Source of the DNA: Kiritimatiellia bacterium
GTDB taxonomy: Bacteria; Verrucomicrobiota; Kiritimatiellia; SLAD01
Assembly (NCBI GenBank): GCA_007134735.1
Contig: SLKG01000004.1
Coordinates: 504 to 64,503, forward strand
Length of the DNA stretch: 64,000 bases
Direction: 5' to 3'
This document shows, piece by piece, positions 1 to 64,000 of the stretch. The stretch's first letter is position 1. Each line of letters begins with the position of its first letter. The notes under the pieces were generated by a model, which searched no databases, was not told the DNA's origin, and was given only the letters and a program-made list of their open reading frames with translations. The position numbers were made by a program, and so were the translations under genes.

Positions 1-1
1 G

Positions 2-370
2 GATGTTTTCGACGGGGTAGTGGATGTGGTCGTATGCGACGGATTTGTCGGAAACGTGGTATTGAAGACCAGCGAGAGCGTAGCGGGCGCCATATCGCGG
101 TGGATCAAGGATGAATTCATGCAGACGCCGGTTCGCATGATGGGAGCGATGATGCTGAAAAGAGCCATCGGAAACATACGGCACCGCTCCGATCCGGAAA
201 ATTACGGTGGGGCTCCGCTGCTTGGCGCAAACGGCGCCTGCATTATCGGGCATGGCTCGTCCTCCGCATTGGCGGTCCGGAATGCCATCCGTGTGGCCGT
301 GGATTGGGTACACCAGGAGATTAATCAGTATATGGAAGAGGAACTGGGCAAGTTCGACTTGAACACATGA
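2..370 (+). CDS. plsX: phosphate acyltransferase PlsX, C-terminal fragment (5' end outside window)
   Basis: The frame is open from the window edge. The translation DVVVCDGFVGNVVLKTSE...GAPLLGANGACIIGHGSS looks like the conserved PlsX C-terminal half. It lies directly upstream of fabH, as in the canonical plsX-fabHDG-acpP cluster, and its stop overlaps the fabH start. Confidence 0.85.
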   Translation, partial: DVFDGVVDVVVCDGFVGNVVLKTSESVAGAISRWIKDEFMQTPVRMMGAMMLKRAIGNIRHRSDPENYGGAPLLGANGACIIGHGSSSALAVRNAIRVAVDWVHQEINQYMEEELGKFDLNT

Positions 371-1395
371 ATCCGGAAACAACCAGAAAACTCATCAATC
401 CGAAGGCCTCCGCAACGCGTACGGTATCCATTGTCGGCACGGGGAGTTATCTTCCCGAGCGCGTATTGACCAATAAGGAACTGGAGACCCTGGTCGATAC
501 CAGCGACGACTGGATTTATACCCGTACGGGAATCCGGGAGCGGCGTATCGCGGCTCCCGACGAGGCGACATCGGACATGGCTTCCCATGCCGCGCGGAAG
601 GCCCTGGAGATGGCGGGCATCGAGCCGGGTGACGTGGATATGATTATCGTAGCGACGTGCACCCCCGACATGTTCTTTCCCAGCACGGCCTGTTTTGTGC
701 AGAAACAGATCGGGGCGTCCAAGGCGTTTTGCCTGGATGTTTCCGCCGCCTGTTCCGGTTTCCTCTACGCATTGGAGGTGGCGCATCAATTCGTCGCCTC
801 CCAGAGCGCCCACACGGCGCTGGTGATCGGCGCCGAGAAAATGAGTTCGGTGATCGACTGGCAGGATCGGACCACGTGCGTACTGTTCGGCGACGGCGCC
901 GGCGCCGCGGTCCTCCAGGCGCGGGAAGAACCGCACGGCATCCTGACGACGGTGCTGGGCGCCAACGGGAACCTGAGTGATTTATTGTCCATACCGGGTG
1001 GAGGGAGCCGGTTGCCCTACTCGCCGGAAACGCTTGATAAACGGATGAACTATCTGAAAATGGCCGGACGTGAAGTCTTCAAGCACGCCGTGACCAATAT
1101 GTCCAACGCGGTCCTCGAGGCCCTCAAGCAATGCGGCGCGACCGTGGATGATGTGGCCTGTATTATACCGCATCAGGCCAATGCCCGCATCATCCAGGCC
1201 ATCGGTCAGCGAATGAACGCGCCGATGGAAAAGTTCTATATCAATGTGCATAAGTACGGAAATACCTCGGCGGCTTCGACCATCGTTGCGTTGGATGAGG
1301 CCGTACGCTCGGGCCGGGTCCAAAAGGAGGACCTGATCCTGATGGTGGTATTCGGAGGCGGGTTCACCTGGGCGGCCAGCCTGGTGGAGTGGTAG
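367..1395 (+). CDS. fabH: 3-oxoacyl-ACP synthase III (KAS III)
   Basis: 342 aa. Active-site context is LDVSAACSGFLYAL. Also present are IIPHQANARII and HKYGNTSAASI-type motifs and the C-terminal GGGFTWAA. Fab-cluster context supports the call. Confidence 0.93.
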   Translation: MNPETTRKLINPKASATRTVSIVGTGSYLPERVLTNKELETLVDTSDDWIYTRTGIRERRIAAPDEATSDMASHAARKALEMAGIEPGDVDMIIVATCTPDMFFPSTACFVQKQIGASKAFCLDVSAACSGFLYALEVAHQFVASQSAHTALVIGAEKMSSVIDWQDRTTCVLFGDGAGAAVLQAREEPHGILTTVLGANGNLSDLLSIPGGGSRLPYSPETLDKRMNYLKMAGREVFKHAVTNMSNAVLEALKQCGATVDDVACIIPHQANARIIQAIGQRMNAPMEKFYINVHKYGNTSAASTIVALDEAVRSGRVQKEDLILMVVFGGGFTWAASLVEW

Positions 1396-1412
1396 GGGAG
1401 GGAGGAAGTGTT

Positions 1413-1461
1413 CAGTAATCAGTATTCAGTAAGCAGTATTCAGTATTCAGTAATCAGTTAA
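1413..1461. repeat. heptanucleotide tandem repeat (CAGTAWK x7) in the fabH-fabD spacer
   Basis: Read directly: cagtaat cagtatt cagtaag cagtatt cagtatt cagtaat cagttaa, contiguous with no spacer. Confidence 0.9.
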
Positions 1462-1509
1462 AGCGTGGAACATACGAAACACGGAACACTGAAACAGCGG
1501 GACAATGAG

Positions 1510-2448
1510 ATGAACAAGAGAGCGATACTATTTCCAGGTCAGGGCGCCCAGCAGGTCGGAATGGGGCGCGATTTGGCGGAGCGTGATCCGGAATGCCGGG
1601 CGGTCTTTGATGCCGCGTCCGCGGTGCTGGGATATGATCTGGCCCGGGTTTGCTTTGACGGCCCGCAAGAGGAGTTGACCCGTTCCGATCATGCACAGCC
1701 GGCCATTTTCACGGTCAGCGTCGCGGCGTATACGGCGCTGCGCCGGGCCGCGCCGGGTCGGACCTTTGAAGCGGCGGCGGGCCTGAGTTCCGGTGAATGG
1801 ACGGCTCTTCATGTGGCCGGGGCCTTGTCGTTTGAGGACACCCTCCGGGTGTTGGAGGCGCGGGGCCGATTCATGCAGAAGGCGTGCACAGAAACCCGTG
1901 GCGCGATGTTGAGCGTTATCGGCCTTGCCCCGGATCAGCTGGAGCGCATCTGCCGGAACGCGGATGTCGAAGTGGCCAATCTTAACTCACCGGAACAGAC
2001 CGTATTGTCCGGGCCTGCGGAACATATTGAGAAAGCGGAAGCGTTGGCCGGGGAAGCGGGCGCCAAACGGGCCTTGCGCCTAAATGTGGCCGGCGCGTTT
2101 CACTCGCGCCTCATGGAATCGGCCGCGCGTCAATTGGGGGAATTTCTCGAAACGGTCGCTATTTCCGATCCGGAAATGACCGTGGTATCGAATGTGACCG
2201 GTACCCCGTTTGAATCGGCGGACGATATCCGGCGGCTCATGGTGGAGCAGGTGCGTCAGTCGGTCCGATGGGTGGACGGCATTCGCTGGATGCAGGCGGC
2301 CGGAATCAATGAATATGTGGAATGCGGTCCCGGCAAGGTATTGGCGGGACTTGTTAAGCGTATTGACAAGCAGGCCGCCATACATAACATACAGGATCAT
2401 TCTGGACTTGAGCGGACGCTCGCTCAATGGGATACACAGGAGGCGTAA
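1510..2448 (+). CDS. fabD: malonyl CoA-ACP transacylase
   Basis: The ORF contains [19 protein letters not shown] and the GLSSGEW active-site serine motif. I place the start at the internal ATG at 1510 ([12 protein letters not shown]), matching the usual FabD N-terminus. Confidence 0.92.
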
Positions 2449-2455
2449 ACGGATT

Positions 2456-3199
2456 ATGGGTGAATTTGACGGAAAAGTTGTGCTGGTGACCGGTGCGGCA
2501 AGAGGGATCGGGCAGGCGATAGCCGTGGGGTTGGCCCGTGAAGGCGCGGATGTAGCCCTGTGCGACCTGCAAAAGGATTGGTTGTCCGAAACGGCGGACC
2601 AAGTGCACAAAGCGGGTTGCCGCGCGGAATGTTACGACATGAATGTGGCGGATGCTTCCAGTGTTCAAGAGGGAATCGCCGCCGTCGAGAAGGATTTCGG
2701 ACGAATCGACGTGTTGGTCAATAATGCGGGTATTACGAAGGACAATCTGCTGATTCGGATGTCCGAAAACGATTGGGACGACGTGCTCGATATCAATTTG
2801 AAAGGGGCCTTTTTGACCACGAAGGCCGTAGCTCGCCTGATGATAAAACAGCGCTCCGGGGCCATTGTGAACGTCGCCTCGATTATAGGATTGATCGGAA
2901 ATCCGGGACAGTGTAACTATTCCGCCTCCAAAGCCGGGATCATTGCGCTGACGAAATCGTGCGCCAAGGAGCTGGCTTCCCGGAATATCCGGGTAAACGC
3001 CGTGGCGCCGGGGTTCATCAAAACGAAGATGACCGATGCGCTGTCGGAAGACATTCAAAAGAAGATGCTGGACGGCATCCCTCTGAAACGGTTTGGGGAG
3101 CCCGAGGATGTGGCGAACGTGGTCAAGTTCCTGGCCGGTGATGGAGCCGGCTATGTATCGGGTCAGGTACTGACGGTATGTGGTGGTATGGTAACGTAA
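2456..3199 (+). CDS. fabG: 3-oxoacyl-ACP reductase (SDR family)
   Basis: The protein starts [22 protein letters not shown] (TGxxxGIG NAD(P)-binding motif). It also has NNAGI, the YSASKAG catalytic Tyr/Lys motif, and the C-terminal [10 protein letters not shown]. The upstream part of the track ORF (2210-2455) overlaps fabD and is discounted. Confidence 0.92.
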
Positions 3200-3262
3200 C
3201 GCTCGCGCCATGAGATGGTCGTTCCCATCGGGTGGCACGCAAAGAAAGAAGGAGACAGGCAC

Positions 3263-3505
3263 ATGGCACTGGAAGACAAAGTTAAGGATATTATCGTAGA
3301 GCAGCTGGGCGTGGACGCCGAACAGGTAACGCCCGAAGCCTCGTTTATCGAGGACCTGGGCGCCGATTCCCTGGATACGGTGGAATTGGTCATGGCGTTT
3401 GAAGAGGAGTTCGGAGCCGAAATTCCGGACGAGGACGCCGAGAAGCTCACCACGGTGGGCGCCGTGATCGCGTATCTCAAGGAAAAGGGATTCGGCGACG
3501 CGTAA
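3263..3505 (+). CDS. acpP: acyl carrier protein
   Basis: 80 aa. It carries the [21 protein letters not shown] phosphopantetheine-attachment motif. An AAGGAGA ribosome-binding site lies upstream of the ATG at 3263. Confidence 0.95.
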
Positions 3506-3531
3506 GATACGTTGAAGCCTTCATGATCGGG

Positions 3532-3561
3532 GACCCCGAAATCCAACGCGGATTCGGGGTC
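3532..3561. terminator. hairpin between convergent acpP and maf (possible bidirectional terminator)
   Basis: gaccccgaaatcc / aacgc / ggattcggggtc forms an 11-12 bp stem with one bulge, followed by cttcggttt. Confidence 0.4.
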
Positions 3562-3581
3562 TTCGGTTTGTGGGCGGTCGT

Positions 3582-4175
3582 CTACGGACCTTCTTCTTCC
3601 CGGTATCCCGCCTCGCGCAGGAACGAATCGACCATATCCATGGGCAATCCGATGACCGTATTGGGATCGCCTTCCATCCGCTGGATCAGCACAACCCCTT
3701 CTTTCTGAAGGGCATAGGCGCCAGCGTATGGCAGGGGCATCGCCACATTCACATGATGCCGGATCTGTTCCTCGGTCATGGCCCGCATGGTTACCCGCGC
3801 ACAATCCACTCCGGTGCGCAGGACGGATTCTCCGGAGCCGCCGGGCGCTATGACGCAGATGCCGGTGAGCAGCCGGTGTGTCCTGCCGGCCAGTTCGCAC
3901 AGCATTCGAACGGCATCCCCTTTATCGGCCGGCTTCCCGATGATTTTGGAGTCCAGGAACAGCAGGGTGTCCGCCGCCAGGATATGGGCATGCGGATGTT
4001 CCCGGGCCACCGCGCGAGCTTTGTCCGCCGCCAGGCATTGCACGTAATCGGCGGGATCTTCTCCCGGAGAGATCGGGCGCTCTTCGATTCCGGAGGGTTC
4101 CTGGGCAAAGGTGTAGCCGGCCGAACGCAATAGTTCGGCGCGTGCACGGGAAAAGGATGCGAGGATGAGTTTCAT
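3582..4175 (-). CDS. maf: Maf-like nucleoside-triphosphate pyrophosphatase (septum formation protein Maf)
   Basis: 197 aa. Features are MKLILASFSRARAELL, ILAADTLLFLDSKIIGKP, and GAYALQ...IQRMEGDPNTVIGLP, all typical of the Maf/YhdE family. Confidence 0.85.
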   Translation of the reverse strand: MKLILASFSRARAELLRSAGYTFAQEPSGIEERPISPGEDPADYVQCLAADKARAVAREHPHAHILAADTLLFLDSKIIGKPADKGDAVRMLCELAGRTHRLLTGICVIAPGGSGESVLRTGVDCARVTMRAMTEEQIRHHVNVAMPLPYAGAYALQKEGVVLIQRMEGDPNTVIGLPMDMVDSFLREAGYREEEGP

Positions 4176-4756
4176 GGAAGCGTTCCGAATAAGAGAATGC
4201 CTTCGCGCTCCACGCGGCGCCAGAGCGCATTATATTTGTCCTGGTTCACAATATTGGTGTCCAGCAGGATCGGGTCGATGGAGACCGCGTATCGCCGCCA
4301 TATCGCTTCGTGCAACTTCTCCAGGCTGTTGAACGCCCGTACGCGGTTTCGGCCCGTGGCGAACACAAGGGTGAGTTCGATCCGGTCGCTGGCGGCGCTT
4401 TCATCCCGGGCGAGAGGGCCGGTTGCCACGGCGGCGATCGGGCGGGGATGCACGTTGCGGCGAACGGTCTTCCGGAAATCGTCCCAAAACAGGTCTTCGG
4501 CCTCGATGGCGGGTTTCAGCGCCTTCTGGATGAAATACTGTGAACGGTTGAGCGTATACCAATGAGCGCTCGAAGTCTGCTCGCAATCAACGGCGGCCAT
4601 TTCGGAGAGATGCTCAAGAGCCAGCATGACGGCGCGATTCGAAAGGCCGGTGCGGCGCTCGATTTCCCGACCGGTCATGGGCTCTCCCGCATGGTATAAC
4701 ACGCGTAAGACCAGCAATTGACTGTACTTGGAAAAAAGAAGGTTCAATCCATGCAT
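4172..4756 (-). CDS. winged-helix DNA-binding protein with a C-terminal minimal nucleotidyltransferase-like region
   Basis: The N-terminus (VLRVLYHAGEPMTGREIERRTGLSNRAVMLALEHL) looks like a MarR/ArsR-type wHTH. The C-terminal GPLARDESAASDRIELTLVF resembles the GSxARGE..SDIDL motif of minimal NTases, with a changed acidic spacing. Its stop overlaps the maf start by 4 nt. Confidence 0.5.
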   Translation of the reverse strand: MHGLNLLFSKYSQLLVLRVLYHAGEPMTGREIERRTGLSNRAVMLALEHLSEMAAVDCEQTSSAHWYTLNRSQYFIQKALKPAIEAEDLFWDDFRKTVRRNVHPRPIAAVATGPLARDESAASDRIELTLVFATGRNRVRAFNSLEKLHEAIWRRYAVSIDPILLDTNIVNQDKYNALWRRVEREGILLFGTLP

Positions 4757-4830
4757 AATCAGGGGATTTTAACTCTTGACGGTATCTTATGCAATGTCGC
4801 ACAGTACGATCTGATTTTATCAAAGCGTAA

Positions 4831-5877
<1,047 letters not shown>

Positions 5878-5937
5878 TCGGACCCTTCCCATCCGGATTC
5901 TTCCCGCGTTTCCCCGCATGGCACATGAAGTGTAGTT

Positions 5938-6813
5938 GTGTTTAGGGAAAGAAAATATGTTGTGCTTATGGTTCTCGCCGTGACGTTGGTGGCGGTGCTG
6001 AATCTTCCGGATCATGCCCGGATGCGAATCGAGTCTTCGTTGCGTGAGGGGTTGGCGCCGTTACAGGCCCTGATTGCCCGGACGGCGCAGACGGTGCAGC
6101 AAATGGGCCTGATGATTCGCGGCATCGGAGGAATGGCGAGCGAGAATCAAGCCATGGCGGCCGAACTGGTTCGACTTCGCAGCGAGGTTCGTTATTTGAG
6201 GGCGCTGGAAGAGGAGAACATCGAGCTGCGCCGGCAACTCGGATACCGGACACGCCTGGAACGTGAATTAATCCCCTGCGAGGTCATTGCGCGGGATATG
6301 AGCGGTTGGTGGCAAACGGTGCGTCTCGGACAGGGAAGGGCCGTCGGGATAGAGCGGGATATGGCCGTGGTTACGCCGTCCGGTTTGGTGGGGCGGACGC
6401 TGGCCGTGTCTGAAAATACGAGCGATGTGCTCCTGATTTCCGATCCCTCCTGTCGTGTTTCCACCTATGTCCATGGCCGCGACGATCGTCCCGTATTCGG
6501 GATCGTGACCGGCCGGGGCGTGAATTGGCGGGGGGAAGTCACGCTAAGAATGGATTTCATTGATAAGAATTATCCCGTCCATCCCGGAGACGAGGTGTTG
6601 ACCTCGGGCTTGGGCGGTGTGTTTCCGAAAGGAATCCCGGTTGGATATGTGGAGTATGTGCACCGGGACGAAACGGATTTATATCAATATGCCGATATTG
6701 TTCCCACCGCCGACCTGTACACGCTGTCCTATGTATTTGTGCTGGTGGAGCGGGAAGATCCGGAGGAAGCGCTCTTGCGGGAACATAGAAGGAACAGGGG
6801 GCCGGACGGCTGA
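5938..6813 (+). CDS. mreC: rod shape-determining protein MreC
   Basis: GTG start, N-terminal TM segment, a coiled-coil stretch (ENQAMAAELVRLRSEVRYLRALEEEN), and the C-terminal beta domain with TSGLGGVFPKGIPVG. It lies between mreB and mreD. Confidence 0.88.
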   Translation: MFRERKYVVLMVLAVTLVAVLNLPDHARMRIESSLREGLAPLQALIARTAQTVQQMGLMIRGIGGMASENQAMAAELVRLRSEVRYLRALEEENIELRRQLGYRTRLERELIPCEVIARDMSGWWQTVRLGQGRAVGIERDMAVVTPSGLVGRTLAVSENTSDVLLISDPSCRVSTYVHGRDDRPVFGIVTGRGVNWRGEVTLRMDFIDKNYPVHPGDEVLTSGLGGVFPKGIPVGYVEYVHRDETDLYQYADIVPTADLYTLSYVFVLVEREDPEEALLREHRRNRGPDG

Positions 6814-6832
6814 TGGGGGCATCCCGCGAAGA

Positions 6833-7354
6833 ATGAATGTATTGGTCATGGTGTTTATGTTGGTGTGCGCGGCGGTCATTCAGGCGGTGGCTCCATCCCT
6901 GTCCGCCCTCGGCGAAGCGCGGTTACCGCTGCTGTTGTCGGTGGTGATGTATTACGGGTTGGCCCGGGATCATCGACTGATGCTGGGCGCCGGGATTCTG
7001 GGGGGAATACTGCAGGACGCGTTGAGTCTTATGCCGCTGGGTTATTCCTCGTTTGTCTATTGTGTCGCGGGATGGGTGATGAGCCGTTTCAAGGATATCG
7101 TATTTGTGCATGAGACCATCACGCATATGTTGTTTGGGGCGGTGGGCGCCGCCGGGGCGACGTTCCTGCTCTACCTGTTGATTGCGGCGACGATCTTGCG
7201 GGAATACCCCTTGATCGCGGCAGTGCACATGTCGGCCGGTGGATTTGTCCTCGGCGCCCTGGTGGCGCCGGTAGTATTTCGCGCATGCAAGCGGCTTGAT
7301 CAATTGATGGGCAACGTAGGAGAGAAGGAATCGTCATGGTCATCCGTTCCATAG
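6833..7354 (+). CDS. mreD: rod shape-determining protein MreD
   Basis: A polytopic small membrane protein (MNVLVMVFMLVCAAVIQAV...) directly after mreC. The start is placed at the ATG at 6833. The upstream part of the track ORF overlaps mreC. Confidence 0.75.
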   Translation: MNVLVMVFMLVCAAVIQAVAPSLSALGEARLPLLLSVVMYYGLARDHRLMLGAGILGGILQDALSLMPLGYSSFVYCVAGWVMSRFKDIVFVHETITHMLFGAVGAAGATFLLYLLIAATILREYPLIAAVHMSAGGFVLGALVAPVVFRACKRLDQLMGNVGEKESSWSSVP

Positions 7355-9159
7355 AACGCACAGCCGTTCGTTTGCACATTCTTCTGTTTGTGCTGATTGC
7401 CGCGCACCTGTTTCTGGCCTTCATGCTTTGGCGTATCCAGGTGGCTCACGGACATCTGTATGCGCAGGACGAGTTGCGTCAGAGTGTGCGGCGTGTGCAG
7501 TTGCCCGGCATGCGGGGTCGAATCTACGATCGGCAGGGGCGGATTGTCGTGGATAATCGGCCGGGATACGGAATTGCGATGTATCTGGAGGAAATCCGCC
7601 GGCCCGGGCCGTGGGCCAGAACCATCGATCACGTGGAACAGATAATTCAGGACTTGTCTGAAGAGTTGGATACGCCGCCACAGGTATCCCGGGAGGACAT
7701 TCAGGCGCATGTGCGACGTCGTTTGCCGTTGCCATTGATGGCCTGGCGTGACGTTGATGAGAGGATCATGGCCCGCTGGGCGGAACAGTCATCCCTTCGT
7801 CCGGGAGTGGATTTGACCGTGGATGCGGTGCGCGTGTATCCGTACGGCGCTGTCGGGGCGCACCTGCTGGGCTATGTCGGCCGTGCGGAGGCGGTTCAGG
7901 ATCCGGGCGAGCCCTTTCATTATTACCTTCCGGATGTCGAGGGAAAGTCGGGGATTGAGGCCTTCCTGGATTCGTATCTGCGGGGCCGGCCCGGAGGGGA
8001 ACTGCTGAGGGTGGATGCCGTGGGATACCGTCACCATCTGCTGGGTCGCAGAGATCCGGAGCCGGGCGACGATATACAGCTCACGATCGACCTGGAGATC
8101 CAACGTATCGCGACGGAGGTGCTGGGCAATCGCCCGGGCTCGATTGTTGTGCTGGATCCTCGAAACGGGGATGTGCTGGCCATGGTCAGCGCTCCCGGGT
8201 ATGACCCGAACTTGTTTGTCCCTTCCATTTCCGCATACGAATGGCGGAAACTGGTCGATGATCCCCGCAGGCCGATGATCAATCGCGCCGTAGCGGGCCG
8301 GTATGTCCCGGGAAGTATATTCAAGCCCGTGGTGGCCCTGGCCGCCCTCCAGAGCGGCCGGGCGTCACCGGATATGGTATTTCATTGCCCCGGTCATTTC
8401 GATCTGGGCAACACGCGTTTTCATTGTTGGCTGAGGCGCGGCCATGGGGATCTGAATATGCGACAGGCCTTGGAACGCTCGTGTAATGTCTATTTTTACC
8501 GGCTGGCGCTTCAGAGTGGCTACGACCATATCTACGGGATGGGAATGGCCCTCGGGCTGGGCCGGGAAACCGGCGTGGAATTGAATCACGAGGTGCGGGG
8601 CTTGCTTCCTAATGATGCCTGGAAACGCCGTGTGCATCAGGATGCGTGGCGGGATGGGGATACATGTAACCTGGCCATCGGACAGGGCCCCATTGTGGTC
8701 ACGCCCATTCAGATGGCCGTGATGGTTTCGGCGATTGCCAATGGAGGCCAGGTCGTACATCCGCGCTTGGTGAAGGGAATCAAGGCGCATGAGGAGGAAC
8801 ATTTCCACATGCGCGAGGTTCAGACGCCCCGAACGCTGGCGTGGCCGGAAAACGCGATTGAGGCGGTGCGAGGCGGCATGTTCGATGCGATCATGTCGCC
8901 GTCCGGCACGGGAAGGCGGGCTCGTGTATCCGGCGTGGAAATGGCGGGAAAAACAGGCACGGCGGAATACGGCCCACCGGACGCCGGGCTCAAGTACGCA
9001 TGGATCATCGGATTTGCTCCCTACCGGGATCCCCGTTACGCCTTTGTCATTGTGGTGGATTCAGGCGTGTCGGGCGGGGAAACCGCCGCGCCCATGCTGC
9101 GAGACCTGATGTCGGGCATTCGCGACTACGAGGCGGGAGCGGGAGGGCCGGGGACATGA
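7336..9159 (+). CDS. mrdA: penicillin-binding protein 2 (elongasome transpeptidase)
   Basis: 607 aa with an N-terminal TM segment. Transpeptidase motifs are SxxK (GSIFKP), SxN (RSCNVYF) and KTGT (AGKTGTAE). It sits between mreD and rodA. Confidence 0.92.
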   Translation: MVIRSIERTAVRLHILLFVLIAAHLFLAFMLWRIQVAHGHLYAQDELRQSVRRVQLPGMRGRIYDRQGRIVVDNRPGYGIAMYLEEIRRPGPWARTIDHVEQIIQDLSEELDTPPQVSREDIQAHVRRRLPLPLMAWRDVDERIMARWAEQSSLRPGVDLTVDAVRVYPYGAVGAHLLGYVGRAEAVQDPGEPFHYYLPDVEGKSGIEAFLDSYLRGRPGGELLRVDAVGYRHHLLGRRDPEPGDDIQLTIDLEIQRIATEVLGNRPGSIVVLDPRNGDVLAMVSAPGYDPNLFVPSISAYEWRKLVDDPRRPMINRAVAGRYVPGSIFKPVVALAALQSGRASPDMVFHCPGHFDLGNTRFHCWLRRGHGDLNMRQALERSCNVYFYRLALQSGYDHIYGMGMALGLGRETGVELNHEVRGLLPNDAWKRRVHQDAWRDGDTCNLAIGQGPIVVTPIQMAVMVSAIANGGQVVHPRLVKGIKAHEEEHFHMREVQTPRTLAWPENAIEAVRGGMFDAIMSPSGTGRRARVSGVEMAGKTGTAEYGPPDAGLKYAWIIGFAPYRDPRYAFVIVVDSGVSGGETAAPMLRDLMSGIRDYEAGAGGPGT

Positions 9160-10271
9160 ATCTGGCGGCCGTAAAAGAGAGATTGGGGAGAATGGATTGG
9201 CTGTTGAATGTCGCCGCCGGCATTTTAATCGTGCTGGGAATCCTCTTTATCTACAGCGCTTCCTTTCAGAGCGACGAACTACCGGTCACAGGCTTTTATA
9301 GAAGACAGATCGTGTGGGCCGTGATCGGAATCGGCCTGTATCTGGGGATGACGCTCTGGGATTACCGGCGCGTGGCGGAACTGGCGGGTTGGATCTATGC
9401 CTTGGCCATGGTGCTGTTGGTCCTGGTTAAATTCGTCGGGCACGAAGTATACGGGGCCAACCGATGGCTGTTTGTGTTTGGGATTCAGATCCAGCCTTCG
9501 GAATTTGCCAAGTTGGCGCTTATCATCGCGGTGGCACGCTATTGGGGCCGGCCCGGAAGTCTTCAACGGGACGGGAGGGGGACGATCATCACGCTTCTGA
9601 TGGCGGGATTGCCGTTCGCCTTGATCGCCCTTCAACCGGATTTGGGCACGGCGGCGGTGCTGGCGCCGATCGTACTGTGCATGCTCTTCGTGGCGGGTGT
9701 ACCCCTGCGGCGGCTGGCGATCCTGGGATTGATCGGGACGCTCCTGCTGCCGGTGGGTTGGCTGAACCTCAATGCGTATCAGCGGGATCGCATCATGGTC
9801 TTTGTGGATCCGGGACGCGATCCCTTGGGGGCGGGTTGGAATAAAATGCAGTCGCAGATTGCGGTGGGATCCGGCGGATTGACCGGAAAGGGCTATTTGG
9901 AAGGCACGCAGAACATCCTGGGTTTTCTGCCGCGTACCGTGGCCCCGACGGATTTCATCTATTCCGTGATTGCGGAGGAAGCGGGTTTTGCCGGTTCCGT
10001 GCTGGTATTGTCCATGTTCGGAATCGTCATGGTATCCGGGGTGCGCGCCTCGCTGGCCGCGAAGGATGTGTTCGGACGGTTATTGGCCGTGGGGGTCACG
10101 GCCATGTTGTTCACCCATATCTTTGTGAACATCGCGATGACGATCGGGTTGATGCCGATCACGGGGCTGCCATTGCCCCTGATGAGTTATGGGGGGTCAT
10201 TTATGCTGAGTTGCATGATCGGGCTGGGGTTGTTGCAGAGCATCTACACCCGGCGCTATCAGCGTTTGTGA
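9156..10271 (+). CDS. rodA: SEDS-family peptidoglycan glycosyltransferase RodA
   Basis: The ATG at 9156 overlaps the mrdA stop (ATGA). It is a polytopic FtsW/RodA/SpoVE-type sequence (QPSEFAKL, DLGTA, GGSF...). Confidence 0.9.
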   Translation: MNLAAVKERLGRMDWLLNVAAGILIVLGILFIYSASFQSDELPVTGFYRRQIVWAVIGIGLYLGMTLWDYRRVAELAGWIYALAMVLLVLVKFVGHEVYGANRWLFVFGIQIQPSEFAKLALIIAVARYWGRPGSLQRDGRGTIITLLMAGLPFALIALQPDLGTAAVLAPIVLCMLFVAGVPLRRLAILGLIGTLLLPVGWLNLNAYQRDRIMVFVDPGRDPLGAGWNKMQSQIAVGSGGLTGKGYLEGTQNILGFLPRTVAPTDFIYSVIAEEAGFAGSVLVLSMFGIVMVSGVRASLAAKDVFGRLLAVGVTAMLFTHIFVNIAMTIGLMPITGLPLPLMSYGGSFMLSCMIGLGLLQSIYTRRYQRL

Positions 10272-10288
10272 GAAAGGAAATATAAAAC

Positions 10289-11887
10289 ATGTGGGGGTAT
10301 TTGAAAGCTTTGAAGAAAAAGAAAAAAGACAGCAAGGAAATCATTGCCAATGTAGAGAACCTGGAGACACGGGTCGCAGTTCTTGAAGAGGGCAAATTGG
10401 AGGGGTTTTTCGTCGAGCGATCCGAGGAGGAACGCATCGTTGGAAGCATCTTCAAGGGAAAGATTCAAAACATTGAGGACGGCTTGCAGGCCGCGTTTGT
10501 GGATATCGGGCTCAAGAAGAACGCGTTTATCCATTATTGGGATATGATTCCCGAGGATGCCGCGCGGTTGGAAGCCGAAGAGGGGCCCTCCCGGTCCCGG
10601 ACGTCGCGAAGAAAGAAGTATCCTCCGGGGGAAATGGCTAAGAGATTCCCCGTGGGGTCGGAAATCGTCGTCCAGGTGACCAAGGGCGCCATTGGAACGA
10701 AAGGTCCTCGCGTTACGGCCAATTTGAGCATTCCGGGACGTTACCTGGTGATGATGCCGGGTAGCCGTCTCAAGGGGGTGTCCAAAAAGATCGAAAGCGC
10801 CGAGGAACGCAACCGGTTAAAGAAGATATTGCAGCGTCTGCCGTTGCCGGCGGGGGTGGGAATCATTGTGCGTACCGCCGGAGCGGGAGCGCGCCAAACC
10901 AGTTTCCTGCGCGATGCACGGGCCCTGATCGATATCTGGCAGGAGATTGAAAAGGGCATAAAGGAGTATCCGGCCCCCTGCCGGTTGTATCAGGAACCCG
11001 ACCTGGTGGAACGAGTCGTGCGTGACTCGCTCACGGAGGAAGTGGACCGCATTGTGATCGATAGCCGGGAGGAATACGAAAAGATAAAGGACGTAATATC
11101 ACGCATCTCGCGTCGCGCGCGCAACCGAATCAAATTCTATGATGGCCGGGATCCCATTTTCGATCACTTTGACGTCGAAAGACAATTGGATAATGCGTTT
11201 CAGCGGAAAGTATGGCTGAAATCGGGCGGGTACCTGGTGTTTGATGAAACGGAGGCCCTGGTGGCGGTGGACGTCAATACGGGCCGGCATAAAGGAAAAG
11301 CGACCCAGGAGGAAAGTATTCTGCAGGTGAATACGGAAGCCGCCGATGAGGCCGCGCGCCAATTACGTCTCAGGAACATCGGGGGCCTGATCATTATCGA
11401 TTTCATCGATATGAAATCGCGCCGCCATCAGAACGCCGTATACCGCACATTGCGCGAAGCCTTGAGCCGTGACAAGGCGCGGACCAATGTCCTGCCCATA
11501 TCGGACCTGGGCCTGGTGGAAATGACCCGGCAACGCGCCGAGGAAAGCATTCGGGCAACGGCATTTACCGATTGTCCGTATTGTAACGGACGGGGGAAAG
11601 TGAAGTCCACGCTCAGCATGAGTGTTGAAATACAGCGTCGGATATCGGAAGTGCTCCGCGGAAGACGTCAAACAGGGAAGGGCAAGGAGGCCTTGAAGGT
11701 CGTGGTCAACCCTTCCGTGCTGGAACGATTGCGGAGTGAAGATGAAGGCATGCTGATCGATATGGAAAAGAAATTCCGTGCGCATATGACCTTCGTGGCG
11801 GACCCGGGTGTGCATATTGAGAATTTCCGGATCCTGGATGCGGAAACCGGGACGGAATGGTATCCCGGCCCAAACGAGAATTCGTAG
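10289..11887 (+). CDS. rng: ribonuclease E/G family protein (RNase G-like)
   Basis: 532 aa. It has an S1 domain (GSIFKGKIQNIEDGLQAAFVDIG), VAVDVNTG, IIIDFIDM, and the Zn-link CPYCNGRG. Synteny with the mre genes resembles E. coli mreBCD-maf-rng. Confidence 0.88.
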   Translation: MWGYLKALKKKKKDSKEIIANVENLETRVAVLEEGKLEGFFVERSEEERIVGSIFKGKIQNIEDGLQAAFVDIGLKKNAFIHYWDMIPEDAARLEAEEGPSRSRTSRRKKYPPGEMAKRFPVGSEIVVQVTKGAIGTKGPRVTANLSIPGRYLVMMPGSRLKGVSKKIESAEERNRLKKILQRLPLPAGVGIIVRTAGAGARQTSFLRDARALIDIWQEIEKGIKEYPAPCRLYQEPDLVERVVRDSLTEEVDRIVIDSREEYEKIKDVISRISRRARNRIKFYDGRDPIFDHFDVERQLDNAFQRKVWLKSGGYLVFDETEALVAVDVNTGRHKGKATQEESILQVNTEAADEAARQLRLRNIGGLIIIDFIDMKSRRHQNAVYRTLREALSRDKARTNVLPISDLGLVEMTRQRAEESIRATAFTDCPYCNGRGKVKSTLSMSVEIQRRISEVLRGRRQTGKGKEALKVVVNPSVLERLRSEDEGMLIDMEKKFRAHMTFVADPGVHIENFRILDAETGTEWYPGPNENS

Positions 11888-11994
11888 TCCGTTGTCGCGG
11901 GAAACATGATGTACGCGGCCGCGGCCGTGTGCCGGGTAGGGCCGACGGGTTGCCCGCTGATGCCGGGCGGGAGCGTTGAGCCCCTCGGCTCAGG

Positions 11995-13893
11995 TCACGT
12001 AACCACGATGGCTTCCATCCATCCCCGGACGGAGTTGACGAGATAGATGTGTTCCGCCCTTTCGAGATCCTCGCGGCGCACGATCGATTCACGGATCAGG
12101 CCCTGGTCCAGGAGATGCGCCCGCAGGGTTCCCGGGAGAAGGCCGCAGGATACGGGAGGGGTAACCCAATCACCCGGTTTTCCGATCACGACATTGGCAA
12201 TCGTACTTTCGGTGATTTCGCCCCGCTCGTTCCAGAGCAGCACATCGTCGCAGTCTTCCCGCGTCTTTCGGGCGTCCTCATATACGCGTCGAAACGTAGT
12301 CTTGTGATACAGGAACCGGTCGCGGGAGGAAACGGGGTGCCGTGCCGGTTTGACGCGGAGCGGACCGCTTTCCGGCCGGGGGGGCAGGCGGTCGGACTCA
12401 ATGAAGACCGCTCCGTTCTCGTCCACGTGCAGGCGAACGCGATGAGGACGGGGCGGCAGGGTTTCCGTGTACTTGTTCAGCGTTGAGAGGATGGACGCGC
12501 TTGAAACACGAAATCCGAAATAGCGCGCCGACTCCGTCAGACGGTCAAGATGACGGTCCAGAAGATAATACCCGGTTTCGGGTTTCCAGAGCATGGTTTC
12601 GAGGAGACGGAACACCGGGCGCTTCGCGTGCAGAATCCGGGTCTTCGCTTCGCACTCCCTGAATTCCGCTTCCGATGCGGAATCCCATACGATGCCCCCG
12701 CCGGTCCCGTACTCGGCCCGACCGGTGGCCCGGTCGATGTGTACGGTTCGTATGGCGACATTGAATTGCGCCTGGCGGCCGGGCCCCAGAAAACCGATGC
12801 ATCCGGTGTAGATCCCGCGAGGCGTTGATTCAAGGTCATGAATGATGCGCATGGTATGGATCTTGGGTGCTCCGGTTATCGAGGCGCACGGGAACAAGGC
12901 CCGAAAGAGGTCCACCGGCGCGGCGTCCGTTTCAGCCGCAATGGTGGAGGTCATCTGGAGAAGGGTGTCATACCGTTCAATTTCGAAGAGGCGCGGCACA
13001 CGCACCGTGCCTGTCCGCGCGACTCGTCCAAGGTCGTTGCGAACCATGTCGACGATCATCAGGTTTTCCGCCCGGTTCTTTTCGGAATGGCGGAGGCGCT
13101 CGACTCGTGCTTCGTCATCCTGCCAGGTCAGGCCCCGTGTGACGGTTCCTTTCATGGGGCGGCAGGTAATGGATCGGCCATCGAGGCGGAAGAATAGTTC
13201 CGGGGAGGCGGAACAGATATAATGATCCCCGGTATCGAGCCAGGCCGCATACCCGGTCTGTTGCGAACGATACAAGGCGTTGAAAAAGGAAAAAGGATCT
13301 CCCGTGAACAGGGAATCCAGCCGGAATGTGTAGTTCACCTGGTAGGTATCTCCGGCCGCGATGCGATCTTTGATCTCGTGGATGGCGGACCGGTACGCCA
13401 CGGGGGATACGGACGCCTTCCACCCGGACAATTCAAAGGCGCGCGGCTTGAACGGGAAGGAGGAGACCGGGGCGACAGGCGGATACAGGCCGAACCAGAG
13501 CAGGGGCAGTGTTCCCGGTTCGTGTGTCCGCATGGCGCAGTCAAAGGCGGGTGCGGCTTCATACGAAATAAAACCGGCCGCCATATACCCGCGCTCGGTG
13601 GCCCGCCCGATCTCGAGGAGTGCGGGAACGACCTCTTCGCGGCGGTGTATGCGAAATATGGTTTCCGGGGAATCGAGCAGGAGCCAATTCGGCACTCCGA
13701 TCTTCCCGGGTGACCGGATCAGAATCCGTCCTGTTTTGTTCGGAGCGTCGGGGCCTCGGGGGCTCCGGTTGTTGTGGCTCACGCCCTGTACGGATGTCGG
13801 ATGCATAGGCGGTGCAGTATGGTATAGTTTAGACCGGCTGGCGAGGCGGAAGAGGGAACAGGACGAATTGGACGCAGGTTGGAAGACGAACAT
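11995..13893 (-). CDS. pabB: aminodeoxychorismate synthase component I fused to a class-IV aminotransferase-fold aminodeoxychorismate lyase (PabB-PabC fusion)
   Basis: The chorismate-binding domain is indicated by ITGAPK, GIYTGCIGF and GGGIVWDS. It is followed by about 200 aa with an ADC-lyase-like sequence (ESTIANVVI...GLLPGTLR...VNSVRG). The true start may be an internal Met (e.g. MHPTS...). Confidence 0.8.
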   Translation of the reverse strand: MFVFQPASNSSCSLFRLASRSKLYHTAPPMHPTSVQGVSHNNRSPRGPDAPNKTGRILIRSPGKIGVPNWLLLDSPETIFRIHRREEVVPALLEIGRATERGYMAAGFISYEAAPAFDCAMRTHEPGTLPLLWFGLYPPVAPVSSFPFKPRAFELSGWKASVSPVAYRSAIHEIKDRIAAGDTYQVNYTFRLDSLFTGDPFSFFNALYRSQQTGYAAWLDTGDHYICSASPELFFRLDGRSITCRPMKGTVTRGLTWQDDEARVERLRHSEKNRAENLMIVDMVRNDLGRVARTGTVRVPRLFEIERYDTLLQMTSTIAAETDAAPVDLFRALFPCASITGAPKIHTMRIIHDLESTPRGIYTGCIGFLGPGRQAQFNVAIRTVHIDRATGRAEYGTGGGIVWDSASEAEFRECEAKTRILHAKRPVFRLLETMLWKPETGYYLLDRHLDRLTESARYFGFRVSSASILSTLNKYTETLPPRPHRVRLHVDENGAVFIESDRLPPRPESGPLRVKPARHPVSSRDRFLYHKTTFRRVYEDARKTREDCDDVLLWNERGEITESTIANVVIGKPGDWVTPPVSCGLLPGTLRAHLLDQGLIRESIVRREDLERAEHIYLVNSVRGWMEAIVVT

Positions 13894-13958
13894 CGGTCCG
13901 GGTACGGACGAAACACATTTAAAGTGACGTTCCTGCGGTCACATGAAAGGATTTGATC

Positions 13959-14894
13959 ATGAAGATCGTATTCATGGGTTCGGGAGATTTGGCCTGCCCG
14001 GCCTTGACTCGCCTGATGGAGCACCCTGAATACCGGGTGCTCGCCGTGGTGAGTCAACCCGATCGGCCGAAGGGCCGGAACCGGAAATCGGCCCCGTGCC
14101 CGGTCAAGGCCATGGCCGAGGGGGCGGGTCTGTCCGTGTGGACACCGGAAAAGATCGGGGCGGCGAAATCCGTGGATCACATCAGGGAACAGACGCCTGA
14201 CATTATTGTCGTAGCGGCTTATGGACAATATATCACGCCGGCCATCCTGGCCATTCCTCCGCTCGGAGCCATCAACATCCACCCGTCCCTGCTCCCGAAA
14301 TACCGAGGCGCGTCACCCATTCAATGGGCGCTGGCCAACGGAGAAAAGGAGACAGGCGTTTCCATTATCCGTGTGGCCAAAGACATGGACGCCGGCGATA
14401 TTCTGCGGCAGGTATCGGAACCGATTCGCGATACGGACACAACGGAAACCCTGACCGAACGCCTGGCTCGGATCGGGGCGGATCTGCTCGTAGAGACCTT
14501 GAATGACATTCGGCAGGGGCGCGTACGAGCCGTTCGGCAGAATCATGCGCAGGCCACGGTGGTACACAAGCTGACCAAGGAAGACGGCCGGATGGATTGG
14601 TCGCTGCCGGCGCAGGTCCTGCGCAATCGTATCCGGGGGTTTTCTCCCTGGCCCGGCTGTTTTTGTGCGTTGCCCGATGGATCAATGCTGAAGATATGGC
14701 AGGCGCGCGTGGAGCCGGCAACATCATCCGGCCAACCCGGAACCGTGCTTTCCTGTGACGCGGAGGGGCCTCTGGTTGGAACGGGATCGGACGCGCTGCG
14801 GCTGTTGGAGGTGCAGCCGGAGGGAAAGAAGCGGATGACGGGAAATGCGTATCTGTGCGGACACGGCTTGAAACCGGGCGATTCATTGCGGTAA
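13959..14894 (+). CDS. fmt: methionyl-tRNA formyltransferase
   Basis: MKIVFMGSGDLACPAL and INIHPSLLPKYRGASPIQWAL are present. The ATG at 13959 is preceded by AAAGGA. Confidence 0.92.
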   Translation: MKIVFMGSGDLACPALTRLMEHPEYRVLAVVSQPDRPKGRNRKSAPCPVKAMAEGAGLSVWTPEKIGAAKSVDHIREQTPDIIVVAAYGQYITPAILAIPPLGAINIHPSLLPKYRGASPIQWALANGEKETGVSIIRVAKDMDAGDILRQVSEPIRDTDTTETLTERLARIGADLLVETLNDIRQGRVRAVRQNHAQATVVHKLTKEDGRMDWSLPAQVLRNRIRGFSPWPGCFCALPDGSMLKIWQARVEPATSSGQPGTVLSCDAEGPLVGTGSDALRLLEVQPEGKKRMTGNAYLCGHGLKPGDSLR

Positions 14895-14924
14895 CGGGAG
14901 GCGAGGCCCTCCGATGGATGTGAC

Positions 14925-16415
14925 ATGAATGTCCCTGGCAACATCAAGGACAAGCTGAAGGCCCTGCCGGACAAGCCCGGCGTGTACTTCATGCGCGACC
15001 GGCACGGGAAGATCATATACGTGGGCAAGGCCGTTTCCCTGCGGGATCGCGTACGAAGCTATTTCCGGTCCGGCACCCTGCGCAGCGCGGAACCCAAATT
15101 ACGCGGTCTGATTCGCAGTATCCACGATCTCGATTACCTCGTCCTTCGGAATGACGCGGAAGCCACGTTGACCGAAGGACGGCTGATCAAGGAATACCGG
15201 CCGCGGTACAATATTCTATTTCGCGACGACAAACGGTTTCTGCTTCTTCGGGTGAACCGGAACGAGCCGTTTCCCCGCTTCACCACGTGCCGTATTCAAA
15301 AGGATGACGGGGCCACCTATTTCGGCCCCTATGCCTCATCCGCGGCGGCTCATGTGGCGCGCGAATTCGTGGAGAAGCGGTTTGGACTGCGGGTCTGCCG
15401 CCCTCGCGTACCCGGCCCGATTGACCATAAACATTGTCTGAACGATATCCTTCGTTTCTGTTCGGCTCCGTGTATTCAGAAGATTAGCCGGTCGGCATAC
15501 CGGGAGCGGGTGGAGTCGGCCTGTTCGTTTCTGCGCGGAGAGCGCCCGGAATACCTGCGTGAGGTGAGGGAGGCCATGGACGCAGCGTCCCGGAAAAATG
15601 AATACGAGCGAGCCGCCGCTTATCGCGATACGCTGTTTCTGCTTCAGGACGCGATCAAGCGGCGGATTCGAGGGACCAAGTCCTTGACGCTCAAAGCCGG
15701 GGACGCGCGCGCCGGGATACGGGATTTGCAAAAGGTGCTGGGCTTGAAGCGGGAGCCGAATATCATGGAAGCCTACGATATATCCAATATTTCCGGCACA
15801 CACGCCGTGGGCAGCATGGTGTGCGCGGTTGACGGTATGCCGCAGCGCTCACGGTATCGCCTGTTTCGCATACGAACCGTGGAAGGATCGGATGATCCGG
15901 GCATGATGGGGGAAGTGATCCGGCGTCGGTTTGAACGCTTGATCAAGGAGAAAGGGAAGCCTCCGGATCTCGTCATATTGGATGGGGGCATCACGCAATT
16001 GCGGGCGGCGCGTCGGGTGCTGGATGAGCAGAGACTGGAAAACGTGCCGGCCATCGGCCTGGCCAAACGGTTTGAGGAAATATATCCGATGTCCATGGCC
16101 TACGGGAGTAAATCCCGGACGCCCCTGCGGCTTCCATCCGATTCCCCGGCGTTGCTGGTTTTGCAGCGCGTACGGGATGAGGCACATCGGTTTGCGCTGA
16201 CTTATCATCGCAAGCTCCGACTAAGGCGCATCCGGGAATCGCTGCTGGATGAGGTGCCCGGCATCGGGGATAAACGAAAACAGTTGATCCTTTCACATTT
16301 CGGGTCCATTACCCGATTGCGGCGCGCATCGGAGGAAGAGATCGCGCGTGTTCACGGTGTCGGACCCGTCATGGCGCGACAGATTCGGAAAGCCCTGGCG
16401 AAACCGGAAAACTGA
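14925..16415 (+). CDS. uvrC: excinuclease ABC subunit C (compact, 496 aa)
   Basis: It has an N-terminal GIY-YIG domain (PGVYFMRDRHGKIIYVGKA), a UVR-like segment (YERAAAYRDTLFLL), an endonuclease domain (MEAYDISN...LDGG) and a C-terminal HhH (VPGIGDKR...VHGVGPVMARQI). It is shorter than the roughly 600 aa typical of UvrC. Confidence 0.85.
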   Translation: MNVPGNIKDKLKALPDKPGVYFMRDRHGKIIYVGKAVSLRDRVRSYFRSGTLRSAEPKLRGLIRSIHDLDYLVLRNDAEATLTEGRLIKEYRPRYNILFRDDKRFLLLRVNRNEPFPRFTTCRIQKDDGATYFGPYASSAAAHVAREFVEKRFGLRVCRPRVPGPIDHKHCLNDILRFCSAPCIQKISRSAYRERVESACSFLRGERPEYLREVREAMDAASRKNEYERAAAYRDTLFLLQDAIKRRIRGTKSLTLKAGDARAGIRDLQKVLGLKREPNIMEAYDISNISGTHAVGSMVCAVDGMPQRSRYRLFRIRTVEGSDDPGMMGEVIRRRFERLIKEKGKPPDLVILDGGITQLRAARRVLDEQRLENVPAIGLAKRFEEIYPMSMAYGSKSRTPLRLPSDSPALLVLQRVRDEAHRFALTYHRKLRLRRIRESLLDEVPGIGDKRKQLILSHFGSITRLRRASEEEIARVHGVGPVMARQIRKALAKPEN

Positions 16416-16437
16416 CGGCCGGTAACCGCCGCATCCG

Positions 16438-17439
16438 TCAGGTATTCGACAGCAAATCCAGGGCATTTTTGATGACATCCGTTTCCGGGAGATTGGCCAG
16501 GCAGGCGATATCTCTTTCGGGGCGCCGGCAGACGCGGGAACAGCAAGGTCGACAGGACAGATCGGTCCGTGCGATTACGCGATGACCACGGCCATAGGGC
16601 CCGGTGCGGAGCGGGTCGGTGGCGCCGAACAAGGCCATTACCGGGACGCCCACCGCGGCGGCCATGTGCAGGGGGCCGGAATCGACGGAAATGACCAGGT
16701 CCATGGATTGCAGCCATCCTCCGAGTTCGATCAGGCTGGTCGTTCCGCAGAGGTTGCGGCAGGGCCGTTCGAGTCCCTGTTCAATTTCCAGGCAGGCCGC
16801 CTGATCTTCCTTGGAACCGACGAGATATACATTTGCGTTGCAGGCGCGGATCAATGCATTTCCGGTTTCGATGAATTTGCTCGCGGGCCAATTCTTTGTT
16901 GTCCAGCGCGAACGGGGAATAAACGCCACGCGGGGAGACGGCCTGTCCGGCGTCATGACCGGAAACGCGGTCGGAAATTCGATCGGAGTCGGTTCGATCC
17001 CGAGATGCCGCACGACATCCATGATTTCGTCCACGGCATGACGGTTACGATTTCGTTTCCCGGCGATTTCACGGTAAAACAGGCGGCTGCACTCCCGGTG
17101 AAAAGACGGCCCGATCTTCCGGCGTCCGCGGGAAAGGGCTGTTACCAAGGCGCTTTTGAAAAGACCCTGGAGATCAAGCACGTAATCGTATCGCGTATGC
17201 CGCAATTCCCGGCGCAAACGCCGTATGCCGTGAATAAAATGGCGCCGGGGGAAAACAAAGACCCGGCTGACATCATCGAAGGCATGAACCAGGTCGGCGT
17301 ATTCGGATTGCGTCACCCAGTCGATTTCCGCGTTCCACGCATCTTTAAGACGATGGACCGCGGGCAGGGCGTGGAACAGGTCGCCCAGCGAGCTGAGCTT
17401 GATGATCAGGATCCGCGGTGGAGATGACAATTCCGTCAT
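16438..17439 (-). CDS. glycosyltransferase family 9 (LPS heptosyltransferase-like)
   Basis: RILIIKLSSLGDLFHALPAVHRL at the N-terminus and VSVDSGPLHMAAAVGVPVMALFG near the C-terminus are typical GT9 (WaaC/WaaF) signatures. Confidence 0.8.
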   Translation of the reverse strand: MTELSSPPRILIIKLSSLGDLFHALPAVHRLKDAWNAEIDWVTQSEYADLVHAFDDVSRVFVFPRRHFIHGIRRLRRELRHTRYDYVLDLQGLFKSALVTALSRGRRKIGPSFHRECSRLFYREIAGKRNRNRHAVDEIMDVVRHLGIEPTPIEFPTAFPVMTPDRPSPRVAFIPRSRWTTKNWPASKFIETGNALIRACNANVYLVGSKEDQAACLEIEQGLERPCRNLCGTTSLIELGGWLQSMDLVISVDSGPLHMAAAVGVPVMALFGATDPLRTGPYGRGHRVIARTDLSCRPCCSRVCRRPERDIACLANLPETDVIKNALDLLSNT

Positions 17440-17499
17440 GCCTTTGTCCTGTGTCTCTAACTCTTCACGGGTGCCGGGGCTGCGCGTGCGGAGCCCGAT

Positions 17500-18447
17500 T
17501 CATGTCCGGCCGGCGCTTTTCAACAGGCTCAGCATGACGGCATTTTGTGCGTGTAGCCGGTTTTCGGCCTGATCAAAGACCACCGATTGAGGGCCGTCGA
17601 TCACCCCCGCCGTCTGCTCGTAACCGCGCATGGCGGGCAGACAATTCATAAATATGGCATCCGGGGCGGCTTGTTTCATGAGCGCTTCATTGACTTGATA
17701 GGGATGAAATATCCGGATTCGCTCCTCCCGCTTGTCCTGGGGAATATGATAACTCATCCAGGAATCCGCATAGACTACATCCGCGCCATCGACCGCTTCG
17801 CCGGCATCGTGTGTGATCGAGACCGTTGACCCGTTTTCGGCGGATAGGCGTGTTGCCTCCCGGACGGCCTTTTCCTGCGGAGCATACTCCGGGCTTTCCG
17901 GGCATCCGACGGTGATGTCGGCTCCCGTCATGGCGCAACCGAACATCAGGGAATGCGTTACGTTGTTATTGCTGTCGCCGACATACGCCACCTTGATGCC
18001 CTTGAGCCTCTTCTTTTTCTCCAGGATGGTCAACAGGTCGGCCATGATCTGGCAGGGATGTGCATAATTGGTCAGGCCGTTGATGACGGGCACTTCTGCG
18101 TGCCGGGCCAATTCTTCGATATGATCATGGTCGTACAATCGGGCCATGACCATGGTCACATAGCGGCTGACCGACTTGATGGTATCATGCAGAGTCTCCT
18201 TACCTGCGCCCAGGGGTGAGGTGCTCATGTCGTAGTAGATGGCGTGGCCGCCCATCCGTGTCATGCCGGTTTCGAACGACACCCGTGTTCTAAGGCTCGG
18301 CTTTTCGAATACCATGAGCAGCGTTTTCCGGTGCATGGCATCGGCATACGCATCGGGTTCGGCCTTGATCTTTAGGGCCAGATCCAGCGTTTGCAGGATG
18401 TCTTCAGGCGTCCAGTCACATAATGTCAATAGGTGCTTCATGTTCAA
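17500..18447 (-). CDS. OTC/ATC-family carbamoyltransferase (ornithine carbamoyltransferase-like, atypical substrate motifs)
   Basis: The carbamoyl-phosphate motifs SLRTR and HPCQ are present. The ornithine-site motifs read DSWMSYH (canonical DxxxSMG) and NCLP (canonical HCLP). Confidence 0.75.
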   Translation of the reverse strand: MNMKHLLTLCDWTPEDILQTLDLALKIKAEPDAYADAMHRKTLLMVFEKPSLRTRVSFETGMTRMGGHAIYYDMSTSPLGAGKETLHDTIKSVSRYVTMVMARLYDHDHIEELARHAEVPVINGLTNYAHPCQIMADLLTILEKKKRLKGIKVAYVGDSNNNVTHSLMFGCAMTGADITVGCPESPEYAPQEKAVREATRLSAENGSTVSITHDAGEAVDGADVVYADSWMSYHIPQDKREERIRIFHPYQVNEALMKQAAPDAIFMNCLPAMRGYEQTAGVIDGPQSVVFDQAENRLHAQNAVMLSLLKSAGRT

Positions 18448-18540
18448 CGGTGCAACGTGTATCGGTTCTCATATTTTCATGGCAAAACGCTTTTATTGTC
18501 CAAGTCGGGGATACAGATCAAGACAAAGATGGATGGTGGA

Positions 18541-20085
18541 TCATGCCCTTTGCACCAGAACGGCTTCAAACGGTTGCAGGATATCGCCATTCAGGGCTCC
18601 ATACAGCGGTTTTCCCGTAAGCCCGGAGACCCGTCGGAGGCGCCGCGGTTCCGGGCCGATATTCACGGCCCCATGCAGGGTTTGTCCTTCGTAAACGCGG
18701 GTAAAGCCCACCACCGTCCGGCGGGATGCGGCGGAGGCTTCGCCCACATCGAGGGGCCGGAATGTTCCATGCGTAAGGGCCGGATTCGCGCAGCGAACCG
18801 CGATCAGGTCCTGGTAAAAGGCATACCATTCCCTGCGTTTTTCGTATGTGCGGGCAAACAGGTTGCCTTCGAACTCCACGCCATCGCGCGTCTTGACCTT
18901 CGCGTTTGTGCGGATCCGGCACCCCTTCTCGCATGGCTGGATGCGCTCGTGAATGGGAGGGCGGTTCAGGGCGCCGAATTCCTGTCCGGCCAACAGGAAG
19001 GGGAGGCAGTGCGCCGAGAAGAAGAGAAGCCGGTTCATGGCCTTGACGGCGCCCTCGCCGAAGCGGTACAGGCCGCGACCTTCATCGTGATTATCGGTGT
19101 ACCGGGCCAGGATCGGATCCCGTTCGGTGCCGGGTAAATGCTCCTCGTAATTCATCAGGGCCTTTTCCGCCGCACCCGCGAGGCCGCCCCTTTTGAACGC
19201 GGCATAGATGTCCCGAAAAAGGTCGTTGCGTTGTGCGTGTTTACGGTTCGGGAGAAGCAGGGTATTGCCGGAATCATCCACGCCATAGAAGTAGAGCATG
19301 ATTTTATAAAAGTCGTCATCATAGGCCGCGTTCATTCCGCGCTGGAACAGATCGAGGTTGTGCTTCATTCCGTAGCATTCGGCCAGGAACAGCAATTCCC
19401 GTGAGGCATGCTTGCTCTTTAATTCCTCCAATGCCTCGTTCCAGAAACCCAGGTCATTGATCAAGTGCGCCATGTCGATACGAAAACCATCCACGCCGTC
19501 AGGGTGGCCGCCGGATCCCTCGCCGAGAAAGCTCAACCAATAATCGTAGAGGTCGAGCATGGCCCGCCTCAAACCGGGTGTGCGGTAATCGAGTTTGGCA
19601 GTGTCATGCCAGTCGGCATCGTAGGCGATGGATCCGTCGCCGTTCCGGACATAGAATTCGGGATGTTCCTGCACCCACACATGGTCGCGGCTCGTATGAT
19701 TCGGCACCATGCCGAGAATGACCTTCAGTCCCAGTTCGTGGGCGGCACGGACCAAGGCGGCCAACTCGTCCGTTGTTCCATATTCGGCATCGACGGTCCG
19801 GAAGTCCCTCACGGCGTACGGGGATCCGATGCCTTTTCGTCCCTCGATCCCGATGGAGAAGGGGGGCATGAGATGAAGGATGGTGACGCCCAGTTTCTTC
19901 AGGGCGGGCAGCCGGCGGGTCGAATAGGCCAGGGCGGAATCCGCCAGGGGCGTTTCTTCCGTTGCTTCGAATGGATTGCGCGGTTCCCGCGCCGCCAGGG
20001 CGCGCAGATTGATCTGGTAGTTAACGGCGGCATGGATCCAGTGATGCATAAGCGGACAGGGTAAACGGGTCGCAATCTTTTTCAA
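18541..20085 (-). CDS. GH13 alpha-amylase-family glycoside hydrolase
   Basis: GH13 conserved regions are GMVPNHTS, GFRIDMAHL, FLAECY and YTDNHD. The start could be the internal Met (MHHWIH...). Confidence 0.8.
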   Translation of the reverse strand: MKKIATRLPCPLMHHWIHAAVNYQINLRALAAREPRNPFEATEETPLADSALAYSTRRLPALKKLGVTILHLMPPFSIGIEGRKGIGSPYAVRDFRTVDAEYGTTDELAALVRAAHELGLKVILGMVPNHTSRDHVWVQEHPEFYVRNGDGSIAYDADWHDTAKLDYRTPGLRRAMLDLYDYWLSFLGEGSGGHPDGVDGFRIDMAHLINDLGFWNEALEELKSKHASRELLFLAECYGMKHNLDLFQRGMNAAYDDDFYKIMLYFYGVDDSGNTLLLPNRKHAQRNDLFRDIYAAFKRGGLAGAAEKALMNYEEHLPGTERDPILARYTDNHDEGRGLYRFGEGAVKAMNRLLFFSAHCLPFLLAGQEFGALNRPPIHERIQPCEKGCRIRTNAKVKTRDGVEFEGNLFARTYEKRREWYAFYQDLIAVRCANPALTHGTFRPLDVGEASAASRRTVVGFTRVYEGQTLHGAVNIGPEPRRLRRVSGLTGKPLYGALNGDILQPFEAVLVQRA

Positions 20086-20159
20086 TCGTATAAGTGATGA
20101 TATTGCAAATGCGATGGAAAAACGTTAAGGTTCCCCGTAACAAGAAAGGCGGAGTAGCC

Positions 20160-21143
20160 ATGAAGATTCGGCGCATCGAAATACTATTGGGGATCTGTCT
20201 GTTGATATTCGTTATGGGGCTTAAGGCCGGCATGGCGGCGGATTCGATCGGACGCGAACGTTTGGAACTGGCCAGTCGGTTGCAGGCGATGAGCCACGGA
20301 TATTTCACGCAGGCGGAATGGGACAGGGCCTTGTCCGATTTGAACGAACTGATCGGGAAAGCCGGCCGGAGGGGAGCACATGAAGAGCTGATTGAGTTGC
20401 GTGTGCTCGAAGCCGTGGTGTACGGCAACATGCTTTCCGATCATCAGCGGGCGCTGGATATTCTGAAAAAGACCTTATCCGCCTACCAGGACCAGCCGTA
20501 TCACAATGTGCGCCGGATATACGTCCAATTGGCGGAGATTCATGCGCGGCGCGGGGATGACGCCGCTATTGGCGCGTTGATCGAGGAATTTCGAGCCAGC
20601 CGTCACTACGATCCGCAAGCCTATGCCTATGAAGGAGGTTGGGGTCGAGAAGTACCGTTGGCCGTGACGAGACCCCGGGTAGGTGGAAGCGAATCCATCA
20701 CCGTAACCACCATGCTGAAGTATCAGCAACAGGCGAGGTTTGCGCCGGGGCGATTATTGCCGGATTTCTCAGGCGTGGATATCCATGGAAATCCCGTACG
20801 CTTGTCGGATTTCCGGGGACAGGTGGTCCTGGTTGATTTCTATGTTCCCGAGTGGTTGGTGTGGCGGCGGGATCTGCCGAATGTAAAGAATGCCTATCAG
20901 CGGTATCATCCGGACGGGTTTGAGATTATCGGAATCTTCATGGGGCGTGATGTGGACGCATGGAGACGGTTTTTGCGTGAGCAACGGATTTCCTGGCCGC
21001 AGATCGCGGGGAATCGGTCGATTCCGGCGCAATACGGGATCTTTGGCGAGGCCCGGAACTTTCTGCTCAATCAAAACGGGGTGATCGTGGGACGAGACCT
21101 GCGCGGCGCCGATCTGGCAGAGATGATCCGTCAGACGTTATAA
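20160..21143 (+). CDS. secreted TlpA/thioredoxin-fold protein lacking the CXXC motif, with an N-terminal helical (TPR-like) region
   Basis: A signal-like N-terminus (MKIRRIEILLGICLLIFVMGLKAG) follows a GGAG site. The C-terminal domain aligns with TlpA/ResA-type thioredoxins (FRGQVVLVDFYVPEWLVWRRDLPNVKNAY), but WCGPC is replaced by EWLVW. Confidence 0.6.
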   Translation: MKIRRIEILLGICLLIFVMGLKAGMAADSIGRERLELASRLQAMSHGYFTQAEWDRALSDLNELIGKAGRRGAHEELIELRVLEAVVYGNMLSDHQRALDILKKTLSAYQDQPYHNVRRIYVQLAEIHARRGDDAAIGALIEEFRASRHYDPQAYAYEGGWGREVPLAVTRPRVGGSESITVTTMLKYQQQARFAPGRLLPDFSGVDIHGNPVRLSDFRGQVVLVDFYVPEWLVWRRDLPNVKNAYQRYHPDGFEIIGIFMGRDVDAWRRFLREQRISWPQIAGNRSIPAQYGIFGEARNFLLNQNGVIVGRDLRGADLAEMIRQTL

Positions 21144-21156
21144 AGAACCCGGCGGA

Positions 21157-22020
21157 TCACGAATTGCGGAATAGATCGTTAAACAGTTCGCGTTGTTTGC
21201 GGAGCATATCGCCAAAGAGCGGATATGGACTTGATGGCTTCCGGTGTGCGTAGGGCGGGGGACTCACGCGCACATCAAGATCTTCCTGCTCCCGGGGCCA
21301 AGCCGGTTCGTGGTACGGCCAGGGCGACGAGCCTCTCCGGGCGGCATCCTGCATCAGCACCATGCGGTATTCGGCCCCGGCGGCCATATAGATGAAGATG
21401 GCAATGGCCAGAAGAACAAGGTTGAACTGCAACAGCGCGAAAAAACCAAACACAAGGGCCATGAAGCGTCCGATTTTGACGGCTATGCGCGTAGCCTCCA
21501 CGCGTCCGACGCGAGGCGTCATCCAGGCGCGGAAAATCCTGCCGCCGTCCATGGGAAAGGAGGGCAACAGGTTAAACAGCGCGAGAAATAGGTTCATGAG
21601 TCCCAGTACGCGCAGTACCAGTGAAAGCGATGCCAAACCCGCGGCGCCGACCAGCATGCCCGCTATCATGCATCCGAGGGCGAGAACAAGGCTGACCAGG
21701 GGACCGGCCGCCGCGATGTGCAATTCGTCCTGGAAGCGATCCGGCATGCTCTCCAGTTGGGCGATTCCGCCTATGGGCAGAAGAAGAATCTCGCGAACCC
21801 GGATGCCCTTGGAGAGGGCAATCACGGAATGTCCGAGTTCATGAAGGGCGACACTGCCGAACAGGCCGGCCGCAGCCAGCAAGCCCCAGAGGGTGGAAGT
21901 GCGCAGCACGGCGGCGAGATGAAGGGCTAACAACGGGAGCAGGATGATCAGGGTGATATGGACCCTGATTGGAATCCCGTAGATTCTTCCCCATTCGTAT
22001 GAACCCGGCATTGGCTTCAT
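21157..22020 (-). CDS. M50-family (site-2 protease-like) membrane metalloprotease
   Basis: It carries the HELGH zinc motif and the second motif NLLPSFPMDGGR, and is polytopic. Its start overlaps the proA stop by 4 nt. Confidence 0.8.
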   Translation of the reverse strand: MKPMPGSYEWGRIYGIPIRVHITLIILLPLLALHLAAVLRTSTLWGLLAAAGLFGSVALHELGHSVIALSKGIRVREILLLPIGGIAQLESMPDRFQDELHIAAAGPLVSLVLALGCMIAGMLVGAAGLASLSLVLRVLGLMNLFLALFNLLPSFPMDGGRIFRAWMTPRVGRVEATRIAVKIGRFMALVFGFFALLQFNLVLLAIAIFIYMAAGAEYRMVLMQDAARRGSSPWPYHEPAWPREQEDLDVRVSPPPYAHRKPSSPYPLFGDMLRKQRELFNDLFRNS

Positions 22021-23273
22021 TCCCGTATCTGGCCGGATCCCAGCACGACATACTTGTACGTGGTGAGTTCTTCAAGCCCCATGGGGCCGCGGGCATGCAG
22101 CTTGTCCGTGCTGATCCCGATCTCGGCGCCCATTCCGAATTCGGCCCCGTCGGTAAAGCGGGTGGAGGCGTTGACATACACGGTGGATGAATCCACGCGC
22201 TGCAGGAATGTTTTTTGTGCCGCCTCCGACTCCGCCACAATGGCATCCGAATGCTTTGACCCGAAGCGGTTGATATGGGCAATGGCGGCATCCGTATCCG
22301 GTACCACGCGGATAGACAGGATCAAATCAAGGTACTCCTCATCCCAATCCGCTTCCGTGGCGGGCTTCATGTCCGGCACAATGGATTGTGCCGCTTCGTC
22401 CCCCCGCAGTTCCACACCGGCCCGCTGAAGGCGGCGGGACATTTCGGGAAGAAACACAGGCGCGATGTTCTTGTGCACCAGCAGGGTTTCCATTGCGTTG
22501 CAGACGCCGGGCCGCTGACACTTGGCATTCTCGCAAATCCGGTAGGCCATTTCGAGGTCGGCGCTTTCTTCCACGTATACGTGACAGACGCCCTTGTAAT
22601 GCTTGATCACGGGGACGCGGGCGTTTTCCGTGACGGTTCGGATCAGGGCCTCGCCTCCGCGGGGAATGACAAGATCCACCCGGCCGGTCATCTGCACCAA
22701 TTCGCGTACGGCGTTCCGGTCCGTTGTTTGAACGAGCTGAATGGCGTGGGGGGGGAGTCCCTTCTTTTTGCCGCCTTCCTGAAGCGCTTCCGCAATGGCG
22801 TGGTTGGAATGCCGGGCCTCCTTCCCGCCGCGGAGAATGACGGCGTTGGCCGTTTTAATGCAGAGAGCGGATACATCCGCCGTAACATTCGGCCGGGATT
22901 CGTAAATAATGGCAATAACCCCGATGGGAACGCGTTTCTTGATGATTTCCAACCCGTTCGGACGGACCCATCCGCTGATCCGGGCCCCCACGGGGTCCTT
23001 GAGCACAATGACGGCCCGGAGTCCCTTGATCATGGAATCGATGCGCGCATCGGTCAGCTCCAAGCGGTCCAGCAGAGCCGATGACAGTCCGGCCCGGCGC
23101 CCGGCGTCCAAGTCGCGGGAATTGGCTTCCCGGATGTGATCGCGCCGCGCTTCCAGTTCCTGCGCCATGGCTTCCAGCATGTTGTTCTTCCTGCGCGAGG
23201 TCAGCGTGGCCAGCTGTTCGGCCGCTTCCACGGCGCGATCCGCGAGCAGAATCATCTCTTTATGCAGACTCAT
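22017..23273 (-). CDS. proA: gamma-glutamyl phosphate reductase
   Basis: 418 aa of aldehyde-dehydrogenase-fold ProA-like sequence (IYESRPNVT, VNASTRFTDG, GISTDKLHARGPMGL), directly downstream of proB. Confidence 0.92.
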   Translation of the reverse strand: MSLHKEMILLADRAVEAAEQLATLTSRRKNNMLEAMAQELEARRDHIREANSRDLDAGRRAGLSSALLDRLELTDARIDSMIKGLRAVIVLKDPVGARISGWVRPNGLEIIKKRVPIGVIAIIYESRPNVTADVSALCIKTANAVILRGGKEARHSNHAIAEALQEGGKKKGLPPHAIQLVQTTDRNAVRELVQMTGRVDLVIPRGGEALIRTVTENARVPVIKHYKGVCHVYVEESADLEMAYRICENAKCQRPGVCNAMETLLVHKNIAPVFLPEMSRRLQRAGVELRGDEAAQSIVPDMKPATEADWDEEYLDLILSIRVVPDTDAAIAHINRFGSKHSDAIVAESEAAQKTFLQRVDSSTVYVNASTRFTDGAEFGMGAEIGISTDKLHARGPMGLEELTTYKYVVLGSGQIRE

Positions 23274-23274
23274 G

Positions 23275-24453
23275 TCATTTCCCCTGTTGGTCTTTGAGGA
23301 TCACCATATGGTCCCGGTGAATAACCTCGTCGAAGTCCTTGGCTCCGAGCAAGGAGGCGATTTCCGATGTTCGGTGGCCCTTGATTTTGCGAACGTCCCG
23401 ACTGGCGTATTCCGTAAGCCCGCGCGCCACGAGGGCGCCGCTTTCGGATCGGACATTTACCACCGAACCGACTTCAAATTCACCCTGTACCTCCTTGATG
23501 CCGATCGGCAAGAGACTTTTCCCCTTTTTTTCAAGTGCCAGCGCGGCGCCGTCATCAATGGTGAGGGTTCCACTCGCCTTGTTGAAAAAGGCAATCCACT
23601 TTTTCCGGCTGGCCAATGCCGGTTTTTCCAGGGTTCGCGGCAGACCGATAACCGTGCCGACATCGTCGCCGTCGACAATACGTTGCAACACTCCCGTCTT
23701 CCGTCCGTTGGCAATAATCGCCAGCGTGCCCATATCGACCACCATGCGGGCCGCCTCCAGCTTGGATGCCATGCCGCCGACGGTAAACACGCTTTCCCGA
23801 TCACGGGCTAATTTCAGCACACCGGATGTGATGCCCTCGAGGTGGGGTACCCGCCGGGTACGCCCCGATGCGACGGGCCGCCGCAGGCCGTCCACCGTGG
23901 ATAAGAGAATGAGTAGTTCGGCATCCACCAGTAACGACACCAGGGAGGCGAGGATGTCGTTGTCTCCAAATTTAATCTCATCCACGGCCACCGCGTCATT
24001 CTCATTGACGATAGGAATGATGTTGTTGCGCAGTAGCGTAAGAATGGTATTCCGCGCATTGAGATGGCGGCTGCGGTGACGCAGATCGTCGTGGGTGAGC
24101 AGGACCTGGGCGATTTTGAATTTTTCAGCGGCAAAGAGTTTTTCGTACCGGCTCATGAGCCGGGTCTGGCCTACGGCGGCCGCCATCTGCAGTTCGGGCA
24201 GGTTGTCGGGACGTGTTCGGCGTCCGAGCGCCTCGATACCGGCTCCGATAGCCCCCGAGGACACGACGATGACCTCGCGGCCGCCACGGCGAAGGCGGGC
24301 AATGTCCTTGACCAGGGCTTTGATCCGTTGGAGATCGGGCCTTCCGGAGCGTTGAACCAGTACCCGGCTTCCGATCTTGACCACGACCCGCTTGGACAGG
24401 GCAGCCCTATTCCGATATTCCTTGTTGGTGTGCATATTGATTGCCTTGATCAA
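23275..24453 (-). CDS. proB: glutamate 5-kinase with C-terminal PUA domain
   Basis: VVVKIGSRVL, VVSSGAIGAG and FGDNDILAS are kinase motifs. The C-terminal segment (GTLTIDDGAALAL...) is PUA-like. Confidence 0.92.
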   Translation of the reverse strand: MIKAINMHTNKEYRNRAALSKRVVVKIGSRVLVQRSGRPDLQRIKALVKDIARLRRGGREVIVVSSGAIGAGIEALGRRTRPDNLPELQMAAAVGQTRLMSRYEKLFAAEKFKIAQVLLTHDDLRHRSRHLNARNTILTLLRNNIIPIVNENDAVAVDEIKFGDNDILASLVSLLVDAELLILLSTVDGLRRPVASGRTRRVPHLEGITSGVLKLARDRESVFTVGGMASKLEAARMVVDMGTLAIIANGRKTGVLQRIVDGDDVGTVIGLPRTLEKPALASRKKWIAFFNKASGTLTIDDGAALALEKKGKSLLPIGIKEVQGEFEVGSVVNVRSESGALVARGLTEYASRDVRKIKGHRTSEIASLLGAKDFDEVIHRDHMVILKDQQGK

Positions 24454-24595
24454 ACCGGCCCTATGATGCCGGGAGCTTCATGTGCTATCATATCTGCCTT
24501 TTGATGTCGAGAGGAGGGATGATACACGCTATTTTTTGGGTGTAATACAAACCGCCGTGGTATACCATGACCGGCTTATTGGGTAGGTTGACGTT

Positions 24596-26830
24596 GTGCG
24601 ATGGACGAGGGAGAGACGATTGAAGCAGGCAAAATCCTTATTAAATAAGCAGATTGTGGAATCCCTGGTGGAGGGAAATCATTACGCGCCCTACGAAGTG
24701 TTGGGTATGCATCCGTGTGCGGATCCGGCATCGGCCGTGGTGGTGCGCAGTTTTCAGCCCTATGCGCGGGATGTGGCGGTCGTGGATGTCCGGACGGACC
24801 ATGCATGGCCGATGGATAAAATTCATACGGCGGGATTGTTTGAGATCGTCATCCCCGAGACCTCTCCATTCCCGTATCGCCTGAAAATGACCGGCCATGA
24901 CGATCATGTCTGGGAATTGGACGATCCATACCGTTTTCCCCTCCAAATATCGGATTTCGACCTCTATCTCCACGGCGAAGGAACCCATTATCGTACGTAT
25001 GAGAAAATGGGCGCGCATCCCATGACGATCGACGGAGTGGAAGGCGTGCATTTTGCCGTATGGGCGCCGAACGCCATGCGGGTCAGCGTCATTGGTTGGT
25101 TCAACCGGTGGGATGGAAGACATCACCCGCTTCAGAGCCGCGGGGGGGCGGGGCTCTGGGAAATTTTCATTCCGGCCCTCAAGCCGGGAGACTTGTACAA
25201 GTTCGAAATCAAGAGCCGGAACGGATACTTGACCCAGAAAGCCGATCCCTATGCGTTTGCTTCCGAGCTCAGGCCGCGCACGGCATCGATGGTGTGGAAT
25301 GTTGATGCGTATGAATGGAACGATGCGGAGTGGTTGAATCGACGCCGTGAGACCAACTGGCTTGAGAAGCCGTTGTCGGTATACGAAGTCCATCTCGGCT
25401 CCTGGCAGCGGGTTCCGGAAGAGGATGGCCGGTGGTTGACGTACCGGGAGTTGTCGGAACGGCTTGTGCCCTATGTCAAGGAGATGGGATTCACTCATAT
25501 CGAGCTGCTCCCCATATCGGAGCATCCGTTCGACGGATCCTGGGGGTATCAGACCATCGGGTATTATTCCCCCACATCGCGATTTGGCTCGCCGGACGAC
25601 CTCAAATATTTCATCGACCGATGTCACCAGGAGGGGATCGGAGTCATCATTGATTGGGTGCCCGCGCATTTCCCAAAGGACGGGCATGGACTGGGCTATT
25701 TTGACGGATCCCACCTGTACGAGCATTCCGATCCGCGTAAAGGGGAGCATATGGATTGGGGTACGCTGATCTTCAATTACGGGCGGAACGAGGTGCGGAG
25801 TTTTCTCTTGTCCAACGCCATGTTCTGGGCGGATGTGTACCATGTGGACGGGTTCCGTGTGGATGCCGTTGCGAGCATGCTCTACTTGGATTATTCCCGG
25901 AAGGAAGGGGAATGGGTCAGCAACGAGTATGGCGGACGAGAAAACCTCGAAGCCGTTTCATTTCTGAAAAAATTCAACGAGATCATGCATGCGGAATATC
26001 CGGGCATTGCCACATTTGCCGAGGAATCCACGGCATGGCCCATGGTGTCCAGGCCGACGTATTTGGGTGGGTTGGGATTCACGCTGAAATGGAACATGGG
26101 CTGGATGCACGACACGCTCCAATATTTCTCCAAGGATCCGGTGTACCGGAAGTATGAGCACAGTGATATCACATTTTCCCTGCTCTATGCGTTCACCGAG
26201 AATTTCATTCTCCCGTTTTCCCATGACGAAGTGGTGCACGGAAAAGCGAATATGCTTTCCAAGATGCCCGGCGACCTGTGGCAGAAGTATGCCAATCTGC
26301 GCTTGCTGTACGGTTATATGTATGCTCATCCGGGCAAGAAACTGCTGTTCATGGGCATGGAGTTCGGCCAGTGGGATGAGTGGGACTATCATAGAAGCCT
26401 GGATTGGCATTTGTTGCAATGGGATCCGCACCGCCAATTGAAACACCTCGTGGGCGATCTCAATCGACTGTACGGCCAGACGCCGGCGCTGTATGAAATC
26501 GATTTTTCATGGGAGGGATTCGATTGGATTGATTTCCACGACAGCGAGCAGTCGGTGGTCACTTTTCTCCGTCGGGGTCGCAATCCCGGCGACGTGGTGG
26601 TCTGCGCGTTCAATTTTACGCCCCTTCCGCGCGGGGGCTATCGCGTCGGGGTGCCGCTTCCGGGATACTACGAGGAAATTCTGAACAGCGACGCGGCCGT
26701 CTATGGCGGGTCGGACATGGGGAACGCGGGGGGGGTGCCGTCCGATCCCATCCCGTGGCAAGGCAAGGAGCATTCGGTGTTGCTGACCCTGCCGCCGCTC
26801 GCGGCGGTATACCTGAGGCCGAAGGGGTAA
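24596..26830 (+). CDS. glgB: 1,4-alpha-glucan branching enzyme
   Basis: 744 aa with a GTG start. Features are [40 protein letters not shown] and SHDEVVHGK. Confidence 0.95.
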
Positions 26831-27054
26831 TAGTGGGGGCGGAGCCGAAGACGGTTTCCGGCTCGGGAGCCTCGCCCTCCAACCCGATCACAACGGAAGT
26901 ATGAAGCGTGGAGGGCGAAGCTCCTGCTGAGCCGTATGCCGGGAAAATGTGAAAGACAACCACGGATCACAGGGGTAACACGGATGTGGGGAAGAGAGAG
27001 TCCGGCCATATCCCTCCAGCGAGGGGAAAGAAACGTGAATTGAGGAGACCGATT

Positions 27055-27591
27055 ATGCATGCCCATCCAAGAATTTCCGTAGGGATCGCCCTGGTATGTA
27101 TGCTGCTGGCGTGGCCGGCAGAGATGACCGAGGCTCAGCGTACGCGCCAGCACGGCTTTATCACCCCCGCGTTTGACGGTGATTGCCTGGGCTTGTTGGT
27201 TGATGCCATCCAACAGGCGCGACGGGAAGTGTTGGTGGCGACTTATTATCTGACCCATACCCGCATACAGGATGCCTTGATCACCGCCGCCAACCGGGGC
27301 GCCAACGTGAGGATAAAATACGAAGCAAGCACGGCATCGCATCAAACCATGCGACAGATTCTTGACCGGTTGGAGGAGCGGGGCATGGAAGTAACGCGCA
27401 TCAAAATGTCCCGCAGCGGCGCTTCCATGCATCATAAATTCGTCGTGATCGATCAATTACGGGTCTTCACAGGCTCCTATAATTTCACGGTGATGGCGAG
27501 CCGGCACAATTACGAAAACTGCGTGTTGATTGAGTCCCAGGCGGTGGCGCAGGATTTTGCCTCCGTGTTTGAACAGATTGTAAGCCGGTGA
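27055..27591 (+). CDS. secreted phospholipase-D-family (single HKD) Nuc-like endonuclease
   Basis: A signal peptide (MHAHPRISVGIALVCMLLAWPAEM) follows a GAGGAG site. It has one HKD motif, MHHKFVVID...GSYNFT. At about 178 aa it resembles the Nuc-type dimeric PLD nucleases. Confidence 0.7.
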   Translation: MHAHPRISVGIALVCMLLAWPAEMTEAQRTRQHGFITPAFDGDCLGLLVDAIQQARREVLVATYYLTHTRIQDALITAANRGANVRIKYEASTASHQTMRQILDRLEERGMEVTRIKMSRSGASMHHKFVVIDQLRVFTGSYNFTVMASRHNYENCVLIESQAVAQDFASVFEQIVSR

Positions 27592-27704
27592 GCGGCATAC
27601 CGGGTTGCAATCCGCCGTGGATTATGCGATGTTTTCCCGGTTCCGTTCTGGACAACGCCCCCGATATTATTAAGATTTGGGGTGTTTATTGAATATTATT
27701 TTAT

Positions 27705-27790
27705 GGCGGGATACCGAAGCGGCCAAACGGGGCAGACTGTAAATCTGTTGGATTATTCCTTCGAAGGTTCGAATCCTTCTCCCGCCACCA
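27705..27790 (+). tRNA. tRNA-Tyr (anticodon GUA), class II with long variable arm, encoded CCA
   Basis: Hand fold: acceptor GGCGGGA/TCCCGCC, anticodon stem-loop gcaga-CTGTAAA-tctgt, long variable arm, T arm GAAGG-TTCGAAT-CCTTC, discriminator A plus CCA. The 3' half closely resembles the E. coli tRNA-Tyr sequence as I recall it. Confidence 0.9.
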
Positions 27791-27796
27791 GTTATT

Positions 27797-28441
27797 ATGA
27801 ACCGGCTTGCTGATGTTCTTTCACAAATTCCGGATAGACCCGGTGTCTATGTGCTTCGGGGACGCAATGGACGTCAATACACGGGGGTCGCCAGAAACCT
27901 TCACGAACGACTTTCCGCTCATCTTGCAGGCAAGGCCACTCGCACAAAGAATCAACGCCCACTACATCTTGTGCACTGTGAAGACTCTCCGACGTATTCC
28001 GATGCCCTACAGCGCGAACAGTGTCTGAAGGCCGGGGCCGGACGGGTGTGGCTTAAGGGGTGGCAGACTGTTTCGCCGCAGGCGAACCCGCCTCCGGCGG
28101 GAAATCTGTTGGATTATTCCTTCGAAGGTTCGAATCCTTCCCCCACCACCATTCTTATGAGAAGCCTTTCCGATGTTATACCACAAATGCCTGAACTGCC
28201 CGGTGTCTACGTACTTCGAGGTATAAACGGCCGTAACTATATGGGTGCCGCACGTAATCTTCGGGAACGGTTGAAAGATCACAATGCTGGTCGGGGCAAA
28301 CGCACGAAGAATCAACGCCCTCTTGAGTTATATTACCACGAAATTACGACTAATTTCTCTGAAGCCATGGAGCGCGAGCGTTTCCTTAAGAGTGGCCAAG
28401 GCCGCCAGTGGCTCAAATTCGACAGAATCGTCTCCCCATAA
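27797..28441 (+). CDS. tandem GIY-YIG (URI-domain, COG2827/UPF0213-like) ORF; two ~94-aa modules, possibly two genes (27797-c.28078 and 28157-28441)
   Basis: Each half has GVYVLRG...Y(T/M)G, ARNL.ERL..H, RTKNQRPL and RE(Q/R).LK, i.e. a small GIY-YIG fold. The halves are 54/94 identical by hand alignment. The single open frame reads through a tRNA-Tyr 3' fragment (NLLDYSFEGSNPSPTT). Confidence 0.7.
   Translation: MNRLADVLSQIPDRPGVYVLRGRNGRQYTGVARNLHERLSAHLAGKATRTKNQRPLHLVHCEDSPTYSDALQREQCLKAGAGRVWLKGWQTVSPQANPPPAGNLLDYSFEGSNPSPTTILMRSLSDVIPQMPELPGVYVLRGINGRNYMGAARNLRERLKDHNAGRGKRTKNQRPLELYYHEITTNFSEAMERERFLKSGQGRQWLKFDRIVSP
28102..28151 (+). pseudogene. duplicated 3' half of tRNA-Tyr (anticodon-loop A36 to CCA), embedded in the GIY-YIG ORF
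   Basis: It is 48/50 identical to 27741-27790 (differences t>c and g>a in the acceptor 3' strand). No D arm or matching 5' acceptor strand lies upstream. Confidence 0.85.
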
Positions 28442-28457
28442 CCACCCCCCCCCAAAC

Positions 28458-29390
28458 ATGAGTCACACCATCAAAGGGCGATTGACGTTTGCGACTTTCT
28501 TCAAGACGTGCCTGCTGGCGGGGTTGGGTTTCTGGTTGATTGGCCTGCTGGTCACATCGGTATGGATGGTGGGCCATTTCTTATGGATCGGGGCGGATGA
28601 ACACGCGGTTCCGAGGGACGTTTCCCGGGTGTACGAAATCCTGTACTTCCTGCTTGTGTCCGCGGGTACAACGTTGGTTTGGATGTTGTCGCTCGCGATC
28701 CTGGGATATCCCCTGTACTGGTGGTTCGCGAAGATCCGGGGCGGACTAACGGTACGCGTCGTTGCGGGTGATGTCTCGGATCGGCAGGCCTTTCTGCGTT
28801 TTCTCAGACTGTGGTTTCCCTGCTTCCTGAAAGTGCTCCCGGTGGTCCTGGTGTTAAGCGGCGCCGTCGCGGCGGTCCAGGCTGTCCGTGAGATTCCCTA
28901 TTACCGGGCCGCATCCATGGTTTTGTTGACTTCCGACCTGCCCGTAGAGCGCGTCCAGGAAGTGCGGTGGGAAGAGCAGCCGAACGTAATTCTGACGCAA
29001 GTGCCTCTCATGAACAGTTCCCATATTCAGCGCGAGGCGCGAAAGCGTTTGGGGAGACCTCAAGAGGAAATCCGGGAGAAGATAAAGTCCGTTTCCGTGA
29101 ACGCGCTATGGCGCACAAGCATTATCCAGGTGACCGTGGAAGCGTATGATCCCGTTCTGGCGGCCGAGTATGCAAACGCGATAGTGGATGTGTACATGGA
29201 GTATGCGCAGGCGGACGGGGATCGACCGTTCCTCATTCAGGTGCTTCAGCGGGCGCAGCCTGCAACCGAACCCGCCTCTCCGGGGATCGTGCAGAGAATC
29301 CTCGCCGCCATGGGTATCGGCCTTTTGATCGCACTGGCTCTGTCCATTCTCTGGGCTGCGTTGCGATACCATGCCCGTCCTGCCCGCTGA
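28458..29390 (+). CDS. polytopic membrane protein with a Wzz/GumC-like (polysaccharide co-polymerase) C-terminal region
   Basis: The ATG at 28458 gives MSHTIKGRLTFATFF.... There are several N-terminal TM segments. The C-terminal part has SIIQVTVEAYDPVLAAEYANAIVDVY and a Pro-rich motif (AQPATEPASPG) followed by a terminal TM segment, as in PCP proteins. The periplasmic part is much shorter than in classic Wzz. Confidence 0.4.
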   Translation: MSHTIKGRLTFATFFKTCLLAGLGFWLIGLLVTSVWMVGHFLWIGADEHAVPRDVSRVYEILYFLLVSAGTTLVWMLSLAILGYPLYWWFAKIRGGLTVRVVAGDVSDRQAFLRFLRLWFPCFLKVLPVVLVLSGAVAAVQAVREIPYYRAASMVLLTSDLPVERVQEVRWEEQPNVILTQVPLMNSSHIQREARKRLGRPQEEIREKIKSVSVNALWRTSIIQVTVEAYDPVLAAEYANAIVDVYMEYAQADGDRPFLIQVLQRAQPATEPASPGIVQRILAAMGIGLLIALALSILWAALRYHARPAR

Positions 29391-29835
29391 TTGGAAACAC
29401 ATTCGGCGTACGTACTTGCAATCGTTATCCGTTCTCGTCGCCGCCATCGTTCACCAATTAGAAGAGGCAATCCGAAAAGAACGCAAAGACGAAGAATTGA
29501 CCACGGAGTAAGACAGAGGCGCGGAGCAGAAGAGATGAACGGATGGACAGATGGAGGAGGTAGGAATCGTTGTCGTCGTACTCGTCCTCGTTCTCGTCCT
29601 CGAAAATCGGTACAGCGTGCGATTGATCGATTAAGCAGTTCGACTAAGCGTATCCGATCAAGTGTGGGGACGAAGGGTGGCGATGAAGCGTAGGAATCGG
29701 GAGGGGCAGCGTCCCCGCTGCCCGGTACGCTGTTGGACGGTTGCTGCCGATGATCAATTGCGGTGTATGCATTCATGGTCCGCGTGGTCGCGGACCCTCC
29801 CGAAGACAGGGAATGAGCAAAGTTATCGCACAGCC

Positions 29836-29932
29836 TTCCAACAACTGGAAGAAACCCGGTATATATCCTCCAACGGTTGGAAACGGGTCCTGAAAATAGT
29901 TCCAACGATTGGGAAAGTCGGGCTAGAGAGCG
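29836..29932. repeat. three degenerate ~32-nt tandem units, each with a short palindromic core (TCCAAC-n-TTGGA)
   Basis: The cores are ttccaacaactggaa (29836), tccaacggttgga (29869) and ttccaacgattgggaa (29900). Each is followed by an (a)aac/gtc-ggg-type tail. Confidence 0.6.
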
Positions 29933-29997
29933 CTCGTACGCAATGTGCCTCTGAAAGGCATTCGTCCTCGTCCTCGTCCTCGAAAACAGGATCGCGC

Positions 29998-30132
29998 GGG
30001 AGGGGATACAGGGATGGGTGGAAACCGGCTTGTGGGTCGGAACGTGCACATCGCTGTTTCGTACCCTGTTTCTTTTCGGATTGCGAGAACGGCGACGAGA
30101 ATGGTGGACGATTATATCTTCCCTCGTAATCC
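29998..30132 (+). repeat. non-coding repeat element, copy X1 (~135 nt)
   Basis: It begins gggaggggata and ends cttccctcgtaatcc. It aligns with 30262-30401 over its whole length, with several 1-9-nt indels. Confidence 0.8.
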
Positions 30133-30261
30133 GTAATCGTCGCGCGTAATCGCGTGAGCGACGTTGTCGCAACGCGACTCACGTCGTCGCCGTTCGCGTC
30201 CATCGGTGATCCAAGATGGAACAAGAATCGAAACAGAAACCGCACGAAGTTCTTTCCTCCT

Positions 30262-30401
30262 GGGAGGGGATTAAGGGGTGGGTGAAAGCCGGCTTGTGGG
30301 TGGTGCCGGGCACGTCGCTGTTTCGTATCCCTGTTTCCTTTCGGATTACGAGAACGGGCGACGATTACGGCAAACGATTATGTCTTCCCTCATCCGAATC
30401 C
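30262..30401 (+). repeat. non-coding repeat element, copy X2 (~140 nt)
   Basis: It begins gggaggggatt and ends cttccctcatccgaatcc, as a direct repeat of X1 264 nt downstream. A more diverged, inverted partial copy lies at about 29418-29500 (shared blocks ttctcgtcgccg and caatccgaaaagaa). Confidence 0.8.
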
Positions 30402-30475
30402 CGCGTGGCCCGACCCGTTTCCCGGGTTTATTTTCTGTTCCGGGATCGGCACACAAGCTATGATGCTCCTTGTTC

Positions 30476-31210
30476 ATGAATGAGACAGGAACCCAGGGCA
30501 ATGCCCGCGAGGTGGTGTTTGAAACCCGCGAGGTGACGAAGATCTACCTTATGGGGGAGGTAAAGATCCACGCGTTGCGCGGCGTGGACATGGAGCTCTA
30601 CGCCGGGGAACTGGCCGTATTGCTCGGGCCGTCCGGCTGCGGAAAATCGACCCTTCTGAATATACTCGGTGGTCTGGACGTGGCCACGGCGGGCACCGTG
30701 CGATACCGGGACACCGATTTGACCACGGCGGGCGAACGGGCGCTGACCCAGTACCGGCGTCACCAGGTCGGCTTTGTCTTCCAATTCTACAATATGATCC
30801 CAAGCCTGACGGCGCGTGAGAATGTAGCCATTGTGACCGAAATTGCCCGAAATCCCCTTTCCCCGGAAGACGCCTTGGAATTGGTCGGCCTGAAAGAACG
30901 CATGGATCATTTTCCCTCGCAGCTATCGGGCGGGGAACAACAGCGCGTAGCCATCGCCCGCGCCATCGCGAAACAACCGACCGTGCTGTTGTGCGACGAA
31001 CCGACCGGTGCGCTCGACTCAAAGACCAGCGTTTCCGTGTTGAAGGCCATTCAAACCATCAATGATGAGCTGGGGACAACGACGGCGCTGATTACTCACA
31101 ATGAAGTCATTGGGGAGATGGCGGAACGGGTCATCCGCATGCGCGATGGGATCATCCATGATGTCCGGTCCAATGAACAACGCCGCTCGCCGGAAGAACT
31201 GACCTGGTGA
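30476..31210 (+). CDS. ABC transporter ATP-binding protein (MacB/LolD/DevA-type)
   Basis: Walker [10 protein letters not shown], signature [14 protein letters not shown], Walker [12 protein letters not shown]. The ATG at 30476 is preferred over the TTG at 30470. Confidence 0.9.
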
Positions 31211-33576
31211 CCGTCATGCGCGCGATCCACCGCAAGCTGTTACGCGATGTCTTAAGGATGAAAGGCCAGGTGGCTGCCATCGGAGTGGTGATGGCGGCGG
31301 GCGTGATGTCCCTGATCGTTTCGCTGACCACCGTGGACGCGCTCACCCTGACCAAGGATCGGTTTTATCAGGAGTATCACTATGCGGATGTGTTCGCCAA
31401 CCTGACACGCGCTCCGAATTACCTGGAAGGCCGCCTGCGGGAAATCCGGGGGGTGGACCAACTGAATACGCGGGTATTCGCACCGGTGCGGTTGGAGGTG
31501 CCGTATTTTGAAGACCCGGTGCGCGGACACATCATCTCGATTCCGGACGGACGCCAACCATCGGTGAATCGGCTCTACATACGGGAGGGCCGGCTGCCGG
31601 CGCCGGACCGCACAGAGGAGGTGGCGGTAAGCGCGGCCTTCGCCGATGCGCATGGACTCCGGGCCGGGGACCGGCTTCGGGTCATCATCCGGGGCGCCCT
31701 GGAGGATGTCACCATCACCGGGTTGGTGCTCTCGCCGGAATTTGTGTATCAGGTCGCGCCGACCGACCTGATGCCGGACTACAAGCGCTATGCCGTTCTC
31801 TGGATGAATCGCAGGGCCTTGTCGCGGGCGTTTGCCATGGAAGGCGGCTTTAACAATGTTGTTCTGACCCTTCAACGGGGGATGCGCGCGGAGCCGGTGA
31901 TCGAGGAAATGGACCGGATCCTCGCGCCGTACGGTGGAATTGGGGCGCATGATCGGGACGATCAATTTTCGCACCGCTTTCTGTCGGAGGAGATTCAGCA
32001 GATCCGGGCGATGACGACGGTCATGCCGACGATATTTATGGGCGTAGCCGTCTTTCTCCTGCACGTGCTCATGGGCCGGATCGTGCGCACCCAGCGGGAG
32101 CAGGTGGCGGTGTTGAAGGCGTTCGGATACGACAACCGGCACCTGGCCGTGCATTATGGAAGCCTGACCGGGCTCATCGTATTGCTCGGTTCGACGGTGG
32201 GCATTCTGTTCGGGGCCTGGGCGGCGGACTGGATGGCCCGGCTGTACCTGGAATACTTCCATTTTCCGGAATTGAGTTTCCGTCTCCAGCCCTGGGTCAT
32301 GCTCCTGGCGCTGGCCGTGGCCGGGGGGGCGGCTTGTTTCGGGGCGTTTGCCTCCGTGCGCTCGGCGGTGAAACTGCCGCCCGCGGAAGCCATGCGTCCG
32401 GCGCCGCCGGAACGGTATTCCGAGGGCTGGGTGGAGCATTCGCCTCTGATCCGATGGCTGGGACAATCCACCCGCATCATCATCCGCAACATGTCTCGGC
32501 ATCCCCTCAAGACCACCCTCTCGGTCCTCGGCATCAGCCTGTCCGGCGCTCTGCTGGTGGTCGGCGGTTTTCAGTTCCATGCCGTGGATCACATGATCGA
32601 CGTGCAGTATCGGCTGGTGCAGAAGATGGATGTGCATCTCACCTTTACCGAACCGACTCCCGAGCGGGCTCTCCACGAACTACCGCATCAGCCGGGGGTG
32701 CTTTACGCGGAGGGCTACCGGTCCGTTCCGGTGCGCCTGATCCACGGTGTACGGGAATATCAGACGAGTATCCTGGGCCTGGAACGGGATGCCCGGTTAC
32801 GCGGTCTGATCGACCAGGAGTACCGGCCCGTACCGCTTTTGCCGGAGGGTTTCATGATGACCCGGTACCTGGCCGACTACCTGGGCGTTTCGGTGGGGGA
32901 ATCGGTTCGCGTAGAGATCATGGAAGGCCATCGGCGCACGTTGATGCTTCCGTTGGCGGGGATGGTGGATGAGCCGCTCGGGGTCAGCGCCTACATGGAA
33001 CGGCGCGCCCTGAACCGGATCATGCGGGAAGGGCCGGCGCTGTCCGGCGCGTGGTTGTTGATCGACCGCACCCGGGAACGGGAATTGTATGATCGTCTGC
33101 GGGACATGTCCCGCATCGCCGGGATCGGATTGGTCGGGGATGCGGAGCGGTCCTTCCGCGAGCATATGGAAACCATGCTGGGATTCATGATGATCATGTT
33201 TTTACTGGCGATCTCCATCGCGTTTGCGGTGGTGTACAACAATGCGCGCATCGCGCTGGCCGAACGCACGCGGGAACTGGCGACCCTGCGGGTACTGGGA
33301 TTTACGCAGGGTGAAGTGAGCTGGATCCTGGTCGGAGAGATCATGATCCTGGCGTTGCTGGCGATCCCTCTCGGGTGGGGGATCGGCACGCTGTTCGCGT
33401 ACCTGCTGAACCAGGCGTTGACGGTGGACATTTACCGCGTTCCGTTTGTGGTGTCGCGGTGGACGTATGCCTTCGCCGCCGCGGGAGTATTCGGAGCCTC
33501 CGCGATTTCCACCTTGCTAATGACAAGGCGATTGCGCAGGCTGGATATGGTGACGGCGCTCAAAGCGGTGGAATAA
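31207..33576 (+). CDS. ABC transporter permease with two FtsX/MacB-type domains
   Basis: 789 aa, with two four-TM FtsX-like modules separated by a large extracytoplasmic region. The start (GTG 31207 or ATG 31216) abuts the ATPase stop. Confidence 0.85.
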
Positions 33577-33578
33577 TC

Positions 33579-34781
33579 ATGAAACGTAAAATCATTGTGG
33601 CGCTTATCGGGGCGGGCATCGTCTTCGGGCTTGTGATGGCGTTATGGCCCGCGCCCGTGCCGGTCAGCGCGGTGTCGGCGGAACGGAATCACTTCACGGA
33701 ATACGTGGAGGAGGAAGGGCGCACGGATCTTCGGGATCCGTACACCATGACCGCCCCGATCGGCGGATATTTGCGTCGTATCACGTTGGAGGTGGGCGAC
33801 GATGTATCGGCGGGCGACGTATTATTCGAGCTGGAAGCCATCCCGGCGCCGGCCCTGGATGTGCGGACGCGGGAGCAGGCTCGTGAAGCCGCCGGCGCGG
33901 CGCGTGCGCGCATGGATGCGGCGGAAGCCGAACTGGAGGCGCGCGTCTCGGAGGCGCGATGGGCAGGAAAGGAATATGAGCGGGGCGAAGCCCTGCATGA
34001 GCAGGGGCATATCAGCCTGGCCGAGATGGATCGATTGGGCACGGAGCGGGATCGGGCGGTGAGCGCGGAACGGGCGGCCCGCAACACGCTGGAAACAGCC
34101 TCTTATGAATGGAGGAATGCGCAGGCGGTGCTTGATATCGAGGAAGGGCGCCGGGCGCCCGAGGATGCTCCGGTGCTGCGCGTGCGGGCGCCGATTACGG
34201 GAAACGTATTGGCCCGGCATCGGAGGGACGAAGGGCCCGTTCAGGCCGGGGAGCCCCTGTTGGAACTGGGCGATCTCTCCCAACTTGAAGTCCGCGTGGA
34301 TGTGCTGTCCATGGACGCCGTGCGCGTAGAGGAGGGAATGAAGGTGGTGCTGATGCGCTGGGGCGGCGACCGGGATCTGGCCGCGCGGGTGAGACGGGTG
34401 GAACCCAGCGGGTTCATGCGCGTATCCGCCCTTGGCGTGGAGGAGCAACGGGTCCCGGTGCTCGTGGTCCTGGATGCGCCGCGCGAGGATTGGGCGCGCC
34501 TCGGAAAAGGGTATCGCGTGGAGGCTCGCTTTATTCTCTGGGAGGGTGACGACGTACTCCAGATACCGGTGAGCGCCCTGTTCCGTCATGAAGATGAATG
34601 GGCGGTGTTCGTGGTCGAGGACAGCCGGGCGGTCCGGCGCCGGATCGAACCGGGCCGGCGAAGCGGTCTCTGGACCCAGGTTTTGTCCGGACTCGAGGCG
34701 GGCGAGACGGTCATTATTCACCCGGGCGATCACATTGAGGACGGCGTCCGGGTCGAGGTTGAAATGCGGCCGTATCGGTGA
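33579..34781 (+). CDS. HlyD-family periplasmic adaptor (membrane fusion protein)
   Basis: The ATG at 33579 gives MKRKIIVALIGAGIVFGL (TM anchor). It has a lipoyl-like segment (APIGGYLRRITLEVGDDVSAGDVL), a coiled coil (ARMDAAEAELEARVSEA) and a beta-barrel C-terminus. Confidence 0.85.
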   Translation: MKRKIIVALIGAGIVFGLVMALWPAPVPVSAVSAERNHFTEYVEEEGRTDLRDPYTMTAPIGGYLRRITLEVGDDVSAGDVLFELEAIPAPALDVRTREQAREAAGAARARMDAAEAELEARVSEARWAGKEYERGEALHEQGHISLAEMDRLGTERDRAVSAERAARNTLETASYEWRNAQAVLDIEEGRRAPEDAPVLRVRAPITGNVLARHRRDEGPVQAGEPLLELGDLSQLEVRVDVLSMDAVRVEEGMKVVLMRWGGDRDLAARVRRVEPSGFMRVSALGVEEQRVPVLVVLDAPREDWARLGKGYRVEARFILWEGDDVLQIPVSALFRHEDEWAVFVVEDSRAVRRRIEPGRRSGLWTQVLSGLEAGETVIIHPGDHIEDGVRVEVEMRPYR

Positions 34782-34783
34782 GA

Positions 34784-34818
34784 AGTCCTTAGTCCTTGGT
34801 CCTTGGTCCCTGGTCTTT
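34784..34818. repeat. heptanucleotide tandem repeat (RGTCYYT x5) between convergent genes
   Basis: Read directly: agtcctt agtcctt ggtcctt ggtccct ggtcttt. It fills almost the whole 38-nt spacer. Confidence 0.85.
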
Positions 34819-34819
34819 T

Positions 34820-35500
34820 TTATCCCGCCCATGTTTGCCTGATCGTAGTGTAGATCCAGGCGTACGCGTGCACCGCCGCGTTCAAGAAATACCCCGTCCA
34901 TTGTTCCCAGGTCGCGTCCGTGACCGCGACGATGCCCATGCAGACCATGATCGCATTCAGCAGGTAGATCAGCGTGTAGGAAAACAGCCGGCCGTGTTCC
35001 TGGATGTCGGGCTGTTTCTGCGCCAGGGCGGAAAGGGTGAACGTAAGATGAAAGCTCCATGTCAACCCGATCCATCCCAGCCAGACGGGTTCGTACAAGC
35101 TCATGTCGTAGAAAGCGGACAGGGCCAAGTAGAGCAAAAGAACACATATCGTGTAAAAGGGGAAGAAATACGGGGCCAGTGTGATGATGAAGTTCGTGCG
35201 CGATAATTTCACGTGACCGCTGTTCGCGGAAACCCGCAGACCCTTGATCCGGGCTCCCATCATCCAGGCCCAGACGATGTGGGTCAGTTCATGCGCCAGC
35301 ACGTAGGCGCGCACGGGCCGCGGGAGGACCGCGTACAGAAACAGCCAGAACAGGAACCCGATGAGCAGACCCCATACGGACGGGGAGAGACCGCGGTCGG
35401 GCGTAGACTGGATCAGGCGGAAGAGTTCCGTCAGGGCCCCGGTGACCGCCACACAGGCCGGGATCAAGGCCAGGCCCACAATGAATTTGAACACTTTCAT
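34820..35500 (-). CDS. integral membrane protein with HExxH motif (putative zinc metalloprotease, M50B/DUF3267-like)
   Basis: 226 aa with about 6 TM segments. It has AHELTHIVWAWMMGA at a membrane boundary. The family assignment is from memory only. Confidence 0.45.
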   Translation of the reverse strand: MKVFKFIVGLALIPACVAVTGALTELFRLIQSTPDRGLSPSVWGLLIGFLFWLFLYAVLPRPVRAYVLAHELTHIVWAWMMGARIKGLRVSANSGHVKLSRTNFIITLAPYFFPFYTICVLLLYLALSAFYDMSLYEPVWLGWIGLTWSFHLTFTLSALAQKQPDIQEHGRLFSYTLIYLLNAIMVCMGIVAVTDATWEQWTGYFLNAAVHAYAWIYTTIRQTWAG

Positions 35501-35509
35501 GATAAGATG

Positions 35510-35537
35510 TTGACTTCGAGGGGTTCCTTTCTACTAT
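35510..35537 (+). promoter_or_regulatory. sigma70-like promoter upstream of rpsT
   Basis: TTGACT (35510-35515), a 16-nt spacer, then TACTAT (35532-35537). A GGAG site lies 8 nt before the rpsT ATG. Confidence 0.5.
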
Positions 35538-35588
35538 GTCACGACTCAATACAGCAATTACGTTTTGGATTAGAAACGGAGTAGATTC

Positions 35589-35852
35589 ATGCCGAACATT
35601 AAAAGTGCCAAGAAACGGCTGCGCACGTCGGAACGTCAGTACCAGGAAAACAGACCGGTCCGCACCCGGGTGGGAACCATGCGGCGCAAGTTTCTGGAGA
35701 CGCTGGAGGCGGGCGACCGCGCCGCCATGACGGAGGCGTTTCGCGCATACTGTTCATCCTTGGACCGGGCGGCGAAGCAGGGTGTTATCAAGAAGAACAC
35801 CGCCATTCGCAGCAAGACCCGGGCGGCCAACAAGATCCGGTCCCTGTCCTGA
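35589..35852 (+). CDS. rpsT: 30S ribosomal protein S20
   Basis: MPNIKSAKKRLRTSERQ...; 87 aa, basic, with the typical S20 N-terminus. Confidence 0.95.
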   Translation: MPNIKSAKKRLRTSERQYQENRPVRTRVGTMRRKFLETLEAGDRAAMTEAFRAYCSSLDRAAKQGVIKKNTAIRSKTRAANKIRSLS

Positions 35853-35932
35853 TCGGCCACGGCTTTTGTCCGACCCGGAGTGATCCGCGCTTGATATGGT
35901 GCGGGGAGCGGGTCGGTTTCGCGCGTGGCCGG

Positions 35933-36472
35933 TCACTGCGGCGTAGGCCACGTTTCCACCATGTGATTAACGATCTGTCTTCCCAGATCCTCACTTGCGT
36001 CCGGAATGGCGGTTAGTTTGGCTGACGTCATATCGCCTACCAGCGGAAATACCGTGTCGCCGGACACGCGATGCGCCTCCACGATTACGTCCCCCTCCGG
36101 GCTGCGTGTCATGAGCAGATTCGCCGTAATGATCATCCGGTATTCGTCCGCGCGGCCGCGGATCTCCCGTTCGTAGGCGACCGGGCTGAGCCTGAAGCCG
36201 GTCAGCGTGATCTCCAGAATGGCGTCGGCTTCGTCGGCTCCCGCGATACGAAGGGAACCGTCCCGCTGGATTTCACGGATGACGGCGCGTGTGACGTCCA
36301 CTTCCAACAAGGGTTCATCGGTCTCATTGAGACAGGTGGGCACATGCACGGTTCGGATATCCGGCGGGAGCATCGATCCAAGCTGATACCCGACACAACC
36401 GGTCAGGTTTGACGCCAGGACCAGGCACAAACCGATAATCCAAAAGCGCGCCGGTTGCAATAGATCATTCAT
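35933..36472 (-). CDS. lptE: LptE-like LPS-assembly lipoprotein
   Basis: It has a lipobox (LTGC) followed by GYQLG. At 179 aa and with its sequence pattern (TVHVP...E.L....V.....DG) it is LptE-like. Its start overlaps the upstream BamD-like gene by 4 nt. Confidence 0.6.
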   Translation of the reverse strand: MNDLLQPARFWIIGLCLVLASNLTGCVGYQLGSMLPPDIRTVHVPTCLNETDEPLLEVDVTRAVIREIQRDGSLRIAGADEADAILEITLTGFRLSPVAYEREIRGRADEYRMIITANLLMTRSPEGDVIVEAHRVSGDTVFPLVGDMTSAKLTAIPDASEDLGRQIVNHMVETWPTPQ

Positions 36473-37470
36473 GGGTTGTCCTTTTCCAATATGGACCTGA
36501 TTTCAGCCGCCCGTGATTCCGCAAAAACATGCCATTCGGATTGAGGGAAATCCTGCATGAGCATTTCATAGGCCATCAAGGCGGCCCGGGGCCGCCGGGC
36601 AATTCGGTCATAATAATCCGCTTTCTTCCACGCGATACGCGCCCGCTGCGTGGTGAGTGTTTCCCTGTAGGCCAGGGCTTCATCCCTATGCTCGGATTCG
36701 GGATAGGCGCGCAGAAACATATTCAATGCGATGAGAGCCGTTTCCGCCGCGCGATCATAATTCCGTTGCTCGCGCGCGATCCGGTACAGGACGCGCGCCC
36801 GACCGAACGAGGCATCTTCCACGAACTCGCTGCGCGGATATCGCGCCTCCACGGTCTCATAGGCGTGGGCGGCCAATTCATACCGGCGGCTCATTTCATG
36901 GGCTCGCCCGAGAAGATACTGCACCTTGGGTGCCCGGTTCCATTGCGGCGCGTTTTCCAGCAGACTTTCAAATTTGGGTATGGCCCGTTCCGGCGTGGCG
37001 GTTTTCCTGAAGAAGAGGAAGCGTCCGCGCCTTTCCTCCAGGTGCTCGGCGGCGATATGGAACTGGCGCTCCAACACTTCGTTGTAGGGAAACAGACCCG
37101 CATAACTACGGATAAGCTTTTCGTATTCCTCGAAGGCGCGGGATTCGCGTCCCCAATCCTCAAGCAAACGGGCGTACTGCAACTGCGCGCGCGCGGCTTC
37201 CCGGGAATGGGGCCAGTATCGCACCAGCGCGCGGTATTGGCGCCGGGCACCGCGGTGCCGGTTCTTTTCAAGCAGGTGGTCGGCGTATTGCAATTGGGTT
37301 TCCGGATTGGAGCGCGCCGGGCGCAGGAGGGAAAAGCGAGACCTGCGCGGCTTCTCTTCCTCGTAGGGGCGGGATGCCTGCGCGGATCCCGCGGCACCGG
37401 TCATCAGGAGCGCGGTCAAAACGCAGAACGCGGCATAGGTTGTCACAGACTTACACATGTCGGCACACAT
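36469..37470 (-). CDS. TPR-repeat outer-membrane assembly factor, BamD/YfiO-like
   Basis: It has a signal peptide, then repeated TPR-like helices with the recurring YP.SE..... pattern (RYWPHSREAA, RYPRSEFVEDA, AYPESEHRDEA, DFPQSEWHVFA). It is co-oriented and overlapping with lptE. Confidence 0.55.
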   Translation of the reverse strand: MCADMCKSVTTYAAFCVLTALLMTGAAGSAQASRPYEEEKPRRSRFSLLRPARSNPETQLQYADHLLEKNRHRGARRQYRALVRYWPHSREAARAQLQYARLLEDWGRESRAFEEYEKLIRSYAGLFPYNEVLERQFHIAAEHLEERRGRFLFFRKTATPERAIPKFESLLENAPQWNRAPKVQYLLGRAHEMSRRYELAAHAYETVEARYPRSEFVEDASFGRARVLYRIAREQRNYDRAAETALIALNMFLRAYPESEHRDEALAYRETLTTQRARIAWKKADYYDRIARRPRAALMAYEMLMQDFPQSEWHVFAESRAAEIRSILEKDNP

Positions 37471-37673
37471 TAGAAGCGCTTGAGGGCGTGGTCAAGCGGC
37501 AAAATGGCGAGCCACTAGAAAGGACGGAAACCCGTGCTTTGCCGAATGCCCGGAGAGCGGAGATCCGGTTGCCGGCGATTCGGGCTTTCCATACCGGTGA
37601 AAGATGTCGTAGGCTTGGAGCGTTTGGAACCGGGAACGCAGAAACGCCATTCCACCATGACCATAATTCAGCC

Positions 37674-39251
37674 ATGAAAAAAGTATTAATACCGACGAAA
37701 TTAAATGACATTGCGCGCCGGATGTTGGAGGAACACGGAGCGTATTCGGTGGTTCAGGATGAGGAGCAGGCACTGGACGCGTTGGCGGCCGCTCACCGCG
37801 ATGCCTATGCGCTGATTGTGCGAAGCGAAAAAGTCACGCCGGAGATCATCGACGCGTTGTCCGGGCTGCGGGTGATTATCCGGGCCGGCGCGGGTTATAA
37901 TACGATCGACACAAAATATGCGCGCCAAAAGGGCATAGATGTCATGAATACGCCCGGCGCCAACGCCAATGCGGTGGCCGAGCTGGCGATTGCCATGATG
38001 CTGGCGGATGCGCGTCATCTTGTACAGGCGGATCCGTCCGTACGGTCGGGGGCCTGGGAGAAGAAGAAATTCATGGGTCGCGAATTATCGGGCAAGACGA
38101 TCGGACTCTTGGGACTCGGGGCGATCGGGAAATCGCTGGTCCGGCGTTTGCGTGGATTCGAGATGCGGGTGTTGGGATACGATCCCGTGCTTTCAGAGGA
38201 TCGTGCGCGCGATCTCGGAGTGGAACTGGTCGAGTTACCGGTCCTGTTCGAGGAGAGTGATTATGTGTCGCTGCATATTCCGGAAAATGATCAGACCCGG
38301 CAATTGGTGGATGCGTCGTTACTGGAGCGGATGAAGGACGGCGCCACGCTGATCAATACGGCGCGCGCGGGGGTCATTCACGAGGACGCGTTGCGCACGG
38401 CCCGGAAAAACAAGAAGCTGCGTTTTCTCAACGACGTATATCCCAAGGATGAACCGGGTTCCAAAAGTGTTGAGGATATCGCCGATGTCATGATTCCGCA
38501 TCTCGGAGCCAGCACGGTCGAAGCCAACATCAATGCCGCCCGGCGTTCGGCTGAGCAGTTGATCGAATACGACGACATGGGCATCAGCACCTATGTCGTG
38601 AATCGCGATATTCCCGAGGGGCTGGATGAGGCCTTCGGGGAGCTGTCGTTTACCCTGGCTCGCCTCGCGCGCCAGGTATTGGGGGCCGAGGTCCCGTTGA
38701 AGCTGATCGAAACCAGTTTCTACGGATCGCTAAAGCCCTATTCGAAGTGGCTAGTCTTGCCGATCGTGGCAGCCCTGAACAAGAATTTCGACCGGTCCAT
38801 GGATTACGCCGCCGCGCTTCAGTATTTGAAGGAGATGGGCGTGGAATATATTGATCGCGATACCGACGAAAGCAAGGGGTATGAGAATTCCATCACCCTG
38901 GATCTAATGGGCCATATTTCCCGCGACGAATTTCGTCACGTCAGTGTGCGGGGCACGCTGACCGAAGGAAATCTCATGATTTCACGCATCAACGACTTCG
39001 ATAAATTGTATTTTGAGCCCAAGGGGCATTGCGTACTGTTTACGTATCAGGATCGTCCCGGCGTTCTGGGGCAGATTGCCGCTTGTTTGGCGGAATCCGG
39101 CATAAACATCGACGACGTGCGCAATCCGCATGACTCCAAAGGCGTCCGGTCGTTGGCCCTGTTAAAAATCAACCGGGAGGCGGCGCCGGAACTTGTGGAC
39201 CGGATCGCCCGGGAGATTGAGGCCCATCTCGCATTTCACATTCAGTTCTGA
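37674..39251 (+). CDS. serA: D-3-phosphoglycerate dehydrogenase with C-terminal ACT domain
   Basis: The ATG at 37674 gives MKKVLIPTKL. It has the NAD motif GLLGLGAIGKS, HLGASTVEA, and a long C-terminal regulatory extension (about 525 aa in total). Confidence 0.88.
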   Translation: MKKVLIPTKLNDIARRMLEEHGAYSVVQDEEQALDALAAAHRDAYALIVRSEKVTPEIIDALSGLRVIIRAGAGYNTIDTKYARQKGIDVMNTPGANANAVAELAIAMMLADARHLVQADPSVRSGAWEKKKFMGRELSGKTIGLLGLGAIGKSLVRRLRGFEMRVLGYDPVLSEDRARDLGVELVELPVLFEESDYVSLHIPENDQTRQLVDASLLERMKDGATLINTARAGVIHEDALRTARKNKKLRFLNDVYPKDEPGSKSVEDIADVMIPHLGASTVEANINAARRSAEQLIEYDDMGISTYVVNRDIPEGLDEAFGELSFTLARLARQVLGAEVPLKLIETSFYGSLKPYSKWLVLPIVAALNKNFDRSMDYAAALQYLKEMGVEYIDRDTDESKGYENSITLDLMGHISRDEFRHVSVRGTLTEGNLMISRINDFDKLYFEPKGHCVLFTYQDRPGVLGQIAACLAESGINIDDVRNPHDSKGVRSLALLKINREAAPELVDRIAREIEAHLAFHIQF

Positions 39252-39266
39252 CCCGGATGCCCTGTG

Positions 39267-39295
39267 TTGACGGAAACGTTGTAAGAGATTACATT
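39267..39295 (+). promoter_or_regulatory. sigma70-like promoter upstream of the TPR/ExbBD cluster
   Basis: TTGACG (39267-39272), a 17-nt spacer, then TACATT (39290-39295), about 70 nt upstream of the GTG start at 39365. Confidence 0.4.
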
Positions 39296-39364
39296 AGAAC
39301 ATCAGGCTAGGCATGCGGATACGCTTCATCCGCGTGCGTCCCTGCTTTTCAGAAAGGCGACAAG

Positions 39365-42172
39365 GTGAAAAAAGCTTGTACGTATTTAATTCCGCTCTTG
39401 TCTGCAACGATGTTTTTTGCGCTTCCGGCCGTGCTGGCCATGGATGTGGACGAGGAATTTGAATTTGCCAGGGGATTGGTGGATGAAGGATTGCCGGATT
39501 ATGCGCTTACCGTGATCGACCGTGTGGAAGAGCGTCATCCCGCCGTGCGTGAGCGAGCCATGCTGGCGCGTGCCGAGATCATGATTGCCCGCCGACGTTT
39601 TGATGACGCACAAAAGATGCTCGAGGAATTACCCGCGGACCAGCCTCAGGCGGAAGCCATACGCCTGGCTATCGGGACGGGGTATGCGCGTATCGGCAAT
39701 CTTGCGCGGGCCCGTGAGATCTATGACGATTTCTTTGAGCGATACAGGGACCGCGTACCGGAGGATCCCGATTTGCTGCGCGTATACCAGGAGGCCTCCT
39801 ATGAATACGGGCAGTTGCTGGAGCGTGTGGGAGACCGGGAAGGCGCGGCCCGGGCCTACGAGCGCACGCTGGCGAGCGAACTCCCCGACTCGGGCGCCGA
39901 GCGTCGTCTGATGACCGACCTGGCCCGCCTGTATCTTGCCATTGCGCGCGAGTCGGAGGGCGACAAACGCACAGAGTATCTGGACAAGACCATGGAAATG
40001 GCCGAGGAAATTCAATGGGGGGGGCAGGATCTCTGGTTTGGCCGGTCCATCCCGATCATGGCCTATGTTGAGCTGGAACGGGGCCGTGAAGGCCGGGCCC
40101 GGGAACTGATCCAGGATTTCATGGACGATTTGAGATTGATCGACCGCGCACTTCGGGAACAGGGATTCCCGCGCGCGTTGAGTCCGATGGCCACCGCGCG
40201 CTTTATGCTGGGAGAACTCTACGATAAACAATACCAGCGGTTGCGCGAAGAGGGCGCCCGCGAGAGCGATGTCTTGCGCGCCCTGCAGTCGGCGTTGACC
40301 GAATACTACAATGTATTTGCCCAGTACGGCGCCAGTGAGTGGGGGTCGGCGGCCGGTCTGCGCGGGCAGGAACTGGTGGATCTACTCCGGGATGAATACG
40401 GCCGTACGGTAAACGTGGATTTCGGCGGTTTGCTGGATGATGCCGTCGAGGCGCAATTTCGCATGGCGGACAACCTCTTCCGCCAGGAGAAATACGATGA
40501 CGCGATCCGGGAGTATATCCGGATATTGAATGCCTATCCCGAAGCCGGACCTTCCTTGAACGCCCTTTCCAATGTTCTGCTCGCGTATATGCGCAACGCC
40601 GAGGATCTGTATGTGCGCATGACGGCATCCTATCTCGCGGAACGGTTTGCCGGGCGGGATGTCGTGGGCCGGGCACTATTGGTGGCGGCCAATCATTACC
40701 GCACGGAACGGGAAGACGAGGATATGTACATGTTCCTGTACGAAAAATATCTTGAGGGTTTTCCGGAGCATGACCGCGCCCCGTCCGTGCTTTTCGACCT
40801 GGCCCGGATGCGGGATGCGCAAGGCGACCGCGAGGGCGCCCATGATTTTTACCGGCGCATCATTGAAACGTATCCAAGGCATTCCCGTGCGCTTCAGGCC
40901 CGCTTCGCGCTGGCATGGTCCTATTATCAGCGGGAGCACTATGAGCGCGCCATTGAACATTTTTCGGCGTTTATCGAACAGGCGCCGCCGGGTCATGAAG
41001 CCGTCCGTGCCCAGTTTCTCCTGGCCGACAGCCACCAGCGGGACGGCCGTTACCGGGATGCGATCCGGGGATATAACCGCGTGATTCAAATGGCGGGCGA
41101 TCCACAGTCGTCGCACAATGCCCGTCCACGCGACCTCGAGCGAAACCGTTCGCTGGTGGAACGAGCCTATTTCTTCATCGGATACGGATTGGCCCGCATG
41201 GAAGCGCCGGAAGACCAGCGTCAAAATTTCAGGGAGCGGGCGATATCGGCATACGACACTTTTCTTGAGCGGTATCCGGACTCGGTCCTGGCGCCGCGGG
41301 CCATGTTCGACAAGGGAACCGTACAGCTTGGTTTGGGCGCGTCGCGTGCCGCCACGGATACCTTTGATCAATTGGCAAGCCGGTATCCCGATTCGGAGGA
41401 GGGGCAAAGCGCCTTGTTCGCCCTGGTGACCGCCGCAATTGAGAACGAACTGTACGACATTGCGCGGGAATCGTTTAATCAAATGGTGGCCTCACCCGAA
41501 GCGTATACACCTGAAGAATTCACGCGGGTCGGACAGGCCATGCTGGACGCAGGATTGTACGAAACGGTTATTCCGGCGTATCGGAGGGTGGTGGATACCA
41601 CCGATGACGAAGCCTTGCTGCAAAGAGCCCTGTTCGGCCTGGGACAGGCCTTCCAGGCGCAGGGCGACCATGCTGCGGCGGTTACTCATCTAGAGAGACT
41701 GCTGCGGGATTTCCCCCGTTCCCCGTTTTTCTACGAGGCGAAATTCGTCAAATCGCGTGCGCACAGGGAATTGGAGCAATTTGACCGGGCACAAGAGGAA
41801 CTGGCCGACATTCTGAGATTTTCCCGCGACAACATACAGAATCAGAAAGCCCAGTATGAGCTTGGCCGGCTGCAAAGGCTGATGGGTGAGGATGACCGCG
41901 CGCTGGCGACATTTCTGCGCATTGTCCTGTTGCAGGATCCGACCGATACGGAATTGCGTTCTCTTATCGAGAACAGCGCAATACAAGCCATTGAATTGAG
42001 CATGAAATTGGAGCGCTACGACGAGGTGGAGGATATCTGCGGCCAATACCTGGATTATTTTCCTCAGGGGGAACATGTCGAGTTTGTCCGCGAGCAACGG
42101 CGCATAGGACGCCGGCGTGCGGTGGAAGCCCAAACACGCGAACCGGTCGCGGAGGGAGGGGCGGCCCCTTGA
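39365..42172 (+). CDS. large secreted TPR-repeat protein (935 aa)
   Basis: It has a signal peptide (MKKACTYLIPLLSATMFFALPAVLA). Throughout the sequence there are Ala/Tyr/Arg-rich TPR-like helices and repeated YPDS/YPRH/FPRS turns. Confidence 0.75.
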   Translation: MKKACTYLIPLLSATMFFALPAVLAMDVDEEFEFARGLVDEGLPDYALTVIDRVEERHPAVRERAMLARAEIMIARRRFDDAQKMLEELPADQPQAEAIRLAIGTGYARIGNLARAREIYDDFFERYRDRVPEDPDLLRVYQEASYEYGQLLERVGDREGAARAYERTLASELPDSGAERRLMTDLARLYLAIARESEGDKRTEYLDKTMEMAEEIQWGGQDLWFGRSIPIMAYVELERGREGRARELIQDFMDDLRLIDRALREQGFPRALSPMATARFMLGELYDKQYQRLREEGARESDVLRALQSALTEYYNVFAQYGASEWGSAAGLRGQELVDLLRDEYGRTVNVDFGGLLDDAVEAQFRMADNLFRQEKYDDAIREYIRILNAYPEAGPSLNALSNVLLAYMRNAEDLYVRMTASYLAERFAGRDVVGRALLVAANHYRTEREDEDMYMFLYEKYLEGFPEHDRAPSVLFDLARMRDAQGDREGAHDFYRRIIETYPRHSRALQARFALAWSYYQREHYERAIEHFSAFIEQAPPGHEAVRAQFLLADSHQRDGRYRDAIRGYNRVIQMAGDPQSSHNARPRDLERNRSLVERAYFFIGYGLARMEAPEDQRQNFRERAISAYDTFLERYPDSVLAPRAMFDKGTVQLGLGASRAATDTFDQLASRYPDSEEGQSALFALVTAAIENELYDIARESFNQMVASPEAYTPEEFTRVGQAMLDAGLYETVIPAYRRVVDTTDDEALLQRALFGLGQAFQAQGDHAAAVTHLERLLRDFPRSPFFYEAKFVKSRAHRELEQFDRAQEELADILRFSRDNIQNQKAQYELGRLQRLMGEDDRALATFLRIVLLQDPTDTELRSLIENSAIQAIELSMKLERYDEVEDICGQYLDYFPQGEHVEFVREQRRIGRRRAVEAQTREPVAEGGAAP

Positions 42173-42219
42173 ATCGGTCGTCATAAGAACGGATATTCAG
42201 GCAAGGAAAGGAACATGAC

Positions 42220-43029
42220 ATGATGACAGCGACACACACATGGATGAGAAGAAAGGCCGTCTGGTGCGCCGTGGCCGGGCTGGTCCTGTCCACCGGCCTT
42301 GCCCGGGCCGAACGGCCTTACGTGATCCTTCTGGACGGCACCCGGATTGAAGGCACGGATATTCGCGCCCGGAGCGGAGGCGAAATCGTTCTTACCGAAC
42401 CCCGGGGCACGCGGACCTTCATGCCGGGGCAGTATGAGCGGGCATATGCGCCACGCCCCCCTGAATTCGGCCGGGCGCAGGACATGGTGCAAAACGATCG
42501 TTACGAAGAGGCCATTCCGATATTGGAAGAAATTATCCGCGAACTGAGACACTTGGAGTGGGATAATCGGGCCATGGACCTCATGGCGCGGGCGCGCATG
42601 GGAATGGGCGAATACGATACGGCGGTGAGGACGTATGAGCGGCTTTTCCAGCAGACCCCGCGCATGAAAGAAAATCCGGACGTACTCTGGACGTATTATC
42701 GGGCCATGCTCGGGGCGGGTCAATTGGACCGGCTGGAAACGGAAATGGAGGAGAAGATCAAGGAAGGCAGCCGGGCCGATGCCGGCCGCGCGCAAATCAT
42801 GCGGGGCGATATCAAGCGGGAGCGGGGTCTTTATGAGGAGGCCGTGCTGGACTACATGCGAACGGTTGTCTTCTTTAAAGCACAGCGCGACATACAGCCG
42901 GAGGCGTTGTTCAAGACCGCGGAGGCGTTGGAACGGCTGCGGGACGACCGGGCCCGGGCCATGTTTGAGCGGGTCGTCCGGGAATACCCGGACAGCCGGT
43001 ATGCGGAACAGGCGCGGAGGAAATTATAA
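42220..43029 (+). CDS. secreted TPR-repeat protein (269 aa)
   Basis: It has a signal peptide (RRKAVWCAVAGLVLSTGLARA) and C-terminal TPR-like repeats ending in VVREYPDSRYAEQARRKL. Confidence 0.7.
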   Translation: MMTATHTWMRRKAVWCAVAGLVLSTGLARAERPYVILLDGTRIEGTDIRARSGGEIVLTEPRGTRTFMPGQYERAYAPRPPEFGRAQDMVQNDRYEEAIPILEEIIRELRHLEWDNRAMDLMARARMGMGEYDTAVRTYERLFQQTPRMKENPDVLWTYYRAMLGAGQLDRLETEMEEKIKEGSRADAGRAQIMRGDIKRERGLYEEAVLDYMRTVVFFKAQRDIQPEALFKTAEALERLRDDRARAMFERVVREYPDSRYAEQARRKL

Positions 43030-43149
43030 TTCACTTTATAGGCCAAACCCTCTATACTGTAGGCGATTTGTTGTAGAGGTGTACAGCGGGTCTGAAATCA
43101 TGAAAAACGGTTGCGGTTCATCGATGAATACAAGGAAAAGGAGTTGGTT

Positions 43150-43932
43150 ATGCGCAAGAACCCATGGTGGTTGATTGGTTTGGCGGGAGTGTTCCTGTTT
43201 CAAATGGCGGTCGTGTCTCTGCCGGCGGAAGAAGCGGTTGAAGTGGCGCCCGGTGTCGTGGCGGAGGAGGAAGCCATTCCGGAGGAAACACCGGGTTTTT
43301 TACAGGTTGTGGCGGCGGGCGGACCGGTCGGCGTGATTCTGTGGATCGCCATATTCGCGAGTTCCGTGGCCGGAATCGCGCTGATCGTGGATTCGTTCAT
43401 CACGATTCGGGAAACCAAGATCGCACCGGGAGCGTTGGTGGATCAAGTGCGTGAGGCGATGGAGCAGGGCGACGTCATGAAGGCCTTGAAGCACTGCGAA
43501 GAAGAGCCCGGCCCCCTGTCGAACATATTGAGCGCCGGTTTTTCCAACGTGGAAGAGGGCTTTGAAGCCATCCAGGATTCAGTCGGCGTGGCCGCCGATG
43601 TGGAAAGCGAACAACTGCTTCAGCGGGTAAACTATCTCAATGTGGTCGGCAATCTGTCACCCATGCTCGGGCTGCTCGGTACGGTGCAGGGCATGATCTT
43701 TGCCTTTGCCACGTTGGGAACGCAGGCCGCCGGCGCGGCCCAGCAAGCCATGCTGGCCCTGAACATATCGCAGGCCCTTTATACGACGGCGGCCGGGTTG
43801 GCCGTAGCGGTTCCGGCGATGGCGTTTTTCTATTATTTCAGGAATCGCGCGACAAAAATTATTCTCGGTATGGAAGGTCAGACCATGGACCTGATCAAGG
43901 TATTCCGGAATGTGGAAGTCGTGAACGAATAG
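43150..43932 (+). CDS. exbB: MotA/TolQ/ExbB-family proton channel
   Basis: The ATG at 43150 follows AAAAGGAG. The conserved C-terminal core is VGNLSPMLGLLGTVQGMIFAF...ALYTTAAGLAVAVPA. Confidence 0.88.
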   Translation: MRKNPWWLIGLAGVFLFQMAVVSLPAEEAVEVAPGVVAEEEAIPEETPGFLQVVAAGGPVGVILWIAIFASSVAGIALIVDSFITIRETKIAPGALVDQVREAMEQGDVMKALKHCEEEPGPLSNILSAGFSNVEEGFEAIQDSVGVAADVESEQLLQRVNYLNVVGNLSPMLGLLGTVQGMIFAFATLGTQAAGAAQQAMLALNISQALYTTAAGLAVAVPAMAFFYYFRNRATKIILGMEGQTMDLIKVFRNVEVVNE

Positions 43933-43959
43933 ACACACCGGACGCCGGAGAGTCGAATT

Positions 43960-44391
43960 ATGGCGTACAAGAAAAGAGCAAGAGGCGGCGGGGATAGCAG
44001 CGGTATCAATATGACGCCCATGATTGATATCGTCTTCCAGATGATCATCTTCTTCGTGCTGACCGTGCAGATGGAACGCCAGGCCCTGGATGAGGAGATC
44101 CGCCTGGCCATGTCCCCGCACGGTCCGGCTGTCGAGGAAAGGGACCCGCGCGAAATTACCGTGGACGTCAACAGGCGGGGCAATATATCCATCGGGCGCG
44201 TCGCCTTTTCCGAAGGCATGCTCTACAACGTCATGCGGAAAGCGGTGGCCGAGTACGGGCAGACCACGCCCGTGGTGATCCGGGGGGATATGGATACCCG
44301 CCATGACGATATTCGTCGAGTGATGGATATCTGTACGCGGGCGGGATTGTGGAAAGTGAAATTCGCGGCGGTGAAGGATACGGCCCAGTAA
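43960..44391 (+). CDS. exbD: ExbD/TolR-family protein (copy 1)
   Basis: GINMTPMIDIVFQMIIFFV is the hallmark ExbD TM segment. 143 aa. Confidence 0.88.
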   Translation: MAYKKRARGGGDSSGINMTPMIDIVFQMIIFFVLTVQMERQALDEEIRLAMSPHGPAVEERDPREITVDVNRRGNISIGRVAFSEGMLYNVMRKAVAEYGQTTPVVIRGDMDTRHDDIRRVMDICTRAGLWKVKFAAVKDTAQ

Positions 44392-44419
44392 CGATTGGCC
44401 GAAGAAAGAGGCGATAAGC

Positions 44420-44836
44420 ATGGCCCACAAACGACAGCGCAAAAGAACGGTGATCGGGGATGGGGACCTTTCCATGACCCCCATGATTGATATTGTCTTC
44501 CAACTCCTGATCTATTTCCTGGTTACATTTGAGCCCGTGGATGTCATGGCGCACCTGGATGTGTACCGCCCGGCCCCGGAACAGGAACGCCGGGAGCAAA
44601 TGGAGATGCCCAACGTTCTCCAGATCACGATCTACGAGGATGGGTACACCATGAATGAACGACGGGTGGACCTGGCGGGCATTGAGCGCATGATGGCCCG
44701 CTTGGCGAGTATCGATGAGCGGCAGACGGTCCTCATCATGGTGACGGCGGATTCCCGTCACGAATCGCTGGTGGATGTCCTGGATGTCTGTGCGAAAACC
44801 GGCATGAGGAATTTGTCGGTGGTAAGCATGAATTGA
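44420..44836 (+). CDS. exbD: ExbD/TolR-family protein (copy 2)
   Basis: LSMTPMIDIVFQLLIYFLV. 138 aa. Confidence 0.88.
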   Translation: MAHKRQRKRTVIGDGDLSMTPMIDIVFQLLIYFLVTFEPVDVMAHLDVYRPAPEQERREQMEMPNVLQITIYEDGYTMNERRVDLAGIERMMARLASIDERQTVLIMVTADSRHESLVDVLDVCAKTGMRNLSVVSMN

Positions 44837-44924
44837 AAATGCGTGGAGACGGCGGCGGAGGCCTTGAATCGGCGCGGGTTTCGAGTGTATACTGGACAGG
44901 GATAGCAGACGAGGATCGTAATTT

Positions 44925-46379
44925 ATGAAGTTCTGGAAAAACAAGTATTTGCGAAAACGGATGCTGGAACATCTCTGGGGGCCGACGGGATCGATTATCC
45001 TGCATATTCTTATCCTGTACGCGTTGATTCACCTGGTGGTTTTTGAGGTAAGAGACACGCAGCCCGACGTAGAGGTGCAAATGCGGGAACTGGACGTGGT
45101 GGATATTGATGATCTCCTGGACGAACTCGAACAGGAATTGGAGCCGCTGGATCTGCCCGATGTACCCATTGACGCGCCCGATATGGATTTCGAAATGGAG
45201 GAGCCCGATCCCCAGGATTTTGTTCAGGATGAGCCGGATGTGGACTATGACGCATTGAATATTCTGGACACGGAAAGTTCATTGGTCATGCAAGGGCTTT
45301 TCTCGGGCCGCAGTCCGGAAGGCCGTGCACGGCGTCTCGGTGAATATGGGGGACGCTGGGGCGAACATACGGAAGCCGCCGTGCTTCGCGCCCTGGAATG
45401 GCTGCGGCTCAATCAGAATGATGACGGATCATGGGATCACGGGGCCCGGGCGCCCGCGGCCATGACGGGATTGGGGTTGCTTACTTTCCTGGCACACGGC
45501 GAAACACAGGATTCCCCGCGCTATGGGAGGACGGTACGCCGTGCCATTCAGTACATGATTAATAACCAGCAGGAAGACGGTAATTTCACGGGAACCCGGC
45601 AACATGTTTATGGGCATGCCCTGGCCACCTACGCACTGGCAGAGGCTTTTGCCATGACACGGATTCCGGCGATCAAGCCCGCGATGGACAAGGGCATCAA
45701 GGTCATTATCGACGGTCAACAGCCGGGTGGGGGCTGGGATTACGATTATGCGAAGGGAGATCGCCGGGACACGTCCATAACGGCCTTCAATGTGCAGGCC
45801 TTCAAGGCCGCGCTGTTGGCGGGAAGCGATCACAAAAGCGGCATAGAGCGCTCAATGGCCAAAGCGATTGAGGATCTCAATACGGCATGGGATGCCGATC
45901 GGGGGCATTTCTTTTATACACATTCCCGGTCATGGACAGCTCCCGGATTAACGGCGCTGGCGGTGTTGTGCTATCAGCTGGCGGGACACTCGAGAGATAC
46001 CCCGGCGCGCGGCGGTCTTCGAACAGTACAGGAAGAGCGCGTGGATTGGAATGACCCCGGTCCGTGGGCCATGTATCGCTGGTACTATGTGACGCAGGCG
46101 ATCTTTCACGGAGGGGGCGGTGCGTGGAATGCGTGGAATAACTCATTTGCTCCAGCCTTTATCCAAAACCAAAACGACGATGGAAGCTGGGATTCGCCCA
46201 GCAGACGGCTTCCTTCGGGCACGACGGGTCGTGAAGAACACTACGGACCCGTTTATGCGACAACGTTCGCGGCCTTGTCCCTGCAGGTGTATTACCGGCT
46301 GCTGCCCACCTTTGCCGTTACCGATGAGCCCGAGAAAGAGCCGGAGCCGGAAGAAGAAGTGATCATAGAAATCATCTGA
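44925..46379 (+). CDS. membrane-anchored protein with acidic linker and prenyltransferase/squalene-oxidase-repeat (alpha/alpha-toroid) domain, in the TonB position of the cluster
   Basis: It has an N-terminal TM anchor (GSIILHILILYALIHLVVF) and an Asp/Glu/Pro-rich linker (about 60 aa). Repeats typical of terpenoid-cyclase/prenyltransferase folds follow: QNDDGSWD (twice), QQEDGNFTG and QQPGGGWDY. No TonB C-terminal-like sequence is recognisable. Confidence 0.65.
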   Translation: MKFWKNKYLRKRMLEHLWGPTGSIILHILILYALIHLVVFEVRDTQPDVEVQMRELDVVDIDDLLDELEQELEPLDLPDVPIDAPDMDFEMEEPDPQDFVQDEPDVDYDALNILDTESSLVMQGLFSGRSPEGRARRLGEYGGRWGEHTEAAVLRALEWLRLNQNDDGSWDHGARAPAAMTGLGLLTFLAHGETQDSPRYGRTVRRAIQYMINNQQEDGNFTGTRQHVYGHALATYALAEAFAMTRIPAIKPAMDKGIKVIIDGQQPGGGWDYDYAKGDRRDTSITAFNVQAFKAALLAGSDHKSGIERSMAKAIEDLNTAWDADRGHFFYTHSRSWTAPGLTALAVLCYQLAGHSRDTPARGGLRTVQEERVDWNDPGPWAMYRWYYVTQAIFHGGGGAWNAWNNSFAPAFIQNQNDDGSWDSPSRRLPSGTTGREEHYGPVYATTFAALSLQVYYRLLPTFAVTDEPEKEPEPEEEVIIEII

Positions 46380-46469
46380 CGGCTCACGCGCCGGATGACC
46401 GGCAAGCCCCCGCGGGAAGTTCCCTTTTTTGTGCCGCGTTCCGTATGTCCCGGGCATGCGCGATGCGCG

Positions 46470-49400
46470 TCAGAGGCGCGGAAGGCGCGGAAGACGGTCG
46501 ATCGGCAGTTCTCTTGTGGGCTCACCCTCTCGATCCTCCCGGTCGCCCAGTAATCTCCGGGCGCCTGTTCGTGCGGCGGCATTAAGAATGACCACCCACA
46601 TCGGCCGCGGATCGGGTTCGGATACATTGCCCTGGATATCAATCGCCTGGTTGAGAAAACGATATCCCGCATCGTCCGGTTCCTCCTGAAGAAGATTCAG
46701 TTCATCGAACAATCGGGCCAGCGGAGGACGCGCTCCCATGTTGAGCGTCAGCGCGATGGGTTGCTGATGAAATTTCCGTTCCGCTTCATGCCCGATCCGT
46801 CCGCGGCCTTCCAGCAACAGCTCCCTGCTTTGGAGGAAGATGCGGTCGAGATCGATTGAAAGATCCGGATTTCTCCGTGCTTCCAGGGAAAACTGATCGA
46901 ATTCAATGGCGTCAAAATAGGAGATCAGTTGACCGACCGCCTCGACATCCCGGTTGATGTCCAGGAGCCGGGCCGCCCGTCCAAGCGCGCCACTGACGTC
47001 TATCGCGTCCCGCACCGCTCCGCGCCGTAACGCCCGTAATACGCCGTCGGTGGCGTTCATGGAAAACTCGCCGGTCAGGGTGTCACCCAGGAGATCCACG
47101 TGAGAAGCCTCGGCCATGACCTCTCCGGTCATGTTGATCGCGGCTTCCAGTGCCGGTTTTGTGACAGCATCCACTTCGCGCAGGTAGGCCCCCACGTCAA
47201 ATTCAGTCAAGGAGAAGCCGGCTTCAAGGAGATAAGGAATATCCGGCCGATCACTTCGGAAGGACAGGGCTCCTTGCGCGCGGGCCGGGCTTTCCCCGAT
47301 GAATGCTTCAAAGGCGGTCAGCCGCACGGCCTCTTCCGCGACGGAAGCTTGAGCGACAAATTCCTTGAGATTTACGGCTCCGGGAAGAATCAATTCACGG
47401 ATGCTCAGATCGATATCGGCCAGGATGCCGGCCCATAAGGGCTCGGTATCAGGCTCTCGGGCAGGGGCAGGATCTGTTCCCGGCTCTCTTCTCGCCGCGG
47501 GTCGTTCTACCGGGACCTCTTCTTTCTTCTTCTCCGGCGGTGTGACGGTTTCCTCCTGTACGTAATCGGGATTCTGAAAGGCCCCCGCCAACAACAGGAA
47601 ATGGTCTACGCGGACCGTTTCGCCGCGGCTTTTCAGGTTGATACGCGTGGTTTCGTCGCCCGGCCACAAACTCAATTCATATTCCAGATCCGTGGGTCCA
47701 TCAGGGGCCGTTACGCTAAGTGGTCCGGCGGCTTGGATGTGCGGGGTGTCATCCATCCGGACATCCGTTTTTAGTGAAACGAGTTCCAGCCTGCCATCGC
47801 CCGAGCGCGGGACCAGGTTGATCAGTAACGCCTCAAGGGTGCCGTTCCAATCCTCCGGAGCGCCGTGGGCGCTCAGCGATCCCTGGAGACGTCCTTCGGA
47901 TAGATTCCGATAGGGTTCAGCCGCGGGTTGGTTCAACAATGCGGCGAGATCGGCGTTCCAGTCCGCGGCTAGGGCGAATCGGGGGGTATGGTGGAGGTTC
48001 GTGACCGACCCGCGAGCCGTCAACAAGGCGAGGGTCGTATCACGATGGGCCAAGGTTACCTCGCCCGCATCGAATGTTAGTGTATCGGGACCGTAACGGC
48101 CGGAGGGGGACAAGCGCAATGTTATATCGTCCACAGCCGGCCGGCCGTCCTGTTTCATGGAGAAGGATTCGAAGGCAATGGCGTTCGGGGTGGTGAAATG
48201 AAATTCGTCCCCGTCTCCAAATAGTGCGACTTCACCGGACAGCCCGGAAAGCGCAATCGGATGGTCGGGCAGAAATGCGTTTACGATATCCGTGGGGAAT
48301 CCCCGCAGGGTCAGCAGGGCCAGTGGACTGTCCGGGTCGCCAAAGACCGGTTGTTGCATGGAAAGATCAAAGCCGAAAGGCTGTTTCGCCTCGATAACAA
48401 TCAGGGGCGTATCCATGGGCATCGACAGGTAGGCCTTCAGGGTATTCAATTCAACCCGCTGATTACGGCCGGCGATCGTAAAGTCGGTTTCCATCAGAAA
48501 CGAGGCGGCGGCTTCCAGCTCGGGTTGCAATCGATGCCCATCATCGCCCGGCACGACATCGCCCTGCACGACAGAGGCGCCCTGGAGGCGTGCCTGCTCC
48601 AGGGACGGGTTCAGATCGAACGATCCGTTCGCCCGAATCGTCGCCCAGGTCCCGTTGAGGTAGGGTGTCAAAAATGCATCCAACCAACGGGAATCCGCGT
48701 TGAGTGTCCACTCGCCGGACAGCGACCGGTCTTCATAGGCATATCCGGCAATCAGGGACAGGACCTCCCGGGGGGCCGGGGAGTCCGGAGCCCATGTGAC
48801 GTCCAATTGGTAGGATTCCCCGATTGTATCATCCCGGCGTTGCACGATCCATTGGGCCGCGACATGGACGGTTTCCATGTCGTCTTCAAGAACTGCGTCG
48901 GCTTGACCGGACAAGGCGCCCTTGAAACCGCTGACCAGACCGTCGGGTGTCACCAGTAGATTGATTTCGGTGTTAAGGACGCCACGGGGTAATGGGGTCG
49001 CCTCGGTAAGGTCGGAATATTCGAGCGTCAGCTTTAGTTCGCAGTGGCCGCCGGCCCGGAAGTCATTGCCCTCAAGAAACAGTTCAATTTTCTGGCGGTA
49101 TCCCGGCAATGTCAGAACTCCGTCCGCGGCAAGACGGTCAATGGAGGCCGGGGGCCATGCGATGTCATCACGGAACAGGCCATCGAATACGGCCAGGTCC
49201 TCCCAGGGGATCATGACCGGTTCGCGTTCCGGATCCGGGGGAGGATAGCGTGGCGGCGTTGGCTCAGGAACCCTGGGCGGTTTCGGCGGGGGCAACTCGT
49301 GCGGGGGCGCCGGTTCCTTCATTTCCACCCGAAGCCCGGTAGCCGTAAGCTCACGGAGGTGCAGATGGCGTTGACGGATTGCGTCAAGAAGTGAGTAATC

Positions 49401-49631
49401 CCCCTGAATCCGTTCCACGTGAACATGCACGTCTTCACGGTCGATAACGAGTTCCTCCACGATCAATCCCTGAAAGCCGGCGTGCAGGCGATTCAGCGTC
49501 CATTCATCCGGAAGGAAGCGTTTGGCCAGCGCGGTTTGAAGTCCGGCGCTGGAGAGGGTGATGATCAGGGCGGTAAAAATCAACAGCACCAGCACGACGG
49601 CAAAGATCAATACATATTTAACGAACTTCAT
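46470..49631 (-). CDS. AsmA/TamB-like large envelope protein (1053 aa)
   Basis: It has an N-terminal TM anchor followed by an AsmA-like beginning (SSAGLQTALAKRFLP...LHAGFQGLIVEELVI). The long body is predicted beta-rich and includes a Pro-rich insert. The assignment rests on architecture only. Confidence 0.55.
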   Translation of the reverse strand: MKFVKYVLIFAVVLVLLIFTALIITLSSAGLQTALAKRFLPDEWTLNRLHAGFQGLIVEELVIDREDVHVHVERIQGDYSLLDAIRQRHLHLRELTATGLRVEMKEPAPPHELPPPKPPRVPEPTPPRYPPPDPEREPVMIPWEDLAVFDGLFRDDIAWPPASIDRLAADGVLTLPGYRQKIELFLEGNDFRAGGHCELKLTLEYSDLTEATPLPRGVLNTEINLLVTPDGLVSGFKGALSGQADAVLEDDMETVHVAAQWIVQRRDDTIGESYQLDVTWAPDSPAPREVLSLIAGYAYEDRSLSGEWTLNADSRWLDAFLTPYLNGTWATIRANGSFDLNPSLEQARLQGASVVQGDVVPGDDGHRLQPELEAAASFLMETDFTIAGRNQRVELNTLKAYLSMPMDTPLIVIEAKQPFGFDLSMQQPVFGDPDSPLALLTLRGFPTDIVNAFLPDHPIALSGLSGEVALFGDGDEFHFTTPNAIAFESFSMKQDGRPAVDDITLRLSPSGRYGPDTLTFDAGEVTLAHRDTTLALLTARGSVTNLHHTPRFALAADWNADLAALLNQPAAEPYRNLSEGRLQGSLSAHGAPEDWNGTLEALLINLVPRSGDGRLELVSLKTDVRMDDTPHIQAAGPLSVTAPDGPTDLEYELSLWPGDETTRINLKSRGETVRVDHFLLLAGAFQNPDYVQEETVTPPEKKKEEVPVERPAARREPGTDPAPAREPDTEPLWAGILADIDLSIRELILPGAVNLKEFVAQASVAEEAVRLTAFEAFIGESPARAQGALSFRSDRPDIPYLLEAGFSLTEFDVGAYLREVDAVTKPALEAAINMTGEVMAEASHVDLLGDTLTGEFSMNATDGVLRALRRGAVRDAIDVSGALGRAARLLDINRDVEAVGQLISYFDAIEFDQFSLEARRNPDLSIDLDRIFLQSRELLLEGRGRIGHEAERKFHQQPIALTLNMGARPPLARLFDELNLLQEEPDDAGYRFLNQAIDIQGNVSEPDPRPMWVVILNAAARTGARRLLGDREDREGEPTRELPIDRLPRLPRL

Positions 49632-49648
49632 GGCGGCGCATTCTCCGT

Positions 49649-51064
49649 TTACGGTTTGGGTTCCAATTCATATCCGTCAGGGACATCGCGAACGATCCAT
49701 CCACGCGCCTCCAGCTCGTTGCGGAGGGTGTCGGCGGTGGGCCAGTCCCGGGCCCGGCGGGCGGCGAGGCGATCTTCGGCGAGTTGCCGTATGTCGTCCG
49801 GCACACTTACGCTTTGTGTTTCAATTTGAAAACCAAAAAGGTCAAAGACTTTGTGCAACGCCTGCCATTCCGCCGCGGCGGAACGGGCGTCCAGTTGTCC
49901 GGCATGCAAACGCTTCTCCAGTTCGTGGACGGCGACAAAGAGTTCTCCGAGGGCCCGGGGGGTGTTCAGATCGTTGGTCATGGCGGCCCAAACCGGTTGA
50001 AAGGATCCCCATGAGGGATCGGCGTGTTCCGGGCCGGAAGCTTTTTTGAGGTCAATCTGCAACTGGTGCAAGCGGCGCAAGGCACTATGCGCGGCGTGGA
50101 GCGAGTCCCGGGTGAAGTTCAGTGCCTGTCGGTAATGGCCGGATGCCAGCACGTATCGCAACTCCATGGGGGTATGCCCCCACGACACGATATCCTTGAG
50201 TACATACAGGTTGTTCAGACTCTTGCTCATTTTTCGGCCGTCCACGAGCAGGTGCTCGGAATGGAACCAGTGACGGGCAAACGGCCGGCCGGTAGCGCCT
50301 TCACTTTGTGCAATTTCGTTTTCGTGATGGGGAAATATGAGATCGACTCCACCCCCGTGCAAATCGAAGTCATCGCCCAGATACTCAAGGCTCATGGCGC
50401 TGCATTCCAGGTGCCAGCCCGGTCGGCCGGGGCCCCATGGGCTGGGCCAGCGGTTCGGGCCGTCTTCCGGCTTATGGGATTTCCAGAGCGCGAAATCCGC
50501 CGCGGATTCGCGGTCGTACTCGTCGGCGTCCTGTACACACGAGCACGAAGAACGATCCCGTGTGGTGATCGTGCGTTCGTGAAGCCGGGAGAGGCGTCCG
50601 TACGGCGGGTAGGAATCGACCCGGAAATATACGGATTGATCTCCGGCCACGTAGGCATGGCCCTGCTGAATGAGTTTTTCAACCAGTTTTATTTGTTGCG
50701 GAATATGTTCGACGGCGCTCGGTTCCACGTGAGGCGGAAGCAGGTTAAGGTCTTCGCCGTCCTTGTGAAAAGCATCCAGCCAATGGCGGGTGAACGTCTC
50801 CAGGGTTTTGTCTTCGGCCTGGGACTGACGGATGGTCTTGTCATCGATATCCGTAACGTTCCGGACATGCCGGGTCACCAGCCCGGATGCTTCCAGCGTG
50901 CGCCGGAGAAGATCCTGCAGAATGAAAGTGCGGAAGTTGCCGATATGCGCCGGGCCGTATACCGTCGGGCCGCAACAATACATGCGGAACGTTTGGCCGT
51001 CGGCCGGTTCCAGCGGACGTAGCTTCCGGGATAACGTGTCATACAATCGAACGGCGGTGGTCAT
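49649..51064 (-). CDS. cysS: cysteinyl-tRNA synthetase
   Basis: HIGN (PAHIGNFRT) and KMSKS (RKMSKSLNN) class-I signatures are present. The start is placed at [11 protein letters not shown] (51064). Confidence 0.93.
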
Positions 51065-51115
51065 GTTTTTCCTGTTTGCAAGCACTCCTATACCCGCACA
51101 AGGAGAAGGAATCAA

Positions 51116-51826
51116 TCAAGAACGGTGGTTCGTATCGCGAGGCGGGTCATCCGGCGCCGTTTGATCCTGGAAACGGCGTGCGGCCCAACTACCGAGCATC
51201 AGGAACAGTGTCAGAACGAGCAAAGGGAGCAGGGTAATGGGGCGTAGCAAGTCCTCGATTTCATCGGCATCCGCAATTCCGTACACGGCCGTGGTGTACA
51301 CTCCCCATTTGACGAGCATGCCGCACATCACGGCCAGCGAGAATTTCCACACCGGTATGCGCAGGATGCCGGCTCCGTAATTTACAATCGAATGAGGGAA
51401 ACCGGGCAGGACCCGAAGTGCGCACTGGGTCAAGAAATCGCTTCGTTGTGCAAGAATGCGGAAGGCTTTTCGGTGCGACAAACGTTCCCGGGCCTGTTGG
51501 CCCAGGCGGGCGGAAAAGGCGTAGCCGCCCAGTGCGCCCGCCAGGGTGCCGATCAGCAATATCAGCGTGGCTTGGACGGGATGATAGAAGGGGGCCACCA
51601 GCCAGAGCACCAGGCTGCCCGGCATCGCTACGGTGAATAGCGCGGCCTGAACCAGGATCATGAGAATGGGCGTCCAGGGGCGCCCTGCCATGGCTTCACC
51701 CCATGCGAGGATCAGTTCGCGATCCGCCGGGTCGAGAACCGCCAGGCCGATTCCCGCGATGATCAAAAAAAACAGGAAGATAAATGGACCAAACCGTTGA
51801 AACATGCCGTTATCCTGCCGAAACAC
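51116..51826 (-). CDS. TVP38/TMEM64 (DedA-related, VTT-domain) membrane protein
   Basis: About 230 aa and polytopic. The pattern ...LPGFPHSIVNYGAGILRIP... is typical of the VTT domain. Confidence 0.6.
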   Translation of the reverse strand: MFRQDNGMFQRFGPFIFLFFLIIAGIGLAVLDPADRELILAWGEAMAGRPWTPILMILVQAALFTVAMPGSLVLWLVAPFYHPVQATLILLIGTLAGALGGYAFSARLGQQARERLSHRKAFRILAQRSDFLTQCALRVLPGFPHSIVNYGAGILRIPVWKFSLAVMCGMLVKWGVYTTAVYGIADADEIEDLLRPITLLPLLVLTLFLMLGSWAARRFQDQTAPDDPPRDTNHRS

Positions 51827-51922
51827 GACCGCCGGGTCACGCTCGTTTTATCCAACAGCCGAATAGAATTCGCCCGTATAGGCTTTGCAGGGACAGGTAC
51901 TCATAGCCGGCTTTGAAACCCA

Positions 51923-51965
51923 TTGACCGGGGAGCACGACCGGCCTATATTGAGACATATTCTCA
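51923..51965 (+). promoter_or_regulatory. sigma70-like promoter with overlapping palindrome (candidate Zur/Fur box) upstream of zur
   Basis: TTGACC (51923-51928), a 17-nt spacer, then TATATT (51946-51951). The palindrome TGAGA-catat-TCTCA (51951-51965) starts at the last base of the -10 element. Confidence 0.45.
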
Positions 51966-51984
51966 CTTGGAGGGATGAAAGAGA

Positions 51985-52395
51985 GTGGGCGTGTTTAAAA
52001 CACATTTAAGGCGATCTGGTTACAAGATTACGGCGCCGCGTGAGGCCGTATTGGCTGTCCTGGAGAACGAAAAGGGGCATCTGCACCCATCGGACATCCT
52101 GCTGAAGGCGCGCGCAATTCATGCGGGTGTGGGGCGCGCGACGGTATATCGGACGTTGGATATCTTGAAGATGCTGAACCTGGTGCGCCCGATATACATC
52201 AACGAGGCGGGTCCGAGCTATATGCGGGTGGCGGGGGGGCATCATCATCTGGTCTGCTCGAATTGCGGGAAGGTGGTGGAATTCGATGCCTGCAACGCGG
52301 GGGATCTGCAGCGGAAGCTGGCCCGGAAACACCGTTTTGTCATACAAAGCCACCTGCTGGAATTCTATGGACAATGCGAAGATTGCCGCAATTAA
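51985..52395 (+). CDS. zur: Fur-family metalloregulator, probably Zur
   Basis: It has a Fur-like wHTH (ITAPREAVLAVL...ATVYRTLD) and HHHLVCSNCGKVVEF...CEDC metal sites. It lies directly upstream of znuACB-like genes. Confidence 0.75.
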   Translation: MGVFKTHLRRSGYKITAPREAVLAVLENEKGHLHPSDILLKARAIHAGVGRATVYRTLDILKMLNLVRPIYINEAGPSYMRVAGGHHHLVCSNCGKVVEFDACNAGDLQRKLARKHRFVIQSHLLEFYGQCEDCRN

Positions 52396-52406
52396 GCGAG
52401 TTGATT

Positions 52407-53420
52407 ATGCATGATATCCGAATAATCGACGACCGGCCGGTGTCAAATGGCGGACCTATGCGTGCGGTGCGCCACTGGCTGAGTCTGGGACTCAGCGTGG
52501 TGTTGGGGGTATTTATTTTCTGCGGTTGCGGACCGGTTCAAAGCGATCGGGTACGAGAAGGCGAAGAGTCAAAAAAACGTATTATCGCGACGACATCCCT
52601 GATCGGGGATTTGGTGGGCCGCATTGTGGGCGACACCGCCGAATTGAGCGTGCTGATTCCTCCTGGAACGGATCCGCACGGATATCACTTTTCCCCCCGT
52701 GATTTTGTGCTCATCACCAAGGCCGACCTGGTGTTTCTCAATGGAGCCGAGCTGGAGAGCCAGTTGAATGTGTTGATCCGTATGGCCAGGGACCGCGCGC
52801 GACTGTTGTCCGATGCGAAAGGCTTGGAGCCCCTTCGAATGGGGGGGGCCTGTGGCAACGGTCACCACCACCATCACCACCACCACGGTGCGATGGATCC
52901 CCATTTCTGGACGGATCCGCACCGGGTAAAAGCCTGGGTTCGGTATATTGAGCAGGAAGTCCGGGCGGCGGATCCGGATCACGGCCCCCTATATGAACGG
53001 AATGCGAAAGCGCTGTTGAAGGAACTGGAAGACCTGGACCGCTGGATCGAGGAACGCGTTTCCAGGATTCCCGTGGAAGACAGGATCCTGGTCACGGATC
53101 ATTATGTCTTCGGCTATTTTGCCCGGCGCTATGGTTTTCGCGAAGGGGGCGCGCTGGTTCGCGGTTTGAGTACCCTGTCGCAACCGTCGGCACGTGATCT
53201 GGCGGAGTTGGCGACGTTGCTGGATGCCGAAGGGGTCCCGGCGATATTCGTGGGTGTGGATGTCAGCGGCGAATTGGCGGAGCGAATCGCGGAGGACCTC
53301 GGTATTCGCGTTATCCGGGTATATACCGGGGCGCTGTCCCCTCCGGGCGGTCCGGCGCCGGACTACATCGCATATATGCGTTATAACGTGAACGCGTTCG
53401 TGGAGGGCCTGATCCCATGA
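52407..53420 (+). CDS. znuA: metal ABC transporter substrate-binding protein, ZnuA-like with His-rich loop
   Basis: It is a cluster A-I SBP-like sequence (TSLIGDLV, GTDPHGYHFSPRD, DPHFW). It has a GNGHHHHHHHHG loop (His codons 52863-52886), which is typical of zinc-specific ZnuA. Confidence 0.8.
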   Translation: MHDIRIIDDRPVSNGGPMRAVRHWLSLGLSVVLGVFIFCGCGPVQSDRVREGEESKKRIIATTSLIGDLVGRIVGDTAELSVLIPPGTDPHGYHFSPRDFVLITKADLVFLNGAELESQLNVLIRMARDRARLLSDAKGLEPLRMGGACGNGHHHHHHHHGAMDPHFWTDPHRVKAWVRYIEQEVRAADPDHGPLYERNAKALLKELEDLDRWIEERVSRIPVEDRILVTDHYVFGYFARRYGFREGGALVRGLSTLSQPSARDLAELATLLDAEGVPAIFVGVDVSGELAERIAEDLGIRVIRVYTGALSPPGGPAPDYIAYMRYNVNAFVEGLIP

Positions 53421-54268
53421 GGCGGTTATCCGGGTCAGGCCCGACGCCGGGCTGGGGACATGAAACCCCGCATGAAGAGGGGGCCGCCATCCTGTCCGTG
53501 AACGAGCTTGAGTTGTCATACCCTTCACGCCGGGCGTTGGATCGGATTTCCTTCGAATTGGGCAAGGGGGAACAGGTCGCCGTTGTGGGTCCCAACGGAG
53601 CGGGCAAGAGTACGCTTTTCAAGGTGATCGCGGGTGTCATGAAAGCCACCGGCGGGCGGGTGACCATTGGCGGGCACGGGCCGGTGGAACATATTTGCAT
53701 TGCCTACATTCCCCAGCGAAACCAGATCGACTGGTCGTTTCCCGTCACAGTTTCGGACGTGGTCATGATGGGACGGGCGGGGCGTCTCGGCTGGTTGCGC
53801 CGTCCCCGGCGGTTGGATCAGGAACGCGTTCGGGAATGCCTGGATCTGGTGGGCCTGTCCGACCTCGCCGGGCGCCGGATCGCTGAGTTGTCGGGAGGGG
53901 AACAGCAACGCATGTTTATTGCGCGGGCTCTCGCCCAGGAGGCGGAACTGATGCTGATGGACGAAGTCCTGGCGGGTTGTGATTGGCGGGCGGAAAAGGA
54001 AATCTTCCGCATACTGGAGCGGTTACGCAGCCGCCGGGTGACGATCATGATGGCCACGCACGATCTGGACCAGGCGGCGGCGCATTTCGACCGGATTATG
54101 CTTTTGAATCGACGTCTCATCGGAATGGGCCGGCCGGAAGCGGTATTTACGCCGGAGAACCTGCGCGAGACCTATGGCAGTCACCTGCGTCTGGTGCAAA
54201 CCGACACGGGCCTGATGATCTTGAGCGATACCTGTTGCGAGGGAGGAGAACATTCGGACAACGGATAA
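53417..54268 (+). CDS. znuC: metal ABC transporter ATP-binding protein
   Basis: Walker A GPNGAGKST, signature [14 protein letters not shown], Walker B LMLMDE. The start overlaps the znuA stop (ATGA). Confidence 0.85.
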   Translation: MRRLSGSGPTPGWGHETPHEEGAAILSVNELELSYPSRRALDRISFELGKGEQVAVVGPNGAGKSTLFKVIAGVMKATGGRVTIGGHGPVEHICIAYIPQRNQIDWSFPVTVSDVVMMGRAGRLGWLRRPRRLDQERVRECLDLVGLSDLAGRRIAELSGGEQQRMFIARALAQEAELMLMDEVLAGCDWRAEKEIFRILERLRSRRVTIMMATHDLDQAAAHFDRIMLLNRRLIGMGRPEAVFTPENLRETYGSHLRLVQTDTGLMILSDTCCEGGEHSDNG

Positions 54269-54378
54269 GACATGACGTAGCCGCGCCGGGTGTGGCGTGG
54301 CGGGGCGCTCGAATGGCCCCACCACCGCCTATCGGCGGCGGCTACAGGAAGTGGTCCGCCCAGTGGTGAGAAATTGAA

Positions 54379-55251
54379 ATGATTGAGATCCTCATAGAAC
54401 CCCTGCACTACCCGTTCATGATACGCGGATTCCTGGCCGCGATCATGGTGGGTGTGGTGTGCGGAATAGTGGGTACCTTCGTGGTTCTGCGGGGTATGGC
54501 GTTTTTTGGCGATGCCCTGGCCCATGCGGTACTTCCGGGGGTGGCAGCGGGATACCTGGTGGCCGGCGGTGTGCGGAGCGTCCTGTTCTGGTGGGCACTG
54601 GGCACGGCCGTCCTGGTTTCCATGGCCATCGGCGCGGTGAGCCGTGCGGCCCGGATCAAGGAGGACACGGCCATCGGGATCATTTTTGTGGGCATGTTCG
54701 CCCTCGGTATAGCCATGATTTCCGCTACGCGGAATTATGCGGTGGATCTCATACATTTTCTATTCGGAGATGTGTTGGGTGTGTCGTGGTCGGACCTGTC
54801 ATTAATCCTGGTGTTTGGAGGGATGATTCTCGGCGTCATCTTCATCCTGTTCAAGGAACTGGTGATTCTGTCTTTCGATCAGACCTTGGCGCAAACGCTT
54901 CGTCTTCCGACAAAACGGTTGTATTACACGCTTTTGATCCTGATTGCGACGACCGTTGTGATTTCCATGCAGACGGTAGGTGTGGCCCTCATGCTGTCCA
55001 TGTTGATTACCCCGCCCGCCACTGCGTATCTGCTGGCACGGCGCTTACCGGTCATGATCCTGTGGGCGGCGGTTCTGGGCGCCGTTTCGGGGGTGATCGG
55101 GCTCTACATGTCCTTCTATTTTGGGATCGCATCCGGCGCCGCCATCGTGCTTGTGTGCACGGCGTTCTTTGTGGTGGTGCTCATGATTAAACAGCTCCGG
55201 GCAATCGGTGTCATCGGAAAATCCTTTCCGCGGGCACCGGATTCGGAATGA
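54379..55251 (+). CDS. znuB: metal ABC transporter permease
   Basis: 290 aa and polytopic, ABC-3 family-like (FGDALAHAVLPG..., ...MLITPPATAYLL). Confidence 0.85.
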   Translation: MIEILIEPLHYPFMIRGFLAAIMVGVVCGIVGTFVVLRGMAFFGDALAHAVLPGVAAGYLVAGGVRSVLFWWALGTAVLVSMAIGAVSRAARIKEDTAIGIIFVGMFALGIAMISATRNYAVDLIHFLFGDVLGVSWSDLSLILVFGGMILGVIFILFKELVILSFDQTLAQTLRLPTKRLYYTLLILIATTVVISMQTVGVALMLSMLITPPATAYLLARRLPVMILWAAVLGAVSGVIGLYMSFYFGIASGAAIVLVCTAFFVVVLMIKQLRAIGVIGKSFPRAPDSE

Positions 55252-55343
55252 CTGGGGGAAGGCGGCGGGGCGCCCGGTTTTCGCATTCGAAAATCTATCC
55301 GGTTGTGCTATATTGCGGTCGTGAGGAATTAAGGAGGAGCAAC

Positions 55344-55793
55344 TTGGAAACGCAGACGACACTGGCCGAGGCGCAACAGGAACTCATCAACGAATTCGCA
55401 TTCTTCGAAGATTGGAATGATCGGTATGAGTACATCATTTCCCTTGGCCGCGCTCTTCCCCCCTATCCGGATGAGCTCCGAACCGAGGATCGGGAGGTAC
55501 ACGGCTGTCAATCCATGGTATGGCTGGATGCGCGGATGGAGGACGGGGTGATCCACTTTCGCGCCGACAGCGATGCCCTGATTACCAAGGGCTTGGTGGC
55601 GTTGATGGTGAATCTGTATTCCGGAAGGAGCCCCGGGGAGATTCTGTCATCCAACCTGGAATTCTTAAAGGAAATCGGACTGGAAGAGCATTTGACGCCC
55701 AGCCGGGTCAACGGACTGCTGGCCATGTTCAAGAAGATCCGCGAACATGCCGCACGGTTCAACGTTGAGGGGGGCGTCGACGCTTCTTCGTAA
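55344..55793 (+). CDS. sufE: SufE/CsdE-family sulfur acceptor protein
   Basis: It aligns with E. coli SufE: the [14 protein letters not shown] region, the HGCQSMVWL active-site Cys region, [11 protein letters not shown] and [11 protein letters not shown] chose the TTG at 55344, which is 6 nt after a strong AAGGAGG. The upstream ATG at 55248 would add an Arg-rich 32-aa tail. Confidence 0.8.
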
Positions 55794-55819
55794 AACACGA
55801 AAGACACGGGAGCATTATC

Positions 55820-56614
55820 ATGAATCATACCGAAGGGAACAGGGTTAGCAGGCGAAAATTTCTAACCGTGAGCGGCTTGGCGCTGGGCGCCGGAGTTGCC
55901 GGATGGCGCGGATATGCGGGCTCGCCCGGCATGGGCGGTGCGGCCGGGACAGCGCCGGCGGGATATACAGGGAATTCCGGGTCCGGCGGGTTTCCGCACC
56001 GGGATCTGCCTTATGCGCCTGATGCGCTTGAGCCCTATATCGATCCGCGGACCATGGACATTCATCATGCCCGTCACCATGCCGCTTATGTGAACAACCT
56101 CAATCAGGCTCTCGAACCCTATCCGGAAATCCGATCGAAAGCGTTGCCGGTGATTTTGGGGGATTTGGCTTCGTTGCCGGACGATATCCGCACGACCGTG
56201 CGCAACAACGGTGGCGGTCACTATAATCATGAATTGTTCTGGAACGTAATGTCGCCGGACGGAGGGGGGGAACCTACCGGGAAATTGGCGGAAGCGCTGG
56301 CACGCGATTTCGGCGACTTCGCATCGTTCCAGGATGCGTTTTCCTCCGCGGCCGCCGGCGTATTCGGTTCCGGCTGGGCATGGTTGATTCACCGGGAGGA
56401 CGGGACCCTGGCCGTCACCGCGACACCGAATCAGGACAACCCGTTCATGGAGGGCGTCGTGGAGGTGACCGGTGCGCCGCTGCTGGGCCTTGATGTGTGG
56501 GAACATGCCTACTATCTCCGGTATCAGAATCGTCGGGGCGACTATATTCAGGCATGGTGGAACGTGGTGAATTGGCCGTTCATACAGAGACAGTACGACC
56601 TGATCACCCGTTGA
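55820..56614 (+). CDS. Fe/Mn superoxide dismutase with twin-arginine (Tat) signal and Gly-rich linker
   Basis: [16 protein letters not shown] is a Tat-type signal. A Gly/Ala/Ser-rich segment of about 40 aa follows. The canonical Fe/Mn-SOD core is then present ([34 protein letters not shown]). Confidence 0.85.
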
Positions 56615-56790
56615 CGCCTTGTGCGCGGTTGAATAAGACCGACCCGCTACGGCACGTCAACATGGATGTCCCGGCCGAATGTTGGGAAGAGGCCATTTAC
56701 CGCTTATTTTCTCTGGCAATTGCATTGGACCGCTTTTAAACTTCGCCTAAGAGTCAAAACGTTTTAGCGGCCTGTATACGGAATCAGATT

Positions 56791-59007
56791 ATGTCGTTGA
56801 AAATCACGCCGGTTACCCTTGGCAATGCGCGGTTCACCGTCTATTCGCCGGGCTGTGTGCGAATGGAGTATGCAAAGGACGGACAGTTCTCCAACTATCC
56901 GTCCTTGCTTGTTGGAAGCCGGACCGCGCGTTCGGTCAAAGCCGATGTGACCGGTCGAGGCAAGAACCTTCGGATCAAGACCGACGCATTCGAATTGCGA
57001 TACGTCGATAATGGGGAGAACTTCAGTGCTGAAAATCTCCAGATCGTGCATCGCAATCATACGGGGCAGAGGGCGATCTGGACGCCCGCCAAGAAGGATC
57101 AAGGCAATATCGGGACGGTAACCCGCTCTTTGGATTTCTGGAAATGGTGCGGGGGGCCCGAGCGCTTTCCGGTAGAGGGAATCCTGAGTACCGAGGGCGG
57201 CCATTTTCTACCTGATGAACCCCGTGTGTACTGGAATACGCGGCATGCATGGCCCGAAGATCTATCCTCACGGGTGTGGTTTGACGGCTATTTCTTTGCA
57301 TATGGAAATAACTACAAAAGCGCTCTTCAGGATTTTGTGAAGGTATTCGGACGCATCCCCATGGTGCCGCGCTGGACTTTTGGTTTCTGGTATTCCCGCT
57401 GGTATGCGTACACCGACAAGCAATTCATCGAGTTGGCAAAGCGGTATCGGAGGGAGGGGGTACCGATCGATGTCATGATCATTGATACCGACTGGCGAGA
57501 CGGGTGGGGGGGATATGATTGGAGCAGGAACTACTTCCCGGCGCCGGAAAAGGCATTGAAGGCCTTGAAGAAGCTGGGATTGCGCACGTCGTTGAATGAT
57601 CATCCGGGCTATGACCGGTATGACCCCCTGCCGGAAAGCGACCGCCATCTCCCCGCGCTTGCTCAACGATTGGGGCCTTTGCCCCATCAGGGACAGTGGG
57701 CATGTGATTGGTCAAACAAGAACGCGGTGCGCGCGTGGAAAGACGTTCTGCTGGGTCCGTTTTTCAAACAGGGCATGGATTTCTGGTGGATTGACGGTTG
57801 GATCAAGCCGCCGTTTGGAAAACTGGACAGCCAGCTATGGGCCAATCGTCAGTACTATGAGGTGGCGGAGGAACAGACGGGGAAGAGGGGGCTGATTCTC
57901 TCGCGTTGGGGCGGCATTGGATCGCACCGCTACCCGGTTCAATTCTCCGGCGATACCCCGTCCGATTGGAGCGTGCTCCGGAAACAGATCGAGTTCACGG
58001 CGGCGTCGGGAACGTTGGGCGCGATATACTGGTCACACGATATCGGCGGGTTCTTCGAGCGCGGCAAGGTGGACGAAGAACTGTTCATTCGATGGTTCCA
58101 GTTTGGGGCCATGAGTCCGGTGTTCCGGACGCACAGCGATCACGGTATCCGCGAGCCGTGGAAATACGGAGTCCGGGTCCGGCGATTGTTTCGCAAGCAG
58201 ACGCGCATTCGGTACGCCCTGGCGCCCTACCTGTACACCCTGTCACGTGAGGCCCACGATACCGGGTTGCCGATCGTACGCCCGCTGTATCTTGAATATA
58301 ACGACAACGACGGCGGCGCGCTTTATCGCAGACAGCAATACACGATCGGCCGCGACCTGCTCGTCATACCCGCCGACCATCCGGCGGACAAGCGCACCGG
58401 ATTCTGCCGGAAGCGCGTGTATTTTCCGAACGGGACATGGTACGGCCTGGAAACGAACGAGGTGATCTTCGGCATGGACGACCGGTTTATCGACATTCCA
58501 TTGGAGCGGATACCTACCTATGTGCGGGGCGGCGCGATCCTCCCGTGCCAGGCGGTGGGAGAGGCCCTCGGGACAAAGCCCCCGGCGGAGATGCATTTCG
58601 ATTATTATCCCGATCCGTTATGCGCCTCGGTTCATACGTTGTACGAGGATGACGGCGAAAGCATGGAATATCAGCAGGGCCGTTGCGCCCGCACCGTCAT
58701 AACTGCGTCGAGGTCGGAAGAACAGCTGACCTGGCGGATCGACGCCCCGAAGGGAAGCTATACGGGTATGCCGAAACGGCGGACGTATGTCCTGCGCTGT
58801 CGACTGGAAGAGGATGAAGAGGTCTCGGAGGTGCAGGCGCGAATCGGCGGGAAGAAGGTGCGCGCCCTCAAGCATCGGATCACACGTCAAGCGCTTGCCG
58901 GGGCCGTCCGGACACCCTGGCGCTTCTGCGAAGTTCGCGTGGTCAGTCCCAACCGGGTGGTGCGGGTGGATATCCGTCTGAGGGGCGGCCGGAAGCGGGG
59001 CGCATGA
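56791..59007 (+). CDS. GH31-family glycoside hydrolase (alpha-glucosidase/alpha-xylosidase-like)
   Basis: 738 aa. Features are GVPIDVMIIDTDW, FWWIDGW, YWSHDIGGF and IRWFQFGAMSPVFRTH. Confidence 0.8.
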   Translation: MSLKITPVTLGNARFTVYSPGCVRMEYAKDGQFSNYPSLLVGSRTARSVKADVTGRGKNLRIKTDAFELRYVDNGENFSAENLQIVHRNHTGQRAIWTPAKKDQGNIGTVTRSLDFWKWCGGPERFPVEGILSTEGGHFLPDEPRVYWNTRHAWPEDLSSRVWFDGYFFAYGNNYKSALQDFVKVFGRIPMVPRWTFGFWYSRWYAYTDKQFIELAKRYRREGVPIDVMIIDTDWRDGWGGYDWSRNYFPAPEKALKALKKLGLRTSLNDHPGYDRYDPLPESDRHLPALAQRLGPLPHQGQWACDWSNKNAVRAWKDVLLGPFFKQGMDFWWIDGWIKPPFGKLDSQLWANRQYYEVAEEQTGKRGLILSRWGGIGSHRYPVQFSGDTPSDWSVLRKQIEFTAASGTLGAIYWSHDIGGFFERGKVDEELFIRWFQFGAMSPVFRTHSDHGIREPWKYGVRVRRLFRKQTRIRYALAPYLYTLSREAHDTGLPIVRPLYLEYNDNDGGALYRRQQYTIGRDLLVIPADHPADKRTGFCRKRVYFPNGTWYGLETNEVIFGMDDRFIDIPLERIPTYVRGGAILPCQAVGEALGTKPPAEMHFDYYPDPLCASVHTLYEDDGESMEYQQGRCARTVITASRSEEQLTWRIDAPKGSYTGMPKRRTYVLRCRLEEDEEVSEVQARIGGKKVRALKHRITRQALAGAVRTPWRFCEVRVVSPNRVVRVDIRLRGGRKRGA

Positions 59008-59114
59008 CGCCGATCGGGCCGGGCGCCGGTCAATGAGGGGATGAACGATGTGCTTTACCGTGAGGTCAAAGTACCTTATAGACATCAGACACATGGGCTA
59101 AACCGGGGGATATC

Positions 59115-61082
59115 ATGAAAATTGCACTCGTTTGCCTGCTTATTCTCGCGACCGGCCTGGTCCGCGCGGAGGATTCTGTTCCGCTGAGCCGGGTAATTCT
59201 CTTCAACAGCGGGGTGGGGTATTTCGAGCGGGAATCGGTTGTGGATGGCGACGGGCATCTGCGGTTGTCGTTTCCCGTTGATCACGTGAATGATTTCATC
59301 CGGTCCGTTGTGATCATGGACGAAGAACGGGGCATGGCCCAGCTTTCCTATGAATCGCGCGATCCGATTGAGCGCACCCTGAAAGCCTTCTCTATTGACC
59401 TGTCGGAAAACCTTGCGCTGCCTCAACTGCTGGAAGCGATTCGCGGGGCTCCGATACGCCTGATCCTGGCCACGAGAGCCGTGGAAGGCCGGGTGGTGGG
59501 TATTGAGCGCCGCACGCGCCGCGTGGAGGGCGAGCAAATCACGGAACACCGGGTCATGGTGAACACCGATGAAGGAATTCAAACCCTTGCGCTCGATCAC
59601 GTGGACCGTATTGAGTTGTTGGATGAACGGCTGAACGCGGATCTGAACGACGCCCTGAGCGTACTGGCGGAACGGCTGGATCGCCGGAGGCGATCGGTCG
59701 ATCTGCGGTTGACGGGTGAACGCCGGCGCCCGGTCCGGCTCGGGTACATGCTGGAAGCGCCGGTATGGAAGATGAGTTATCGGTTGGTGCTGGACGGTGA
59801 CGACGTGTTTCTGCAGGGCTGGGCGCATGTGGAGAATATGTCGGACGATGACTGGCATGACGTTCGATTGGAACTGGTCTCGGGACGGCCGATCTCGTTT
59901 ATACAAAACCTGTATGATCCGATTTACGTTCGACGGCCGGTTATTGACCCCGCGGCGGACGCGGTCCAGGTTCCCGGGGAACACGAGGCGATACTGCTGG
60001 GCATGGAAGCGATGGAAGCCGAAGCACCCATGGTGATGCGGGGCCTCATGGCGGCTCGCACCGAAGAGCGGCCCACCCGGTTGCGCCGGGCCCTGGACGT
60101 AGAGCCGGCGGCGGAGGCGGCGCCGACGGGTGAACTGTTCTCGTTTACGGTACGTGAGCCGGTCGCGCTTCCGCGGCGTCAATCCGCGATGATCCCGGTA
60201 GTCCAGGAATCCATGGAAGGGGAGACGCTATCCTTGTTCAACCGGGCCTTGAATGATCGTCATCCCCTGAATGCGGTGGACATAAGGAACCGCTCAGGCG
60301 TGTTCCTGATGCGCGGACCCGTAACCGTGTTCGAGGACAACCTGTATGCCGGCGAAGGCTTAATGCCCCATGTGCCCCCGGACGAGCGTCAATTGATCTC
60401 CTACGCGGTGGATTTGGCGATGGAGGTGCAGGTCGAAGAGGATACCCGTCCGCGGAGAATCGAGACCATGAAAATCGTGCACGGTGTGATGCACGTACAG
60501 CACAAGCAGCAGCGGGATTACGTGTATCAGGTTCGGAACAAGCGAGACGGGGAGCGCCTCCTGTTCATCGAACATCCGAAGCGGGAGGGATGGGATATTA
60601 CGGGAACGCAGGACGATCCCGTTGTGACCCGGGACCATTACCGGTTCCGGATGACGGTTCCGGCGGCGGAGAGCCGTCCCTTCGGCATAACGGAGCATCG
60701 GGTAACCCGGGAGACGGTTGAGCTGGTCAGTCTGCCGCACGAACGGGTATTGTATTATATCCGCCGGGACGAGCTGCCCGACCGCGTCCGCGAGGCGATG
60801 GAGGAGGTGGCCCTTCGCCAAGCGGCCATTGTGGACATACGTCGTGAGGCGGGCGATGTGGAAAAGGAAATCGCGGACATCGGGCGTGATCAGGCACGCA
60901 TACGGGATCACATGCGTGTAATCGATCGCGCATCCGACGCCTTCAAACGGTGGCAGCAGCAATTGATCGATCAGGAAGAGTACATACAGGAACGGCACCA
61001 GCGGCTGCGCGCATTGCGCGAGAAGGAGCGCGATCAGCAGGGTCGACTGGAAGCCTTTATTGCGGAATTGAGCGTGGAATGA
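59115..61082 (+). CDS. secreted DUF4139/DUF4140-like protein with C-terminal coiled coil
   Basis: It has a signal peptide. The pattern PVWKMSYRLVLDGDDVFLQGWAHVENMSDDDWHDVRLELVSGRPISF matches my recollection of the DUF4139 (TIGR02231/MuiA-like) signature. The last 90 aa or so are heptad-like and charged. Confidence 0.5.
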   Translation: MKIALVCLLILATGLVRAEDSVPLSRVILFNSGVGYFERESVVDGDGHLRLSFPVDHVNDFIRSVVIMDEERGMAQLSYESRDPIERTLKAFSIDLSENLALPQLLEAIRGAPIRLILATRAVEGRVVGIERRTRRVEGEQITEHRVMVNTDEGIQTLALDHVDRIELLDERLNADLNDALSVLAERLDRRRRSVDLRLTGERRRPVRLGYMLEAPVWKMSYRLVLDGDDVFLQGWAHVENMSDDDWHDVRLELVSGRPISFIQNLYDPIYVRRPVIDPAADAVQVPGEHEAILLGMEAMEAEAPMVMRGLMAARTEERPTRLRRALDVEPAAEAAPTGELFSFTVREPVALPRRQSAMIPVVQESMEGETLSLFNRALNDRHPLNAVDIRNRSGVFLMRGPVTVFEDNLYAGEGLMPHVPPDERQLISYAVDLAMEVQVEEDTRPRRIETMKIVHGVMHVQHKQQRDYVYQVRNKRDGERLLFIEHPKREGWDITGTQDDPVVTRDHYRFRMTVPAAESRPFGITEHRVTRETVELVSLPHERVLYYIRRDELPDRVREAMEEVALRQAAIVDIRREAGDVEKEIADIGRDQARIRDHMRVIDRASDAFKRWQQQLIDQEEYIQERHQRLRALREKERDQQGRLEAFIAELSVE

Positions 61083-61414
61083 AGAAGAGGAATCAACGCA
61101 CGGAAATGGATTTGCTGTACCGGCCGGGCACGGGCAATGTGCTGACCCTGTTGGCGGCCATATCCTTCCAATTCATGATCATCCTGCTTCCCCTGGTGGG
61201 GCCGGCCGGGGCGGTGGCGCCCCATGCCCGGCTGAACCTGATCACTTACCTGGCCGTCCTGTTTCTAACCATGGGATTGAGCGGGGTGGCGTTATATTCC
61301 AAGATGAAGCGGCGACAGGTGGATGCCAGCGGTTTCCCTTACATTTCAGCGGCCCTCCTGGCTGGGACATTTCTCTTTCTTTTTGCCCTGGTTGCCGGCT
61401 TGTTTCGTATTTGA
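61079..61414 (+). CDS. small membrane protein (111 aa, about 3 TM), unknown function
   Basis: The ATG at 61079 overlaps the upstream stop (ATGA). It has hydrophobic segments (VLTLLAAISFQFMIILLPLV, LITYLAVLFLTMGLSGVAL, ISAALLAGTFLFLFALVAGLF). Confidence 0.5.
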   Translation: MKKRNQRTEMDLLYRPGTGNVLTLLAAISFQFMIILLPLVGPAGAVAPHARLNLITYLAVLFLTMGLSGVALYSKMKRRQVDASGFPYISAALLAGTFLFLFALVAGLFRI

Positions 61415-61512
61415 GGACCGTATTTCGCTATTGCCTTAAAGGGGAAACCTGCTAACTTCTATTTTCATACCGAATCGTAACCTTGTTTTTCATGCAGAGA
61501 GGAATATGCAGC

Positions 61513-62796
61513 ATGAATCGGATGATCAAATACCTTGCCGTGGTTGCCGCCCTGACGTGTATCCAGGCGGAACGGTCTGTTGCGTTGGAACCGGAATTCG
61601 ACTTGTTTGAGGAGGCGCCCTGGACCGTTACCCTGGGCCTGGGCCATTATCGTCCGGAAGGGGATCACGTGGTTGAGGACGGTCTGTTTATAGGTTTGCG
61701 CCTGGGGTACAGCCTGGATGCCCAGTGGGAAGTTGAAATGGGACTGGATATAGCGCCGTCCTTGGACAACCGGGAATTCAGTGAGCGTGATACGCGCTAT
61801 TCGCTGGATAACAGTATATGGGTGGTCCGCATGGGGCCGGATATCATCTACCACCTGCGCGCCACGGAATATCTCCGTTTCGATCCGTACCTGCACGGCG
61901 GCGGCGGATTCTATATAAGCGAAAAAAGGATGTTTGACAACAGGATCGAACCGTATCTTTCGGCCGGTATGGGTATGTTTTATCATCTGAACGATGAATG
62001 GGCGATCCGTGGGGATATGCGTGTATCCCTTGTCTCCCGGAAGACGGAATGGACCCTGCTGAGCCTGCTCGGCGTCACCTGGCGGCCGGACGCCCGACCG
62101 CACCCGGAATTCGTATTGAGCGGCGTGTTGGACCTGGATAGCGACGGCGACGGGCTGCCCGATTGGCTGGAGGAGAAAATCGGAACCGACCCCTTCAACC
62201 CGGACACGGACGGCGACGGCCTATCCGACGGCGAGGAATACTGGATTTACTTCACCGATCCGCTCAATCCCGACACCGATTACGACGGGTTGACGGACGG
62301 CGCTGAAGTCCTCGTGTACGGAACCGACCCGTTGAACTGGGATACCGATGGGGGCGGCGTGTCCGACGGCCATGAAGTGATCGAGGACGGCACGGATCCG
62401 CTCGATCCGACAGACGATCTGCAGTTATTCACGCTCAATATTGAGTTTGAATATGACAAGGCGGTTCTCCGGCCGCAGTATTTCGATCAGCTTGATGCCA
62501 TCATCAAGGTGCTTGAACGCGATCCGGAAGCCACGGCGCGCGTGGAGGGACATGCGGACAGGAGGCCGGGATCCGACCATGATTACAATGTGCGTTTGTC
62601 CGAGCGGCGCGCACGCTCGGTGCTGGACTATATCGTGAACGTGGGCGGCATCCGACGGGATCGTCTTGAGTACAAGGGGTACGGTTTTACAAGGCCCATT
62701 GCGCCGAATGACACGGAAGCGAACATGGCAAGAAACCGGCGGACGGAAATCTATATTCGTCCGGGCGACCACCCCTCGCGCCAACCGGTTAAATAA
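61513..62796 (+). CDS. OmpA-family protein: N-terminal beta-barrel-like region, thrombospondin type-3 (Ca-binding) repeats, C-terminal OmpA/peptidoglycan-binding domain
   Basis: It has a signal peptide (MNRMIKYLAVVAALTCIQA). The TSP3 repeats are DSDGDGLPD, DTDGDGLSDGEE, DTDYDGLTDGAE and DTDGGGVSDGHE. The OmpA_C motif is VEGHADRRPGSDHDYNVRLSERRARSV...NRRTEI. Confidence 0.85.
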   Translation: MNRMIKYLAVVAALTCIQAERSVALEPEFDLFEEAPWTVTLGLGHYRPEGDHVVEDGLFIGLRLGYSLDAQWEVEMGLDIAPSLDNREFSERDTRYSLDNSIWVVRMGPDIIYHLRATEYLRFDPYLHGGGGFYISEKRMFDNRIEPYLSAGMGMFYHLNDEWAIRGDMRVSLVSRKTEWTLLSLLGVTWRPDARPHPEFVLSGVLDLDSDGDGLPDWLEEKIGTDPFNPDTDGDGLSDGEEYWIYFTDPLNPDTDYDGLTDGAEVLVYGTDPLNWDTDGGGVSDGHEVIEDGTDPLDPTDDLQLFTLNIEFEYDKAVLRPQYFDQLDAIIKVLERDPEATARVEGHADRRPGSDHDYNVRLSERRARSVLDYIVNVGGIRRDRLEYKGYGFTRPIAPNDTEANMARNRRTEIYIRPGDHPSRQPVK

Positions 62797-62807
62797 TGCC
62801 AAGTTGT

Positions 62808-63482
62808 TTATCGGGTCCGGGCCGCCTTGTCCTCGACGAGGATCTTGGTCGCGGCGGATGTGCCCAGCATGACGCGTCGGCCGGACACGTGAATGGTCAC
62901 GGCATCCGCCTCGGAGTTCCTATCCGTAATCCGTATCGTTACTCCCGGAGTTAAACCGTTCCGTTCAGCGAACTGGAGAAACTTCGAATCCTGGTCCGTA
63001 ATGCGGGATATCCGAAACGACCGTCCAACGGGGCAGTCCGCTATGCTCCGGCATTCCATATCGGGAACCTTGCCCCTGGCCGACGGGATCGGGTCGCCGT
63101 GCGGATCGAACTGCGGTGAATTCAGATAGGCATCGATCTTGTTCAGGACTTTATCCGAAATGGCATGCTCCAAGTCTTCCGCTTCCTCGTGGACTTCCGA
63201 CCAGTCCAGTCCCAGCACGTTCACCAAAAACAATTCCACCAGGCGATGCCTCCGGAGGACATGAAGGGCCAGTTGTTCGCCTCCGCGCGTCAACCGAAGG
63301 CCTGCGCGGGGCTCGTACTCCACGAGTTCCGAATCGGCCAGCGCCTTGACCATCGAGGTCGCCGTGCCGGGCACAACGCCCATCATGGCGGCCAGTTTCC
63401 CGACGGAAACCCGCTCCCCGGAGGTGTTCTGTTGAAGCAGATAGATCTGCTTGATGTAATTCTCCACCGTGCTCGTAGCCAT
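62808..63482 (-). CDS. mntR: DtxR-family metal-dependent transcriptional regulator (MntR/IdeR-like) with C-terminal FeoA/SH3-like domain
   Basis: Features are TVENYIKQIYLL, LTRGGEQLALHVLRRHRLVELFL, HEEAEDLEHAIS and DPHGDPIP. It is divergent from a metal SBP gene. Confidence 0.8.
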   Translation of the reverse strand: MATSTVENYIKQIYLLQQNTSGERVSVGKLAAMMGVVPGTATSMVKALADSELVEYEPRAGLRLTRGGEQLALHVLRRHRLVELFLVNVLGLDWSEVHEEAEDLEHAISDKVLNKIDAYLNSPQFDPHGDPIPSARGKVPDMECRSIADCPVGRSFRISRITDQDSKFLQFAERNGLTPGVTIRITDRNSEADAVTIHVSGRRVMLGTSAATKILVEDKAARTR

Positions 63483-63549
63483 CGGCCTTCCAATCCGTTT
63501 CAGTATTGAGAAACGCTAGACATAGCTCAAACACCGAATATTAGCAAAT

Positions 63550-63565
63550 CAAATATTGATATTTG
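63550..63565. promoter_or_regulatory. inverted repeat CAAATAT-tg-ATATTTG in the AT-rich mntR/SBP divergent spacer (candidate operator)
   Basis: It has perfect 7-nt arms, read directly. It lies in the only strongly AT-rich spacer of the window. Confidence 0.35.
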
Positions 63566-63611
63566 TAATATAATGTATAATAATTTTGAATGCTCAAAAT
63601 ATAGAGGGATT

Positions 63612-64000
63612 ATGAACAGGCGCATACTTGGAATGATATGGGCGGTGGGTTGCGTCGCCGTAGGGATGGGCTGTGAACGGATGACGCATTCGAATGAGAG
63701 GGATGGATCCCATCCATACCACATCGTGACGACCATCGGGCAGATTACCGATATCACGAGGGAAGTGGCGGGGGATCAAGCCGTGGTTACGGGCTTGATG
63801 GGGCCGGGGGTGGACCCACATTTGTATATGCCCACGCGCAGTGATGTGGTGCGCCTGATGGAGGCGGACCTCGTATTCTACTGCGGGCTGCTATTGGAAG
63901 GGAAAATGACCGATATATTGGCCCGGATTGCCCGCACGGGTCGACCGGTATTTGCGGTGACGGAACTGGTCGATGAGTCCCACCTGCTACAACCGGAGGA
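63612..64000 (+). CDS. metal (Mn/Fe/Zn-type, cluster A-I) ABC substrate-binding lipoprotein, N-terminal fragment (3' end outside window)
   Basis: This ORF is not in the supplied track because it runs off the window. My translation is MNRRILGMIWAVGCVAVGMGCE (lipobox-like GMGC) ...IVTTIGQITDITREVAGD...GPGVDPHLYMPTRSDV...ADLVFYCGL, typical of PsaA/MntA/SitA-type SBPs. Confidence 0.75.
   Translation, partial: MNRRILGMIWAVGCVAVGMGCERMTHSNERDGSHPYHIVTTIGQITDITREVAGDQAVVTGLMGPGVDPHLYMPTRSDVVRLMEADLVFYCGLLLEGKMTDILARIARTGRPVFAVTELVDESHLLQPE

Follow-up and report, generated by a model that had tools for sequence, protein, structure and literature searches.

A tRNA-Tyr gene followed by two GIY-YIG modules lies on the forward strand of the window, the whole stretch of 64,000 nucleotides of contig SLKG01000004.1 analysed here. 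The features of the locus are as follows:

27649..27699, + strand: two overlapping sigma-70-like promoter matches just 5' of the tRNA (consensus scan, predicted only)
27705..27790, + strand: intact tRNA-Tyr(GTA) with encoded CCA (ARAGORN; Rfam RF00005, 58.2 bits)
27791..27796, + strand: T-rich linker GTTATT, 6 nt, from the CCA to the ATG of module 1 (direct reading)
27797..28441, + strand: 214-aa read-through ORF comprising module 1, the translated hairpins, the tRNA fragment and module 2 (ORF list)
27797..28078, + strand: GIY-YIG module 1, 94 codons, ending in ..QTVSP (PF01541, E 1.4e-10)
28041..28071, + strand: tRNA-Tyr 5'-half remnant overlapping the last codons of module 1 (sequence match, ARAGORN)
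28072..28101, no strand assigned: double hairpin of 30 nt between the second and third anticodon bases of a pseudo-tRNA
28072-28086: first hairpin, HP1, TTCGCC-GCA-GGCGAA
28087-28101: second hairpin, HP2, CCCGCC-TCC-GGCGGG
28079..28081, + strand: CAG codon (codon 95) in the HP1 loop, where relatives have a TAG stop
28102..28151, + strand: copy of tRNA-Tyr positions 37-86 (anticodon A to CCA), 48/50 identity
28152..28156, + strand: linker TTCTT, 5 nt, from the CCA of the fragment to the ATG of module 2 (direct reading)
28157..28441, + strand: GIY-YIG module 2, 94 codons plus TAA (PF01541, E 6.4e-15)
28423..28453, + strand: decayed 3' junction of module 2, CAGAATCGTCTCCCCATAA then CCACCCCCCCCC (compared with the intact junctions of relatives)

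The first-pass annotation, made from the letters alone, had read an intact tRNA-Tyr at 27705-27790, and ARAGORN and the Rfam tRNA model agreed on this gene. Its acceptor stem is GGCGGGA/TCCCGCC, and the same acceptor allele was present in the relatives L004 and L084. A permissive Rfam scan of 27000-29000 returned only the tRNA, plus an artefact match of the antisense tRNA to a plastid 3'UTR model, excluding a known RNA family other than tRNA in this interval. A group I intron in the anticodon loop was also rejected, as the tRNA is contiguous, Rfam gives only tRNA and the insert measures 30 nt. The promoter consensus scan yielded three sites against 0.8 expected. The overlapping pair at 27649..27699 is a consensus match only; no other promoter-like signal was found to precede the tRNA and both ORFs on the + strand. 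The tRNA promoter probably drives transcription of both modules. Neither ATG had been credited with a Shine-Dalgarno sequence, and the upstream sequences CCACCAGTTATTATG and CCACCATTCTTATG indeed contained no Shine-Dalgarno-like purine run. A near-leaderless mRNA had been put forward in the first pass as a possible mode of expression. CCA-to-ATG linkers of 4-6 nt were also found in L001, L002, L003, L005, L091, L103, and L114, and this spacing is conserved across the Tyr clade. Other clades have the ORF on the 5' side of the tRNA, behind hairpins. An apparent intrinsic terminator after module 1 was dismissed, because the match at 28093-28113 is HP2 paired with the anticodon region and has no real T-run.

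The ATG codons at 27797, six nt past the CCA, and at 28157, five nt past the CCA of the tRNA fragment, had been proposed to open two GIY-YIG modules. Profile searches bore this out: module 1 scored 41.8 bits and module 2 scored 55.6 bits against PF01541, whose curated cut-off is 22.6 bits. The two modules were 54/94 identical by BLASTP, as aligned earlier by hand, and repeat with a period of 360-361 nt. Among 35 family members including both modules, G16-V17-Y18, Y28-x-G30, and R38 (with H42 and E62) were invariant or nearly so, and E74 was nearly invariant. Both modules keep all family-invariant residues, which by analogy with UvrC presumably have catalytic roles. As judged from dN/dS, which was 0.08-0.26 wherever computable, the ORFs are under purifying selection.

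The AlphaFold model of module 2 (pLDDT 89) has the alpha/beta GIY-YIG fold, and its top PDB matches were the UvrC N-terminal domain and UPF0213 proteins (probability 1.0, TM about 0.6). A profile of the family matched PDB entries 1ywl (E 3.9e-8) and 1zg2 (E 8.9e-7); 1yd6 and 1ycz were also among the best matches in sequence or fold. UPF0213/YhbQ-type (COG2827) proteins and the UvrC N-terminal domain are the best matches in sequence and fold, with the same size and single-domain architecture; however, UPF0213 proteins have no assigned function, and UvrC itself is a multidomain repair enzyme. No NCBIfam equivalog was matched at its cut-off, and only sub-threshold matches to UvrC and DEDD-exonuclease models were obtained. 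No DNA-binding domain was evident in the 94-aa protein, which consists of the catalytic domain alone. A phage origin was rejected, as no PHROG family was matched at E <= 1e-3 and only one viral contig encoded a relative. A defence system or toxin was rejected as well, since PADLOC models gave nothing above noise (PDC-S14, E about 1e-3). The bona fide uvrC of this genome is located at 14925-16415.

The TAG stop that ends module 1 in L001, L003, L004, L005, L006, L091, and L092 is replaced here by CAG, as it is in L002. The earlier reading that the stop had been lost and the frame runs into the second copy was thus correct: owing to the loss of TAG and the unit length of 360 nt, both modules are read as one 214-aa ORF (27797-28441). 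The exact 214-aa protein was called in three assemblies, and further two-domain fusions (e.g., P0125 and P0128) were present in the protein library. The same arrangement was found in three independent assemblies that are identical at this locus, and therefore does not stem from an artefact of assembly.

The genes called within +/-4 kb were proB-like, glgB, PLD, GIY-YIG, two genes without a Pfam match and ABC transporter genes. None of them is a recombinase, in agreement with the first pass. Orthologous loci were compared by way of the PLD neighbour, with L084 as the sole informative relative; the P0197 contigs carried no tRNA. L084 has the proB-glgB-PLD synteny and the same tRNA-Tyr allele with no cassette, although it belongs to a different genus with a rearranged neighbourhood, so that this is not a strain-level comparison. 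An empty site at the level of strains was not found.

The tRNA 3' part noted earlier at 28102-28151 is a repeat of positions 37-86 at 96% identity. Its T arm is like that of the resident tRNA, whereas its acceptor sequence is CCCCACC instead of the resident TCCCGCC. Upstream of it, the final codons of module 1 at 28062-28071 (GGCAGACTGT) correspond exactly to tRNA positions 27-36. When the 30-nt hairpins were removed in silico, ARAGORN called a second, degenerate tRNA-Tyr composed of 28041-28071 and 28102-28151. The repeated unit had been described as the tRNA 3' half plus the ORF; these two are linked, but the unit is larger and includes the 5'-half remnant and the double hairpin. The tRNA was likewise supported as the target, but the insertion point is the anticodon loop and not the tRNA 3' end. 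A stable tRNA-like fold of 28040-28156 was rejected, because its z-score of -1.8 is too weak. The junction of module 2 appears, by comparison with relatives, to resemble CAGACTGT followed by the HP1 5' arm and an ATAG loop, the remaining hairpins and the tRNA 3' half being missing.

The family has roughly 9,570 members. Relatives of the modules were encoded at 345 genome loci, and detailed counts were made on the best 80 of these 345 (>15 phyla). A tRNA on the same strand was located within 0-380 nt in 69 of the best 80 loci, compared with a chance expectation that we estimate at about 1%, and the nearest tRNA was on the opposite strand in none of them. This census strongly supports the link between ORF and tRNA that the first pass had suspected. 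Upstream of the ORFs lie tRNA 5' halves and downstream of them 3' halves, often in arrays, with the break at the loop centre (positions 34-37). An intact, unchanged tRNA is always kept beside the cassette. Regular tandem arrays were found in L024, L042, and L010, with periods of 334 nt, 380 nt, and 322 nt, respectively. The number of units differs between genomes, and degraded ORFs and ORF-less scars also occur. Protein clades track tRNA identity and loop type, not host phylum: the anticodon-loop clades have one tRNA each, a clade with hairpins in a shared T-loop sequence covers Lys, Gln, Asn, and Tyr tRNAs, and the Pro-GGG clade comprises CPR and Gammaproteobacteria MAGs. Many MAG taxonomic labels may be unreliable, which somewhat weakens this cross-phylum argument.

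A hairpin unit of 15 nt with the consensus TCCGCC-NNN-GGCGGA was present in 72 of the best 80 loci. Its density was 2.24 per kb near the ORFs and 0.069 per kb elsewhere (about 32-fold), and all 55 distinct double hairpins were at or near a tRNA-copy loop (55/55). In pseudo-tRNA copies, the hairpins occupy the exact point of the break. Hairpins in the anticodon loop and T loop sit at the loop centre and are inserted precisely with no target-site duplication, whereas those in the D-loop region are placed less exactly. The outer three base pairs were paired in 98.8% of cases, with 84 double-sided changes compared with 21 in shuffles, and 0/500 shuffles reached the observed level of covariation. 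Only two G.U pairs were found among 330 cells of the six varying hairpin pairs. Paired hairpins are arranged head to head, and the loop consensus differs by orientation (RRA vs TYY). Within a locus, loop 2 matched the reverse complement of loop 1 no better than in shuffled pairings (77 vs 71.6 +/- 5.4), and exact complementarity of the two loops was rejected. A genome-wide REP-like repeat was also rejected, as the core CGCC-N3-GGCG occurred 7 times in the window against 5.2 expected, and the feature holds only two of these. The hairpins might prevent the pseudo-site from being cut again, or the nuclease might bind or cleave them; both are candidate roles.

Module 1 was 73% identical to P0043 and 57% to module 2, and belongs to the lineage of P0043 and L091. 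Module 2 was 68-72% identical to P0001-P0006 (72% to P0006), and belongs to the lineage of P0005, P0006, L001, and L003. Synonymous sites between the two modules were saturated, while the adjacent tRNA parts were 96% identical. The acceptor allele CCCCACC of the fragment is the one linked to the module 2 lineage. The lineage of an ORF and the acceptor allele carried by the tRNA end ahead of it are inherited together; as in co-conversion by a HEG, the allele ahead of each ORF fits the ORF lineage and not the host. The phylogeny is also decoupled from that of the host, with clades sorted by tRNA across phyla and two diverged lineages side by side at this locus. A local tandem duplication, as envisaged in the first pass, is contradicted by these results, since the modules represent old, separate lineages; a recent duplication was excluded by synonymous saturation, closer relatives elsewhere and lineage-linked acceptor alleles. 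According to the proposed history, module 2 would have arrived first, accompanied by a tRNA 3' part whose allele is foreign (acceptor CCCCACC), and its distal junction would have decayed afterwards. Module 1 would have come later, from a lineage sharing the tRNA allele of the host, into the same anticodon position and with its hairpin junction intact, and would then have lost its TAG stop, fusing to module 2.

One cassette comprises the tRNA-Tyr 3' part (third anticodon base to CCA), a nuclease gene with its linker, and a 30-nt dyad-symmetric double hairpin. The linker measures 4-6 nt, the product is a 94-aa GIY-YIG protein reduced to its catalytic domain, and the last codons are the tRNA 5'-half remnant. 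The cassette occupies the anticodon loop of its cognate tRNA gene, where its tRNA part restores one intact tRNA, and the displaced part downstream forms a hairpin-interrupted pseudo-tRNA. From these comparisons, we think that a selfish cassette of the homing type probably resides within the transcription unit of this tRNA gene and is represented by two generations. A selfish cassette targeting tRNA genes had been raised as one possibility from the sequence, and tRNA adjacency, broken halves, the match between clade and tRNA and acceptor-allele linkage now lend it strong comparative support. The nuclease would break the centre of the tRNA-gene loop in a cassette-free allele, and the break would be repaired by recombination from a cassette-bearing copy, the two tRNA halves acting as portable homology arms. 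The cassette would thereby be copied in with no target-site duplication, any genomic context with that tRNA could serve, and repeated cutting and repair would give rise to tandem arrays and ORF-less scars.

Among known systems, phage T4/T6 SegB and fungal mitochondrial HEG insertions with a duplicated gene end come closest. T4 SegB is a GIY-YIG endonuclease that recognises a tRNA T-loop motif (T-psi-C stem-loop) and homes (PMC2330249). In T6, SegB drives a tandem amplification of tRNA-Tyr plus segB that depends on recombination, and SegB homologues are enriched beside tRNAs of many isotypes (PMC13096335). The GIY-YIG domain, the physical and functional tie to tRNA genes and, on the homing-type reading, the spread with flanking tRNA DNA are SegB features shared by the present system. 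In contrast, SegB is a phage protein described with a 27-bp site, whereas the protein here has 94 aa and no evident DNA-binding domain. The present proteins are chromosomal in many bacterial phyla, with one viral contig only and no PHROG match, and neither loop-centre-broken tRNA halves nor a conserved hairpin module has been reported at SegB loci. Seg-type proteins combine an N-terminal GIY-YIG domain with a C-terminal DNA-binding region and are related to Seg; with 94 aa and no PHROG match, the cassette protein falls outside this type, and by analogy it may be called SegB-like in manner, not a family member. As summarised in PMC4019555, fungal mitochondrial HEG insertions bring the 3' end of the target gene as its new functional end together with an endonuclease ORF, displacing the resident 3' end downstream as a pseudo-copy; examples are Allomyces macrogynus atp6, Phlebia radiata atp6 and cox2, and Ophiostoma rps3. 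The likeness is that the element supplies a replacement gene end and carries an endonuclease ORF. The fungal targets, however, are organelle protein-coding genes, with full-size endonucleases and no tRNA, whereas both polarities (3' or 5' half replaced) and a conserved hairpin module at the junction are found here. Allomyces mitochondrial double-hairpin elements are short, consist of two adjacent hairpins and are reported to be mobile, according to Paquin et al. 2000 as cited in PMC3787672. The likeness lies in the two adjacent hairpins and does not rest on any match in sequence; those of the present family measure 2 x 15 nt with a conserved GCC/GGC core, and are found only in tRNA-copy loops beside GIY-YIG ORFs.

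Several observations sit uneasily with homing. A 94-aa catalytic domain with no evident DNA-binding domain leaves sequence-specific recognition of a tRNA loop unexplained, the intact and presumably cleavable tRNA stays beside the cassette so that the usual immunity of a HEG allele is not evident, and the strong conservation, palindromy and dyad layout of the hairpins are not required by a simple model. It is possible, though rather unlikely, that the 15-nt hairpin unit, usually a head-to-head pair, is instead the cis-acting or mobile core of a new DNA insertion system, in which the minimal GIY-YIG nuclease recognises short stem-loops by structure. Its targets would be the D, anticodon, and T loops of tRNA genes, single-stranded or extruded, and in a case such as L063 even another hairpin's loop. 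The nuclease would open the loop at or near its apex, the palindromic module would be installed there, and tRNA halves, arrays and ORF-less scars would be consequences. If true, this mechanism would be unlike those of homing endonucleases, transposases and integrases. A purely local process, in which a resident nuclease cuts or nicks the neighbouring tRNA gene and causes recombination-dependent segmental amplification with no transfer between genomes and arrays as by-products, is unlikely to be the full explanation. Experiments have demonstrated that tRNA-Tyr plus segB is amplified in tandem in a SegB-dependent manner (PMC13096335), arrays of regular period occur in L024, L042, and L010, and ORF-less repeats directly adjoin intact tRNA; however, the modules in the window are far more diverged from each other than from the proteins of other genomes, the fragment ahead of module 2 has an acceptor allele foreign to the host lineage, and clades cross phylum boundaries. 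Local amplification probably contributes to the arrays, yet is not the whole story. Replication slippage that simply duplicated the tRNA and the ORF in tandem, with diverging ORFs and a tRNA fragment kept alike by gene conversion, is largely refuted and very improbable. It would fit the regular period of 360-361 nt, and the T arm of the fragment, which equals that of the resident tRNA, suggests some conversion; but it is opposed by the saturated synonymous sites between the modules, the closer relatives of each module elsewhere and an acceptor allele that is that of the module 2 lineage and not of the host, and it leaves the hairpin insertion and the family-wide pattern unexplained.

A tRNA 3' part repeated from the anticodon loop onwards is the classical signature of integrase-mediated insertion. 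The cassettes could then be miniature integrative elements that a tyrosine integrase mobilises in trans, with the anticodon stem-loop as att, the tRNA 3' halves as attR-type repeats and the GIY-YIG gene as cargo; we regard this as improbable. In L092, L094, and L097, the same tRNA-Tyr is adjoined by an island that carries an integrase; the junction of this island, near position 30, lies immediately 5' of an identical cassette. As in integrase islands in tRNA genes, there is a direct repeat of the tRNA 3' part from the anticodon loop and element DNA restores the tRNA. In contrast to such islands, which encode a tyrosine or serine recombinase, no recombinase was found within +/-4 kb here or in most of the gene tables seen, and the units are only 330-380 nt (about 360 nt at this locus). 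Many lineages, including sister clades, duplicate the tRNA 5' half (type A-hairpins-ORF-tRNA), which is unusual for integrase systems, some hairpin sites are in T and D loops, and the nuclease is the only gene consistently linked to the repeats. Moreover, the hairpins lie exactly at the would-be crossover, where they would destroy the att core. It is very doubtful that the system is domesticated and acts on RNA, the nuclease targeting tRNA or its precursors and the plugged pseudo-tRNA being an uncleavable decoy, an antitoxin-like RNA (cf. the type III toxin-antitoxin repeat), or else a tRNA-like processing signal releasing the ORF mRNA. The ORFs are under purifying selection as judged from dN/dS, hairpins are mostly in loops so that the cloverleaf can still form, ARAGORN re-calls the tRNA once they are removed, and Tyr-clade ORFs start 4-6 nt past the CCA with no separate promoter-like site found in the consensus scan. 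GIY-YIG domains, however, are known as DNA nucleases, and the near absence of G.U pairs together with the strand-symmetric, head-to-head layout is better accounted for by a palindrome at the DNA level than by an RNA motif. The point of truncation varies among pseudo-tRNAs, many of which are unable to fold as tRNA, no defence or toxin model matched above noise, and degraded ORFs and ORF-less scars are in keeping with a selfish-gene life cycle.

In the literature searched, which left most subscription journals outside its scope so that absence is no proof, no account of bacterial stand-alone GIY-YIG cassettes with hairpin-interrupted tRNA halves was found; the family, with its combination of a minimal nuclease and a hairpin module, is apparently undescribed. 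If the homing-type reading is true, the smallest self-propagating nuclease cassettes described so far (about 360 nt) have colonised tRNA genes in Kiritimatiellia, Lentisphaerae, Verrucomicrobia, CPR/Patescibacteria, Chloroflexi, Planctomycetes, Nitrospirae, and other groups, and the SegB principle would extend from phages to cellular chromosomes. A selfish gene could then hit an essential single-copy gene by bringing a spare part, and many stray "tRNA fragments" and small "GIY-YIG family protein" annotations would be explained. The dyad hairpin at the break point is easily tested and may reveal how a 94-aa nuclease domain finds its site, a question that bears on GIY-YIG enzymology and possibly on compact nuclease tools. 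The cassettes share the anticodon-loop site with integrases and may, on the same reading, affect island integration; in the relative L092, a classical integrase island uses the same tRNA-Tyr site.

ARAGORN called a single tRNA in the whole window, the tRNA-Tyr(GTA) at 27705-27790, which scored 58.2 bits against the Rfam tRNA model. One 214-aa ORF spans 27797-28441 in the ORF listing. Both of its halves, module 1 (27797-28078) and module 2 (28157-28441), are GIY-YIG domains (Pfam, 41.8 and 55.6 bits against a cut-off of 22.6) and are identical at 54 of 94 positions. The first-pass annotation had described the intact tRNA, the two GIY-YIG modules with their degree of identity, a partial tRNA repeat between them, and the read-through ORF, and each of these was reproduced. 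It had overlooked the tRNA 5' remnant and the double hairpin that precede the repeat, as follows.

28062-28071: tRNA 5' remnant GGCAGACTGT, within the end codons of module 1 (Q-T-V, CAG ACT GT.); equals tRNA positions 27-36, the anticodon stem 5' strand plus CTGT
28072-28101: exactly 30 nt separating the remnant from the tRNA 3' part; two hairpins of 6 bp with 3-nt loops, TTCGCC-GCA-GGCGAA and CCCGCC-TCC-GGCGGG
28102-28151: tRNA repeat running from anticodon base 3 through CCA, 48/50 identity

Together, the remnant, the hairpins, and the 3' part indicate that the repeat belongs to a pseudo-tRNA, a displaced tRNA copy with its anticodon split between bases 2 and 3 and its 5' half overlapping the ORF end. 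After the 30 nt were deleted in silico, ARAGORN at default settings called a degenerate tRNA-Tyr (28041-28071 plus 28102-28151). Hairpin deletion likewise produced an extra tRNA call in the compared loci L001, L003, L004, and L030, as in the window (28041-28151), indicating that a nearly full-length pseudo-tRNA extends into the ORF 3' end. In the Tyr clade the conserved C-terminal QTVSP is fixed in its DNA sequence as well (CAGACTGT), third codon positions included.

In relatives, a TAG within the hairpin 1 loop stops the ORF; in the window and L002 this codon is CAG, and because the unit length is 360 nt the frame continues into module 2. Two GIY-YIG stretches or hairpin-translated tails (..SPQASPPPAGNL..) were seen in the library proteins P0125, P0128, P0072, P0077, P0010, P0030, and P0038, indicating that tandem arrays have undergone stop loss and fusion elsewhere too. 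Beyond module 2 there is just a decayed junction remnant (CAGAATCGTCTCCCCATAA, then CCACCCCCCCCC), and the next gene begins 16 nt after the module. The identical protein and neighbourhood occur in two NCBI MAGs (GCA_003559975.1 and GCA_003567595.1) and a JGI soda-lake sediment contig, so the arrangement is not an assembly artefact; the observation holds and lies far outside what chance would give. The gene order is proB-like, glgB, a PLD-family gene, the cassette, two genes without a Pfam match, and an ABC transporter. None of these genes encodes a recombinase, in agreement with the earlier statement that no integrase lies nearby. In the region after the cassette (28458-30172), the first ORF (310 aa) has no Pfam match and is overlapped by an opposite-strand ORF of 308 aa; the region also contains short low-complexity repeats (29572-29602 and 29962-29982).

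A search with module 2 retrieved 46 close relatives of 93-94 aa, mainly metagenomic and some labelled Kiritimatiellia. Searching 1.84 billion cluster representatives with a profile gave 9,570 matches at E <= 1e-3, of which 744 reached E <= 1e-10; most matches were stand-alone proteins of 80-130 aa. Scanning one genome per GTDB species identified 345 loci with relatives, and the best 80 (more than 15 phyla) were kept. A same-strand intact tRNA lay immediately beside the ORF, on one side or the other, or was parted from it only by more units, in 69 of these best 80, against a chance expectation that we estimate at about 1% assuming some 45 tRNA genes per genome. Many isotypes were found: Tyr-GTA, Leu-TAA, Asn-GTT, Pro-GGG, Ser, Gln, Lys, Ala, Met, and Ile. 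When each tRNA was compared with its own locus by short-word BLAST, tRNA halves were seen flanking the ORFs, often in multiple copies, with the 5' half (1 to 34-36) upstream and the 3' half (35-37 to the end) downstream. Pseudo-tRNA and ORF formed regular tandem arrays with periods of 334 nt (L024), 380 nt (L042), and 322 nt (L010).

The AlphaFold model shows a GIY-YIG fold (pLDDT 89), and the top structure and sequence matches were the UvrC N-terminal domain and UPF0213 proteins of unknown function. At 14925-16415 (+) lies a bona fide uvrC, whose domains are GIY-YIG, UVR, UvrC RNase H-like, and HhH, so the small modules are additional to the repair enzyme. The 94-aa modules have no additional DNA-binding domain; PHROG gave no match and PADLOC none that was meaningful. 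Viral relatives came from a single contig, L090 (IMG/VR), where a GIY-YIG ORF (25-329) is followed by an 85-nt ARAGORN tRNA-Cys holding a TCCGCC-GCA-GGCGGA hairpin; this call is probably a hairpin-interrupted tRNA copy.

The 30-nt spacer is family-wide and made of a 15-nt unit with the consensus TCCGCC-NNN-GGCGGA, in which the inner GCC/GGC is near-invariant and variation falls on the outer three pairs. Perfect units within 450 nt of ORFs (n = 189) reached 2.24 per kb versus 0.069 per kb in the rest of the loci, and units were found in 72 of the best 80 loci; the motif was not enriched elsewhere in the window. Double units were chosen by the inner GCC..GGC alone, leaving the outer pairs unbiased, and 55 distinct instances were obtained. 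Their six outer pairs were 98.8% paired (slid controls, 30-47%), and double-sided changes numbered 84 versus 21 +/- 3.4 after shuffling, with 0/500 shuffles as high; among the 330 cells that the six varying pairs provide, 2 were G.U. Hairpin 1 has a purine-rich loop (RRA) and hairpin 2 a pyrimidine-rich one (TYY), giving a head-to-head dyad that is alike on both strands. From this dyad and the scarce G.U, we infer that the hairpins are more probably a DNA-level palindrome than an RNA motif.

All 55 double hairpins lay at or near the loop of a tRNA copy. Anticodon loops were broken at 34|35 or 35|36 (CTGT|AAAT in Tyr, ACTT|AAAA in Leu) and T loops at GGTTC|GAATCC, in both cases centrally, precisely, and without target-site duplication. 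For a third group the site is the D loop or its immediate vicinity and the position is less exact (within the D stem in L073); a few flanks of this group could not be placed. In L013, L031, and L072, the left and right junction hairpins were identical within the locus, loops included, and in L063 one hairpin pair was nested in the loop of another hairpin. Extra units were also seen in the pseudo-tRNA D loop of L100 and L110 (upstream A copies), L064 (2866-2924), and L063 (2908-2969), some of them nested or expanded, with 3-4 units or a period of 20 nt, which suggests that the units multiply or move locally.

With A and B denoting the two tRNA parts and a and b short remnants of them, the complete form reads A-hairpins-b-(ORF)-[A B]-(ORF)-a-hairpins-B (L013, L018, L022, L031, L072, and L109). 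Partial forms have the intact tRNA first, [A B]-ORF-a-hairpins-B (the window, L001-L006, and L091), or last, A-hairpins-b-ORF-[A B] (most Leu-TAA and Gln loci). This anatomy, the tRNA linkage, the precise loop-centred junctions, and the conserved palindromic module can be read directly from the loci, and each informative locus keeps one uninterrupted tRNA. When metagenomes were scanned for the DNA pattern of the Tyr junction, blind to the ORF, 23 loci were found, and in 19/19 informative ones an intact tRNA-Tyr adjoined the junction. Nine carried a GIY-YIG ORF, and ten were ORF-less scars consisting of A(1-36)-hairpins-AAATCTGCT, 20-40 AT-rich nt, and the intact tRNA. Degraded ORFs were present in L001 (second) and L004 (first).

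Besides these decay products, the loci display distribution across lineages and co-inheritance of ORF and tRNA end. In a neighbour-joining tree of 82 modules, grouping followed tRNA identity and not host phylum: the Pro-GGG group joined CPR lineages and Gammaproteobacteria MAGs, the Ala-GGC group Planctomycetales and Omnitrophica, and the Gln-TTG group Saccharibacteria and Gammaproteobacteria. The T-loop-hairpin clade covers Lys, Gln, Asn, and Tyr genes, the T-loop sequence being common to all tRNAs, whereas anticodon-loop-hairpin clades each keep to one tRNA, as recognition of the loop sequence would lead one to expect. Purifying selection acts on the ORFs (dN/dS 0.08-0.26). Synonymous sites are saturated between modules 1 and 2 (pS 0.76). 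Both modules have nearer relatives in other samples than each other: module 1 is 73% identical to P0043 and module 2 72% to P0006, and the tRNA parts ahead of the two modules are 96% identical despite 57% protein identity.

The most telling result on mobility is that the acceptor strand of the tRNA end ahead of the ORF tracks the ORF lineage. TCCCGCC precedes module 1 and the ORF of L091, and CCCCACC precedes module 2 and the ORFs of L001, L002, L003, L005, L103, and L114. The host tRNA-Tyr acceptor is GGCGGGA/TCCCGCC, as in the relatives L004 and L084; CCCCACC is unable to pair with the host 5' strand, indicating that the fragment entered with module 2. Judged from these sequences, both must have come from a lineage with a GGTGGGG/CCCCACC tRNA-Tyr. 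The earlier idea that tRNA part and ORF form one unit is supported and can now be stated much more precisely. For the suggested comparison of orthologous tRNA-Tyr loci, one relative was informative: L084, from another soda-lake MAG with proB-glgB-PLD synteny kept, has the same tRNA-Tyr allele and no cassette, and a convergent gene ends 6 nt past its CCA. Behind the PLD gene of L084, the intergenic DNA (4580-4700) contains about four copies of a ~15-nt palindrome, TTCCAAYSRTTGGAA, that has no relation to the hairpin motif.

We rate the cassette as a probable tRNA-linked free-standing GIY-YIG homing gene. The putative nuclease would break the cognate tRNA gene in the middle of a loop, and repair off a cassette-bearing copy would use the tRNA halves as portable homology arms. 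Products keeping one intact tRNA would be viable because the cassette supplies the missing part, and repeated cutting could build arrays, as with SegB in phage T6. In the window, module 2 may be older, with module 1 a later super-insertion followed by loss of the TAG. SegB of T4/T6, the closest functional analogue, is a GIY-YIG endonuclease that recognises a tRNA T-loop motif and homes with flanking tRNA DNA (PMC2330249); it is enriched beside tRNAs, and HR-dependent tandem amplification of tRNA-Tyr and segB was shown experimentally in T6 (PMC13096335). However, the 94-aa proteins differ from Seg proteins in size, domains, and sequence and do not belong with them. The closest architectural analogue is the fungal mitochondrial HEG insertions, which, according to PMC4019555, bring a replacement gene end. 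No description of the bacterial cassettes or the hairpin module was found in the full-text literature searched, which most subscription journals lie outside; the hairpin component could prove something new. Movement of the cassettes in trans by an integrase has a low probability, and this explanation is kept alive by L092, where a classical integrase island occupies that very anticodon-loop site of tRNA-Tyr.

In L092 (about 1371-3000), and also in L094 and L097, this tRNA-Tyr is directly bordered by a tyrosine-integrase island, as seen by comparison with L095 and L093. From about tRNA position 30 on, L092 equals L095 (3' half, ORF, hairpins, and fragment), with island DNA upstream, indicating that integrases and GIY-YIG cassettes share the anticodon-loop site.
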